Assembly (NCBI RefSeq): GCF_963921235.1
Contig: NC_086097.1
Span: 148,058,001 to 148,122,000, forward strand
DNA: 64,000 nt
Direction: 5' to 3'
DNA from: Mobula hypostoma
Lineage: Eukaryota
In this document: piece after piece, positions 1-64,000 of the stretch
How the letters are laid out: each line of letters opens with the position of its first letter
How positions within the stretch are numbered: position 1 is the first letter of the stretch
Position numbers and translations under genes: made by a program
The notes under the pieces: generated by a model
What the model was told of the DNA's origin: nothing
The model's input: the letters and a program-made list of their open reading frames with translations, nothing else
The model's database searches: none

Positions 1-345
1 AGTAGGCCTGTATTTTCTAGAGTTTAAAATATAAGAGATTCCATTGGGCTTGACAGGATGCTGGGAGTATGTTTATCATAGCTGAGGTTTATGGAACCAG
101 GGAATATAGTCTTAGATTAAGAGGTAAATTGAAATGAAAAATTTCATCCCGCAGTCAATGATGAATCTCTGGAATTCTCTACCTTAGATGGCTGTGGATG
201 TTCAATTATTGAGTTCATTCAGAGATCAATATTTTTAGATTCAAAGGAAATCAAAGTATGTGGAGATACTGCAGCAAATAGCATTGAAGAAAATCAGCTG
301 TGTTCTTGGAGCAGGTTCAGAGAATCACTTGGCCTTTTCCTGCTC
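1..345 (+). mobile_element. Old CR1-type LINE 3' fragment
   Basis: Degenerate CR1 ORF2 C-terminal and 3' UTR wording (gggcttgacagg, atagtcttagattaagagg, aatctctggaattctctacc); no ORF. Confidence 0.55.
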
Positions 346-599
346 CTATTTCCAAGGTTCTTGTGAGTTAGAGTAGACAAGGTAGCTCCTGTAATCAAGC
401 ATTGACCCTTTTTTGCTGAATGAACTGCTGTCATTTGCAAGGTTTAAACGTAAATAATGAGTGAGGTAGGATAAAGTTCTGGATGACGGATGCCGCTTGT
501 GGAAATGAATCTCCATTAAGGTATGTGCATGCATGTAATAGAGCAGAAAAAGGAGTGAGAGAACTTGAGTAGATCAGAAGAAGAAAGAACAGATCATAA

Positions 600-900
600 G
601 GGGTGTTAGTTACCTGAATTTTCAAAATTTAACGTTAATATTAGATTGTAGATCATCCAGGGGAAATATGAGGTATTCTAGTTTGCGTAAGTCTTCACCA
701 TGATCGTGGAGAAGGCAGAGGACAGATAGGACAATATAGAACTGGGAAGTGGAGTTGAAATAACTCACAATGGTAGTATTGGAATCAAAGCACAAGCGTT
801 TGGAAAACAGTCACCTAATTAACAACTGATCTCATTGATTTAGACAAAACCACATGAAGAGCATTGAATTCAGTAGAAGAGGTTGGAGTGGGTAGCATTT
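600..900 (-). mobile_element. Highly decayed PLE endonuclease-region fragment
   Basis: Loose similarity to 12770-13050 (gggaaatatgaggt, gtcttcacc, ggaagtggagttgaaat). Confidence 0.4.
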
Positions 901-1364
901 GAAGTTTTGTCTGACTGGAATGGTGGTTATTGGGGTTGTGCATTTGTAAGTACCACATTTTGCACCTACTTCCAGAAAAGTCATTAGTTTCTGGTTTCTT
1001 CAGGTAATTGCTCTTAAAGGGCCTCCTGCTGCCCAGTGCATCAAATCTTCCAAAGGAGTGATTCTTTGTGGTTGGGATCTCAGTAAAATTGGGAGGTATG
1101 CAACCGACTCTCTCCATTCGTTCTATTCCACCTTCCCCGAGCCACACCATTTATAACAGTCCAAGTGATTATCTCTTTAAGGGCTGGTGTCCTGAGAGTT
1201 TGCTGTATAAAATAGCTGAGCAAAATTGATCTAGCCACAATGGTCAAGAGTGCACCTTCCCTTATTAAAGAGCCTTGCCTCACAAAAATACTCTTGAGCT
1301 CTTACACTATGTTTAATATTGAAAATATTAGACCTAGTCTAAGAAAAGTCAAAACATTTTAATG

Positions 1365-3390
1365 CATATAGAAACATAGAAAACCTACAGCACAATACAG
1401 GCCCTTCGGCACACAATGCTGTGCCAAACATACTTTAGAAATTACCTAGGGTTACACATAGCCCTCTATTTTTTTAAGCTCCATGTACCTATCCAGGAGT
1501 CTCTTAAAATAGCCTGTTGTATCCGCCTCCACCACAGTCTCCGGCAGCCCATTGCACACACTCACCACTCTCTGCGTAAAAAAAAACTTACCCCTGACAT
1601 CCCCTCTGTACCTGCTTCCAAGCACCTTAAAACTGTGCCCTCTTGTGTTAGCCATTTCAGCCCTGGGAAAAAGCCTTTGACTATCCACACGATCAATGCC
1701 TCTCATCATTTTATACACCTCTATCAGGTCACCTCTCATCCTCCATCGCACCAAGGAGAAAAAGCCAAGTTCACTCAACCTATTCTTGAAAGGCATGCTC
1801 CCCAATCCAGGCAACATCCTTGTAAATCTCCTCTGCACCCTTTCTATAGTTTCCACATCCTTCCACTAGTTAGGTGACCAGAACTAAGCATAGTATTCCA
1901 AGTGGGGTCTGACCAGGGTCCTTTACAACTGTAACATTATCTCTCAGCTCTTAAACTCAATCCCACGATTGATGAAGGCCATTGCACCATATGCCGCCTT
2001 AACCACAGAGTTAACCTGCGCAGCAGCTTTGAGTGTCCTATGGCCTCGAACCCCAAGATCCCTCTGATTCTCTACGCTGCCAAGAGTCTTACCCTTAATA
2101 CGATATTCTGCCATCATATTTGACCTCCAAAATGGAAGTCACACTTATCTGGATTAACTCCATTTGCCACTTCTGAGCTCAGTTTTACATCTTATCGATG
2201 TCCCGCTGTAACCTCTGATAGCCTTCCACACTATCCACAACACCCCCAATCTTTGTGTCATCAGCAGATTTACTAACCCATCCATCCACTTCCTCATCTA
2301 GGTCATTTATAAACATCAAGAACAGGTCCCAGAACAGATCCCTGAGGCACACCATTGGTCAGCGGCCTCCATGCAGAATATGACCCGTCTCCAACCACTC
2401 TTTGCCTTCTCTGGGCAAGCCAGTTCTGGATCCACAAAGCAATGTTCCCTTGGATCCCATGCCTCCTTACTTTCTCAATAAGCCTTGCATGGGGTACCTT
2501 ATCAAATGTCTTACTGAAATCCATATACACTACATCTACTGTTCTACCTTCATCAATGTGTTTGGTCATATTCTCAAAAAATTCAGTCAGGCTCGTAAGG
2601 CACGACCTGCCTTTGACAAAGCCATGCTGACAATTCCTAATCATATTATTCCCCTCCAAATGTTCATACATCCTGTCTCTCAGGATCTTTCCCATCAACT
2701 TACCAACCACTGAAGTAAGACTCACTGGTCTATAATTTCCTGGGCTATGTCTACGCCTTTTCTTGAATACTTAACATCTGCAACCCTCTAATCCTCCGGT
2801 CCCGGTGACTTATCCAACTTGATGCTTTCAAAAAGCTCCAGCACATCCTCTTTCTTAATATCTATATGCTCAAGTTTTTCAGTCTGCTGTAAGTCATCCC
2901 TACAATTGCCAAGGTACTTTTCTATAGTGAATACGGATGCAAAGTATTCATTAAGTACCTCCTCTACCTCCTTCGGTTCCATACACACCTTTCCATTGAA
3001 ACACTTGATTGGTCCTATTCTCTCAAGTCTTATCCTCTTGCTCTTCACATACTTGTAGAATGCCTTGGGGGTTTTCCTTAATCTAGTCCGCCAAGGCCTT
3101 CTCATGGCTCTTTCTGGCTCTCCTAATTTCATTCTTAGGCTCCTTCCTGCTAGCCTTATAATTTTCTAGATATCTATCATTAGCTAGTTTTTTGAACCTT
3201 TCGTAAGCTTTTCCTTTCTTCTTGACTAGATTTTCAACTATCTTTGTACACCATGGTTCCTGTACCATACCATCCTTTCCCTGTCTTATTGGAACGTACC
3301 TGTGCAGAACACCACACAAATATCCTCTGAACATTTGTACCGTACATTTCCCTGAGAACATCTGTTCCCATTTTATGTTTCCAAGTTCCT
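1365..3390 (-). mobile_element. 5'-truncated CR1 LINE (RT and 3' UTR), frameshifted
   Basis: ORFs 2788-3132, 2303-2725 (QHGFVKGRSCLT, DVVYMDFSKTFDKVPH, GVPQGSVLGP) and 1452-1856 (ERVQRRFTRMLPGL, RGDLIEVYK, RGHSFK); ends in a ttctatg-type tail at about 1365-1381. Same family as 53190-53660. Confidence 0.95.
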
Positions 3391-3899
3391 GTAAAGGAGT
3401 TAATGTAGTTTTAGGTATCATGTTAAAGTGCTTTTCATAATTCTCTATCTGTGTACATACATCTACTGATGCTTCTGGACACATCTTCAGTGATGTTCCT
3501 GGAATCATCGGGTGTTTCGGGTCTTTCAACATCATACAACCTCCTCCAGGTGACCCAGCCGGGGCTGATCAGACCCCAGCTTGTGTCCAGATGGCTAGCT
3601 ACTTATGACTCCATGGCTCCCCTCTTTTGAGCCACAGCCATCTTGAGGCCCTCTCTGCCGCATTGGTGGTACTGCAGATGGCTCTCTGTCCCTCGATACC
3701 CAAATTGCTGAAGGCTCTAGCTAAGGAACAGGCTGCGAATCCCCTACAACCAACCTCCACTGGGAGACACCTCACTCTCCATCCAGCCTGCTGACAGTTG
3801 CTGACCGGTCCTGCGTACTTGGAGAGCTAACTTTCGAAGGCCTCTTCCAAGCAATCTTCCTATGGGACTGTCAGCTCCAGCAGAACCACTTGCTTAGTA

Positions 3900-5065
3900 C
3901 AGGGGTCCCCAACCTTTTTTGCACTGCGGACTGCTTTAATATTGGCACTATTCTTGCGGACCGGCCGACCTGGGGGAGTGGGGGTGGGGGGGTAGGGTAA
4001 CCAACGGACAAGACTAGCAGTCAAATACGTTGTGTTTACCCCGAGAAAGACTACAATGACCATGAAACCTTGCGCGGGCACCAGTGCGCATGCGTGTACG
4101 TTCCGATTTTTTTTCTACAAATTGTTTTTGGCGATTCTGTTCGGGGGGGTGTTAATCACGACTGGAATATCGGTGATAAGTGGCTAATACACTCAATTTT
4201 GTTTCTAAAAGGATTTATCTAACGAATTTAATATTAAACACACAGCGCGTATTTTCCTCGCATGAATATAGTGATAAGTCAATTATCAGGGGAGGACAGG
4301 GGAGCTTGAAGTAAGTGTTGAACGAACTCCAGCAGAAGTGGTAGAGGCAAGTTCAATATTATCATTTAAAGAAAAATCAGATAACTATATGGACAGGAAA
4401 GGAATGGAAGGTTATGGGCTGAGTGCAGGTCGGTGGGACTAGGTGAGAGTAGCGTTCGGCACGGACTAGAAGGGCCGAGATTGCCTGTTTCCGTGCTGTA
4501 ATTGTTATATGGTTATATAAGTAAGTCAATAGCATCATAACATTTTAAGTAATGTTTGGATATTAAACACGCAGCACATAATTTCCCCGTATGAACATAT
4601 AAAATCATTGCAACACACCAATATCGCTGAATCAGTGGGAGCCCTGGGCTTGTTTCCCTGCAACAAGTCGGTCCCATCAAGGAGTAATGGGAGACACCGA
4701 TACTCGAAGGGGGTTCCTCATGTCCAGTCTATTCCGCAATTTAGTTTTCGTTGCATTCATTGCAGAGATATGTTGGAAATTGAAATAACGTTTTTAGTGC
4801 TTTCGTGGCTATCTCAGGATATTTAGCCTTGACTTTGATCTAGAATGTCGGCAGAGATGTTATGTCAGACATACTTTTCAGCCCGCTGTCATTTGCAAGC
4901 TTGAGGAGCTGGTCTTCCTGCGCTGACACGGATGACGCACGGGCAATGATCTCGTGGGCGTGACAGGGAATGAGGAAAGGTGCAGCTGACTCATATCGCC
5001 AAATCATATCATTTCCTCATGGCCCAGTAGCACTTGCTTTGCGGCCCGGTGGTTGGGGACTGCTG
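3900..5065 (-). mobile_element. Non-autonomous hAT/Charlie (MER1/Charlie3-like) DNA transposon
   Basis: 15-bp TIRs CAGGGGTCCCCAACC (3900-3914) and GGTTGGGGACTGCTG (5051-5065); 8-bp TSD GCTTAGTA (3892-3899) / GCTTTGTA (5066-5073); transposase C-terminal remnant at about 4630-4940. Confidence 0.92.
4317..4518 (+). mobile_element. CR1 3'-end fragment inside the Charlie element
   Basis: CR1 end wording (gtggtagaggc, gggccgagattgcctgtttccgtgctgta, ttatatggttatat tail) flanked by AAGTAAGT at 4309-4316 and 4519-4526. Confidence 0.8.
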
Positions 5066-6179
5066 GCTTTGTAGACTCAGACACAAGGACAGTGTCTGGT
5101 TGCAGGGTGGTGGCTGTGATATGGTTGGGGAACTTCAGCTGCCGTTCGAGGTGCACCAGCAGCTGCCAGTCCCTTGCAGAGGTCAGAATGCCTGCAGATG
5201 TTCTTTTGGCAGGTATTGGCTGCTCCTCAGCTCTGACAAAGGCAATGGTCTGCTTGGAGGGTCGGGACCGCTTCGCCCACTCAACTCCTGTGCTGACGGC
5301 TTCAGCGATGGTCTTCAGGACCTGATCATACCTCCACCTGTACCGTTCCTCACCAAGTGCCCTTGCACAGCCGCTGAGGATCTGCTCCAGGGTTCCTCGC
5401 TTGGAGCACAGTGGGCACGCAGATGACTCTGCCTTGCCCCATGTGTGCAGGTTTGATGGGCTTGGAAGCACATCGTACACTGCCTGGATGAGAAATTGGA
5501 TGCGGTGTGGTTCGGCTTTCCTAAGATCAGCCCGGGTCACTTTCCTCTCAACCGCATTCTCCCATCTTGTCCAAGCTCCCTGTTGCTTCATTCCCACTGC
5601 CTTGCAGGTTCTCGTCTCCTCCTCTACTGCTCTCACCTCCTCCTGAACTAGACGATGCCTTTCCTTCCCTCTGGTGTCCATTTGGGGAGTTGGAAAGGAT
5701 CCTAGCCCAGCTCGGCCTCGTGTGACCACTCTCACCAACCTCCTGTGACGCAGCCTTGCCTCTGCTTCCTGAACAGCTTCCTCTGCCCTCCACTTCTTGC
5801 CAGTCCTCAGTTGGATCCCTGTTCTAGCTACCTTCAGATCACTTGAGTCCCTATACTGTAGCACTTCTCTGGCTCTTGTTACCTTGAATTCTTCCTCCAA
5901 GGATTTGAAGGGCAAAGTGATATCATTACTAGAAAGGAATTAATTACTATCAAACAAATAATTATCTCAAATTAATGTGCTTCTCTTGAACTGGAAATGT
6001 TAAATTCAAAAAACTGAGTTGACAAAGCACATAGGCTAGCTCTAGTTAACTCAGTGTAATAACAAGACCTCATTCATTCCCAGTCTGCCCCATCTGAAAA
6101 CTCTTCTGACAGGTGAACAAAGAATGATAATTGTGGCATCCATAGTTGGGGGTTGAGAGAATTAGCTTCCACTATACAC

Positions 6180-7560
6180 AAGAGAAAATCTGCAGATGCT
6201 GGACATCCAAGCAACCCACACAAAATGCTGGAGGAACTCAGCAGGCCAGGCAGCATCTAAGGAAACGAGTACTGTCAATGTTTCGGGCCGAGACTGTTTA
6301 TCAGGACTGGAGGAAAAAAAAGGATTGAGGAGTCAGAGTAAGAAGGTGGGAGAAGGGGAGGCAGAAGTACAAGGTGACAGGTGAGACTGGAAAGTTGAGG
6401 GGGGGTGGTGAATTAAAGAGCAAGGAAGTTGATTGGGAAAGAGAGACAACAGATTTGCTGAAGACACAATTATTATTGGTAGAATCTCAGATGGTGACGA
6501 GTGGTGTCGCAGTACCAACCTTGCACTCATCGTCATTAAGACAAAAGAGCTGATTATGGACTTCAGGAAGGGTTAGACGATGGAACACATACCAATCCTC
6601 ATAGAGGGATCAGAAGTAGAGAGAGTGAGCAGTTTTAAATTCGGGTATCAAGATCTCTTAGGACCTAACCTGGCCTCAACATATCAATGCAGCTATAAAA
6701 AAGACAAGGCAGCAACAATACTTTATTAGAAGTTTGAAGAGATTTGGTATATCAACAAAAAAACTCAAAAACTTCTATAGATGTACCGTGGAGAGCATTC
6801 TGACAGGCTGCATCACTGTCTGGTATAGTGGGGAGGGAGGGCTACCACACAGGACCGAAAGAAGCTACAATGGGTCGTAAATTTAGTTGGCTCTATCTTG
6901 GGTACTAGCCTACGAAGTGCCCAGGACATTTTCAAGGAGCGGTGTCTCAGAAGGGCAGCGTCCATATTAAGGACTCCCCAGAACCTAGGGCATGCTTTTT
7001 TCTCTCTGTTACCATCAGGTAGAAGGTACAGAAGCCTAAAGGCATACACTCAGCGATTCAGGAACAGCTTCTTCCCCTCTGCCATCCGATTCCTATACAG
7101 ACATTGAGCCTGTAAACACTACCTCAGTTTTCTAATATGTATTATTTCTGTTTTTGCATGATTTTTAATCTATTCAACATGCGTATACTGTAATTTATTT
7201 TTATTATTATTTTTCCTCTTCTATATTACGTATTGCATTAAACTGATGCTGCTAAGCTAACAAATTTCACGACATATGCCGGTGATAATAAATCCAATTC
7301 TGATTCTGATACAGGGCTGAATAAGGGAGAATCTGATAGGCGAGAACAGAAGGCCATGGAAGAAAGAAAGGCGGGGTGGCGTACCAGAGGGAGGTGATGG
7401 GCAAGTAAGGAAATAAAGTGAGAAAGGGAAGTGGGAATGGGGAAAGTGTCAGAAGGAAGATCAGTGGGGAGAGAGGAATGGTCAATGGAGTCACGTAGGG
7501 AACAATACCTGCAGAAAGTGGGAGGGAGGGGAAGATGTGCTTGGTGGTGGGATCCAGTTG
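6180..7560 (-). mobile_element. PLE 3' fragment (terminal repeat plus linker piece), interrupted by a Rex/Babar LINE
   Basis: 6180-6445 matches the terminal repeat at 12319-12560 and resumes at about 7311; 7495-7560 encodes DPTTKHIFPSLPLSA as in the 13250-13290 region. Confidence 0.85.
6448..7310 (+). mobile_element. Rex1/Babar-type LINE 3' portion
   Basis: RFAEDTIIIGRISDGDE, KTKELIMDFRK, ESILTGCITVWY and LLPSGRRYRSLKAYTQRFRNSFFPSAIR motifs; AATAAA followed by an (attctg)n tail. Confidence 0.9.
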
Positions 7561-8924
7561 ATTCCACAACATTGTGACCTATTTAAAAAGAAGCCTCCAG
7601 CCATGTTCAACTGACAGATTTCCTCCTGATCCTGCTCAGAGATTCTCATGAAGAAATCCTGATATCAGTGGAAACCTGTGCAGTAAACACAGCTTTAGAT
7701 AGGAAAAAAGGAACTTGGATGCATTTTCAGAGTGAGTTTTACCAAAATGGTGTACCGTGGTATTCCAACATACAATTTAAAAATTTCCCTTGCAAATTTA
7801 CCATTCTCCAGTTCACATTTGCTCTTTACAGTTATCAAAAGCAGATGATGCTGAACTGAGTGATCACCATGCACTTGTTGATGTATTGGTGTTTTATTTA
7901 GGGCAAGAGCTGAAGAACAGTTTTCATTGTTTCTACATAAATTAGCCAAAATGTCATGAATCAGCGCTAGGGTCTGTAACTTCTAAATAAATGTCTGTTT
8001 ATTTCCACTCCCTAAGAAAAGTTTGGGCAATCCGAAAATATTCTTAAGGGCAATAAGTTTTGGGAAAAAAATTACAGCTTAGCAGATATCATTTCCATCA
8101 AATCAACAAAAGGTCAAAATAAATGTTAAATCCATGATTCAGGATAGTGGGTGGGCTGCTAAAGCATGTTTTGAATTCCGAATATTTAAACTGCTACACA
8201 AGTTCACTATAGCTTTATGACATGCCACTCCCACTGTTACTTTGTGGGCTTGAAATTCCAACCTGGCTTCTATGTGATGGATGCAGACTGAACTTTTCTT
8301 AAAAACTACTTTGAAATGGAGATGAATCTGTTTGAAAAACACCAGCTAACTGCTTCGTTCAAGAGGCACACAGAGTTGCACACCAATGCATTGAGGACTT
8401 ACTACTGCCCTATTGTATGGTTTCAAAATTGTTGGTTCACTTTCATTCTTATTTTCTTCCTCCACAACCCATGTTGCTGTATCAGCAAAATTCCTCCTAT
8501 TAAAGTTTTGGCCTGCGTGAGCACAATCTTGAATTTAAAAAGATGCATTTTATGCTAATTTGTGGATGCTATTAAGAGGTTTAGTGGCCTGAGTTCCCCA
8601 TAGAATTTTAAAACACAATGCTTACTGACTTTCCTTAGATATTCTCACAAGATCAAAGATATTTCCATTATCGTTTTGTATAAAGTGGCTGACGAGGCTA
8701 AAGTGGGAACCACAGTTTCTTCCACATATAGCTATGGGTCCAAATGGGCAAATGCGCTGGTAGTTTCTGAGGAGTTGCATTCTATACACTGCTTGAACAG
8801 GACTTCTCTTCTTGCACTGCACAGATTTGGTGTTCTTCTTACCAACCCGAGTACTTCTCCACTTTGAGCACTTGGGCCAGAAATTCCCAAGAACTTCTTG
8901 GTCTTCTTGACATCTTCCACATCC

Positions 8925-9090
8925 TCCTCATAGAGTTTGTAAGTTTTCTTCGGGTCCTCTGGTTTCCCCTCAAGGTCCAAAGACATACTGGGTAGGTTAA
9001 TTAGCCATTGTAAAATTTCCCATGATTAAATTAGGGTTAAATCAGGTTTGTTGGATGTTGCTAGGCAATGCAGCTGGAAGGGCCTAAATA
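8925..9090 (+). mobile_element. V-SINE (HE1-like) fragment
   Basis: gggtcctctggtttcccc...ccaaagacatac...ggtaggttaattagccattgtaaa core, shared with 29040-29210 and 49285-49400. Confidence 0.55.
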
Positions 9091-9604
9091 ATTACATCAG
9101 TAGAGATGTTGCAAGTTCTTAAGGAGGTTCTGCAAGCATCTTTTAATCATTTTCTCTCTCCATAAATATTCCTTTCCATTCACAGAGCTTTGGATAAGAG
9201 TGTCTGGTTTTGGGCATATGAATGCTGTGACAAGACCTTCAGTGGTGGGGACGCTGACGTGGGAGAGGAAATAGACATTGACTTGTTTATCCATCCTGTG
9301 TTTTTGTAGGGTTTTTCAGAAACAACTTTGGTGGTATTTTTCCATGGTGCATTATCATACGTATTTATCTTCACCGAGAGGGGATTAGCAAGATATGGAA
9401 AGTTTAACATGTCTTCAAAGGTTTTGTGAACCTTTATTATTTCAGGGCAGTATGCTGCTTTGGAATCAGATTAATGGGGACCTTTGTCTTGCAGATGCAG
9501 GACCTATCCTCTTGTAAGCTTCAGTGAACGACTTGATGACTTGGATTCAGCCTCCAAATGCATGTAAATTCAATTGTCATGCATATGTTGAGTAACAATC
9601 ATTA

Positions 9605-9800
9605 TGAACTCAGTGGGTCAAGCAGCATTGTCGAGGAAAGGAATTGTTAAAGTATTAGGTTGAAAACCTGCCTCTGATGAGTCCTGATGCAGGGTTTCAA
9701 CCTGAAACATCGACAGTTCTTTCACTCCCACAGATGCTGCTTGACCTGTTGAGTTCCTCCAGTTGATTATTTGTTGCTCCGGATTCCAGCATTCTTTTGT
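9605..9800. repeat. Inverted pair of PLE terminal repeats (older subfamily)
   Basis: gaactcagtgggtcaagcagcat (left) versus atgctgcttgacctgttgagttc (right); mutated hammerhead core CTGATGC...GAAAC at about 9684-9712. Confidence 0.75.
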
Positions 9801-10073
9801 GTCTATGTCATCCATATATATTACAGCTTAATTCCTGAGGTGTGAGTGACTGTATGTCATACAGTTTCTGATTAGTTCTGCAGATCAGTTGCAAACCCAC
9901 AGTAAGTCTGATGGAGATGAGTTGCAACATTACAACTAGAGATATTGAGAAAATGGGAAGGAGAAGCATTCAGTGTTTTCGACCTATGACCTTCATCAGA
10001 ACAGGGGGAAAGAGAGTGATCCAAATAGGTTATCAGTAAGTGGGAAGATTCAGGACAGATATGCAGAATATAG

Positions 10074-10280
10074 CAAACACAAGGAAATCTGCTGATGCTG
10101 GAATTTCAAGCAACACACACAAAAGTTGCTGGTGAACGCAGCAGGCCAGGCAGCATCTCTTGGAAGAGGTACAGTCGACATTTCGGTCCTGACGAAGGGT
10201 CTCGGCCCGAAATGTCGACTGTACCTCTTCCTAGAGATGCTGCCTGGCCTGCTGCGTTCACCAGCAACTTTTATGTATGT
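10074..10280. repeat. Inverted pair of young PLE terminal repeats (about 70-bp near-perfect stem)
   Basis: About 10115-10186 is the reverse complement of 10207-10280 with few mismatches; 20-nt spacer at 10187-10206. Confidence 0.92.
10185..10220 (+). ncRNA. Minimal type I hammerhead ribozyme motif (PLE-associated)
   Basis: Stem I GGTC (10185-88)/GACT (10217-20); CTGACGA (10189-95) plus an extra A; stem II GGGT-CTCG-GCCC; GAAA (10209-12); loopless stem III; GTC triplet with predicted cut after 10216. Confidence 0.75.
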
Positions 10281-10989
10281 AGAATATAGGTGTGTTTGTG
10301 ACTGAATTAGCTGAATTGGATTAATGTTTAAGATACTATGCCTATGTAATGATTTGTTAATGGTAAGATTAATGATGACTTGCCCAGCAGGCTAGATTTA
10401 CAAGTGTAGGATTAAAAATAATTTAAAAATTAATAAGGTGAGCCAGCATTTGTGATAAGTGAAACAAATAATAATTCAGATGAGGAGTCCTTCATCAGAG
10501 CTGTGAAAGACAGCAATAGGTTTGGGTAACAGCAAAATGTTGATGAAATGTTGATTTCTCTGATAGGATGAACACTTGGCAGGTAGGATAAGGTACTGTG
10601 AACTGAAATTTATGGCCGATATAATTCTGCATAGTGGACATGTTCAGTAGACCGGACCATACAAAGAGAAGAAAAGAAAAGATAACTGATTTAACAGAAT
10701 TATTTTAAGTGTGTTATTCAAAGTGAGAGAATTTAATGTTAAGTCTTAACAAAAGCAATGTTCCCTGATGAATTATGAGGTGAGCTTGCTTTGGGTTTCA
10801 TGACAGTGTAGGAGGTTACAAAGAGTGGGATTGTGACTTTAAATGGCAGGCAACTGAAAGCTCAGGGTGCTGGCAAAGTAATCATCCACTTGGTTTCTCC
10901 GGTGGATAGGGGAGGAGGCCACACTGTGAACACTGAATGCTGTGCAGCAGGTTGGAAAAAGTGAAAATGAACACACACAAGCACACAAA

Positions 10990-11645
10990 AAAAAACTGGA
11001 GAACCTCGTCAAGTCACGGAACATCAATGTTGGGGGGGAGGGTGGGAGATAAACAATTGATGTGACCAAGGTCCTTCATGAGGACTAGAAAGGAAGGGGG
11101 CAGAAACCAAATAAAAAGGTGCCGAGGAGGGGTGACATGAGGTGAGGGGGAAGGGGGGGTGAATGGTGGGGGTGGGGAATGATGTAAGAACATGGGAAGG
11201 GATTGATGGAAGATGTAAAGGGCTGAAGAAGGAATCTAATAGGAGAAAACAACAGACCAGGGAAGAAGGGGAAGGAGGAGGAGAGCTGAGGGGGGTGTTG
11301 TTGGGCAAATGAGAAGAAGGGGTGAGGAGGTAACCAGATAGGAATGGGAAAAGAGAGAAGGAGGGAGGGGAGAAATTACCAGAAGTTGGAGAAATCAATA
11401 TGTATTCCATTGGGTTGGAGGCTACCCAGATAGAATATGAAGTTGTTGCTCCTCTATCCTGAGTTTGGCCTCGGCATGACAGTAGATGAGGCGATGGACT
11501 GACATGTCAGACAGGGGAATCAAATTGAAGCAGATAAACACCGGGGGATGCTACCTTTTGCAGTGGAGACCAAAGATGTCTGACAAAGCTGTTTTCCGAT
11601 CTGTGTCAGGTCTCACTGATGTAGAGGAGTCCACACCAGATACAA
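10990..11645 (-). mobile_element. Decayed PLE 3' fragment (GIY-YIG end plus terminal repeat)
   Basis: 11380-11640 parallels 12750-13030; terminal repeat with a mutated hammerhead core at about 11055-11090. Confidence 0.8.
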
Positions 11646-12318
11646 GTCCTCACTGGGTTAAGAACACACAGCTTATCAACCCTTGGAAATGAACAAGTAT
11701 TTGGGAGGCCAATAGGGTGGATGGGAATGGATTTGCCAGCTGCTGGGTACCTGCAAAGATCTTCTGGGTGGGGTTAGAACACTTCTTTGTGCCTTCTGTC
11801 CTCACTCCCACCCCTGATCAATATTTGGGATCTGGATGGAGTCAAACAGACGTGGGAGCACCGAACAGATTCACTTACTCACTAATGCATCAGTGAGGTT
11901 GCCTTGTGGCCACTCTCCCCATAGCTATATCTGTGATCCTCTCCCACACAATGTTTTTGTTCATTAACAAATTACGAACAGTTCAGTTTACAAACAGTTC
12001 TCAAAAATGGAACCCGGTCATAACCTGGGGACTGCATTTATTCTCTTTATTTTTCATTTATAATTTATTTCGTGATTTGTTCCCAGTAAGAGCTCTTGTA
12101 AAGTTATTCACTTTCCTGAATTCCGTGACCTAAAATGTCAGCAGTGGTCATTTTTGATGCAGAGCCATTGTTATCAAATAGTTATAATGAGGTAAACTGT
12201 GCGTTCTTGTGTAAATTTCAGTCTGTAGAGGCACACTCATGTCTCAGATTCCTTTTCTTTCGGTAAAACAAAATCCAAGGCATTATTGAAAAGTGAAATC
12301 TGCTAAACACCTAAGAGG

Positions 12319-15140
12319 AAACAACAGGAATTCTGCAGATGCTGGAAATTCAAGCAACACACATCAAAGTTGCTGGTGAACGCAGCAGGCCAAGCAGCAT
12401 CTGTAGGAAAAGGTGCAGTTGACATTTCAGGCCAAGACCCTTCGTCAGGACTAACTGAAGGAAGAGTGAGTAAGGGATTTGAAAGTTGGAGGGGGAGGGG
12501 GAGATCCAAAATGATAGGAGAAGACAGGAGGGGGAGGGATAGAGCCAAGAGCTGGACAGGTGATAGGCAAAAGGGGATATGAGAGGATCATGGGACAGGA
12601 GGTCCGGGAAGAAAGACAAGGAGGGGGGGGAACCCAGAGGATGGGCAAGAGGTATATTCAGAGGGACAGAGGGAGAAAAAGGAGAGTGAGAGAAAGCATG
12701 TGTGCATAAAAATGAGTAACAGATGGGGTACGAGGGGGAGGTGGGGCCTTAGCGGAAGTTAGAGAAGTCAATGTTCATGCCATCAGGTTGGAGGCTACCC
12801 AGACGGAATATAAGGTGTTGTTCCTCCAACCTGAGTGTGGCTTCATCTTTACAGTAGAGGAGGCCGTGGATAGACATGTCAGAATGGGAATGGGATGTGG
12901 AATTAAAATGTGTGGCCACTGGGAGATCCTGCTTTCTCTGGCGGACAGAGCGTAGATGTTCAGCAAAGCGGTCTCCCAGTCTGCGTCGGGTCTCGTCAAT
13001 ATATAAAAGGCCACATCGGGAGCACCGGACGCAGTATATCACCCCAGTCGACTCACAGGTGAAGTGTTGCCTCACCTGGAAGGACTGTTGGGGGCCCTGA
13101 ATGGTGGTAAGGGAGGAAGTGTAAGGGCATGGGTAGCACTTGTTCCGCTTACGCGGATAAGTGCCAGGAGGGAGATCAGTGGGGAGGGATGGGGGGGACG
13201 AATGGACGAGGGAGTTGCGTAGGGAGCGATCCCTGCGGAATGCAGAGGGGGGGGGAGGGAAAGATGTGCTTAGTGGTGGGATCCCATTGGAGGTGGCGAA
13301 AGTTACGGAGAATAATATGTTGGACCCGGAAGCTGGTGGGGTGGCAGGTGAGGACCAGGGGAACCCTATTCCTAGTGGGGTGGTGGGAGGATGGAGTGAG
13401 AGCAGATGTACGTGAAATGGGGGAGATGCGTTTAAGAGCAGAGTTGATAGTGGAGGAAGGGAAGCCCCTTTCTTTAAAAAAGGAAGACATCTCCCTCGTC
13501 CTAGAATGAAAAGCCTCAGCCTGAGAGCAGATACGGCGGAGACGTAGGAATTGCGAGAAGGGGATGACGTTTTTGCAAGAGACAGGGTGAGAAGAGGAAT
13601 AGTCTAGATAGCTGTGAGAGTCAGTAGGCTTATAGTAGACATCAGTGGATAAGCTGTCTCCAGAGACAGAGACAGAAAGATCTAGAAAGGGGAGGGAGGT
13701 GTCGGAAATGGACCAGGTAAACTTGAGGGCAGGGTGAAAGTTGGAGGCAAAGTTAATAAAGTCAACGAGTTCTGCATGCGTGCAGGAAGCAGCGCCAATG
13801 CAGTCGTCGATGTAGCGAAGGAAAAGTGGAGGACAGATACCAGAATAGCCACAGAACATAGATTGTTCCACAAACCCAACAAAAAGGCAGGCATAGCTAG
13901 GATCCATATGGGTGCCCATAGCTACACCTTTAGTTTGGAGGAAGTGGGAGGAGCCAAAGGAGAAATTATTAAGAGTAAGGACTAATTCCGCTAGACGGAG
14001 CAGAGTGGTGGTAGAGGGAAACTGATTAGGTCTGGAATCCAAAAAGAAGCGTAGAGCTTTGAGACCTTCCTGATGGGGAATGGAAGTATATAAGGACTGG
14101 ACATCCATGGTGAAAATAAAGCGGTGGGGGCCAGGGAACTTAAAATCATCGAAAAGTTTAAGAGCGTGAGAAGTGTCACGAACATAGGTCGGAAGGGATT
14201 GAACAAGGGGTGATAAAACAGTGTCGAGGTATACAGAAATGAGTTCGGTGGGGCAGGAGCAAGCTGAGACAATAGGTCGGCCAGGACAGGCAGGTTTGTG
14301 GATCTTGGGTAGGAGGTAGAAACGGGAAGTGCGGGGTGTGGGAACTATAAGGTTGGTAGCAGTGGATGGGAGATCCCCTGAGCGGATAAAGTCGGTGATG
14401 GTGTGGGAGACAATGGCCTGGTGCTCCTTAGTGGGGTCACGATCAAGGGGTAAATAAGAGGAGGTATCCGCGAGTTGTCGCTGTGCCTCGGCAAGGTAGA
14501 GGTTAGTACGCCAGACTACAACAGCACCCCCCTTATCGGCGGGTTTAATAATAAGGTTAGGATTAGTGCGGAGGGAGTGGAGAGCAGAGCGTTCCGAAGG
14601 AGTGAGGTTGGAATGGGGACAAGGTGCGGTGAAGTCGAGACGGTTGATGTCCCGTCGGCAGTTAGCGATAAAGAGATCCAGAGCAGGCAGAAGACCAGAG
14701 CGGGGTGTCCATGAAGAAGAGGAGGGTTGAAGACGGGAGAAGGGGTCATCGGTGGGGGTGGAAGAGTCCTTGCCGAAGAAGTAGGCTCGGAGACGGAGGC
14801 AGCGGAAGAAAAGTTCCGCATCGTGGCGAACACGGAACTCACTGAGGTGTGGCGAAGGGGGACAAAGGTGAGACCCTTACTGAGAACAGAGCGTTCTGCC
14901 TCCGACGGTTGAAGGTCGGAGGGGATGGTAAAGACCTGGCACGGATGAGAGCTGGGATCAGAGGGGGGAGGGGGGAGGCTGGGGGTGTCAATGGAGAGGG
15001 GAGGGTTGGGGTGAGAGGAAGATGGAGCCTCTGAGGGCCCAGGAGTTGACGGTGGGATCTGAGGAAGACGGGGCTGCGGAGTGGTGGTGGGGGAAGGGGA
15101 GACGGGATCACAACAGCAGCACTTGAAGACCCGGCCTGGA
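12319..15140 (-). mobile_element. Young 5'-truncated Penelope-like element, Neptune-type (RT plus GIY-YIG)
   Basis: Manual translation gives LSKGLTFVP, a frameshift at about 14851, then an open frame through KPADKGGAVV, FYLLPKIHK, RPIVS, DVQSLYTSI, GVAMG and RYIDD. A second frameshift lies in the G run at about 13247-13255, followed by a Cys linker (R)KRNKCYPC and GIY-YIG GVIYCVRCSRCGLLYIDET...RFAEH (stop 12749). The 3' repeat has a hammerhead. Confidence 0.95.
12417..12452 (-). ncRNA. Minimal hammerhead motif in the PLE 3' terminal repeat
   Basis: Minus strand AGTC-CTGACGA-A-GGGTCTTGGCCT-GAAAT-GTC-AACT; core intact, stems weakened by CpG-type transitions. Confidence 0.65.
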
Positions 15141-15837
15141 GTTCAACTAAGAGGGATAATTTTTCCTGGATCGAGCTGTTTCAGAGATCTTCATCTCATG
15201 AGTACCCAAGCTGCTAGAAAGTCAGATTGGTTGGCTTCATATCTGTAAAGGAATAATCCTGATTTCCGTCCATTAACTTACGAAGGAAAGTCGTACAGGT
15301 TTCTCTCTAATCTGCTCATTTTCCACTATAAACTATGTGCAGGGAATCAGCCTACCTGAGTACAGACCCAGGATGTTCCTTTCTAATGTACCTAGTACTC
15401 CAGAGTGCAATACACTGGCGCTGAATCTGCACATTCATGCACATTTAACCCTTGTTTTCATGCCTCACTGCACATAGAGCTTCACTTGCACTGTAGGGAG
15501 TTCTATTTGCAACTTGCATGACAAAAAAAACTGGCAAGAAGGCTCTATAAGGCTAATTCTTTCGTGTCGGACCCTTTGTCATAGTACCATGGCCACTATT
15601 GCTCAGACTACAAATTCAGCACTTTGATCTATGTTGTGAATTTATTTGTAATCTTTGCATTTCCATGACACATATGCCTAAATACGTATCCTTTTTCATA
15701 ATGCATTAATCCATCTCTTCTCCCTAATGCAATCTTATTGGTCATAGTTTATATTTTTCCAGCTACCAGGAGCATAAAGATCAACAAATTAATTTTGTGT
15801 TTCTAAATTTTGATTGGAAATTTTAACCATGAAAATG

Positions 15838-17170
15838 CAGACATCCCACCCTGCAAAAACTCGTTTCAGGGAGGTAGCACCCCCGCCGCTCGCAACCCCA
15901 TATCCCCACCCCCCTACGGTTGACCTCCAAGGGTGTATGTAATACTTTGTTTAGTGATTTTGTCTAATCTGTAAACCAAGTTGGGTATATGCAGAAAATG
16001 TGACATTAAAATATGTACTTATATTATCATACTTATTCTATTACAACTTTAAGCAAGTCTACAGGGAGTTTGGCCTCATCAAGTAGGACATCAATAGCGT
16101 AGCTCCTTAGCAGCTAGCCAGCTAGTTTAAATAACGTTAGCTATGCTGTTAAACTCACCTCAACATGTTTTTTACATTTTAATCCATCATGGGCAATAGA
16201 AAAGTCACTGTTGCAAACAGTGCAGCGAGCAACTCTGTCATTATTTTTGAGGTCGACTATAAAGCCCACCCACAGAGAAAACTGATAGGTCTACTTAGCA
16301 GGGGTCCGCAATCGTTTTTGCACTACAGACTGGTTTAATATTGACAATATTCTTGCAGACCAGCCGACCGGGGGCGGGGGTGTTAATCACAACCGGAATA
16401 AAGGTGATAAGTCAATCGCATCATAACATTTTCAGTAACGTTTGGATATTAAACATACAGCGCATATTTTCCCTGTATGAACATATAAAATCATTGCAAC
16501 ACACCAATATTGATGAATCAGTGGGAGCCCTGGGCTTGTTTTCCTGCAACAAGATGGTCCTATCGAGGGGTGATGGGAGATAGCGATACTCAAAGGGGGT
16601 TCCTTTTGTCCAGTCTATTCCGCAATTGAGTTTTCGTTGTATTCATTGCAGAAAACTCCGCTTCACAGAGATATGTTGGACATGGAAGCAACATTTTCAG
16701 TGCTTCCATGGCTATCTCAGGATATTCAGCCTTGACTTTGATCCAGAATGCTGGCGGAGATGTTATGTGAAACATACTTTTCAGCCCACCGTCATTTGCA
16801 AGCTTGAAGAGTTGATCTTTTTCCCGCGCTGACATGGATGATTCACCGGGGACATTCACAAATGGGTCACGGACCCATTCCTTTGCATATCTTGGGTCAC
16901 TGATGAGCTCGCGTGCATTAAAATTCAACAGTGCGTGACGGAATGAGGAAAGGTGCAGCTGACTCGTATCGTTTCATATCGCCGAATCATATTGTTTCCT
17001 CGCAGCCCGGTAGTTGGGGACCACTCTTAGCACGAAGAGAGACCAATCAGGATTCCCGTTCTCCCTCTCCCTCTCAAAAAAATCTATTTCCAGGATATTG
17101 TATATAATTTGCGGGCATCAGGGAGCCACTATCGATATGCAGGAGACTTCCGGGAGAGGTGGGATGTCTG
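15838..17170. mobile_element. Non-autonomous TIR DNA transposon with a 6-bp TSD (possibly an atypical hAT), hosting a Charlie insertion
   Basis: Perfect 13-bp TIRs CAGACATCCCACC (15838-15850) / GGTGGGATGTCTG (17158-17170); AAAATG on both sides (15832-15837, 17171-17176). Confidence 0.85.
16299..17025 (-). mobile_element. Second MER1/Charlie3-like hAT deletion derivative
   Basis: Ends CAGGGGTCCGCAATC and AGTTGGGGACCACT; ORF 16590-16928 is a hAT C-terminal dimerization region (WVRDPF, FWIKVKAEYPEIA, YLCEAEFSAM, KTQLRNRLD); CTTAGCA at both junctions; colinear with 3900-5065. Confidence 0.92.
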
Positions 17171-18239
17171 AAAATGTTCAAACACGGACACATGAAATGA
17201 ATCATATTAAAGTAAGAGATTTTAAGATTAACTTAGTGGTTGTCTTCCGACCTAAAACCTGACTCCTCTCACTGTTGACCATAAGTGATAGTTGAACTAA
17301 GTTGTACGTTCTTAATGAGGTTCTTAGAGAACATGAATACACAAGAGAAATAATATATCTGTCATTGAATTTGCAAGTTTATTGAGAGGCTGAATGAAAG
17401 TTCCTTTGGTATAATAGAGGAAGCTGAGCTGGAGAAAGATGTATAGTTGGAGTTTGGTAATGGAAGTAATACTGTACTAAGTGTGGCAGAGCTATATGCT
17501 GTTACTGTGGAGCCCCAAAATGGTGTGTTTCTCCATTACCCAAAACTAATGTGGCTGAGGAGTACCATGATGACATAGGAAAGCATTAATGAAACATTTG
17601 TGTCTATCCACAAGCCTTGTAATGAGTTTGAGGCACGGTCCTAGTACAATCTGGAGTCACAAGATCATTAAAAATGTGCGAAAGACAGCAATTTTTAAAG
17701 AGAGCCTTAATTACACTGGCAGTTCATTCGCAATGCAGGACACAAACAGCCTAATAAAATGACGGCTGCTTTTATGCCACTGCTATTAAATCTGAGTAAT
17801 TGATTATGCGTTGTGCACATTAAGAACTTGTGTTGGTGCTGAGTGAGGCTTTCATTGAAGATAAATCAATTTACTTCATGATGTTGGTAGTGAGGCTCAC
17901 AATTCCAATTTTATTCATCAGAAATTTTCTTTACTTAAGACGTTCTAGCCACATGTTACAATGAAAATATTATATATGTAGGTTGCACAAAAAAAAGCAA
18001 ATCACAGTTTGTCATCAATAAGTACAGGGGATGCGTTGCTACATCTACGACAAGTCTATTGAAGAAGATGGGGGTGAGGGGTCACTCCCTCCAACAAGCA
18101 ATCAAGTCCTTGTCAAATGCAGCAGAAGAAAGCAGCAATTGGATTTGGATTAAAAGGAAAGACAACAACTGAGCTGCAAGATGAAGACAGGAGGGTATGG
18201 AACTGAGGGGGGTGTATCTGGGACACCAGATAGCACCAT

Positions 18240-18640
18240 TGAGCTGTCTGGAGACATCGTGGGCTTATCAATGAAATGTCAAAGAAGGAGGGTGCCCACC
18301 TGATGACCCCGATGACATACCTACCCTCCCTCCTGTCACCACTCCAAGCCCACTGCCAACATCGAGAGTGCCGACAACATAGGGATTGAAACATCAAGTC
18401 CATGAAACATCAACATTATGACCTGGATCTGGGCCATACCCTCCAAATATCCGGACCTGCCTCCGGGTTTTTTTGCACTACCTTACTTTCCCTTTTCTAT
18501 TTTCTATTTATGATTTATAATTTAAATTTTTAATATTTACTATCGATTTGTACTCCAGGGAGCACGAAGAGCAGAATCAAATATCGCTGTAATGATTGTA
18601 CGCTCTAGTATCAATTGTTTGGCGACTATAAAGTATAAAG
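18240..18640 (+). mobile_element. Probable LINE 3' end of unidentified clade
   Basis: GC-richer segment, then a T-rich UTR ending in a short repeated tail (tataaagtataaagt); no recognisable protein motif. Confidence 0.4.
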
Positions 18641-18934
18641 TTAGTAGCTCTACTAATAGCTCTACTGTACTTACTGTATTCATTCTCAGGATATTCATAG
18701 TGTTGGTATTGGGCATTGATTGCCTCCTTAATTGTCCTGAGAAGAGAGGCATTATCTTGAATCACTGCAATTGTTTAACCATTTTAAACATCTCATTGCC
18801 AAGACACTGTTAAGGGCAACTTTAAGAATTATTCAGTTGTTTTCAAGACTGGTGTCCTGTATATAATCCATTCTGTCTGATTATTCAGAAACATCAGTGG
18901 TTCAGCATCTGGCTCGTGTGATTTTATTTCCTTG

Positions 18935-19097
18935 TGCTCCCTTGAAACCCGTTGAATCTTCTTCCCTTGTTTTGCTGAAGCTCACTGGACCCAATTTCCC
19001 ATAACCCCTTGAAACTCAGTGGACCCCATTTCCCAAGTTCTTTTTAAACTGAGCAGAGCCATGTTTCCCATGGTCCCTTGAAACTCACTGGGTCACT
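18935..19097. repeat. Degenerate minisatellite, about 5 x 33-35 bp
   Basis: Unit resembling ccttgaaactcactggaccccatttcccatggt at about 18940, 18974, 19007, 19041 and 19076. Confidence 0.75.
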
Positions 19098-19289
19098 ATG
19101 AATTTAAAGTGTATTTGGTTATTAGTAGGAATCACATCCAATAATTTCAAAAGTCTTCCAGTCCACCACCAGGAAAATCCCAAATGTGCCAGATTGGCTG
19201 AGGTTTACTGTAACCCAAGCTGGGCATGGCTGGTTCCGTGTCTCATCATTGACCAGACTTGGGATTTCACAGTGGCCTTTCTTGATCAA

Positions 19290-19405
19290 CCCACACAAAA
19301 TGCTGGAAGGACTCAGCAGATCAGGCAACATACAGATGCTGCCTAACCTGATGGGTTCCTTGACATTTCGTATATGTTGATCCAGATTTCCAGCATCTGC
19401 AGGCT
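19290..19405. repeat. Inverted pair of PLE terminal-repeat tails (no hammerhead left)
   Basis: cacacaaaatgctggaaggactcagcagatcaggc versus gatgctgcctaacctgatgggttcc...ttccagcatctgcag. Confidence 0.7.
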
Positions 19406-19777
19406 CCACCTGATTTATTAGTCCTTATTATAAATATCAGCTTTTTTGTTGCCTTTTCAGCTGGTGAAGTACAGTTGCACTAATTTTTTTTTGTACAGTT
19501 GTTGAACTAATGCTGTTGTAAAATCATTATAGCATCTCACTCACAATTGTAAGGGTCAATTGCATATAGATCCCAAATGTAAAATGAACCTCCCCAACAG
19601 AACTAGCCAGGATTTTGTTTTCATTAAGCAGCTTTAAATATAGAATGATAGCTGTTTGTAACTTCATCATCTTAATATCTGTGATATGGTATACTGATTT
19701 TGTGATATTTTAAGTATTTCCCATCGTCAATTTCAGAATTCAGGCATCTGGCATTGTTTTCTGTCTTTGGTTCTCTA

Positions 19778-20735
19778 AGTTCAAAGTAAATGTATGTGTT
19801 AACCTGCAGGACGTTTTACCCAAATTCCACCAACATGTCACCATGACCCCCCGTGGAACAAACCAACTAGACCATGTTTATACAAACAAACGTGGAACTT
19901 ATAAAGCCATCCTATGCCCTCATTCTCACCTCTCTGACCCCATCTTCATAATGCTAATCCCAGCATACTGACCGCTGCTGAAAATGGAGAAACCAGTCAA
20001 GAGGACCATCACTGTATGGCCTAATGAGGCAAACTCTATGCTCCAGGACTGTTTTGAACGGCTGACAGATGTTCAAGGAGGCCACCACAAATGGAGAAGA
20101 CACAGACCTTGAGGAATATGCCTCGTCTGTCATTATCATCCAGTGTGTAGACAATGTGTTTGCACTTCAAAAACGGTTATCTCATGACTCAACCAGAAGC
20201 CCTGGCTGAACATAAAGGTGAGCTCCCTTCTAAAATCCGGGATGCTGCCGTCAAGTCCGGTGACAAGACAGCTGTCAGAGTGGCCAGGACAAACCTCATC
20301 TTTGGCATCAAGAGAGCAAAGGCCACCTATGCACAAAAAAATTGAGGAACTCTGGTCTGATAATGATCACTGGCATATGTGGCTGGGCACATACATAAAT
20401 AAATAGATATCTAAAACATGAGATGAAGAGTCCTTGAAAGTGAGTCCATGGGTTGTGGGAACAGTTCATTGATGAGGATATGTGAAATTATCTCCTCTGT
20501 TCAAAAGCCTGATAGTCGAGGGTTAATAACAATTCCTGAACCTGGTGGTGTGGGTCTTGAGGATCCTGTATCTCCTATCTGATGGCTGCAGTGAGAAGAG
20601 AGCATCACCAGAATGGTGGGGGCCATTGATGATGGATGTTTTCCTGTGACAGGGTTACATGTAAATGTGCTCAATGGTGGGGTGGTCTTTATCCATAATG
20701 GACTGGGCCATATCCACTACTTCTCGTTGGTTTTT
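19778..20735. mobile_element. Rex/Babar LINE fragments: + strand endonuclease/linker piece (about 19815-20390) within a - strand 3' piece
   Basis: LPKFHQHV...RGTNQLDHVYTN on +; minus-strand LSQPSDRRYRILKTHTTRFRN-type 3' segment at 20400-20735. Confidence 0.75.
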
Positions 20736-21289
20736 CCAACTGTGCATTCCTCTGTGATCAGACCCCGTTGAACTGTGGTGGGAAATGAGCCTGAACAGTC
20801 AGTGCAATATGTAATAATCAGTATAGTATTTACAATGGTGCATACTGTTGTAAAGTACTATTGGGAAGTACAGTGTACGTAAAAAGAAAACAATCAAATA
20901 TATGCTATAGAGGGGAAGTCGTTTATCCCATTGTATCGTCCATTTCCAGATTCTGCAACCTTCTGGATTATAGTTCTCAAGGTGCACAACAGGTCTCCTT
21001 TAAATGTAATGAGAAATTCTGCCTTCAGTATCCTCTCAGCCAGTGAGTTTCTGATCACTGGTACTTGACGTGTTTCTTCAGCTGTGTCCTGTTTAACAAA
21101 TAACTTAAATATGTATCCCTAGTTATAGATGTTTCTGTTCATTGTGCCTCAGATTTTTGTAATTTTATACAGGTATGTTACATCTTCCCTTGGGTCTCCT
21201 TTGCTTAAAAGCAAGCAAGCCCCTCCTAGCTGGTCTTTCCTAGTCATTCAACATTGGTAAAGTCCTCATTAATCTTCTTTTACACAATA

Positions 21290-21440
21290 GATCCTGCAGC
21301 TGCTGGAAGTCCAGAGTAACACAAAATGTTGGAGGAACTCAGCATGTCAGGCAGCATCTAAAAAATGTCTTGGCCAGAAACGTTGACTCTTTATTCCTTT
21401 CCATTGATGCTGCCTGACCTGCTGGGTCCTCCAGCACTGT
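21290..21440. repeat. Inverted pair of PLE terminal repeats inside an old minus-strand CR1 fragment (about 21090-21960)
   Basis: ggaggaactcagcatgtcaggcagcatc versus gatgctgcctgacctgctgggtcctcc; only the GAAACGTTGACT half of the hammerhead remains. Confidence 0.75.
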
Positions 21441-22844
21441 GTACGTATTAATCTCCTTTGCACTCTGTCTCTCCCTCCTGGAATCTCAGCCTGGGGTACA
21501 CAACTTTCTAGCTGCAGCCTTATGAGTGTTATAAACACTTCTAGAATGTCATCTTTATTCTTGTATTCTTTGCCTCGGCTGATAAAAGGTAGGTATGCTG
21601 AGTACTATCTTAACTGCCTTAGCTACATTGCCTGCTGCCTTCCGTGCTGTACACTCCAAGGCTCCTTCTTTTACACTGCAATTCCTGTAACTTGTCATTT
21701 TTCATCTATTACCTCCCCAAATGCTTGACATTTCTCCAGTTTAAATTCCATTTTGCCTTTTCCCTAGCTAACCTGTTTATATGTACTCTGACAGCCGACA
21801 ACAGTCAAGCACACTAGCAACCACACAGCTAATTTTGGTATCATCTATAAACTACATTATCATGATTACAGATATATACCACAAATAGCAAGGGATTAAT
21901 CCTGAGCCTTGCAGCACTGCAGTGCACAGAGTCCTGCGGTTACTAAGACTTCCATCAACCATTAATTACTTTTGTTAGTCTTTATTGGAAAACGGTAGGA
22001 TACAAATAGACTGGCGAGCTGTGCACATGAGTTTCATGTGCCATACTTACAGAGTACTGTGCACAGTTTTGAATTTTTTTTATTGGCCTTGTATATATTT
22101 ATCTTGGAATCATTGTGGCATATACATTAGATTGATTTCAGTGAAGAGGGGTTACATTCTCAACAGAGATACTTTGAGAGACTGATATTGAGAGGGATGC
22201 TAAAAAGCTGTTATCTCTAGCAGAAGGAGTACATGTCTTCAAAAGAGACTACTGATTGGAGGAAAAATATCTTGAGACAGTTGTAGGTTTATCTGAGTGA
22301 ACTGTGCACAAACAATAAATGTATTGAAGATTCAGACTGATAAGTTTTTGTACACAAAAGGAAACAGAGACAATGAAAGTGGGTGTGTATGAGACAGAGG
22401 ATTGGCTGTGATTTTACTAAATAATGGAGCAAGCTTTCTAAATCTATTTGTCATATTCTCAAGCTTAGGCCTACAGTTTTGGTCTGTGAAGGTTGACGTT
22501 AAATAATGGGACAGATTAGGGAAAGCACTCAAATATATGATGGTCCATTTATCTGTTTTACAGCAAATGGTGTATATAATCAACTCCTCTCTTGTACACT
22601 TCTGTGTGGGTGATTTCCCACACACTGGTGTACAAGAAATGAACAGATGTTTCCCCAATTTCCGACAAGTTACAGAGGGAATGAGCAGGCTGGAATTGAT
22701 CCCTTTCACCAATGCATGCCAAGAAAATGGCCAACTGTAGTCAACAATAAGCAGCCTTGGCCTAATAATTATCCCAGTAAACCATTTGAAATTTGCAAAT
22801 TGAATTTGACTTTTGTGAAGTTTGTAGTTTCCACTGAGTAACAA

Positions 22845-23412
22845 GAGTTCAAAGTAAATTTATCATCAAAGTACATACATGTCACCACATAATGCTACCT
22901 GAAATGCATTTTCTTGCAGATGTTCACTGTAAGTACAAAGAAATGTAATAGAGTCATTAAAAAAAAACACAGCATAGATGAGCAAACAACCAATGTACAA
23001 AGGACAACAAACTGTGTGAATACAAAGAAGAAAAAGAAAACAAAATAATCATAATAAAAAATATATAAACAATAAATATCAAGAGCCTATGTTGTAGTGT
23101 CCTTGAAAGTGAGTCCATAGGTTGTGGAATCAGTTCAGTAGTAGGATGAGTGAAGTTTCCCCTCCAGTTCAAGAGCCTGATGGTTAAGGGGTAATAACTG
23201 TTCCTGAACCTGGTAGTGTGGGACCTGATGCTCCTGTACTTCCTTCCTGATGGCAGCAGTGAGAAGAGAGCATGACCTGGCTTTTGGGGGTCCTTGATGA
23301 ATGCTGCTTGCCTGCAACAGCACTCCTTGTAAATTGTGCTCAGTGATGGGCAGGGCTTTACCCATGCTGAACTGGGCTGTATCCACTATTTTTGTAGGCT
23401 TTGCTGTTCAAG
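22845..23412 (-). mobile_element. Rex/Babar LINE 3' fragment
   Basis: Minus-strand FSLLPSGRKYRSIRSHTTRFRNSYYP-type segment and a tail ending ataaatttactttgaac. Confidence 0.85.
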
Positions 23413-23649
23413 GAAAATGATTCAGGGTTATTAAAACTCAAAACACTACAGTAATTATTAATGTATACATCATAGTAACAAGTGAAAAGGAAGAATATAA
23501 AGGAAATGGAAATAGAATTTGCAAATTGAATTGGATGGCTGGTGCTAGTTGAAAAGGAAGTACCATTGTTAGCAGTAACAATGTATTACCCCTCTGTGCT
23601 ACAAGTTCTAGAATTCTATTGCTGACAATAAATTTTCTTTCTTTTGCAG

Positions 23650-23681
23650 GAAAGCCAATTCAAATCAAGCCCAGATTTTGA
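23650..23681 (+). CDS. ZC3H3: Terminal coding exon of zinc finger CCCH-type containing 3 (partial gene; other exons upstream of the window)
   Basis: Branch-like CTGAC (23622-26), pyrimidine tract ttttctttcttttgcAG (AG 23648-49), phase-1 exon GA AAG CCA ATT CAA ATC AAG CCC AGA TTT TGA = (G)KPIQIKPRF*. Resembles the recalled human ZC3H3 end GKPLHIKPRL*. ZC3H3 lies upstream of MAFA on the same strand in mammals. Confidence 0.82.
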
Positions 23682-24480
23682 CTGCCACCACTAACTATCC
23701 CCTCAAGAAACTACTTCAACACCAACTAGTGATTGGAAATCAGTGAAGGACTGCTTTGGCACAGTTGTACTTCTAATGAAATTGTACTATACAGCATTTA
23801 GTCTTGCAATTCTTACTACTGTTTTGCACAAAAAAAAATTCTGTAGAAATTTTTGTTTCTTTCTCTAGTGAATCCTTTCTAATGAGGAGGACCCATAAGA
23901 AAAGCCTTCAGGAATGCCACATTTGCAGATAAGTTACCATCATCTACCATCCAGGGGTAATGAAAGTCATCGTATTCAACAAAGATTCTCCAACAGATAG
24001 CCACTTGGACTCTAAATGTCTGAGATGTGTTTGAAGTTTATTTTTCTGTCCCATTCCGCTGAAATATTATAAACTGTGGAAACTCCCTCCAGTTATATTG
24101 TTGATTCTTACTATTTTAAATGTTATACCCGTGTAAGTGAGACTTTTATTTTGGTTGTGTGTGCTGTAGTCAGAGTTTTGCTTCACGTCAAATCTCTTTC
24201 ACTGTGACTTCAAAGGCTTGGATGCTTACGATGAATGCAGAGATGGAAAACACTTACTTTCCCCAGTTTCAACATCTTGTTACCTTAATGAATGCTAAGT
24301 TTCCCAAAAAAAAATGCAGACCCAAGCCATTTCTCCCTATTCTCTAAATTTGGGGATTAGTTTGCAGTTGTGAACTTCATCACTGAAAATGTGTTGATGC
24401 ATTATTTCATCATGTATCTATCACGTTTTTAATTATAGTAATTGTGATAAGTTAATAAACTTTGAAATTTTGTTTGATAG
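23682..24480 (+). other. ZC3H3: Putative ZC3H3 3' UTR with poly(A) signal
   Basis: Repeat-free AT-rich sequence after the stop; AATAAA at 24454-24459 followed by a U/GU-rich tract. Confidence 0.6.
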
Positions 24481-26149
24481 GTAACAATTTCATAAAGGGT
24501 ATTAATGTTTTTAAACTAGAATCTGCCATTGGTCTAAGCTTCAATGATTGTGTTGCTCTCGGTTATGCACTGCCTACACATCCAATATATTATAATGGTC
24601 AGCACTGACAGAACAGATCAAAGGGAAATAGAAGATCCTTGAGTGAGTTGTATTTGGGCTATCCCAGGCATCTTCTAGCAGATATAGACTAGATGCCTTT
24701 AATACATTTCCACACCCCAACATATGTTAGCCTTGGCAGACAAAGGAAAGAACAAAATATTAGAGAAAGGAGGAATTCAAAGAAGAAAAAGCTTTTCTGT
24801 TTTTAAAGGTGCAGATCAAAATTACTTGTTTTCGATACTAGCTTATAAATGGCCATTTTTATCCGTAAGAGAAATAATAGGCATCAATATTTTTATTCTT
24901 GATATCACAAGAACTGTCCACTAAAAATTCTGCAATTTAAAGACATTTTAGTACCTTGACACAGATCTTAATGTGCCCATTTAGCAAGTGCATTTTGGTG
25001 CCAATAAGTAAATCTATGTTGACGGGTAATAACTTGAATTATTCATACTAATTTTTGGTATTTTGCGCACATGGTAAATGATTTGCTGCTAGCGCTGAAG
25101 CTGGTGCATTGAGCACTAACAGCTTTTCTCTAGTGAGCAGCTTTTGATGGCAAGAGAGGCACAGATAGGGAGGACAGGAGGAGCACAACCAGAAAAAAAT
25201 TAAAATGTATGTTTATGTAGTTCTTATGGAATTAATGTAGCCTGCATTTCAGCCTTATTCCAAACAGCAGAGTATCTGTAAATCCTAGTATCTTTATTCC
25301 CCTATTACTTGGCTAATACGTGGAGCGAGGTGGGCCTTTTGCAGTGGTTTTGAGGGGAATGTTTCCACACTTAATTTTATATGGAGTAAGTGCCCTTTGT
25401 ACTTCAGCATAAATCTTGGTTGTATTGTCGTTTAGGGAAGATGTTAGCAGTAAAGATCACATGTATGCAAAGACATTCATAGGAATATCACTAACATCAC
25501 TCAAAAATATGTGTAACAATAACTCTTGCACACAATGTTATGCGTCTCATTGATAAAAGGATTTTGTGTTATTTATTGACTGAAAATGGCTTTCCTGAAG
25601 AAATTATTTCTATTTAATTCTTATTAAATGTTATATTTTTCTTGCGGTTTACAAATGAATTTTATGTGATTTATTGTTGTCTCCAAAATTTTCAAGTATA
25701 CTTGTTTTCAAAGCAAACTATTCTGAATAACTGTTTGGAACAGCAGCGTCTGAATGTTCTGCAGAAGCTTCTGGATCTATTTAAACGCATTTCTGTGTTG
25801 GATATTAAATTTAGCCAGTGCATATTAAGTACATTATATGGAATTCTATCAGTCAGAGAGCATTAAAAGCATTAATTAGTAAAAAGAAGTTGTAATTAAA
25901 GAATGCACATTTATTTACCTGTTATCTTTTACGTCCACGTTATACTTGTGTGGTTACCATTATTATATAGACAAATGCAGGAACTAGTCTTCACACAGCA
26001 AATTAGATTTCAAATGAATATTACTGATGATATGAGTTACAGGATAAATACTTGGGAGGGGGCTGTACATAACCACATGCCAGTGTGCATTCTTAAGACC
26101 TACTACAGCCCCTTCTCTGGTAGGACTTTATGCATTACTTTCAAAACTC

Positions 26150-27400
26150 CCTTTTGAATGTATTTTACAGATTTCACCCCATTTAAATGACTTGTGTAGA
26201 TCCCAGTTAATACTGGGGAAATTGAAATCCCTCACTACTATAACCTTAGTGTTTTACACTGTATTGCAATTCACCTGCATATTTGTTCCTCTAATTCTTA
26301 CTGACCATTTGGAGGCCTACAGTATAATCCCATTAAAGTCATTGTCCACGTTTCTAAGTTCTGCCCATACTGTCTCCCTGCCTGATCCCTCCTGGATATC
26401 CACCCTGACTACTGTCGTAATGTTCTCCCTGACCCAAGTACAACAATCCCCCCACCTTTGGTACCCCCATCTGCCATCTTGAGACTAGTGTTCAAAACTT
26501 GTATCCCCCAGAACATTAAGCTACCAGTGCTGTGCTGCCCTTCCCTCAACCATGTTGCCATGATTGCAATAATATCATAATTGGATGTGCTGATCCATGC
26601 TCTCAGCTCACCTGTCTTGCCTGCAGGACACCTTGCATTGAAGTAAATACAGTTAAGGCTACACAGCCCTCTCTTGCTTTCCTACCTGTCTCTATCTACT
26701 GTGTCCACTGGATTTGCCTGTTCTATTTTCTGCATATGATTCCCACTCTCTGCCTGCTGCAGTGTCATTCCTGGTCCCACCTCTCTGCTCGTTTAAACCT
26801 GTCTGAGTAGCACTTGCAAACCTCCCTGCAAGGATATTCAACCCTTCCAGTTTAAATGCAACTTATCATTCTTGTAGATCTGTTCCAGAGGAAATTGTAA
26901 TGATCCAAATACCTTGTGCCCTCTCCCTTGCACCAATTCCTTATCCATGCAGTTACCTGTTCTACCCTCCATTTCTATACTATAGTGTGTGGCTAAGGGA
27001 GTAATCCTGAAATGACAATCGTAGAGATCCTGATTTCCAGTATTCTACCTATTCCCTGAATTCCTGTTGCAGGGCTCTATCTCCCTTCTCACTGAGGTCA
27101 TTAGTACCAATTTAGATAATGACTTCTCACTGTTTGGAATAGCTGCACTGCCTGTCTGCCAAGTCCTCCTAGTGGTCACCCTCCTAAACCTTTGGTGTGA
27201 CTTCTTCTCTGAAGCTCTTATCTAAACCACTCTCTGCCTCCTTAATCCTCCTCAGTCTCCAAACGCCACTCCAACCAATCTGTGGTTTGAACTGTTCTGC
27301 AACTGAACAAGCTTCCTGCAAATATAATCACAAGCTGTTTCTGATCTCCAATGTTTTACAGGAAGTACATGCCATGCCACAGTCTACTGTTTCTATCCCT
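26150..27400 (-). mobile_element. Old CR1 fragment (ORF1/endonuclease region)
   Basis: Degenerate CR1 endonuclease wording (gttaatactggggaaattgaaatccc, ccctcctggatatcc); no intact ORF. Confidence 0.5.
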
Positions 27401-27924
27401 CATTACTACTGGGTTTAAAAGAAAAGAGAGGTCTTGCCTTGACTTACTGATATCACTGCTCATTCTCCACCAAAGCCTCAGCACTTAGTCCTCAAGCTTA
27501 GTGCTATGACCTCAGAACTGTTGCTTCCACTGGCTGTCCCCTGATAGTAGGCCTGCTGGTTGGAAAAGTAACTTTCCCCTACCTTACACAGTCTTTTTAT
27601 ACCCCTCCTCAAATTAACTGCTGCCAGAGGAAGTGAAGGAGATGTGTACAATTATGCCATTTAAAAGGCATTTGAGCTATTTCATGGATATGAATGGTTC
27701 AGTGGGATGGATACATGCCAATTAGACAGCTTGATCAGCAAGGACAAGTTTGGTTGAAGGGCTTGTTTCCATGTTTGTAGCTCTATGACTTTACATTACG
27801 ATAGATGTGTATACATCTGATGTGGTGCTTGGGCCGGGCACATATCAAATAACGTCATTCCCTGTGTGCTCCAGGGAAAATGATACAAAACTGTCCTAGC
27901 AGCAACTATGGTTAGCTGAAGCAC

Positions 27925-28165
27925 AAGCACCTCTTCTGAAGCATAGGCTACCAACAGTAGCTCACTAAAGTCCTCTGTCCATGGCCAGTCTTCCAAATTG
28001 TCTCCAGGTGTAGCCCATCTTTTTGGTGTATCCTTCCTCTCCCTGGATGAAGTCTTTGGAGCTTCTGTTGGTGTTTCTATAGCACAGGGTTTTTATGGGA
28101 TGGAATTGCTAGCCCCATACCCAAATTCCTCCTTTCATACCTGGCCTGAGACCATCCACGGTGCA
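27925..28165 (-). mobile_element. Short RTE-derived non-autonomous element
   Basis: gggtttttatgggatggaattgctagccccatacccaa motif of RTE 5' UTRs joined to an RTE-like 3' end (cataggc...tcttc). Confidence 0.5.
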
Positions 28166-28774
28166 GTATGAATCCCACTAAGCTCTTCTAAAGACTGTTA
28201 CAGCAATAATTGATCCTGCAGAGAAGGATGATATTTGGGTCTTAATTATGAATCACCAGAGTGGGACCTCACAAAAGTAAATCAAATTTGTTTATTCTTT
28301 GGGCCCCCTACTTTCTTTCTGATTCTAACTTGATCAGGCAAAGTCCCAACATTCACCCCTCACCTGATACACCACATTGTTCTACGTGCTCTGGTCATTT
28401 CCCTGATCCAACCCCACTCCTCAGTTCTGAGGTCACTCTCCATAGTTTTTCTAATATGTTAGCAGTTCCTATGGATTGCTTTGAAATAACAGCATAGTTG
28501 CTGAACCCCTGCAATGGAAGTTGTCTCACAGCTGAAGGTTTTACAACTAGGTTTTGCAGTGGACAGAACCCCCTTTTAGATGATAGTATTACAAAAAGGG
28601 TACAAATGCGGATGCAATGATTAAATTACCAAAATAATAACCCGTTGGGTTGAGCTGTAAAATCCCATCATGGTAGACAATTAATTAATTCAACTGATAT
28701 TTTTAAAATACTATCCTGAGAATGGCAAACAAAAAACTACTGCGTTATTTTAACAAATCAGCTGTTAAATTTAC

Positions 28775-28912
28775 ATAAACACAAGAGATTCACAAATGTT
28801 GAAAATCCAGAGTAACCCACACGAAATACTGGAGGAACTGTACAGGTAAGGCTGCATCTATGGAAAAGAATAAACATTCAACGTTTCGGGCCAAGACTCC
28901 TCTTCAGGACTC
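28775..28912 (-). repeat. Solo PLE terminal repeat with hammerhead core
   Basis: Minus strand AGTC-CTGAAGA-GGAGTCTTGGCCC-GAAAC-GTT-GAAT (about 28876-28911). Confidence 0.75.
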
Positions 28913-31900
28913 GGGTCATGATGAATGGAGAATTACCAACTTTTATAGCTACTATTTTCTCCAGCGTTATTTTCTTGTCAAGACGCGTTTCCTTTAGTTT
29001 CTTGTCGTCTCTAGATTCCTGGTTACGAAGTTAACACATGCTCGGACATTCTGGAATTCTGAGTTCAATTCCGGCACTGCCGTGTGGAATAGATGAATTT
29101 TCTCCCGCAGTCTAAAGATTTATCGGATAGGCTAATTGATCATTGTAAATGATCCCGTGATTAGTTTAGAATTAATTGGCTTTGTTGGGGATTGCCGCGA
29201 CGGCTGCTAGAAGAGAAAGTGATAGCGAAATAGCGCAAATAAAAAATAATACTGAGAACAGGAGTTGTAAAGAGAGAATGTGAGTGATAAATCAAGGTAA
29301 CAAGGATAATCTTGTTATGTTGGTAAGGGATAGAGTGTAAAGAAAACATATGTATATACTGTATGGGGAAGAAATAACAATTAGACAAATAAATCTACAA
29401 TAAATGTTAATCCAAAGGTGCTGTATCTAAATGTTCTCAGTATCATTTTTCTTTTTTTGCCCTGTTTGTCTTCTATTGCAGATTGGTTGTTTGTCAGTTT
29501 TTGTTTATGTACAGGTTTTCATAAATTCTATTGTATTTCTTTATCTTTCCAGTAAATACCTGCAAAAATGCATTTCAAGTTGTATATGGTAACATATACA
29601 TATTTTGTTGACAAATGTATTGTGAACTTTGAATAATCAATTTCCTGCTCTGCCTTTTTTGTTCCACTCTAGTTTTCTAGATTCCCTCTACTAAGACCCC
29701 ATGACCTCCAACCACACTGTCTTTAGTTTAAAGCTCAACTGGCTTGATTATATAATCTGATACTTCAATGCTTAACCACAGTAGTATTATATTTAAAGCT
29801 TAACTTTTGCTGTTCTAACCAATGGAGAAACATTCCTTTCTTTTTTAATCTTTTTATTAATCTTCGATTGAATGAAGAAACATTCCAATGGACCCAAAGG
29901 GAAAATAGCTTTTTCTTTCTTTGCCAACAAAATACTATGTCAGCAACAAATACCAATCATACAGAATCGTTATTTTCGGTTGCATTGCCTTTAGAGAATT
30001 TGTCCATGACTTTCAAAATGTTCATATGAACTACCGGCCAACCCAATTTGTTGGTGAGATCTGCTGGTCAACAGGATGAAAGTAGTGAAGAGTAAAACTG
30101 TGGGCAGAAATAGAGAAGAGAGTAAAAGACCATAAAACCATAAATAATTGGAGCAGAATTAAGCCATTTGGCCCATTGTCTTACCACCATTCCATCATAG
30201 GTGATTTATTATCCCTCTCAACCCATTCTCCAGCAAGTTTTTTGAAACTTATATTGAAAGAAGTGGATATTTGGGTAGAGAAATAATTAAGGTAAAGTCT
30301 GTACTAATCTATAATTGTTATCATTCCCCATTTTTATTTTACTGTCCATGAGCATCTCTTAAGTGTTCTTTTTATTTAAAAAATACAGTTTTGACATAAG
30401 CATTAAAAGAGATAAAATGTGCCCAAGCAAATCAGCAATGAAATGGAAAAATAATTCAAGCCCAATTTTCATTGAAGAAGCTTTTATTGTCAAGATAACA
30501 TAGAACAGCACAACATAGGGACAGGCCCTTCACTCATGATGTCTGTGCCAACTATGTTTCTAAGTTAAACCAATTTCTTTTTCCTGCACATGATCCATAT
30601 CCCTCCATTCCCATAGAAATGAATCCGTCTTGGCTCTTCTGGTGGGAGCTGGTGAGCTCTAAACATTTCTGAATGTGCCAGCAATGAATACACGGAATTC
30701 TGACAAATGATCTTCTGCCTAAATGTTAACTGTCTTTCTCTTTCCACAGATAGTGCCTGAACTGTTGAGTTTGTCCAGCGTCATTTATTTTTATTTGATT
30801 TCCAGCATTTGAAATTTTTGTGGAATTCTGGCAGTGCTGCGAGAATTCTTCCTCAATCACAATAAAGACGATCTGTGTGCAAATGGTCTTTTGAATTTTG
30901 CGTGTGTATTTTAAAAAATGGAAATAGTCCTTTATCTATAAGGTACCTTTGAACATGAACCTGGAAAGAGCACTATGTCAGGTCATTCTTACCCTCAGCC
31001 ATTACATTCTATAATGAGTCAACCTATAGCCAGGGAAGTGATGCCCCCCCCCCCCTCCTGTTAGACTGATTGAGGTAACTTTTTTTTTATTCTTTCTTAT
31101 TTCTCTTCTAATATTTGTAGATTTGTTTATCTGTGCACCTGTAATGCTACTGTGATACTGTCATTCCCTTTCGGATCAATAAAGTATCTGTCTATCTCTA
31201 TCTATGTGAAGATCTCAATAAAATTTTGATCAGGTATTACATTAATTTAAGTATTTTCTTTCTACTTGGTGTAGTATGTAAACTGGACCTACCCACTGGT
31301 CTTATTAAAGAACTTGAGGGATTTTTTGCTCCTGTTAAAGCCATACACTGATTCAGAGTAAAAGGTGGAAGAAAATGGAAGTCCTTTCTTGGTTGAGCAA
31401 TCTGTTGCAGGACCTAAAAATATTGGTGGCTTGAATGACAGTGCTGTTGGATTATTTCCCTAATGTTAATCCCTTAATGTTTGGTCCCATCTATATATAC
31501 AGCTGTTAATTAAAAGAACTACGCAAGTTTGACGTATGTGTAAGTCTGAGACAGCGCTGATAATCTTTTGGAGCTGGAACATGATTCTGGAGAATCACAT
31601 TCCAGCTCTTTCCACAACTGTAATGATCTCCAACTTATCAAGACAACTGGATTCTTGGCTGCAAAACACAAGGCAGAGATGTAGTCGCAGAGTGCAGAGT
31701 TTCAAAAAAAAATCAGCAAAACAGATACTTGAATTTTTGGGCTAAAATTTAACTGAGGAAGTATACAGTAAATGTTGAGTTACTGGATTGAACCTAATTG
31801 ATATATCTAAGTAACCTGATAAAGGTAGAAGTCTTGAAAAACTGATAAGGTGAGTTTAAATTCCAGAGTGTTATTTGTAAGAAAAATTGCATTAATATGG

Positions 31901-33514
31901 ACCCTCCTCTTATGTTCGTAAGATGTATATTCATTTATTCATTCACAGGACATTGACATCACTAGAAATGTCAGCATTTTTCATGCATCCCTAATTCCCC
32001 GTTATCTTAGGAAATACCTCTTCTACCAAATTGCAACATCCTTCTGGACACTCCAGCCGGTTTTCCCTATTGCTAGAATTTTGAATTCTTATGGAAGAAA
32101 ACACAGCACAGATCTGAACTAATCAGTTTGAACCAACCACTGACAACTAACTTACTTAAGGTAATTTGGCACTATTTGAAGAACAACTTTTCTTGGTAAA
32201 ATAAAAACAGAAAATGCTGAAAACTCTCAGCATGTCAGGCAGAAATGATGTTGACATTGATGTTCAAAGCTACTTCATCAGACTGAAGATTAACTTGTGG
32301 TTTGCCTATAGTTCATTCCTCATTTAATACCATTTACTTCATTGCTGTTTGTGGGAGCTTGCTGTGAATCTCCAACCCGTTTGTATTCATGGTTCACTTT
32401 CCCCCACCCGTTGACACCATTCAGAACCTTCCTTATTATTTATGCTCACTGTCGACTGTACCCCTAATCACAGTTTCTTGAGGTCACTGCCTGCAGCTTA
32501 TTAAATTCACTATTTGAGCACATGCATATTACTTCCTACTTTCCAATTTCTTGTTTTTTTTCCTATTCACATTATTTTTGACATAGTTCCCCCCAGTTAC
32601 ATTTGTTTCCTCTCTCCAACCTTACCCTGGCCTTACCACAACCTCATTCAGATTTACCTTCAATTGATAAAACTTTTGGGAATGCTTCACTCCCATTTAT
32701 TTGTATTATTTTCTAAATGAGAGCAGATTAAACTAAATAATTTCTCCATACCAAATGAATTTTAAAGCTACAAAGAAACCCTTGTGACCTTTCTTTTAAT
32801 CTCTATAGATGTAATAAATTAATTTTGAAGTATAATAGCCAAAACTGAGTTCATTAATTTAATTAGATTTTGTTACACGTTTGCCATGCACAGAACTGAA
32901 CAACTCCAAAAAAGCTGATTCTGGTTCACTTTCTGGTCTGCTGCTAAGTTCACGCATTAGTCTGTGAGGACACTACGGTTCACAATGTCATTGAGGGCTC
33001 CTGATTTCTATCCAGTGACATGTGTTGAAAAGTAGACATGCACAGACGCCAAGTGAGAACTCAGCTGATCTTTGACGTGATGCCTTATACAGTCAAACAA
33101 CATCTTGAGACAAGTCTAGGTTAGCAGAAGTGAAAAACTCCTCTTGGGGGATATTATACCCCAACATAACTAGTCAAAAACTTAAAGAGAGATGGGGTGG
33201 TAATAACATGCAAACACTCTTTTGCAGTTGATTTTAATTTTTTTTTAATCAGAAAAAAAATTAACACCTATTTAGAAAAAAATAAACAAGTGATGAGCCC
33301 CAAGGTGGTGACAGTCTGGAGCAGTAAGATAGATGGCAGAGCACTTGTGCAACTGTTAAAGGGTAACTTGAGTTCAACAAATTACTTCATATGCATTAGA
33401 GGCCTCAAGTACCTCGGAGTATTTGGCTACGTCTCAATTTATAATTACTTGTACAGTACTATCAACATTTGTGCCAAGAATGGTTCGGAAGAAGTGTTGG
33501 GGAGGAAGGTGTGT

Positions 33515-33680
33515 GCTGCTATTGTTTTGCTCAGTATTTATCTATCAACCAACACCAACGAAGCTGATTATCTACTCATTATCACATGGACAATCATGAA
33601 GCCTTGATGTGAATATTGGCTACCTGATTTTATACCATGGTGACTGCATTTAAGTAGTAATCATTGGTGATGTGCTTCAA
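33515..33680 (+). mobile_element. Deu-domain SINE fragment
   Basis: tatttatctatcaaccaacacc...gattatctactcattatcacat core; related pieces at 32165-32370 and 60155-60352. Confidence 0.55.
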
Positions 33681-33684
33681 TTCT

Positions 33685-34440
33685 GTATAGTATAGTAGAG
33701 CATTATAACACACCCTTTGTCCCACTCTGTGCCAACTGTCAAGTACCCACTTATATTAATCCCATTTACCAGCATGTGGTTCATAGCCTGTGTCTTGGCA
33801 ATTAAAGGGCTTGTCTAGATACTTCTGAAATGTTCTGAAAATCTTAGTGTCCATCATTTTCTCCGTTAGGCATCCCAAACTGCTAGGTGAAAAAAAATCT
33901 TTCTTTGATCTCCTCTAAACGTTATACTCCTTACTTTGACTCTCTGCTATAGGCAATAGTGAACCTGTTTATTTATACAACTGTATCCAGTCTCCACTCA
34001 TTCTTCAAAACCTATTCAATCTCTCCTCAAAACTGAAACACTTCATCCCAAATAACCCTCTACTAAGCAATCTACATTAGGTTGATCAAAACTGAAACAA
34101 TATTCCACATGTGACCTCACCAATTTTTCATAAAGTTGTACCAGTCTGTGCTCTTCTGCTCCGTGCCCCATTTAAGGGCTAACATGCTTTAACGCGCCTT
34201 CTTTAACATGCTATCTACCTGCGCAATCACCTGCAGAGAGCTTTGACATACACCAAGTTTCCTCTCTGTTCCAACATACCCAGCATTCATTGTGTATGTC
34301 CTACCCTTATTTGACCTCTCAAAATGTAATGCTTCACATTCATCAGGATTAAATCTCATCTGTTATTGCTCTGCCCAATTTGCTAACTCATCAAAATGTT
34401 TCTGTAGCCTCACTATCCATAACACCACCAATCTTTGGTT
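33685..34440 (-). mobile_element. Old CR1 3' fragment
   Basis: Degenerate parallels to 1380-2270. Confidence 0.55.
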
Positions 34441-34904
34441 ATATACAAAGCTATGGATTGCCCTGGGATAAAGACTGGCATGCAGTTTTGTTCTTGATCC
34501 CGGAAGTTTTGCTCTCCTCACAACTTTATTTGAGGTTTTGAAAACAGACTAGGGGAGACTTCACAAAATTAGTTCACAGCAGAGCATCTTTCATTTAGGA
34601 TCCCCAATAAGCTCTTAGAGCAGGACATAGTTATTCATTAGAGAAATGTAGAATTAAGACTGATTGGATCAAGAGCTCAGTCTCAGGGAACAAGGTTGTA
34701 GTGAATGACAGTTCACTGAATTTCTCCAGGAACTGGCTGGAGCAGTGCGGGTTGTTTTGGTGATGAGAATAAATAATGTTCATTATTATCTGGGGTCAGC
34801 AACTAATACGATGCACATGAGGGGGACATGGAGAATATTTCTGGAGCATTTTTCCCTCAATGACCAGAGATTTTAGCTGATGTTTCACCTTTTATTTTTT
34901 TTAT

Positions 34905-35690
34905 ATTTTAGATACAGATTCAGGTTTATTTGTGATATGCACATCAAAACATACCGTGAAATGTCACTTGCATTAACAACCACACACCCAAGGATGTACT
35001 GCCACACATTCTGGCACCAAAGCAACACATCCACAATTTTCAACACAACACAAACAACAGCAACGAAATGAAACAAGGCAACAGCAGTAAAGTAAGATTC
35101 CCTCCCACCCATTCACACACACGTCAGGCCTCTGATCCCAGAAAAGGCCGCCAATCCTTGGCCCCGGACTCTCAGATGTCAGGTCTCCAACCTCCATTCT
35201 TTGGTCCAGATACACAAACTTGACCTTCGGTCCTCTACCTTCAGACTTGCCGACTTTGGTCTTCGACCTTTCAGGTTTTCTACCTCTGAACTCACAGAGC
35301 TTGGACTTTGACTTTCAGCTTTGTCATCTGGGCTTTGCTGACCTCTGAGAATCGTGGCTAGAACTCACTAATCATGGGTTTTGATCTTTGGGTCTTGACT
35401 GACCCGACTTCCGGGATCATTGACCTTTGACCGCAGATGATTTTGGGCCTTAATAGGTCCTTCTGGCTGAAAGACCCTATTCCACCTATAACACCTACAA
35501 GTAAGTGGTTACACCTATTAATCCATGTGTCCTTGGAATGTGGGAGGAAACCAGGGCACTCAGAGAAATCTATATGATCACGGGGAGAATACACAATCTC
35601 CATACAGACTCTGTGCTTCCCAGGGACACATGGCATCCGAATGAGGTAAGGATGTCTGCACATGAATAAATAGCTATGCCCATCATAATT
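34905..35690 (-). mobile_element. Non-autonomous LINE-tailed element with short internal repeats, followed by a V-SINE fragment (about 35500-35690)
   Basis: Rex-like tail at 34905-34990; repeated ttgacct/tcgacct units at 35220-35430; ggaatgtgggaggaaaccagggcac...ggggagaatacacaatctccatacagac V-SINE core. Confidence 0.5.
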
Positions 35691-35779
35691 TTATGTACCA
35701 AAATCAGCCCTCCACTCCACCACTCCACCACTCCATTGTGCGAGACAGTCACATTTGGCCAATCATGACATAATGATGG

Positions 35780-35880
35780 TGCTGATGAAGGGTCTCGACC
35801 CAAAACATTGACTGTTTATTTTCCTCCATAGATGCTGCCTGACCTGCTGAGTTCATCTGGTATTTTATGTGTGTTGCTCA
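35780..35880 (+). repeat. Solo PLE terminal repeat; hammerhead with G12 lost
   Basis: CTGATGA-A-GGGTCTCGACCC-AAAAC-ATT-GACT followed by the usual gatgctgcctgacctgctgagttc tail. Confidence 0.8.
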
Positions 35881-36289
35881 TGACATCCTGCCTGCTTTTC
35901 CTGGTGGGTTTGTTATCAGCTGCCCTTCATCTCATGTTGATGTGAAGATCTCATGTCAGCTCCTCTGATTTGGCAGCAGGACTGCAGACTTCAATTCAAA
36001 GATGAATTTGGCCTGAGCTTGAACACCTGCTTTGTCATCATCACAGAAAGGTACTGGCTACAAGTCCATATTGTGATGGTGGGAACCTGGTGATAAGGCA
36101 TCATCAGGGCTAAAGGAGCATGAGATAAAAATATGAAAAGAAGAAGCTGTTTATGGCAATCCCAAATCTTATGTCTATAATATTTAAGGAGGGAAACATC
36201 TGGAGTAACATAAAGCATTGGACAGTTCTGTAAAAATGGATTGGATGATTTGGCACGGTAGCAGGACAGTGGGCCTTAATTAGTCATTG

Positions 36290-36855
36290 GTATTTGGTTT
36301 CTTATTGTCACATGTATCAAGATAGAGTGAAAAACTTTGTTTTACATGCCATCTATATAGATCAGTCCAAACACACAGTAAGTACATTGTGGTAGTACAA
36401 AGGGAAAAGCAGGAACAGAAAGTAGAATATAGTGTTACAGTTACAGAGAAACTGCAGTAGAGGTAAAGGAATCAGGTGCAAAGGCCACAACATGATAAGT
36501 TGAGAGATCAAAAGTTCATCTTTCTTATACAAGAGGCATGTTCAAGTATCTTATAATGGTGGGGTAGAAGCTGTCCCTGAGCTTGGTGGTACAATTCGCT
36601 TTTACCCGATGGGAGGCAGGAGAAGAGAGAATTGCCAGGGTGGGTGGGGCCTTTGGATGTGTTGGTTGCTTTCTCGAGGGAGCTGGAATTGTAAACAGAG
36701 TTAATGGAGCGTAGCTGGGTTTGTGATAGAGTGGGCTGTGTCCACAACTCTGCAGTTTCTTGTGGTGTTGGGGCGAAAAGTCTTCATACAAGCTGAGCAG
36801 TATTCAGATAGGAATCTTTCTATGGCTCATCTATTAAAATTGGTGAGGGTCATCA
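36290..36855 (-). mobile_element. Rex/Babar LINE 3' fragment
   Basis: Minus-strand THPGNSLFSCLPSG and TTKLRDSFYPTIIRYLN in ORFs 36508-36791. Confidence 0.8.
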
Positions 36856-38954
36856 GAGACATTGATATTTAAGGAGCAAGGACTGGGGTCCAGGAGGAAT
36901 AAGTAAAGAAAGTTCAAGAGAACACTGGCAAGACTGGCTACTTGGGCCATACCAATCTTGCAAGACAGTTTCTAAGATCACAAAAGCACAATGAACAGAT
37001 GCTTTTATTTGATTTATCTCTGAGAAAAATCTTTCAACATTAACTAACATTTACCAGTAGAGGTCAGCATAGGAGATTGGTAGTCATTCTGTATCCTGTA
37101 GATGGCTAACATGCTATTCCATTTTTACCTGAGAAGATTATGTATTTATTACACCAATGCACTGATAGAATATAGCTAACTCATTTTATAAATTTTACAG
37201 AAAAATGTGATATCAAAGTAAGAGATTTGCACACAAAAGTAATGAGAGATTCCCATTCCCACCCCTCAGCCATCCCAAATGGTTCTTAACTTCCCACTCC
37301 TAGTCAATAGATGTTACAGATGTTACACTTGGTTGTTCTTGCACCTACTGGTAAATCATCACGTTTTGGGTTCGGACGTTGTCTGAATCGGGTCAGGCAT
37401 GAGCTGGTGTGTGGTGGCCCTATAGAAAAGCATAGTCATTGACTTCCACTCTGTTCAAGTTGCATCTACAGATGAATGGAATTTAACATTAATACTTGTT
37501 TTTTGGTGTAGAATATTGGAACAAGAGTAGGTCATTCAGTTCATTTATCCTGTTTCATACTTAAATTAGGGCTAACATGTTCATCAACCCTATTTTATTT
37601 TTGCACTTGTTGAAAATCCCCACATATCCTAACCCAACCACAGTTTATTGCTCTTGGGCTTGTTCAACCCCAGCATCCTGATTTCCAGACTTCTGTTCTA
37701 CCAGAAGAATCACTTCCTGATTTCAATCCTGAATGGTTTAGCCCCAGCTTTAAGATTAAGGCTTCTCCTCCCTCATCCACTCAAGATCACACAAGAAACG
37801 TATCCACCTACCAACTCATTGCAACATTTTAAACCTGTCCACGAGTTCAACTCTCAAACAAGATTACAACAGTAGGCAAGAAGACACTCAGGCTCTCCCC
37901 TGCGGACTGAATATACGTGCTCCACACAGCCGTGAGCTAATCTGTGTTCGGTTACTTTGGTGTGGACGCAGTATTGTTTGCAAGACAGTGACTCCTTGAT
38001 TTGTGAAAGGACAGTGTTCCCAGAAAGCTTTTATTTTGGCAGAATTTTGTGAATCAAAAGGATTTTCTCACTATTTGCAAAGCCAAAGATTCAGGTTCCT
38101 GGCCAGTATTCCTTTTCAGATGAAGGAACAACACAAATGAAAATACTTAATAAAAGTGTCTAGAATCATAAGAATGTTATTAAATTAATAAACACATTTG
38201 AAATTAAAACAAATTTGGTAACTTCCTAGCGTATTCACTGAATGGAAGTGGTGGCTTTTCACATTGAGTTGGTGGTAGTAGAAGCAGAAGGCAGAGATGT
38301 CACTGCTGCTCATACAACACTGATGCAGGTGAATCTATACTTGGTGAAGCTGGTACTGTTGACAGCAAGGGCTCCTCCTGTGGTTTTTCCTGTTAATTGA
38401 TGAAGAAACTAAACACAGACCTGAGAAGAAGTCTTACAGTTCTCCCTCATCTGATAACTCTCCTTATTAAGTTCTTGTATTGAGGTGTGGGGACAAATGG
38501 CAATCGTTAAACAGGACCCGGCAAAAGTAGACTGGGACCAGGCACTTGCAGGTAGATCGTTTGTAAAACAAAGAACAAACTGCTGCAAGAGCTCAGGACT
38601 GGATGCAGAGTCTTCACCCTAAATGTCGGTCGTCCCTTGCCTCCATAGATGTAGTTTGACTTGCTGAGTTCTTTCACACAATTGACTGCAGATGATGTAA
38701 ATTGGTGCAAAAAGATCAAATTGTATTTGCTCCAAATGACATTATCTGTAATTGACTATATTGGACAAGTGAAAGTAATTCAGAAGTGTAATAATGAGAA
38801 TTCAGGTTAAACATGTTCCCATAAGGGTAAAAGATATGGATAAGAAATCCAAGGAACCCTGGATATTGAGGATAATCAAGGCTTAATAAGGAACAGTGGG
38901 AAAAATAAAGGCAGGCGCAGAGAACTGAAAACAGGGGAGACCCTTCAGGAATGT

Positions 38955-39495
38955 AGAAAGTCGTAGAGTCCTACAGCACAGAAACACCCTTCGGCCCAAT
39001 TGGTCCGCACTGATCAGGATTCCCAACTAATCTGCCTACGTTTGGCCCATATCCTTTAAACCTTTCCTGTCCATATACCTGTCCAGGTAACTTTTAAATA
39101 TTGTTAATGTATCTGCTTCGACCACTTCCTCTGGCAGCTCATTCCATATACTGACCACCCTCTCTGGGTGAAAAGTTACCATTAACTTCAAATAAAATGT
39201 CCTCCCTTCTCATCTTAAATGTATACTCTTGAGTTTCCGATTCTCGTTCCTTTGGAAAAAGACTGTGTGTGTTCACCTTATCTATGGCCCTCATGATTTT
39301 CTACACTTCTGTAACACCACCCCTCATCCTCCTGTGCTTCAATGAAGAAGTCCCAATCTAATCAACCTCTTTCCATAACCCAATCCCTCGGGTCCTGGTG
39401 ACTCCCCTCTGCACCGTTTCCAGCTTAATGATATATTTCCAATAGCAAGGTACTCAAAACTGAACACAATATTTCAAAATATTGCCTCACCAACA
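38955..39495 (-). mobile_element. CR1 3' fragment
   Basis: tacagcacagaaac...ttcggccc 3' end and degenerate ORF2 C-terminus. Confidence 0.75.
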
Positions 39496-39499
39496 TCAT

Positions 39500-41995
39500 A
39501 CCAAAGTGCTGGAGGTATTTAATAAAAGAAATTAGAAGGGCAAGGTGGAGCACAAAGCATCACTGACCTGTAAGATGAACAAAAATCCTAAAGCATTTTA
39601 TGCACATTAAAAAAGCAAGTAACCAAAGAAAGAATGTGGCGTACAAAGACAAAAGGACCAATCTGTGTATGAAGCAAGAAAATAAACATCGCAAATGAAC
39701 ACTTCTTATGAGCAGAGGGGATAGTAGTGGAGAATACGGGAAGCAGACCCTGAAATTCTAAATGCTTCCATGAAAAAGGAGTAATCGAATGCCTTAATGA
39801 CTTAAAGATGGATAAACTCTCATGGAGATGGGAGGCAAGGATACACATTGCTGAAGCCTTGAGGGGAATTTAAGTATTTGGTGGTCATAGATGAGGTCTG
39901 AATGACTGGAGGTCAGCAAACGCAGTACCTTTATACAAGGAGGTCAGCTTGTATAAACCAGGTAATTGTAGGCTTGTGAGTCTAAAGTCAGTGGTAGGTG
40001 TCAGGAAATATAGAGGAGGCGTGACCCAAAAGCAGAGCAATGGAGACCATTCAGTGGTGAGCTATCACTTTAATAACAAACTGGAAAACAACAAGCCACG
40101 AGGGGCCACAAAGCAGGAGACAACAGAAACTAAACTCACAGGCAACAAGGTAACTGAAGGCTAGGAGAAACTAGTTGAGGCTGGCTGGTTTGATAAGTGA
40201 ACAAGGATTGTGGTTGAGACCCGGGTATAAATAGGCTGCAGGTGGTGAGTTGGAAATGATTGGCAGTTGATTAGCTGGGTGGATATGAGGTGGAGCCTGC
40301 CTGTGCAGGCCCGAGAGGACACCCCTCCCCTGGCTGCTTCTGATGGCCCAGAATGATCTGGATGGGTCTTGTGGAGCTCCCAGTTGAGGGATGGATCCAA
40401 GATGAAACTGGATTGTCCCAAGACCTCTCCTCCAGGCCATACCCTCCCTAGTCGACTAGGTACTGCACAACCTATCTACAATGACATGAATCTGTCAACT
40501 GGTGAACTGTGATTATGTTCCAGCATCCTGGATTCCAGAGGTGCAGGCTCAGGTGAGTTGAGTGGTCCATTGACAACGGGCTTGAGGCAGGACATGTAGA
40601 AGGTAGGTGTGATCCTGAGGGACAGTGGCAGCTGGAGAAGGTAAGCGACTGGATTGATATGATGAATACTCTTGAAGGAACGAATGAACTGGAGCGGGAG
40701 CTTGCAGATGTCAGTGCACAGGGGCAGATGTTGGGTGGACAGCCAATACTGTCTCCGGGCCAGAGTAGCGTGGCTTGGCACCACTAGTAGTTGGTCTAGC
40801 GGGGGTAGGTGCAGTTGGTAGCTAGGATGGCCCTCCGTGCCCTTTTCTGAGCATTCCAATAATGGAAAAACAGGGCCCTTGCAGACATGACCTCCACCGC
40901 TGGCTCTACTGCAGGGAATTACGGGAGTTGGAAGCCATGAAATACTTCAAAGTGTGACATACCTGCGGCAGATTAGATGTGTAGGTTGTTGGATAGCTTG
41001 GCCTAAAGCCAATACTTCTTCCATGTGGAAGGGTTGGAGTTGGTGAAGCATCACAGAAGTTTTCCACTTGCTGACTGTCTATTGGTCTGTGGACAAACTC
41101 GTTGAGGTGCAGAGGAGGGAGCAGAAGGCTTGCCAGTTGAATTGTGGGCCCCAGTCCGACACAATGTCCTGAGGGAAGCCATGGAAGTAAATGACATGTT
41201 GGAGATCAAGTCCGCTGTCTCAGCAGCTGAAGGAAGATTGGGGAGGGCAATGAAGTGGACTGCCTTAGAGAACTGGTCCGCCAATGTCATGGCCCCATTG
41301 GAAGGTGGCAAACCTGTGATGAAATCCATGGTGATGTGGGATCACAGGTGTCAAGGGTCAAGGGACTGCTAGAGGCCACAGCAGCCCAGAGGGCACATTG
41401 AAGGCAGGCAATGACGAACTGATGTACATCTGTGATTATGGTGGTCCACCAAAGCCAGCATTGCAGAAAATCCAGAGTCTACTGTACACCTGGATAGCTG
41501 AAGGGGGATGAGGAATGCAGCCACTGGAGTGCCTTAGAGTGCATACATGTGGTTAACAGGCATGTCAGCGGAGCAGGCTCATACTGTAGGGCCTGGGAGA
41601 TCTGCTTCTCAAACTCTCAGATGATCAGGGCGAGGATCCAATGATGGGCTGAGGGTCAATCTCTGTTTCTGCTGGGTTTAACTATCAAGACATCCCATCT
41701 GCCTTAGAGTTTTTAGAGCCGGGTTGGTAGGAGATGGTGAAGTTGGATTCCTCGAAGAAGATGGCCCAGTGAGTCTGACATGTATAAGTTTGGTCAGTCT
41801 GTTGTATGGATATGAGGTTCTTGTGATCAGTCCAGATCAGGAAGGGCTCTTGTTTGTGATTAATTAATGGATGTGGCTTTGTTAGAAGGAGATCTTATCT
41901 GACCAGTTAGATTGAATTTTTCACAGATGTTACAACACGTATGACAAAGACAGTGTGGTTGATATAATCTACATAGACTCTAGAAAGGACTTTGC
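39500..41995 (+). mobile_element. Old CR1 RT fragment split by a Gypsy element
   Basis: YKPGNCRLVSLKSVVG ends at 39998; CR1 RT wording resumes at about 41870 (GFVRRRSYLTS, VVDIIYIDSRKDF). Confidence 0.7.
39999..41850 (-). mobile_element. Decayed Gypsy (Sushi/chromovirus-like) LTR retrotransposon: RNase H end, integrase, PPT and 3' LTR
   Basis: EPFLIWTDHKNL (about 41815-41850); [12 protein letters not shown]...[51 protein letters not shown] (40322-40330); LTR TG...CA at about 40321-39999 with TATTTATA and ATTAAA. Confidence 0.88.
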
Positions 41996-42299
41996 CATTT
42001 ACATTTAATACACTGGCCTGCGATTCACTTCAATCAAAATAAAACAAATGGGATATTAAATTTAAAAAAGAAAAGAACAAAGAAAAAAAAATTATAGCTT
42101 CTATATTCTATGGGACTATAAATGTAGCTGTAGATAAAGGCAATCCATTTGTTATAACTATTACTGAACATACCTGATCAATGCAGAGTGACAGGTATCC
42201 AAACAAATATAGTACAGAATATGGCCAGGCTTTAACTTAATTCATTCCACCAGCGAGGCTGTATTATTTTGTCCACCTCTCACTCGTCTAGCATCTAAG

Positions 42300-42560
42300 G
42301 TCAGCTAAGGCATGTTGGTGAAGGATTGGAGTCACTAACTGTCCAAAAGTAAGACGGTAGATTTTCTCCCCAAAGGACACTAATGAAGTATTTGGCTTTT
42401 AGAATAATAAGCAGTATTGATAATTTTTACAAATACATTTTTTTCCTTTTTTGATTTTTCTTGTAATTTAACTTTTCAAACAGCTACGGTGGAATTTAAA
42501 CTCACTTTATTGTTCAGGCCTCTGGATTAACAGTCCAATATAATATCCACAATATAACTA
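42300..42560 (-). mobile_element. Old tRNA-headed SINE
   Basis: Reverse A/B-box-like head (ggtggaatttaaactc...ggcctctggattaacagtcca) and body agattttctccccaaaggacactaatgaa; related piece at about 28640-28770. Confidence 0.45.
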
Positions 42561-42814
42561 AACTTACAACTTGAATTATTTTCCGCAATATTGGGGAATC
42601 TAATGTGGGGACTTCCAGATAAAGTAAGCATGCGTAATTTTTTCAGTGCAGTTTCCACTCCACTGTTGTAATTTCAATGGAGAATATATGAAAACCTCTC
42701 TTACCCGTGGCTGGCTTCCCACACACTCATAGCAAACATTACATGTCAGAAGATTTGAAAGCCCAAGAAAATTACACCAAGATCTCATCACCAGCAACTT
42801 TTTGAACTTCCAGA

Positions 42815-45240
42815 GTTCAAGGTAAATTTATTATCAATGCATGTATATGTTGCCCTATATAACTTTGAGGTTCATTTTCTTGCAGGCATTTTCTGGGATA
42901 AAGAGACTTACAATAGAATTTTTGAAAAGCTTTACAAAAGCGGGCAAAGACTGACAAACAACCAACGTGCAAAAGAGGACAAACTGCAAATATAAAAATA
43001 CTGAGAACATGAATTGTAAAAAGTCCCAGAAAGTGCGTCTGCAGGTTGTAGAATCAGTGGAGAGTCATTGCAGTCACTGCAATGCTGCTCCAGAAGCCTG
43101 AGGTTGTACTAGCTGTTTTTGAACCTGGCATTGTGGGATCTAAGACTTCTTTGACTTATTAATCTCAAAGTTCAGTTCCAAGTGTATTGGCATTGTGTTA
43201 TGATTAGATATACCTCCATGCGTATCGACCGATAACATAATTCACTCGTTGTCACTCTACAAAGCTCAAGATCTGCCCTGATGCAGTCAATGCCCTATAG
43301 CCCTTGCTGAAACAGAACCTTACAGCACAACAGAGGCCATTTGACCTATTGTGCCTACTCATTTAAAATGTTTTCCCATTAAATCTATTCATTTGCTCTT
43401 CACTCAAAGGTCTGAAGAGTTGTACAGGTATTACCAGCTAAATATCCAGTTCCCTTTCAAATTATGACCAGGTGTGAAATTTAACCTTTGCAAAGCCTGA
43501 TGTCAGCACTCACCCTCTACTACCAAAACAGCTGAAATCTGTGATTCATTCTGATAGGACCTCAACCAGTATTGAGCAACCAGTGAAAAGTTTTTAAAAT
43601 GTTAGCTATCACATCAACATTTACATACAGTTTACAGCACATCTACACATGATTGGACAAAACAAATACTGTATTCCATATATTAATTATCCATGTGATT
43701 CCCTCGCCCCCTCACTTCACTATATTACAGATACCAGCTATAATTTGTGAAAGTCGGAATAGTGTGGTGTGGTAAGAGTTGGATTATAGACTGTGATCCT
43801 AAAAATTAGTTGATATGGCAATGCTGACCTGCTGGAGTCTATGGGATCAGTGAGAGGGGATCTAATTTGAACAATCGGAGATCTGCAGATGCTGGAAAAC
43901 TGGAGCATTTGTGGAAAGAGAAACAGAAATAACATTTTAGGTTAAAGCCCGAGAGCAAAGCTTGGGATTGGAATTGGTTTATTATTGTCAGGTGTACCGA
44001 AAGAGAGCAAAAAGCTTTTGTTTGCTATCATGACAGACCACTCTTTATATAAGTACTGTACATCGAGTTAGTACAAAAGAAAAACAGAATGCAGAATATT
44101 GTGTTACAATAATGAAGGAAGCACAGTGGAAGTGCACAAGTCAAATTCAAGGACTAGGAGCAGATAGATTGGGTGCTCATGAATTCATCTTTTAGCATGT
44201 TGCAGATCCATTCAAGTGTCTTATAACAGCAGGATAGAAGCTATCCTTGAACCTGCTGGTACGTACTCTCAAACTTTTGTATTTTCCACTCGACGGTAGA
44301 GAGAAGAAAAGAGAATGGGAGGGGCACTTCATATTGTTGCCTGCTTTCCCAAGGCAGTGTAAGATGTAGACAGAATAAATGGAGGGGAGGCTCATATCAT
44401 AAACATGAGACATTCTGCAGATGCTGGAAGTCCAAAGCAACACACACAAAATGCTAAAGGAACTCAGCAGGTCAGACAGCGTTTATTGAAATGAATAAAC
44501 AATCAACATTTCAGGCTGAGACCCTTCTTCAAGACTGGGGCTGGATTGTGTGATGAAGTGGGCTGTGTTCACAATTCCCTGTTCTTTGACTTGAAACCTT
44601 CAACTTACTTTTCTTTCCATAGGTGCTGTCTGACCAGCTGAGTGCTTAATGCATTTTCCGTTTTTCATTTCTAATTTGCACAGGCTTGGGTCAATTGTGC
44701 AAGCTTCTGGGAGTAAACACAGTTTATGAGATCATACCCACGTTCCCTTTCAGAGTTAGGAATGTGTGTTTTGGGATCCCAGCAGCCTTGCTGTTTGTAC
44801 TGCCTTTCCAGAGGGCAAGCTGTCTTATCTCACTATGTGTCCACAATCCATACCATATTAGATCTCACAATATTGGGAACTGAGAACAAGGCTCACCCTG
44901 AACAGCAAAAATGTAGATTTATTTTGCAAATATGCTTCTACTTCCTCAGGAGGCTAAAACAATTTGGTATAGTCCCTTTGACCTTTGCCAATTTTTATTG
45001 ATGCACCATAGAAGGCATAACAGTCTGGTATGGCAACTGCTCTACCCATAGCCATAAAAAAACTACAGAGAGATGTGAACACATCTCAGCCTATTACATC
45101 ATGAAAACCAGCTTCCCCTCAATGGACTCTGTCTACACTTCTTGCAGCCTTAGTAAAGCAGTCAACGTAATCAAAGTAGCCACCCACCCCAGACATTCTC
45201 TCTTCTTCCCTCTGCCATCAAGAAGAAGATTCAAAAGCCT
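42815..45240. mobile_element. Cluster of Rex/Babar 3' fragments (42815-43145 -, 43970-44400 -, 44925-45240 +) and PLE terminal repeats (43870-43950, 44405-44540, 44585-44680)
   Basis: FSLPSSGKYKSLRVRTSRFKDSFYPAVIR and HPRHSLFFPLPSRRRFKS motifs; ctgcagatgctggaa...cagcaggtcag repeat. Confidence 0.75.
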
Positions 45241-45400
45241 CCAGTTGCCTGTTGCTTTAATTCTCTATCCCACTTGTAGAATCATAGAGTAAACACAGCA
45301 CTAAAATAGGCTCTTCATCCTCCAGTTGCCTGTCGCTTTAATTCTCTATCCCACTTGTAGAGTCACGAGTAAACACAGCACTAAAATAGGCCCTTCATCC
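45238..45400. repeat. About 81-bp tandem duplication including a CR1 3' terminus (the CR1 continues on - to about 45830)
   Basis: cctccagttgcctgt(t/c)gctttaattctctatcccacttgtaga...aaacacagcactaaaatagg at 45238 and 45319. Confidence 0.9.
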
Positions 45401-47129
45401 CAACTAGTCCATGCCAAATGCAGCATCTCCCTGCTAGTCCCAGCTGCCTGCTTTTGGCTGATTACCCTCCATGTACATATCCAACTGTCCCTTAAATGTT
45501 GCACCTATGCCTGTCTCAACCATTTTCTCTGACAGCTCTTCCCAGGTACTCTGCTGAAAGAAGTTAACTCTCAGGTTTCCTTTAAATCTCTCCTCTCTTA
45601 TTTTGTATCTGTGTCTTCTACTTTTGAACACCCCAAACTTGGGGAAAACACTGTGATTGTGTCATTTTATCTGCTCCCCTCATGAGAGTCATCTCTCACT
45701 GTCTTGCACCTCAGGGATTAAGGATCCATGGCTAACCTCTCCCTATAACGCTGGCCTCCAGCCCAGACAGCACCCACGTAAATATTTTTTACTCTCTTCC
45801 TGGCTTGACAATGTCTTTCCTATAAAAGACATTGTACTCTAGATTCTCATTCTTTGGTTCCCTATACTGCTTCAAAGAACCTCAACCTTAGTTTGAGGAA
45901 CATCTTCCAAGCTGGAACACTACAGCATTTTGGGCTTCCAATTCAATTTAACAGCTTCAATTTATCAGCTATTTCAGTCTTGTAACCCACCCTCCCAGAA
46001 TTATGTTCCCCTTTCTCCACTGCTGGTAGGTTTAAACTATTGGGACCTCTCTTAGGGCTATGTCTTTATCTCCACGAGCGAATACTACCCTCTTCCAGGG
46101 TGCACACTTGTGTCTTTCAGCCTCTCTTAGTCTGCACTCCATTACAGACATTTATTTAGTTCTTCCCACCACATGCTATTTACTCTGCAACTTGAAACTC
46201 TTCTTATTTCAAACACTTCTTATTTCTGTTGAGAAGTCATTGACCTCAGATGTTCACTCTATTTCTCTCTCCATAGGTGCTGCCTGACAGGATGAGTATT
46301 TCCAGCATTTTCAATTCATATTTTTGATTTCCTGGATCAATGGTATTTTGCTTTTAATATAACATGTTATAGTTTGCAGGTTGCATTGCAACTTATCCTT
46401 AAATTAAGAAAATTACTAACTTCTCTGGACAATATTACACACTGAAAATGGATAGATTCCAATTTCTGTTTCAATATTTGAAAAAAACCATCAATATATG
46501 CAGAAAACACATTGCACATTTTACAAATGGCTTTAGATGTTATATCTGGTTACAGATATCACACTTCATGAACACTTTGCAACCTGAAACTTACAAGCAC
46601 ATTTCAATCTGCAAAGCTCTCAAACCTAATGAAAAAATAAACTCTGTTTGACCTCAGTTACATTTGCTTTTAGCAATTGGTCTTCTTGTTTTCTTACACG
46701 TTGATCTATCTTTGAAGCAGAATATTACATTATACAGTTTCGGATGTCCAAGTCTGTCCTGTGAAAATTAACTTGTACAGCAGAGAAGAAAGGATTGGTA
46801 CTGGCCTGCATTCCTCTGCCTGGTAGGCGTGATAGAGTGCTGGTTCATGATGCATTGAATCAGCTTTCTTGATGTATCAGGTGCCTGAGATCTGAGCTGT
46901 GTTATTTACTCTGAGGGCCTAGACATCAGGAGCCCTGGTAAATGTTTGGGAAACCCAGGAATATGGGAAAAATTGAAGACCTGCCAAATTTAAAGGTAGC
47001 ACCTGATTTAAATTGTTTACTCAGTCTTCTGTCCGGCGCTTTGCCAGACTGAGGCTGGCTCAGTGCCTGGTGGGGAAGCCTTAGGGTAACACCACAGCCG
47101 GAGACGAAAGAGCAGGAGAACCAGATAAT

Positions 47130-47215
47130 GGGAGGGGGGGGGAGGGGGGAAGGGGGAAAGAGGAAAAAGAGAGGGAGAGAGAGGGGGGAGAGAGGAGAGG
47201 GGAGGGGGGAAAGAA
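47130..47215 (+). repeat. Polypurine G/GA-rich low-complexity tract
   Basis: Essentially only G and A, with multiple runs of 3 or more G. Confidence 0.9.
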
Positions 47216-47479
47216 AAAATGCAATGGGAGTGAAGAGGAGAAGGTAATTGGGACAAGATTGCATATCACAGCTGGGAAGACTGGAGAATCACCTTCACTT
47301 GGGACTGAGGGAAAGCATTCCTGCTCCTCCTGGATTTAAGCAATGAATCACATAACTATTTATGTAGCTGCTGAACCCAGCAGTTCTTGCCTCTCTTCAG
47401 CTACTGATTTTCCTGAGACACATTATTAAACCCAAGTCATGCTCTGTGACAACCTGAGGAAAAAGGATATGCTGGAAAC

Positions 47480-48105
47480 CAGAATCAGGTTTTCTGTCAT
47501 TGATATTAGTCGTGAAATGGATCGTTTTGTGGCAGCAGTACAGTGGTGGCATAATGAATTATGATAAGTTACAATAAAAACTTAAATAGTGAAAAAGAAA
47601 TAGTGAGGTAGTGTTCATGGGTTCATGGACCATTCATAAATCTGATGGCAGAGGGGAGGAAGCTGTTTCTAGAAAGTTTGATGAGGGTCTTCTGGCTTCT
47701 GTATCTCTTCTCTGATAGTAGTAATGATAAGCTAACATGTCCCCAATAGCGAAGGTGCTTAATGATGGATGCTGCCTTCATGAGGTATCATCTTTTGAAG
47801 ATGCCCTCGATGTTGGGGAGGCTTGAGCCCATGATGGTGCTCGTAGAGCCTGTGGCTCTCTCTATTCTTTTACAATCCTGTGCATCGGCACCTCCTTACC
47901 AGATGGTGATGCATCCTCTCAGACTGCTCTCTACAGTACATCTCTCGAAATTTGTTAGAGACTTTGTGACGTAATAAATCTCCACAAACTCCTAATGAAG
48001 CCTAGCTGTTGGCTGTTTTTGTTGTGATTGCATCAGTATATTAGGCCCAGGAAAGTTCCTGTAAGATTTTGATGCCCAGAGACTTGAAATTACTCGCCCT
48101 TGCCA
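47480..48105 (-). mobile_element. Rex/Babar LINE 3' fragment
   Basis: Reverse-complement similarity to 6600-7300. Confidence 0.75.
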
Positions 48106-48536
48106 CTGCGTTCACCAGCAACTTTCATGTGTGTTGCTTAAAGTTTCAGCCTGACAGTCTTTAATCAGAAATGAAAATATTTCTGATGAAAGTCATTGGT
48201 TCTTAAGAATAACTTGGTTTCTCTCTCCACAGATGCTGCCTTCGTAGGGCATTTTGAATTCTGAGGTACACTGAAAGCAAGATACTTCCCTCAATACCAC
48301 CCATAATAAAGTGAAAGGGATTTATTTGTGATTGGGTCATGAAAGAATTTCTCATGCTTCAGAAAGTAACTCCCACCAGTTCCACGTATCTCTTAATTCC
48401 GTGAGTCCCCAATCAGAATTTAAACAGACTAGCATGAGAAATGAGATATCACAAACTTATAGTAGGGCAACTTTTTGAGGTTGATGTTTTGATATTATGG
48501 GGTGAGGGAACATTCTAGCAATCTTGAGTACATCTC

Positions 48537-49545
48537 AGGGGCACAGTGGTGTAGCTGCCTCTCAGATCCAGTGTTCCAGCTTTGATTTGTACCTCCAGTA
48601 ATGGCCATATGGAAGTCCTCAAACTTAGAAGTCCTTCCGGGTGAGGCAACATTTCATCTGCAAATCTGTTGGATCATCTAATGCATCTGGTGCTCCCAAA
48701 GCTGCCTGTACATTGATGAGACCCAATAAAAACTGGAGGACCGCTTTGCCGAGACCTTCTGCACCACCAACCAAAAGAGAACATTCCTGGTGCTAACCAT
48801 TTTAATCCTATCCTCATTCCCATTCAGACATGTAGGCAAATGGCCTCCTCTTTTGGCATGATAAGGGCATTCTCAGGGTGGAGGAGAAACACCTCTAGGC
48901 AACCTCCAACCTGATGGCATGAACATCATTTTCTCCTTTTGGTAATTACTTTCCCTTCTCCTTCACTCTGGCCTCTTACCTCTTCTCCTCACCTGCCTAT
49001 CACCTTCCCCAGGTGTCCCTCCTTCTTCCCTTTGTCTCATTGTACACAGTCCTCTCCTATCGGATTCCTTCTTCTCCAGGCCTTCACCTTTCCCACCCAC
49101 TCGGCCGCACCTACCAACTTCTAGCTTTTCCTCCTTCCAGTCCCACCTCCCATTTATTCTGGCATCTTCCCCCTTCCTTTCCAATCCTGTAGAAGGATCT
49201 CAGCCATAAAAGTTGACTGTTTATTCATCTCTACAGATGAATGCCTCACCTGGTGAACTGCTCCAGCATTTTCTGTGTGTTGTATGGCTGTGTGGAGTTT
49301 GCGTGTTTCCACTGTGAATGCGTGGACTCCCCACAGTGCTTCAATTTCCTCCCATCCATGTCCCAATGAAATGCTGGAGGTTAGGTTAATTGGCCACAAT
49401 AAGTGGTCTTACAGGTGGCTGATTGTGGAATTGGATTGTTGATGGGCATGTGTAATATAATTGTTATGGAGAGACGTAGATAAATGGGATTCTTTTCCTC
49501 TGACAGCTGGCATAAATTCAATGGATCAAATGGCCTTGTATATTG
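48537..49545 (+). mobile_element. V-SINE (HE1-like) interrupted by a + strand PLE 3' fragment (about 48625-49283)
   Basis: tRNA-like head ggggcacagtggtgtagctgcctc; SINE core resumes at 49285 (tgtgtggagtttgcgtg...ggttaggttaattggccac); the insert parallels GIY-YIG region 13085-12750 plus the terminal repeat. Confidence 0.8.
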
Positions 49546-52500
49546 AAGAAAGTATGTTAATTATTCTGTAGCTGGACTGTACTGTTCCTGATCCTCAGAG
49601 TATTTACTGCTAATACTAGATGATGCAAGTAATGATATCTATTACTCTGAAGGGCTAGAAAATTTATCTGAGGAAGATAAGTAAGTTATACAAATTGATT
49701 GAATGTAATGAATTCTATTTTATTTCCAAAATAATACAGGAGTTCACTTTTACATTTGTTTCAGAATTTCTGAGGGGAACATCTGCAAAGTGAGTGTGAG
49801 GAATTAGAGACCTGTCTACTGAATGATCAGTTGCTGGGATGGAGAACCTTACTAGCCACTGCTACTCCTTATGGGCCAGCATTTGTTTTCAATATGGTCT
49901 TTGCTTTGGCAACTGTACTGTTGATCATTTATAAATAACACTGTTGATGATATTTCAGTTAGGGTTAACTCTCCCTTTCCCTGCTACTCTAGCCTCCTCT
50001 CCTTCCTTCCTTCCCTTTTCCTACTGCTCTTGCTTATGGAGTCTAACCCTGTGCTGAAGTATCCTCAGTCAGCAGAACATTAGTGATCAGCGATTTTCCC
50101 TTTCAACTCTACATTGAGCTGTGGCATTAAGTGCTGAGTATGAGACAATTCTTCATTAATTTAGCCAGTGCATGTTTTGGTCACTGATAACAAATAATCT
50201 GTACACTTCTGCAGCTAACACTAAATTAAAGAGCAAAGCTGCATGGATAAGAGAGTGACACCTAGGGAGAATGCAAAACATAGGACAAATCAATAGACCC
50301 ATTCGGCTCTTGCCAGTGGCTGGGATTATTGTTCACATTGTTCTATCATCAGATTGTGAAGACACAAATGTTGTTGATGTTCTGGATTCACTTTTGATTT
50401 GTACTGTATCTAAGTTCTAGGGCAAGGTAGAAGCGAATCCCTCCTTCAACCCTATGGCAAGCAGCTGGAAGTAGATCCAGCAGGAACGGTCAATCCAAAA
50501 TGGCAGGTGTTCATGAAGATGTTGGTTTGTGTAAATTGGGAAAAAAAGAACTATTCTCAGATAAAAATTGAACAGAATTTTTATGAATGGTATTTCTCCT
50601 TTCCTTCGATTTCTTTTTCTGAGGATTACAGCACCCAAGAACTATGTGCCATTATTCTGTATCCGATTCCTTGGCATAAGAAATGAGAAGGAACATACAT
50701 GAAGGTTGAATTGATTGTCTTCCGTGGAAGAGTGCAAATGAAATGGGTAGATTCCTGCTATTATTGGTAAACTGGGAGTAATGGGTTGGGCTGTACTGGT
50801 TGGGCCAACTCCATAGAAATGACAGCCAAATTACTTCTCATACTCTATTTATAAGCCCGTTTTCCAGTTTTTACCTAATAGATAATTCCCAGAAAAGACT
50901 GTTAAAATGGGAACAAGCCTGCCCATCATTCAATGAAATAATAAATCTAATTAGGATCTGAGGAAAGCTATCAATCTGAAACATAAACTCCATTTCTTTC
51001 TCCCCAGATGCTGACTGCCTTTTCTTGTATTTTTTGTTTTAATTTCAGGTTACCTGTATCTGCAGTTTTATTTTATAGCAAATCAAGCTTAGGAGCTTGA
51101 TTAAATTAAACATTTAATTAAGAAACATAATAAATTTATTGAAAACCATTAACTGAATCTTGCTTCCTCAGAGCTGATAGAAATGAACTATCTAGTTTCT
51201 TTCTATATGACACTTTGAATAAAATTTATTTGTGAATGTTTTATCAACAACCATTAGGATTAACCATTAGGGGTTAACAAAACCAATCAGATTGCCCTTT
51301 CCCATGGAAATCATTTTTAATGGACAATGGCTCAAATACTCGGATGCACTTGTTAAAATTGAGGGAGGTAGGAGTCAGAAGGAAATCAGACAGAAGCAAT
51401 AGATATGGAATTTCATGGGAGGCTATTGAAGCAGATGGCATAAATGGATTTTGTATATAATTAAATGTGTTTGCAGAGAGTGAAGAATTGTTGGATGTGG
51501 TGAGCAGATTGATGTGGGGGAAGGGAGTTGGGCTTTGATCTTTCTTACTTGTTAGGTTCGACAACCTTTTCCTTCTGGCAGAAACGTTGCTAGTTATTCA
51601 GAGCTGAATTCTATTGCCCTCTATTTAACTCCCATTCATATATTGAATTATCTATATGATGCTGAAACAGTACACGAAAAGAAGCTTAACCCAAAGCAAG
51701 CTGTTGCAGGTGACTTCATTTGAAAAAAATAATGTTTTGGCTTTTTATTAAGTTGAGAGGATGGTGGTGCAACAAAATTCCATTCATCTCAGTTTGTGTA
51801 ACCTCTGCTACAACACAGCAGTGGCCAGCAACTGCAAAATTCTCCTGCCCAGCCTGGAGGTTGGTTGTTGTCTAACCTTACATCAGAGTCCGTATTTAGC
51901 CCACAAATTAAACTCAGCTCATTGACAGGACTGAAAAGGTAAGTGTTAGTTTGCCCTGACTCTCATTTGCTCCATTTAAAGGCTGTTTAATAGTAGGCGC
52001 AGTAACTCTGGTCTCCAATGGCAGTGCAGTAATTAAAATCACTAATGGCTGATGCACCTAACAGCTGTCAGGGCCTGTAAACAGACAATTTAAAGTAAGT
52101 ACTCCCGGAGGGAGAGAGGGTAAGAAAGTGTAAGTGTGTGAAAGAAACAAAGAGAATAAAATACCGACCAACAAAGGAAATCAGGGACAGAAAGAAGAAA
52201 ATTGGCAGGAGAAACTACTGCAGAGATGGAAAATGACAGAAAGAGAAAATGACAAGTAAGAAAGTATGATTGATAAAGAAAACAGTGGGTAATGTTGTAA
52301 AGTCTTGTAAATGTGTCACAGAGAAGACAGCAGTATAAAATGGACTGAACGGAAGAAGTATACAAATAAATGAGAAAAGAAGAATAGAAATAAAATGAAA
52401 GAACTGGAAGAGCCAGTTATGGAGAAATGCACAAAGAAAGTTGGACAGAGAAAGTCTGAAGAATGATCAATGTACAGTCAAAGTAGGCAATACATGTGTA

Positions 52501-53189
52501 CAAGTAAAAGACAGAGGTGGCGGTTGGGAGAAAAAGAGAGGGAGGGAGAAAATTTAGACTGCACTGATATAAGTATAAAAAGTAAGAGGAGTCAAAGCTG
52601 ATTTCCTTTACAGACAGTGACGAAAACACCATTGTTGACTTCAATGGAAGAATCTGTACTTACATAATAGCTTTGGAAGTATAAAACTGTAACATTTTAC
52701 CATGGCTTAAGAAAATAAAATTACAACAGCTGATCAAAGTTTGAAGAAAGATAAAAAAAATTAAGGAAGGCCTTTAAAGAGGACAAAAACAGCAGTGAGA
52801 TGGAATGGTTTCAGGAAGAAGTGCTGCAAAAGCCTTTGGAAGGTGGAGTCACAATCATTATTCATGAGGCAAAGGGTAAGCTCCACAGTGGACAGTTGAG
52901 AACAGGTGGTGGCTGCAGGACTGGGGAAGGTCACGGGAATGAAAGGCAATGGACTGACTTGAACAAAAGGCAGTGATTTTATAATTGCATTGCTAGACCT
53001 GACCTAATGTAGGTCAGTGAGCACAGGTCTAATGGGTGAACAGAAGTTGGTCTGAGCAAAAAAGATATTATATTTAGTCCTTCAGATCTACTGTACCATT
53101 CATCAATGCTGATCCGGCAGAAATTAATCTACTTTGGCTTTGAATGAATTCCTGAGTCTCTGCAGGAATCTGGGGTTGAGAATTCCAGA

Positions 53190-53660
53190 AATTTTCAAGG
53201 ATGTTGCCTGGATTGGCGAGAATGCCCTATGAGAATAGGTTGAGTGAAGTCAGCCTTTTCTCCTTGGAACAACAGAGGATGTGAGGTGACCTGTTAGAGG
53301 TGTACAAGGTAATGAGTGGCATTGATCATGTGGATAGTCAGAGGCTTTTCCCCAGGGCTGAAATAGCTAGCATGAGAGGGCATAGTTTTAAGGTGCTTGG
53401 AAGTAGGTACAGAGGAGCTATCAGGGGTAAGTTTTTTACGCAGAGAGTGGTGAGTATGTGGAATGGGCTGCCGGCAGTGGTGGTGGAGGCGGAAACAATA
53501 GAGTCTTTTAAGAGACTCCTGGATCGGTACGTGGAGCTTAAAAAAATAGAGGGTTATGGCTAAGCCTAGGTATTTCTAAGGTAAGAACATGTTCAGCACA
53601 GCTTTGTGGGCCAAAGGGCCTGTATTGTGCTGTAGGTTTTCTATGTTTCTTCTATGTTTC
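53190..53660 (+). mobile_element. CR1 3' fragment (same family as 1365-3390) inserted in an older minus-strand CR1
   Basis: ORF 53300-53563 nearly identical to 1452-1856; ttctatgtttc tail; flanks rejoin as gaattccagaa/agatttaacaccctc. Confidence 0.92.
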
Positions 53661-54141
53661 TGAAGATTTAACACCCTCTTTGCCTGAACAAATTCCTCCT
53701 CATTTCAGTACAGAAGACCTACCAAGTATTCTGATACCATGGCCACTAGTTTGAGATTTCTCATTCAGAGGAAGCATCGTCCCGTATTCAGCCAGTTGAA
53801 CCCTGCAAGTATTTTGCATACTTTGGAAAGGTCTTCTCTAATTTTTCTAAATCCTAGAAAAAAATTGAGCCAGTCTACTCAATCTCCCATCAGATAGCAA
53901 ACCTGGTCTCCCTGGTACTGGTCTGGTGAAGCATTGCTATATTCCCTGTATGGTAAGGGTGTTTCTGTTTGGGTAAGGAGATGAAAATTGTATGCAACAC
54001 TCTCAGAAACCATGGCAGCACCTCTATTTTCATGAATGTTGACATAGATTTTGGCATGACACCAAAAATTGCTTATCCTTCAGGTAAGATGGTGGTGAGC
54101 TTGGTGATGGCAGCCTCTCCAAGCCCAAGAAATGGTGCAAA

Positions 54142-54240
54142 GGCCCGAAACGTCGACTGTACCTCTTCCTAGAGATGCTGCCTGGCCTGCAGCAACTTTG
54201 ATGTGTGTTGCTTGAAATTCCAGCATCTGCAGATTTCTTC
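54142..54240 (+). repeat. Truncated young PLE terminal repeat (3' half of hammerhead)
   Basis: ggcccGAAACGTCgactgtacctcttcctagagatgctgcc, near-identical to 10204-10250 but with palindromic ACGT. Confidence 0.85.
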
Positions 54241-54612
54241 CTGTTAAGGTTTATCTTAACCACTTTTCTTGTGATTGCAAGAACCTGCTTGACATTGGTA
54301 TTATAACACTGCAAGTCCGGTTCATTGGATCATTGATGCGACTGGTAGCAAGGGAGCTGCAAGGCCTTGGTTGTTCACCAGGCCCTCATCCTGTGGCATT
54401 GCATATTACAACCACCCAGGGGAGAAGCGCCAGAGGTGGTGTGGGAGAGAACAGGGGCACAGCAAGCACATTGGAATCCATGCCTTTCCCATTGGTGCTG
54501 CTCTCCGGTATTCACTCCATGGAAAACAAGCTGGATTGCCTTTGTCTGCGGCTGACCCAGTGCAAGATGAGGGACTGCTCTGTGCTTATTGTTCGGAAAT
54601 GTGGCTGTAGAA

Positions 54613-54672
54613 CAGTGGTAGCCTTCAGTTAATGGGAAGGGTCTATGGCATAAAAAAAAGTTGGAACCCCTG
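54613..54672. mobile_element. 60-bp Charlie-type MITE remnant in a Rex/Babar endonuclease fragment (about 54330-54690)
   Basis: CAGTGGT...aaaaagttggaacccCTG with imperfect TSD ctgtagaa/ctctagga; host reads HSMENKLD...SEMWL. Confidence 0.55.
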
Positions 54673-55371
54673 CTCTAGGACAACATCCCATGCACCATCA
54701 ATCTTCAGACCATCTCACTCAGGCACTTGTGTTAATATTAGTTTGTGACTGTGTGTGCTATCATAATTATATGTCCTATTTGCTTGTATGTGCTGTGTGT
54801 GACTATATATACTTTGTCTTGCACCTTGGTCCCGGAGGAATAATATTTTGTTTAGCTGTATGCATATGTATGGTTGAATGGCAATTAAACTTGAACTTGA
54901 AGACTTTGTAAAAGTTGTTAAAAAAAAGTATTGGTTGCATCGCAGGCTGGTATGGAAACACCAATGCTCAGGAATAGAAAAGGTCACAGAGAGTGGTGAA
55001 TACAGCTCAGTCCATTACAGGCAAAGTCCTCCACACCACTGAGTACAGTTACATGGAATACTGTCATGGGAAATCAGAATCCATCATCAAAGATCCCCAC
55101 CATCTAGACCATGGCCTCTTCCTGCTACTACCACTGGGCAGGAAATACAGAAGCCTTGGGTCCCACACCACCAGGTTCAGGAACAATTACTACCCCACAA
55201 CTATCAGGCTCCTAAACCAACATAGAATATTTCAATCACCACTACTTTGAAATGATTTTTATAACCTACAGATTCATTTCCAAGGACTCTTTACAACTTA
55301 TGTTGTCCAATATTACTTTTATTTGCATTGTTTGTCTTCTTTTGCACAATGGTTTGCTTGTCAGTTTTTTT

Positions 55372-56050
55372 TTAGATTATGAGAACACTCAGTCCTCGTT
55401 TATTGTCCTTTAGAAATGTATGCATTCATTTAGAAATGACACAATGTTCCTCCAGAGTGATATCACAGAAAAACAGGACAAAGCAAAGACCAACACTGAC
55501 AGAACCACATAATTATAACATATAGTTAGAGTCGTGCAAAGCAATACCATAATTTGATGAAGAGCAGACCATGGGCATGGTAAAAAAAGGTGTCAAAGTC
55601 CCGATCGACTCCCGAGTCCCCGACAGCAGGTGGCAAAAGGGAGAAACTCTCTGCCATAAAACTCTAGGCACCGACAACTACCGATGCATTGGAAGCACCC
55701 GACAACAGCCGACACTGAGTCCATCCATCCGAAAACTTCGAGCCTCCGACCAGCCCCTCCGATACAGCCTACTGAGCGCCATCCTCTGCCGAGCACCTTC
55801 GACCTTGCCCCGGCCACCAAAACAAGCAAAGCCGAGGGTTTGGGGCCTCCTTCTCCGGAGATTCCGGATCAGACAGTAGCAGTGGCAGCGAAGCGGGCTT
55901 TTCAGAAGTTTCTCCAGATGTTCCTCCGTACTCTCATGTCTGTCTCCATCAAATCAGAATTGTGCATGGTCCCCTACTTGACAGATTACAGATATCATTC
56001 ACCGGAGTGGCCGCGCGCACTGCGTCGCACCGCCATCTTCTCATCCTCCT
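55372..56050 (-). mobile_element. Young non-coding retroelement (about 680 bp) inserted in a + strand Rex/Babar 3' fragment (54925-56190)
   Basis: Minus-strand 5' end ggaggatgagAAGATGGCGgtgcgacg, CpG-rich body, 3' end with AATAAA and an A-rich tail; the host UTR resumes at about 56052. Confidence 0.7.
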
Positions 56051-57138
56051 CAATGTACAGCTTTTCATAAGTTCAGTTGTGTTGCTTTTTTTTCCCTGTA
56101 GATGCCCGCAAGAAAATAAATCTCAAGGTATTACTTGGTAATATATATGTACTTTGATAATAAATTTACTTTGAATTTTGAACTTTGAAAACTGGCTTCA
56201 AGAAGGACCTATGTAACTGCAGTACTTGCACTCATTAAAGTACTTGCTTCAGGATCTTGCATACAAAAACACACAGGTCCCTTTGAACATCAATGTTAAC
56301 CAGTGTCTCACTATTTAAAAAGTAGTCTCTTCTTCCGTTTTTTACGACAAACTGGAAACGCCACAATTTTCCCTATTGCAGATCACCCGCTACTTCTTTG
56401 CTCTCACAATCGGCAAATCTGTACCCTCCTGAAGTATCTTTACATTCTCTTGCCTATGGAAAAACCCATCCAGCCTTCAATCATCGATATTACATTCACT
56501 CCTCTTAGCCAAATCATGAGTAGTTGGGGCCCAAGAACTAGTTCCTGTGGTAGTAATTTTCATAGCCCGCCAACCTGAGAAAGATTTGTTTTTCCCCCCG
56601 CCCCCCCCCATACTTCCTGTCCAATAACCAATTCTAATTCATGGATGAAATAAAACAAAAAAATCTGGAAACACTCAGCAAGTTACTATTTGTCAGACTC
56701 AGTACGTCCCCATCAATGAGCACATCAATAAGAAGAGTTGTCACAAAAAAGCAGCGTCCATCATCAAGTACTTCCACCATCCAGGCCATGTTCTCTTGTC
56801 ACTGCTACCATCTAGAAGGAGGTACAGGAACTTTAGGTCCCACACAACCAGGTTCAGGAACAGTTGTTGCCCCTCAGCCAATAAGCTCCTGAATTCCATT
56901 TCAACACTGAATGATTCTGCAACCTATGGACCCACTTTCAAGGACTCAACAACTCAAGTTCTCGGCATTATTTATTTATTTGTTTGTTTTTTATTATTAT
57001 CATTTGTAGGTTTTTTGTGTTTGCACATTGGTTGTTTGTCAAACTTTGTGTGTAATTTTCATTGACTTTATGGTACTACTTTGTTCTACGGTGAAAGCCT
57101 GCAAGAAAATTAATCTCAGAATAGTATATGGTGATATA

Positions 57139-58742
57139 CAGTGCCTATAAGTTTTCATGTTTTATTGCTTTACAACATTGAACCACAGTAGATTTAGTTT
57201 TGCTTTTTTGACACTGATCAAAAGAAGAAGACTCTTTAGTGTCGAAGTGAAAACCGAACTCTACAAAGTGATCTAAATTAATTACAAATATAAAACACAA
57301 AATTATTGATTGCACAAGTATTCACCTCCTTCGTCAGTACTTAGTAGATGCACCATGGGCAGCAATTATAGCCTTGGGTCTGTGTGAATAGGTCTCCATT
57401 AGCTTTGCATATCTGGACACTGCATTTTCCCCCATTCTTCTTTACAAAACTGCTCAAGGACTGTCAGTTTGCATGGGGGTCATAAGTGAACAGCCCTTTT
57501 CAAGTCCAGCTACAAATTCTCAATTGGATTGAGGTCTGGACTCTGATTTGGCCATTCCAGGATAATAACTTTATTGTTTTTAAGCCATTTGTGTTGCTTT
57601 GGCTTTATGTTTGGGGTCATTGTCTTGATGGAAAACAAATCTTCTCCCAAGTCACAGTTCTCTTGTAGACTGCATCAGGTTTTACTCCAGGATTTCTCTG
57701 TATTTTGCTGCATTCATTTTACCCTCTACCTTCACAAGCCTTCCAAGGCCTGCCGCAGTGAAGCATCCCCACAGCGTGATGTTGCCACCACCATACTGCA
57801 CAGCAGGGGTGCCGTGTTTTTGGTGATGTGCCAAGAATAGCATTTAGTCTGATGGCTGAAAATCTCAATTTTGGTTTCATCAGACCATAGAACCTTCTTC
57901 CAGCTGACTTCAGAGTCTTCCACATGCCTTCCGGCAAACTCTATCCTAGATTTCATATGAGTTTTTTTTCAATAGTGGCTTTTCTTTGGCACTCTCCCAT
58001 AAAACTGTGACTGGTGAAGCACCTGGACAACAATTGTATGTGCAGTCTGTCGTATCTCAGCCACTGGAGCTTGTAACTCTTCCATAGCTGCTACAGTGCT
58101 CCTGGAGGCCTCCCTCACTAGTCCTCTTCTTGCACAGTTGCTCAGCTTTTGAGGATGGCCTGCCCTAGGCAAATTTACAGCTGTGCCATATTCTTTCCAG
58201 TTCTTGATGATTGACTTAACTGTACTCCAAGGGATATACAGTGACTTGGAAATTTTCATGTATCCATCTCCTGACATGTGCTTTTCAATAACCTTTTCAT
58301 GGAGTTGCTTGGAGTGTTCTTTTCTTCATGTGTAGTTTTTGCCAGGATACTGACTCATCAGCAGTTGGACCTTCCAGCTACAGGTGTATTTTGAGTACAA
58401 TCAATTGAAACTCCTTGACTGCATACGGGTCTCCAAAAACAGATCTCCATTTAACTAATTATGTGACCGCTAACACCAACTGGCTGCACCGGTGATGATT
58501 TGGTGTGTCATATTAAGGGTGGGGGGGGGGGTGGTGAGTACTTATGCAATCAATTATTGTATGGTTTATATTTGTAATTAATTTATATCACTTTGTAGAG
58601 ATCTGTTTTCACTTTGACACAAAAGAGTCTTGTTCTTGTTGATCAGTGTCAAAAAGGGCAAATTAAATCCACTGTGGTTCAATGTTGTAAAACAATAAAA
58701 CATGAAAAGTTCCAAGGGGGTGACTACAGTTTATAGGGACTG
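57139..58742 (-). mobile_element. Full-length (1604 bp) inactive Tc1 transposon, Passport-like, inserted in a Rex/Babar 3' UTR
   Basis: TA TSD (57137-38, 58743-44); ends CAGTGCCTATAA / TTATAGGGACTG; about 200-bp TIRs (57139-57326, 58533-58742); frameshifted transposase from ATG 58329 with GYMKISKSL...STVKSII...LPRAGHPQKL and WKKVLWSDETKIE. Confidence 0.95.
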
Positions 58743-58997
58743 TATACATATTTTGATAATAAATTTACTTTGAACTCTAAGTAAGTCAAACAGCATCTGT
58801 TGAAAGAGAAGCAGGGACAGGTAGCTATGTGTCCTCCACCTTATTTGACCAGCCTCTTGTTTGGAATTTTATCAAAAGCTTTCTGATGGCCCAAAATCAC
58901 CATATCCACTGCTACTTATTTATCTTTTCAATTTAACTCAATGTGATTTTCCTTCCAGAAATCAATGCTGACTCTGAATAATTCTATTATTCTTTTA

Positions 58998-59200
58998 TAA
59001 CATAAGCACGTGAGAAATAGGAGCAGGGGTAGGCTATCTGGTCTGTCGAGCCTGCTCCACCATTCAATAAGATCATGGCTGATTTGACCATGGGCTCATC
59101 TCCCTGCCTTTTCCCCATAACCCTTAATTCCCCTACTGTGCAAAAATCTATCCAACCATGTCTTAAGTATATTTACTGAGGTAGCCTCCCCTGCTTCATT
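58998..59200 (-). mobile_element. CR1 3' terminus
   Basis: aacataag...gaaataggagcagg...gagcctgctccaccattcaataagatcatggctgat, typical of a reversed CR1 end. Confidence 0.75.
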
Positions 59201-60154
59201 TCTGGGTGTTTAGTGGTACCTCCTTTATAGATGTCAGAAGATTTACCAGTGGTGATGTTTGAGTAACAAGTTAGTAGTTCCTTGCTTTACCCCTTACTTT
59301 TTTCTTAAGTAGTTCAGATGTGGGCAGATATTCTCAGACTCATGGCGGAAAGTAAAGAATGAAGGGAAGCACGAGAACTAACTTAACAGCAAGTTCTCTG
59401 TGAGAGAGGAACAAAACATCAGAAACCATAAGGGGAAGAGAGGACAAGAATATGGGGGGGGGAGCAACAGAACAGATTGCTGAATTCGAGAGGGTGAAAG
59501 CAATCTAATCAAAGCAAACTAAAGGTAGAGAGAGGAGAAAGTAAAACAATAAACTGGAAAAAAGGCTCAAATGAGGAAAACTAAAAATAATCAATTATCA
59601 AGAAAAAGATAAAATGACTCATCAGTAGAGTATACCAGGAGAAGGAAATGTATGTAAACAAGTGGGGAAAGGAAATATAAATAAAGGAAAAGGAAATAGT
59701 GCATGGTTGATTGGGAACTTGTCTGTTACCAGTGTGAGTGCTGCAATGGGTTGAGGGAGGGAAGAGGAAGCTCTCTCACTGCTCAGTCCTGTTATCTGCA
59801 CCTGCAGAGATAAGATTTTGGAAAATTAAATAAATCCTAATGAGTGAAGCACAATATGGAGAGCGAGGAATCAACCTTCATTTTACGTCTGATATGTCTT
59901 TAATACAACCGGTAAACTGCTTAGAGCATGCCTTTCGGTTGTTGAACTTACTTCGGTGTAGATTAATTTTATTAAGGGTGAGTCATTTATTCTGAGTAGG
60001 GTAAAGGATTTCAGCTTGATGCCCTGTCTGTGACGATGCAGCTGAAGGAAGGCAGGATGAAAGCTGAAATCATAAAACTGGACAGAACTGGTCAGAACTG
60101 ACTATATTAGTGTAAAACAAGCAGAAAGAGAAAGTAATAAAGAGGCAGAAAGGA

Positions 60155-60352
60155 AATTAAGTACTCTCAAAGTGTTTTCAGTGTTGCAAGAGAAAAAGTA
60201 GTTGATTTGTAAAGCAAGGTCCCACAAATTGCAACTAAATTAATAACCAGATAATCTGCTTTAGTAATGTTTGTTGAGGCATGACTGTTGGCTAGAAGTG
60301 TCTCCCATTGTTGTTGAAATAGTATTATGGGATTTCATCATCACCTCTAAGA
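60155..60352 (-). mobile_element. Deu-domain SINE remnant
   Basis: Minus strand cctcaacaaacattactaaagcagattatctggttatt...tttgtgggaccttgct. Confidence 0.6.
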
Positions 60353-61054
60353 GATTAAGAGAGAATAAAATAATAAAGTTGCTAGCTAGAAATAATAAGA
60401 TATTATTATTCATGTAAATAGCTCTCTATTTTTATTTCTAATGGCAGGACAGTAATATTTTGATTTATGTTATAAAATTCACTTTAATTAAAGGCAGCCT
60501 TTTTGGGTGACATCCCGCAGCCTTCTCAAACCAATTCCTAATTAATACAGATTACTGAATAGGCGCTTCCCAGTCTATACACTGTGCATGTGTTCGTGAG
60601 TAATACTCGGAAAAGAAAAAAGACAGATCTCAAAGATTGCATTTTTAATCGTCATCGTTGAACGATAGGGTACTTTTGCCAGAAACGAATCAAGTTATAA
60701 TTTTATTATATCTTGATTATATTTAGAGATGTAATAAATTGAACTCATAGGAATAAGTTGAATTATTAATTTCAGAGTTGTCTCCTAATTGAGAAAAAAG
60801 GAGTATCATTTTAGAAGGGTCTGGATTAGTTAGTTCGAACATTTCGGTACTCTACCCCTGGAAGCTTCGAATCGACGAAAAATTGCGTCTGCAATCCCCT
60901 TCTCAAGATTTATCCAACTGCAACACTTCATAGCACGATGTAGTCTGTAGTCAACTCAATTTATCAATTTAAACACTGAAGTATACATAATCCAACGAAT
61001 ATTAATTGCACATTATTGCCCCCTCCTCATGTTGCTAAAGGGGAGTAGCTGCTC

Positions 61055-61265
61055 TGGTTTGGTGATTGACAGGGTTGAGAGATAGAGAGATAGATTGATT
61101 GACAGCTCCCCTCCCCATTCTCCGGCGGCGTTCACTATGGTGTAATGCAAATCTCGGCTGAAGGGATTTTTCCATTGGTGAAGGGTGACATCACACACCC
61201 CTTGGTGGGCGTGCCGAGAAGTCAGGTTATATAAAAGGAGGTCGTTGAGCCCTGGGAGCTATTTC
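61055..61265 (+). promoter_or_regulatory. MAFA: MafA core and proximal promoter
   Basis: TATAAAAG (61230-37) and Inr CTATTTC with A at 61261 (31 nt downstream); GGGCGTG (61207-13); CRE-like GTGACATCAC (61185-94); reverse CCAAT (61174-78); octamer ATGCAAAT (61145-52); TGATTGACAG twice (61063-72, 61096-105); CpG-enriched. Confidence 0.8.
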
Positions 61266-61941
61266 ACTCAGGGTTGGGCGAGGAACGGTGTATAATCGTG
61301 CAAAAGCTCTAATTGACACTTCCCATTTAATGCGCGTCCACAGTGGGAGATAAATTATTTATTTATTTGTGTAAGCGGCACATTTGATCCACTCCGCACG
61401 GATGCAAGCACTCCTCTGCCCTTTTATGAGAGAGAAAGAGACACCAACAGTTCACCTTTGAGACTTCGACTGGATCATTACCCGCGCGCTCTATTGAAAC
61501 TTTTTCTCTGACAAGCAGGACAAGAGATTTGCAGAAAAGAAACTTTGCAATCGGAGAGCGAGGAAAAGTGAGTCAGAGGGGGGAGAGGTTACTGCGAAGA
61601 ATTAATTGCAGTTACCGTTTCAGATAAGTGGAGCAAAGCCCTTGAGGAGAAAGAGAAATCAAATCACCGTTCATTTTTTAAAGAAAAGTAATTCTAAGTT
61701 CAATTGCCGCATGTTCAAATAAGAGGCGTCTTATACGGGGTTTTATTTTTTAAAATTTGGATCTTTTGCAGGCAATAGGAAAAGAAACTGGAAGGCGTTT
61801 AACTGGAGAGATTATTTTCAAGACTGGCACGGGTTGTTTGCTCCATCCCAGAACTGGATCGCGGCCCCTTCCCTGCTTCTCTCTGCAACTTGTCGGCGTG
61901 GTCAATTTCCCCCTTCCCTCGCCCAAATATATGAAGTTGCA

Positions 61942-62802
61942 ATGGCCTCGGACCTCGGCATGAACGCGGACTTGCCCACCAGCCCCCTGGCCATCGAGTA
62001 CGTGAACGACTTCGATCTGATGAAGTTCGAGGTGAAGAAGGAACCCCCCGAAGCCGAGCGCTACTGCAACCGCCTGCCGGGCTCGCTGTCCTCCACGCCG
62101 ATCAGTACCCCGTGCAGCTCGGTGCCGTCCTCGCCCAGCCTGTGCGCCGCCAGCCCGGGGAGCAGTAGCAGCAACAAGGCTCACCAGCTGGAGGATCTCT
62201 ACTGGATCAGCAACTACCAGCATCACCTCAACCCGGAGGCACTGAACCTCACCCCCGAGGACGCCGTGGAGGCTCTGATTGGGAGCTCGCAGACCCACCA
62301 GCACCACCACCACCACTTCGAAGCGTACAGGGCGCAGCAGTACCCCGGGGAGGAACTGCCTGTCAACGGCCACCACCAGCACCAGGCGCCGCCGCACCAC
62401 CACCACCACCATCACCACCACCACCACCTCCGCCTGGAGGATCGCTTCTCGGACGACCAGCTGGTCAGCATGTCGGTGAGGGAGCTCAATAGGCAGCTCC
62501 GGGGCTTCAGCAAGGAGGAGGTCATCCGCCTGAAGCAGAAGAGGAGGACCTTGAAGAACCGGGGCTACGCTCAGTCTTGCAGGTACAAACGGGTCCAGCA
62601 ACGGCACATGCTGGAGAGCGAGAAGTCACTCCTCCAGCAGCAGGTGGACCAGCTAAAGCAGGAGGTGGCCAGGTTGGCCAAAGAGAGGGACATCTACAAG
62701 GAGAAGTATGAGAAGATGGCGAGCAGGAGCTACAGAGAGCAAGGCTCGGCCGCTTCCAACCCTGGCAAGAACAATTCCTCTTCCAGCGAGTTCTTCCTGT
62801 GA
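61942..62802 (+). CDS. MAFA: Transcription factor MafA (large Maf bZIP), 286 aa, single coding exon
   Basis: [53 protein letters not shown] (the EPPEAERxCxRLP segment is MafA-like); [11 protein letters not shown]; His11 tract (62395-62427); [17 protein letters not shown]; basic region [14 protein letters not shown]; leucine zipper; ends EFFL. ATG in strong context (gcaATGG). Confidence 0.93.
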
Positions 62803-64000
62803 GTTGTACTGCACCTGAACTTACGAAGGGCAAGAGGGGTGGGTAGGGGAAAGATGCTTCTGATGTGACTTCAAATTAGTGTACAGAACCTTTGCAGCAG
62901 AGAAAGCGGAAAAGGCTGTAAATAATTTGAGAAGGACACACGCGGGACTTACTCTGCAGATGCTTTGAGAATTTATTTGATTCAAGGAAACATTACCGAC
63001 TCGTTTCGGAAGACTGCAGTTCTGGCAAAGAAAATTTTAAAAGTGCTGATGTAATGGTCTATTTAAAAGGGAAATGAACGAAAAAAAAACCTACAATTTC
63101 ATTAGAGGAAAAAATGAGAAATATATTTAGAAAGTAAATGAACTTCACAGGTACAAAGTAGACTTTGAACCAGAAGAGAAAATAGTTTCAAACAAATATG
63201 GACTTTAAAAAATCCTGCATGCTGGACATGTATGGCGTTTAAAGTACTCTCTCTTTTTTGGTACCCAGCCCTATTGGGATGGGAGAAATACGCATGGCCC
63301 CTGGCTTTAATTTTACTTTTCTTCATTTTTCAAGCATCATTGGAAAGCAACAAGAGGGTTAAAATAGCTGCATTCTGGAATAACCTCTGTAATATATTGG
63401 CAATGTCCTGTAATAACATAGGGAGAATAATGGGAGGGAAGACTTTGTAAGTCTTCTTTCTTCTATGGTTTAGATTGGTTGAGTGCAGCTGGTGTTTCGT
63501 TTTGCGGTTTCACTTTTTCATTAAAAAGAACTTTAAAATATGGGAGTAAAATTAAATGACTTGAATATTTAACTGTATTGGAATTGTACATAGAATGTTT
63601 TAGGTATCTGCCTTTTTCTCCTTTTTTGAGCCTATATTTTGCTTGATCAAGTCTTAAAAGAACTTTATAATTAAGAGCATGCAGATAATGTAAAGAAGTA
63701 AAAATGGAGCTCATTTAATAATGTAGACAAAAAACTACTGCACTATCAGAAGCCGAATTTGTTTTATAAATAAGGCTTATGTTTTTTTTTAAATGCTGTT
63801 TTTAACTTATTATAATTACTGACCTGATTGCTGTTTCACTCTTGGGTTGGAAAAATAAAAAGAGGGAGGTGAAATGTGAGGATATTGCTCAGGATTCAAT
63901 GCCAGTGTTGAGCTTTGATTTTAATCAGTCAGGATTATCTAATTCTCATTAATATGGAGCAATGATCTTTGTAGAAGATTACTTATCTCTGTGGCAGGTA
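62803..64000 (+). other. MAFA: MafA 3' UTR (end uncertain)
   Basis: Repeat-free and AU-rich; AAAGGGAA (63066-73); TGTAAATA (62917-24); TGTACATA (63585-92); AATAAA (63854-59). Confidence 0.65.

What the first reader, a model, noticed from the sequence alone, without database searches (positions are those of the whole stretch)
10185..10220. Minimal hammerhead ribozyme in the window's most abundant short repeat
Seen: stem I GGTC/GACT, core CUGACGA plus an extra A, 4-bp stem II, GAAA, a loopless stem III and a GUC triplet. The same cassette ends the PLE (12417-12452, minus). The copy at 54142 has GAAACGUC, whose ACGU is self-complementary. Established: PLEs carry minimal hammerheads with palindromic stem III that cleave as dimers. 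Inference: the SINE-like repeat scattered here is a PLE terminal repeat spreading a self-cleaving RNA motif, and standard repeat annotation would miss the ribozyme.
Basis: partly seen in the sequence, partly recalled or inferred. Interest (0 to 1): 0.78.

Follow-up and report, generated by a model that had tools for sequence, protein, structure and literature searches.

The report
Penelope stub with decayed hammerhead
The motif is a real minimal hammerhead sequence from the end repeat of a very abundant Penelope-type jumping gene in what is likely a shark or ray, a pairing already described in other animals; this copy is mutated and predicted to be locked in a long hairpin, so it is likely an inert stub.

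Summary
The hammerhead pattern at 10185-10220 is real: the only descriptor match in the window, none in 200 shuffles. Its stem III word is AUGU, not the palindrome ACGU, and it lies in one arm of a 207-bp fold-back insertion with a 9-bp target duplication, predicted to bury it. The 12417-12452 copy is also decayed; the 54142 copy lacks the CUGACGA half. The repeat is not an independent SINE. It is the 3' end of a Neptune-type Penelope-like element (PLE): 4 of 4 tandem copies fetched carry a 1,040-1,043-codon RT/GIY-YIG frame between two hammerheads 3.5 kb apart. Such ribozymes are described (Cervera 2014). A 1.54-Mb sample extrapolates to about 0.8 million fragments, about 84,000 pattern-intact. 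The core is kept in source lineages but decays freely in copies. Stub 5' ends pile up about 50-fold at the ribozyme's front edge, not at its cut site, likely run-off from an uncut RNA start. Cleavage was not tested. This scan has reported the same thing on other genomes (42 findings, at least 17 genomes). New member of a known kind.

The parts
10185..10220 (+). Minimal type I hammerhead pattern; predicted cut between 10216 and 10217; stem III palindrome broken by a C-to-T change at 10213
10186..10280 (+). Plus arm of the fold-back insertion: PLE end from -30 to +64 relative to the cut site; ends at the inner 3' end point, no tail
10074..10189 (-). Minus arm: PLE end from inside stem II to the outer 3' end point; 10113-10189 is 95% complementary to 10204-10280 over 77 nt
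   Evidence: (I13)
10074..10112 (-). Unpaired 'tail' of about 39 nt, present on one arm only
   Evidence: feature described in PMC8557442
10065..10073 (+). Left copy of the 9-bp target-site duplication AGAATATAG
10281..10289 (+). Right copy of the 9-bp target-site duplication
12319..15146 (-). 5'-truncated PLE copy (2.8 kb of a 3.5-kb unit, 97% identical to the L152 unit), one terminal repeat only, 8-bp target duplication at 12311-12318 and 15147-15154
13176..14876 (-). RT part of the PLE frame (566 aa open stretch; frame broken at both ends)
   Evidence: RVT_1 E 0.0026
12749..13603 (-). Linker and GIY-YIG endonuclease part, in another frame
   Evidence: GIY-YIG E 0.13; intact relatives
12417..12452 (-). 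Decayed hammerhead of that PLE (AUGU; stem I mismatch); fails descriptor
54142..54245 (+). Stub that starts in stem II; keeps GAAACGUC, lacks CUGACGA
9604..9792 (.). Older fold-back pair; plus arm belongs to the subfamily with a CUGAUGCA core
6178..6315 (-). Older decayed stub; further decayed copies near 9954, 10980, 19281/19332, 21282/21361, 28779, 30693, 32207, 35777, 38597, 44403/44587, 46224, 48105, 49179, 50953
   Evidence: 24 hits in the window

Best explanation
The 36-nt motif is the minimal hammerhead pattern carried in the terminal repeat (pLTR) of a young, very abundant Neptune-type Penelope-like retrotransposon, and the copy at 10185 is a mutated arm of a short fold-back insertion that is predicted to be inert. 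Shown: the intact element is a 3.5-kb partial tandem, pLTR - one frame of about 1,040 codons (RT, CX4CxxC linker, GIY-YIG) - pLTR, each pLTR holding the motif; genomic copies end at one of two points, about 65 and 95-101 nt past the predicted cut site; their 5' ends vary and pile up at the first bases of stem I. Inferred mechanism: the element's protein nicks both strands of a target (duplications of 8-15 bp), primes reverse transcription at the two sites inside the pLTR RNA, and the two copies are joined head to head, giving hairpins with a tail on one arm. Priming in the 5' pLTR of a transcript that begins at or just before stem I would give the 95-135-nt run-off stubs that look like a SINE; priming in the 3' pLTR would give the longer truncated copies. 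The ribozyme likely works only in source elements, as a dimer through the ACGU palindrome or with the element's protein, and the RNA that is copied is likely mostly uncut. After insertion the motif decays neutrally.
For: Identity: 4 of 4 tandem loci fetched have an unbroken 1,040-1,043-codon frame between two motifs about 3.5 kb apart (chosen from 20 loci because they showed an upstream pLTR); RVT_1 E 3.7e-5 and GIY-YIG E 0.001; best named relative 72% identical from a bamboo shark. Stubs are PLE ends: of 65 young segments in 154 evenly spaced 10-kb samples, 24 run more than 100 nt into the PLE body, up to 1.9 kb; older subfamilies share their own upstream UTRs. Two 3' end points, target duplications of 8 bp or more in 14 of 17 two-arm and 15 of 36 single insertions vs 1 of 52 controls, matching the inverted copy plus 30-40-bp tail in PMC8557442 and the two RT start sites in PMC11167929. 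This copy: -152 kcal/mol hairpin, pairing probability of stems I and II 0.0 in context vs 0.32/0.58 without the upstream arm. Selection in sources: three subfamily models share 32-34 of 36 motif positions but 63-73 of 100 upstream, all 11 core positions alike in their printed consensus; the two CpGs around the cut are altered in 40 of 149 young segments yet kept in those models. No selection in copies: core 139/1270 vs downstream 879/7631 mismatches. 5'-end pile-up: 12 of 55 young segments start at -34 to -28, 0.053 per base at risk vs 0.0010 at -500 to -57; same peak in older families. The A at -31 is the +1 of a YYANWYY initiator-like word in the subfamily models (consensus recalled).
Against: No cleavage, transcription start or expression was shown; public runs were contigs only and uninformative. 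The pile-up is broad (30 of 55 starts at -56 to -1), which fits stalling as well as run-off. The initiator-like word is also a pyrimidine tract plus AG, i.e. a splice acceptor. The G excess at -31 in solo stubs (13 of 50 vs 1 of 54 long copies) is only a weak hint of a cap. One older subfamily amplified with C at core position 9 (24 of 27 loci), and the youngest has G-U instead of G-C at the base of stem II. The region +15 to +66 is also conserved (23-26 of 31, 14-18 of 21), so conservation is not unique to the ribozyme. Neptune vs Nematis was not settled by a tree.
Confidence: 0.8

Rival explanations
1. The 5'-end pile-up comes from reverse transcriptase stalling or falling off just after it has copied the folded or protein-bound hammerhead, on ordinary long transcripts, not from running off the RNA start.
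For: Starts are raised across the whole motif (13 of 55 at -27 to -1, rate 0.010 vs 0.001) and up to -56; the peak coincides with the base of stem I.
Against: In the young family the motif is predicted not to fold when 20-90 nt of upstream UTR are present (stem I 0.001-0.005 vs 0.64 when the RNA starts at stem I); the peak sits on an initiator-like word.
Confidence: 0.3
2. The sequence keeps the hammerhead shape but no longer needs to cut in this lineage; it is held by promoter or protein-binding roles.
For: A subfamily with a non-canonical core amplified; no excess of copies starting at the cut site beyond two explained by junction microhomology; in the anole element catalytic mutants insert normally in vitro (PMC11167929).
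Against: Changes between the main subfamilies fall on N7, loop II, position 17 and pair-keeping sites, and one older cluster swaps C-G for U-A in stem I (12 copies); hypermutable CpGs of the palindrome are kept; the anole ribozyme does cut with its protein.
Confidence: 0.25
3. The stubs are copies of a spliced RNA whose acceptor is the AG at the start of stem I, as in Drosophila virilis Penelope, where an intron ends at helix I.
For: A pyrimidine tract and AG precede stem I in long copies (AG in 51-53 of 54); the D. virilis precedent (PMC4209133).
Against: No shared first exon in front of the stubs; the peak is at -31/-30, before the AG, not after it; no GT..AG joint among the joints shown (258 joints not shown).
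Confidence: 0.1
4. One reading: a SINE-like unit derived from the pLTR transposes on its own and spreads a working self-cleaving RNA.
For: Over half of young segments are under 160 nt with a preferred 5' end; about 63,000 copies extrapolate to an intact pattern with palindrome; one locus has 4-5 head-to-tail units of about 93 nt (L212).
Against: Stubs share subfamily-diagnostic sequence with long copies, have a continuum of 5' ends, no head of their own, and are often one arm of a fold-back with a shared target duplication; copies decay neutrally.
Confidence: 0.1
5. Stubs are retrocopies of the ribozyme's 3' cleavage product.
For: 2 of 55 young segments start exactly at +1.
Against: Both are inverted junctions with 3-4-nt overlaps that reproduce those letters; 51 of 55 segments extend 5' of the cut site.
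Confidence: 0.04

Closest known systems
Minimal hammerheads (min-HHR) in pLTRs of metazoan PLEs (Cervera and De la Pena 2014, PMC4209133)
   Same: Type I, conserved boxes, extra base between 9 and 10.1, 4-5-bp stem I, palindromic 15.2-16.2, located in both pLTRs, mostly found as single motifs of truncated copies, pairs on opposite strands; reported in Xena, Poseidon and Neptune of fishes, coelacanth and Xenopus.
   Different: Host is a cartilaginous fish (none named in the parts read or the supplement searched); stem II is only 4 bp; extrapolated number about 84,000 vs about 4,000 and 9,000 reported there (different descriptors); a subfamily with C at position 9.
PAc, Poseidon element of Anolis carolinensis (Frangieh et al. 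2024, PMC11167929)
   Same: Hammerhead upstream of two RT start sites that define a 30-40-nt tail; no sign of the cut site at ends of RNA reads there, or of DNA copies here.
   Different: Here the frame opens about 55 nt past the cut site rather than in stem II, and carries the CX4CxxC linker that Poseidon lacks.
Neptune/Nematis clades of EN+ PLEs (as defined in Craig et al. 2021, PMC8557442)
   Same: RT, CX2-5CxxC linker, C-terminal GIY-YIG; partial tandem; inverted 5'-truncated copy; tail.
   Different: Clade not fixed by phylogeny here; target duplications are readily seen and no microsatellite bias was looked for.
Non-LTR retrozymes (Li et al. 2026, bioRxiv 10.64898/2026.07.22.740005)
   Same: PLE-derived hammerhead repeats; reported in the one chondrichthyan sampled.
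   Different: Those are head-to-tail arrays; these are dispersed stubs and head-to-head fold-backs (one array-like locus, L212).

Membership tests
PLE minimal hammerhead (Cervera 2014) | CUGANGA, GAAA and UH boxes in type I order | tested here: met
PLE minimal hammerhead (Cervera 2014) | One extra base between positions 9 and 10.1 | tested here: met
   A at 10196; 29 of 29 descriptor hits
PLE minimal hammerhead (Cervera 2014) | G10.1-C11.1 pair | tested here: inconclusive
   met in this copy; the commonest intact form has G-U
PLE minimal hammerhead (Cervera 2014) | Palindromic 15.2-16.2, family level | tested here: met
   28 of 37 descriptor hits; all 8 motifs in L151-L154
PLE minimal hammerhead (Cervera 2014) | Palindromic 15.2-16.2, the copy at 10185 | tested here: not met
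   UG instead of CG
PLE minimal hammerhead (Cervera 2014) | Lies in both pLTRs of a PLE | tested here: met
   4 of 4 tandem loci
PLE minimal hammerhead (Cervera 2014) | Self-cleavage as dimer or with protein | not testable with these tools
   needs in vitro assay
EN+ PLE, Neptune/Nematis type | Single frame with RT and C-terminal GIY-YIG | tested here: met
   (both Pfam scores below the curated cut-off)
EN+ PLE, Neptune/Nematis type | CX2-5CxxC linker between RT and EN | tested here: met
   CX4CxxC in 4 of 4 intact frames; definition
EN+ PLE, Neptune/Nematis type | Partial tandem, inverted truncated copy, 30-40-bp tail | tested here: met
EN+ PLE, Neptune/Nematis type | RT phylogeny places it in Neptune | not tested
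   no named reference set at hand
SINE | Own 5' head unrelated to the partner element, fixed length | tested here: not met
   no shared non-PLE head; continuum of 5' ends
Non-LTR retrozyme | Two or more head-to-tail units each with a hammerhead | tested here: not met
   window copies are dispersed or head-to-head; L212 is a possible exception elsewhere

The most novel reading that the evidence does not exclude
The hundreds of thousands of stubs are 'strong-stop'-like run-off copies made from the 5' pLTR of an uncut transcript that starts at the first base of stem I. The genome thus records in vivo that cleavage is not needed for insertion, and in the young family the ribozyme is a positional switch, able to fold only at the RNA's 5' end and shut by the upstream UTR in the 3' pLTR. 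An older subfamily spread with a non-canonical CUGAUGCA core.
Probability: 0.35. Interest if true: 0.5.

Novelty: new member of a known kind. Interest (0 to 1): 0.3.

Why it matters
The ribozyme-PLE pairing is known and this copy is likely inert, so the finding as stated is ordinary. What is of use: a vertebrate family with intact frames and about 10^5 pattern-intact motifs, and a sharp genomic footprint (5' ends at the ribozyme's front, not at its cut) that bears on the open question of what PLE hammerheads do (called unclear in PMC8557442; dispensable for insertion in vitro in PMC11167929) and can be settled by 5' RACE and a cleavage assay.

Tried and rejected
Rfam: no hit at gathering score in the window, no hammerhead family at E up to 10 near the motif. 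PDB sequence search with the RT stretch: none. Genome search with only the +1 to +101 part returned nothing because common words are skipped; no evidence of rarity. Expression: no RNA holder listed on record; contigs of guessed-RNA runs from four organisms hold the repeat but show no start, end, strand or splice. Idea that a source element with a broken palindrome kept transposing: rejected; the 6 such copies in a 38-row tree need 6 changes (shuffled mean 5.8) and share no private change. Shared first exon in front of stubs: not found. Excess of starts at the cut site: not found. Isolated 36-71-nt folds are no more stable than shuffles (z -1.27 to +0.44), and the monomer and cofold minimum-energy structures pair the core with stem III, so folding alone neither shows nor excludes the active dimer. 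Relatives of the old copy at 30693 were listed but their DNA was not obtained, so the oldest subfamily rests on 12 copies. Lunse et al. 2017 (PMC5785218) was not held, so whether the CUGAUGCA variant is described there is open.

Full report
Observation. A descriptor for a loopless type I hammerhead finds this one site in the window and none in 200 dinucleotide shuffles; in 100 evenly spaced 10-kb stretches of the genome it finds 29, and none in 20 shuffles of that megabase. Rfam has no match. A profile built from the repeat finds 24 segments in the window and none in reversed sequence. Three details change the picture. The two bases after GAAA are UG, so the stem III word is AUGU and not the palindrome ACGU. 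The copy at 12417-12452 has the same change plus a stem I mismatch and fails the descriptor. The copy at 54142 has ACGU but lacks the whole CUGACGA half.

The insertion around the motif. 10113-10189 is 95% complementary to 10204-10280 over 77 nt. The unit 10074-10280 is flanked by a 9-bp direct repeat. Mapped on an intact element, the plus arm runs from -30 to +64 relative to the predicted cut and the minus arm from inside stem II to the outer end, leaving an unpaired tail of about 39 nt. A plus-strand RNA across the unit folds into one hairpin of -152 kcal/mol (z -21.7) in which stems I and II have pairing probability 0.0, against 0.32 and 0.58 if the RNA began at 10185. So this copy is predicted to be inert twice over. 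Inverted 5'-truncated copies with a 30-40-bp tail are the described insertion form of PLEs (PMC8557442, passages; PMC3846280, passages).

The parent element. The window lies in a 3.48-Gb genome. The window's own long copy, 12319-15146 on the minus strand, has an 8-bp target duplication, one terminal repeat and a broken frame. Of 20 loci found with its 5' part, one being the window itself, 4 showed an upstream terminal repeat in direct orientation; all 4, fetched whole, have an unbroken frame of 1,040-1,043 codons between two hammerhead motifs about 3.5 kb apart, all 8 with ACGU. The protein has RVT_1 (E 3.7e-5) and GIY-YIG (E 0.001) matches, both under Pfam's cut-off, and a CX4CxxC linker, which marks the Neptune and Nematis clades. 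Its best named relative, 72% identical, is from a bamboo shark, so the host is inferred to be a shark or ray. The clade was not fixed by a tree.

Abundance. In 154 evenly spaced 10-kb stretches from 17 large contigs (1.54 Mb) the profile gives 358 segments (232 per Mb, bootstrap 203-263; 36,663 bases, 2.4%), the descriptor 37 (one from another family), 28 of them with a Watson-Crick palindrome. Extrapolated: about 0.8 million segments, about 84,000 (56,000-113,000) pattern-intact and 63,000 (41,000-88,000) with palindrome. Cervera and De la Pena give about 4,000 for coelacanth and 9,000 for Xenopus with a different descriptor.

SINE or stub. The 29 best genomic matches to the terminal repeat besides the window's own are PLE 3' ends of varied length, many with an inverted second arm (that query favoured copies reaching -44). 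In the unbiased sample, 65 young segments away from region edges (67 before dropping 2) end in two clusters, near +65 and +95 to +101; 24 run more than 100 nt into the body. Target duplications of 8 bp or more flank 14 of 17 two-arm and 15 of 36 single insertions, against 1 of 52 shifted controls (two of the 53 are in the window). Older subfamilies have their own shared upstream UTRs. No head foreign to the PLE was seen. The two end points match the two internal RT start sites that define the tail in the anole element (PMC11167929, parts 1-2 of 4). The short repeat is therefore the truncated end of the autonomous element.

Selection. Three subfamily models share 32-34 of 36 motif positions, 63-73 of 100 upstream positions, 5 of 10 just downstream and 23-26 of 31 further on; their differences lie at N7, loop II, position 11.1 and position 17. 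A 12-copy older cluster has U-A for C-G in stem I. The CpG sites at the palindrome and the cut are altered in 40 of 149 young segments (a set partly chosen by likeness to decayed copies) yet kept in those models. In inserted copies of the older families the core is not protected: 139 of 1,270 vs 879 of 7,631 downstream, CpG sites masked. Against a strict requirement: an older PLE-linked subfamily has C at position 9 in 24 of 27 loci (30 fetched with a query bearing that C; the query and two duplicates dropped), and the youngest family has G-U at the base of stem II. Copies with broken palindrome do not form a lineage.

Where the stubs begin. Of 55 young segments bearing a diagnostic downstream word (of 67), 12 start at -34 to -28, 0.053 per base at risk against 0.0010 at -500 to -57, and 30 start between -56 and -1. 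Older families peak at -31 and -30 too (13 and 11 of 182), though unmodelled UTRs can inflate that. Two start at +1, both at inverted junctions with short overlaps; 51 of 55 include sequence 5' of the cut. So the copied RNA is mostly uncut, in line with the in vitro result that catalytic mutants insert normally. Position -31 is the first base of stem I and the A of a YYANWYY word (initiator consensus recalled); D. virilis Penelope is transcribed from within its upstream pLTR (PMC2377424, passages). I infer run-off from a transcript starting there, primed in the 5' pLTR (about even odds), with RT stalling (0.3) and splicing at the AG (0.1) as rivals. In solo stubs position -31 is G in 13 of 50 against 1 of 54 long copies, a weak hint of a copied cap. 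In the young and one other model the motif is predicted to fold when the RNA starts at stem I and to be shut by 40 nt of upstream UTR; in the old model it is not shut. Public runs could not test any of this.

What is known. PMC4209133 (parts 1-2 of 4 and a supplement search, one file not searchable) defines this motif class, its extra base, palindrome, place in both pLTRs, spread as single motifs of truncated copies, and low dimer-only activity. PMC6765202 and PMC6155905 (passages) review it. The 2026 preprint on retrozymes (part 1 of 5, passages, Discussion; supplements not seen) reports tandem hammerhead repeats in one chondrichthyan. Lunse 2017 was seen only as a title. Five searches listed no paper on shark or ray PLE hammerheads or on a 5'-end pile-up; the library lacks most subscription papers. 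Earlier notes of this scan (read) report the same family, the same decay and the same pile-up in other genomes; they are unchecked AI notes, gave me the leads on target duplications and the cap, and are not counted as support.

Verdict. A real motif, a new member of a known kind; the named copy is likely inert and the SINE reading is not supported. Interest 0.3. The footprint of 5' ends is the part worth a bench test.

Noticed in passing
window 9677-9792; L241-L270: Older PLE-linked subfamily whose core reads CUGAUGCA (C at position 9, or a C inserted after G8) in 24 of 27 loci, with a UUCG-type loop II; two loci have GIY-YIG remnants upstream.
   Followed up: partly
L212:131-940: Four to five head-to-tail units of about 93 nt (-38 to +55), each spanning the hammerhead: a retrozyme-like array inside a fold-back insertion.
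   Followed up: no
window 10113-10280: Both arms carry the same C-to-T change in the palindrome; of 28 arm pairs listed, 2 share a changed state and 9 differ. Template-borne change, conversion or chance.
   Followed up: partly
L031:5159-5200: A hammerhead pattern of a different family with a 6-bp stem II, suggesting a second PLE lineage in this genome.
   Followed up: no
window 61723-62802 (+): Large Maf transcription factor gene (bZIP_Maf E 7.9e-33, Maf_N E 3.4e-20).
   Followed up: no
window 10980-11516: Older decayed PLE 3' end (minus strand), 77-78% like the young element's endonuclease region, ending in a decayed terminal repeat.
   Followed up: no
window 1452-3568 (-), 53188-53650, 5004-5939 (-), 4522-4916 and 16408-16973: Other repeat relics: LINE-like RT frames, an RT/zinc-finger-like frame and a duplicated transposase-like tail (types judged by eye from the translations, not tested).
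   Followed up: no
L151-L154: All four tandem copies examined have unbroken frames and three have 98.7-99.4% identical terminal repeats, so the family is young.
   Followed up: partly
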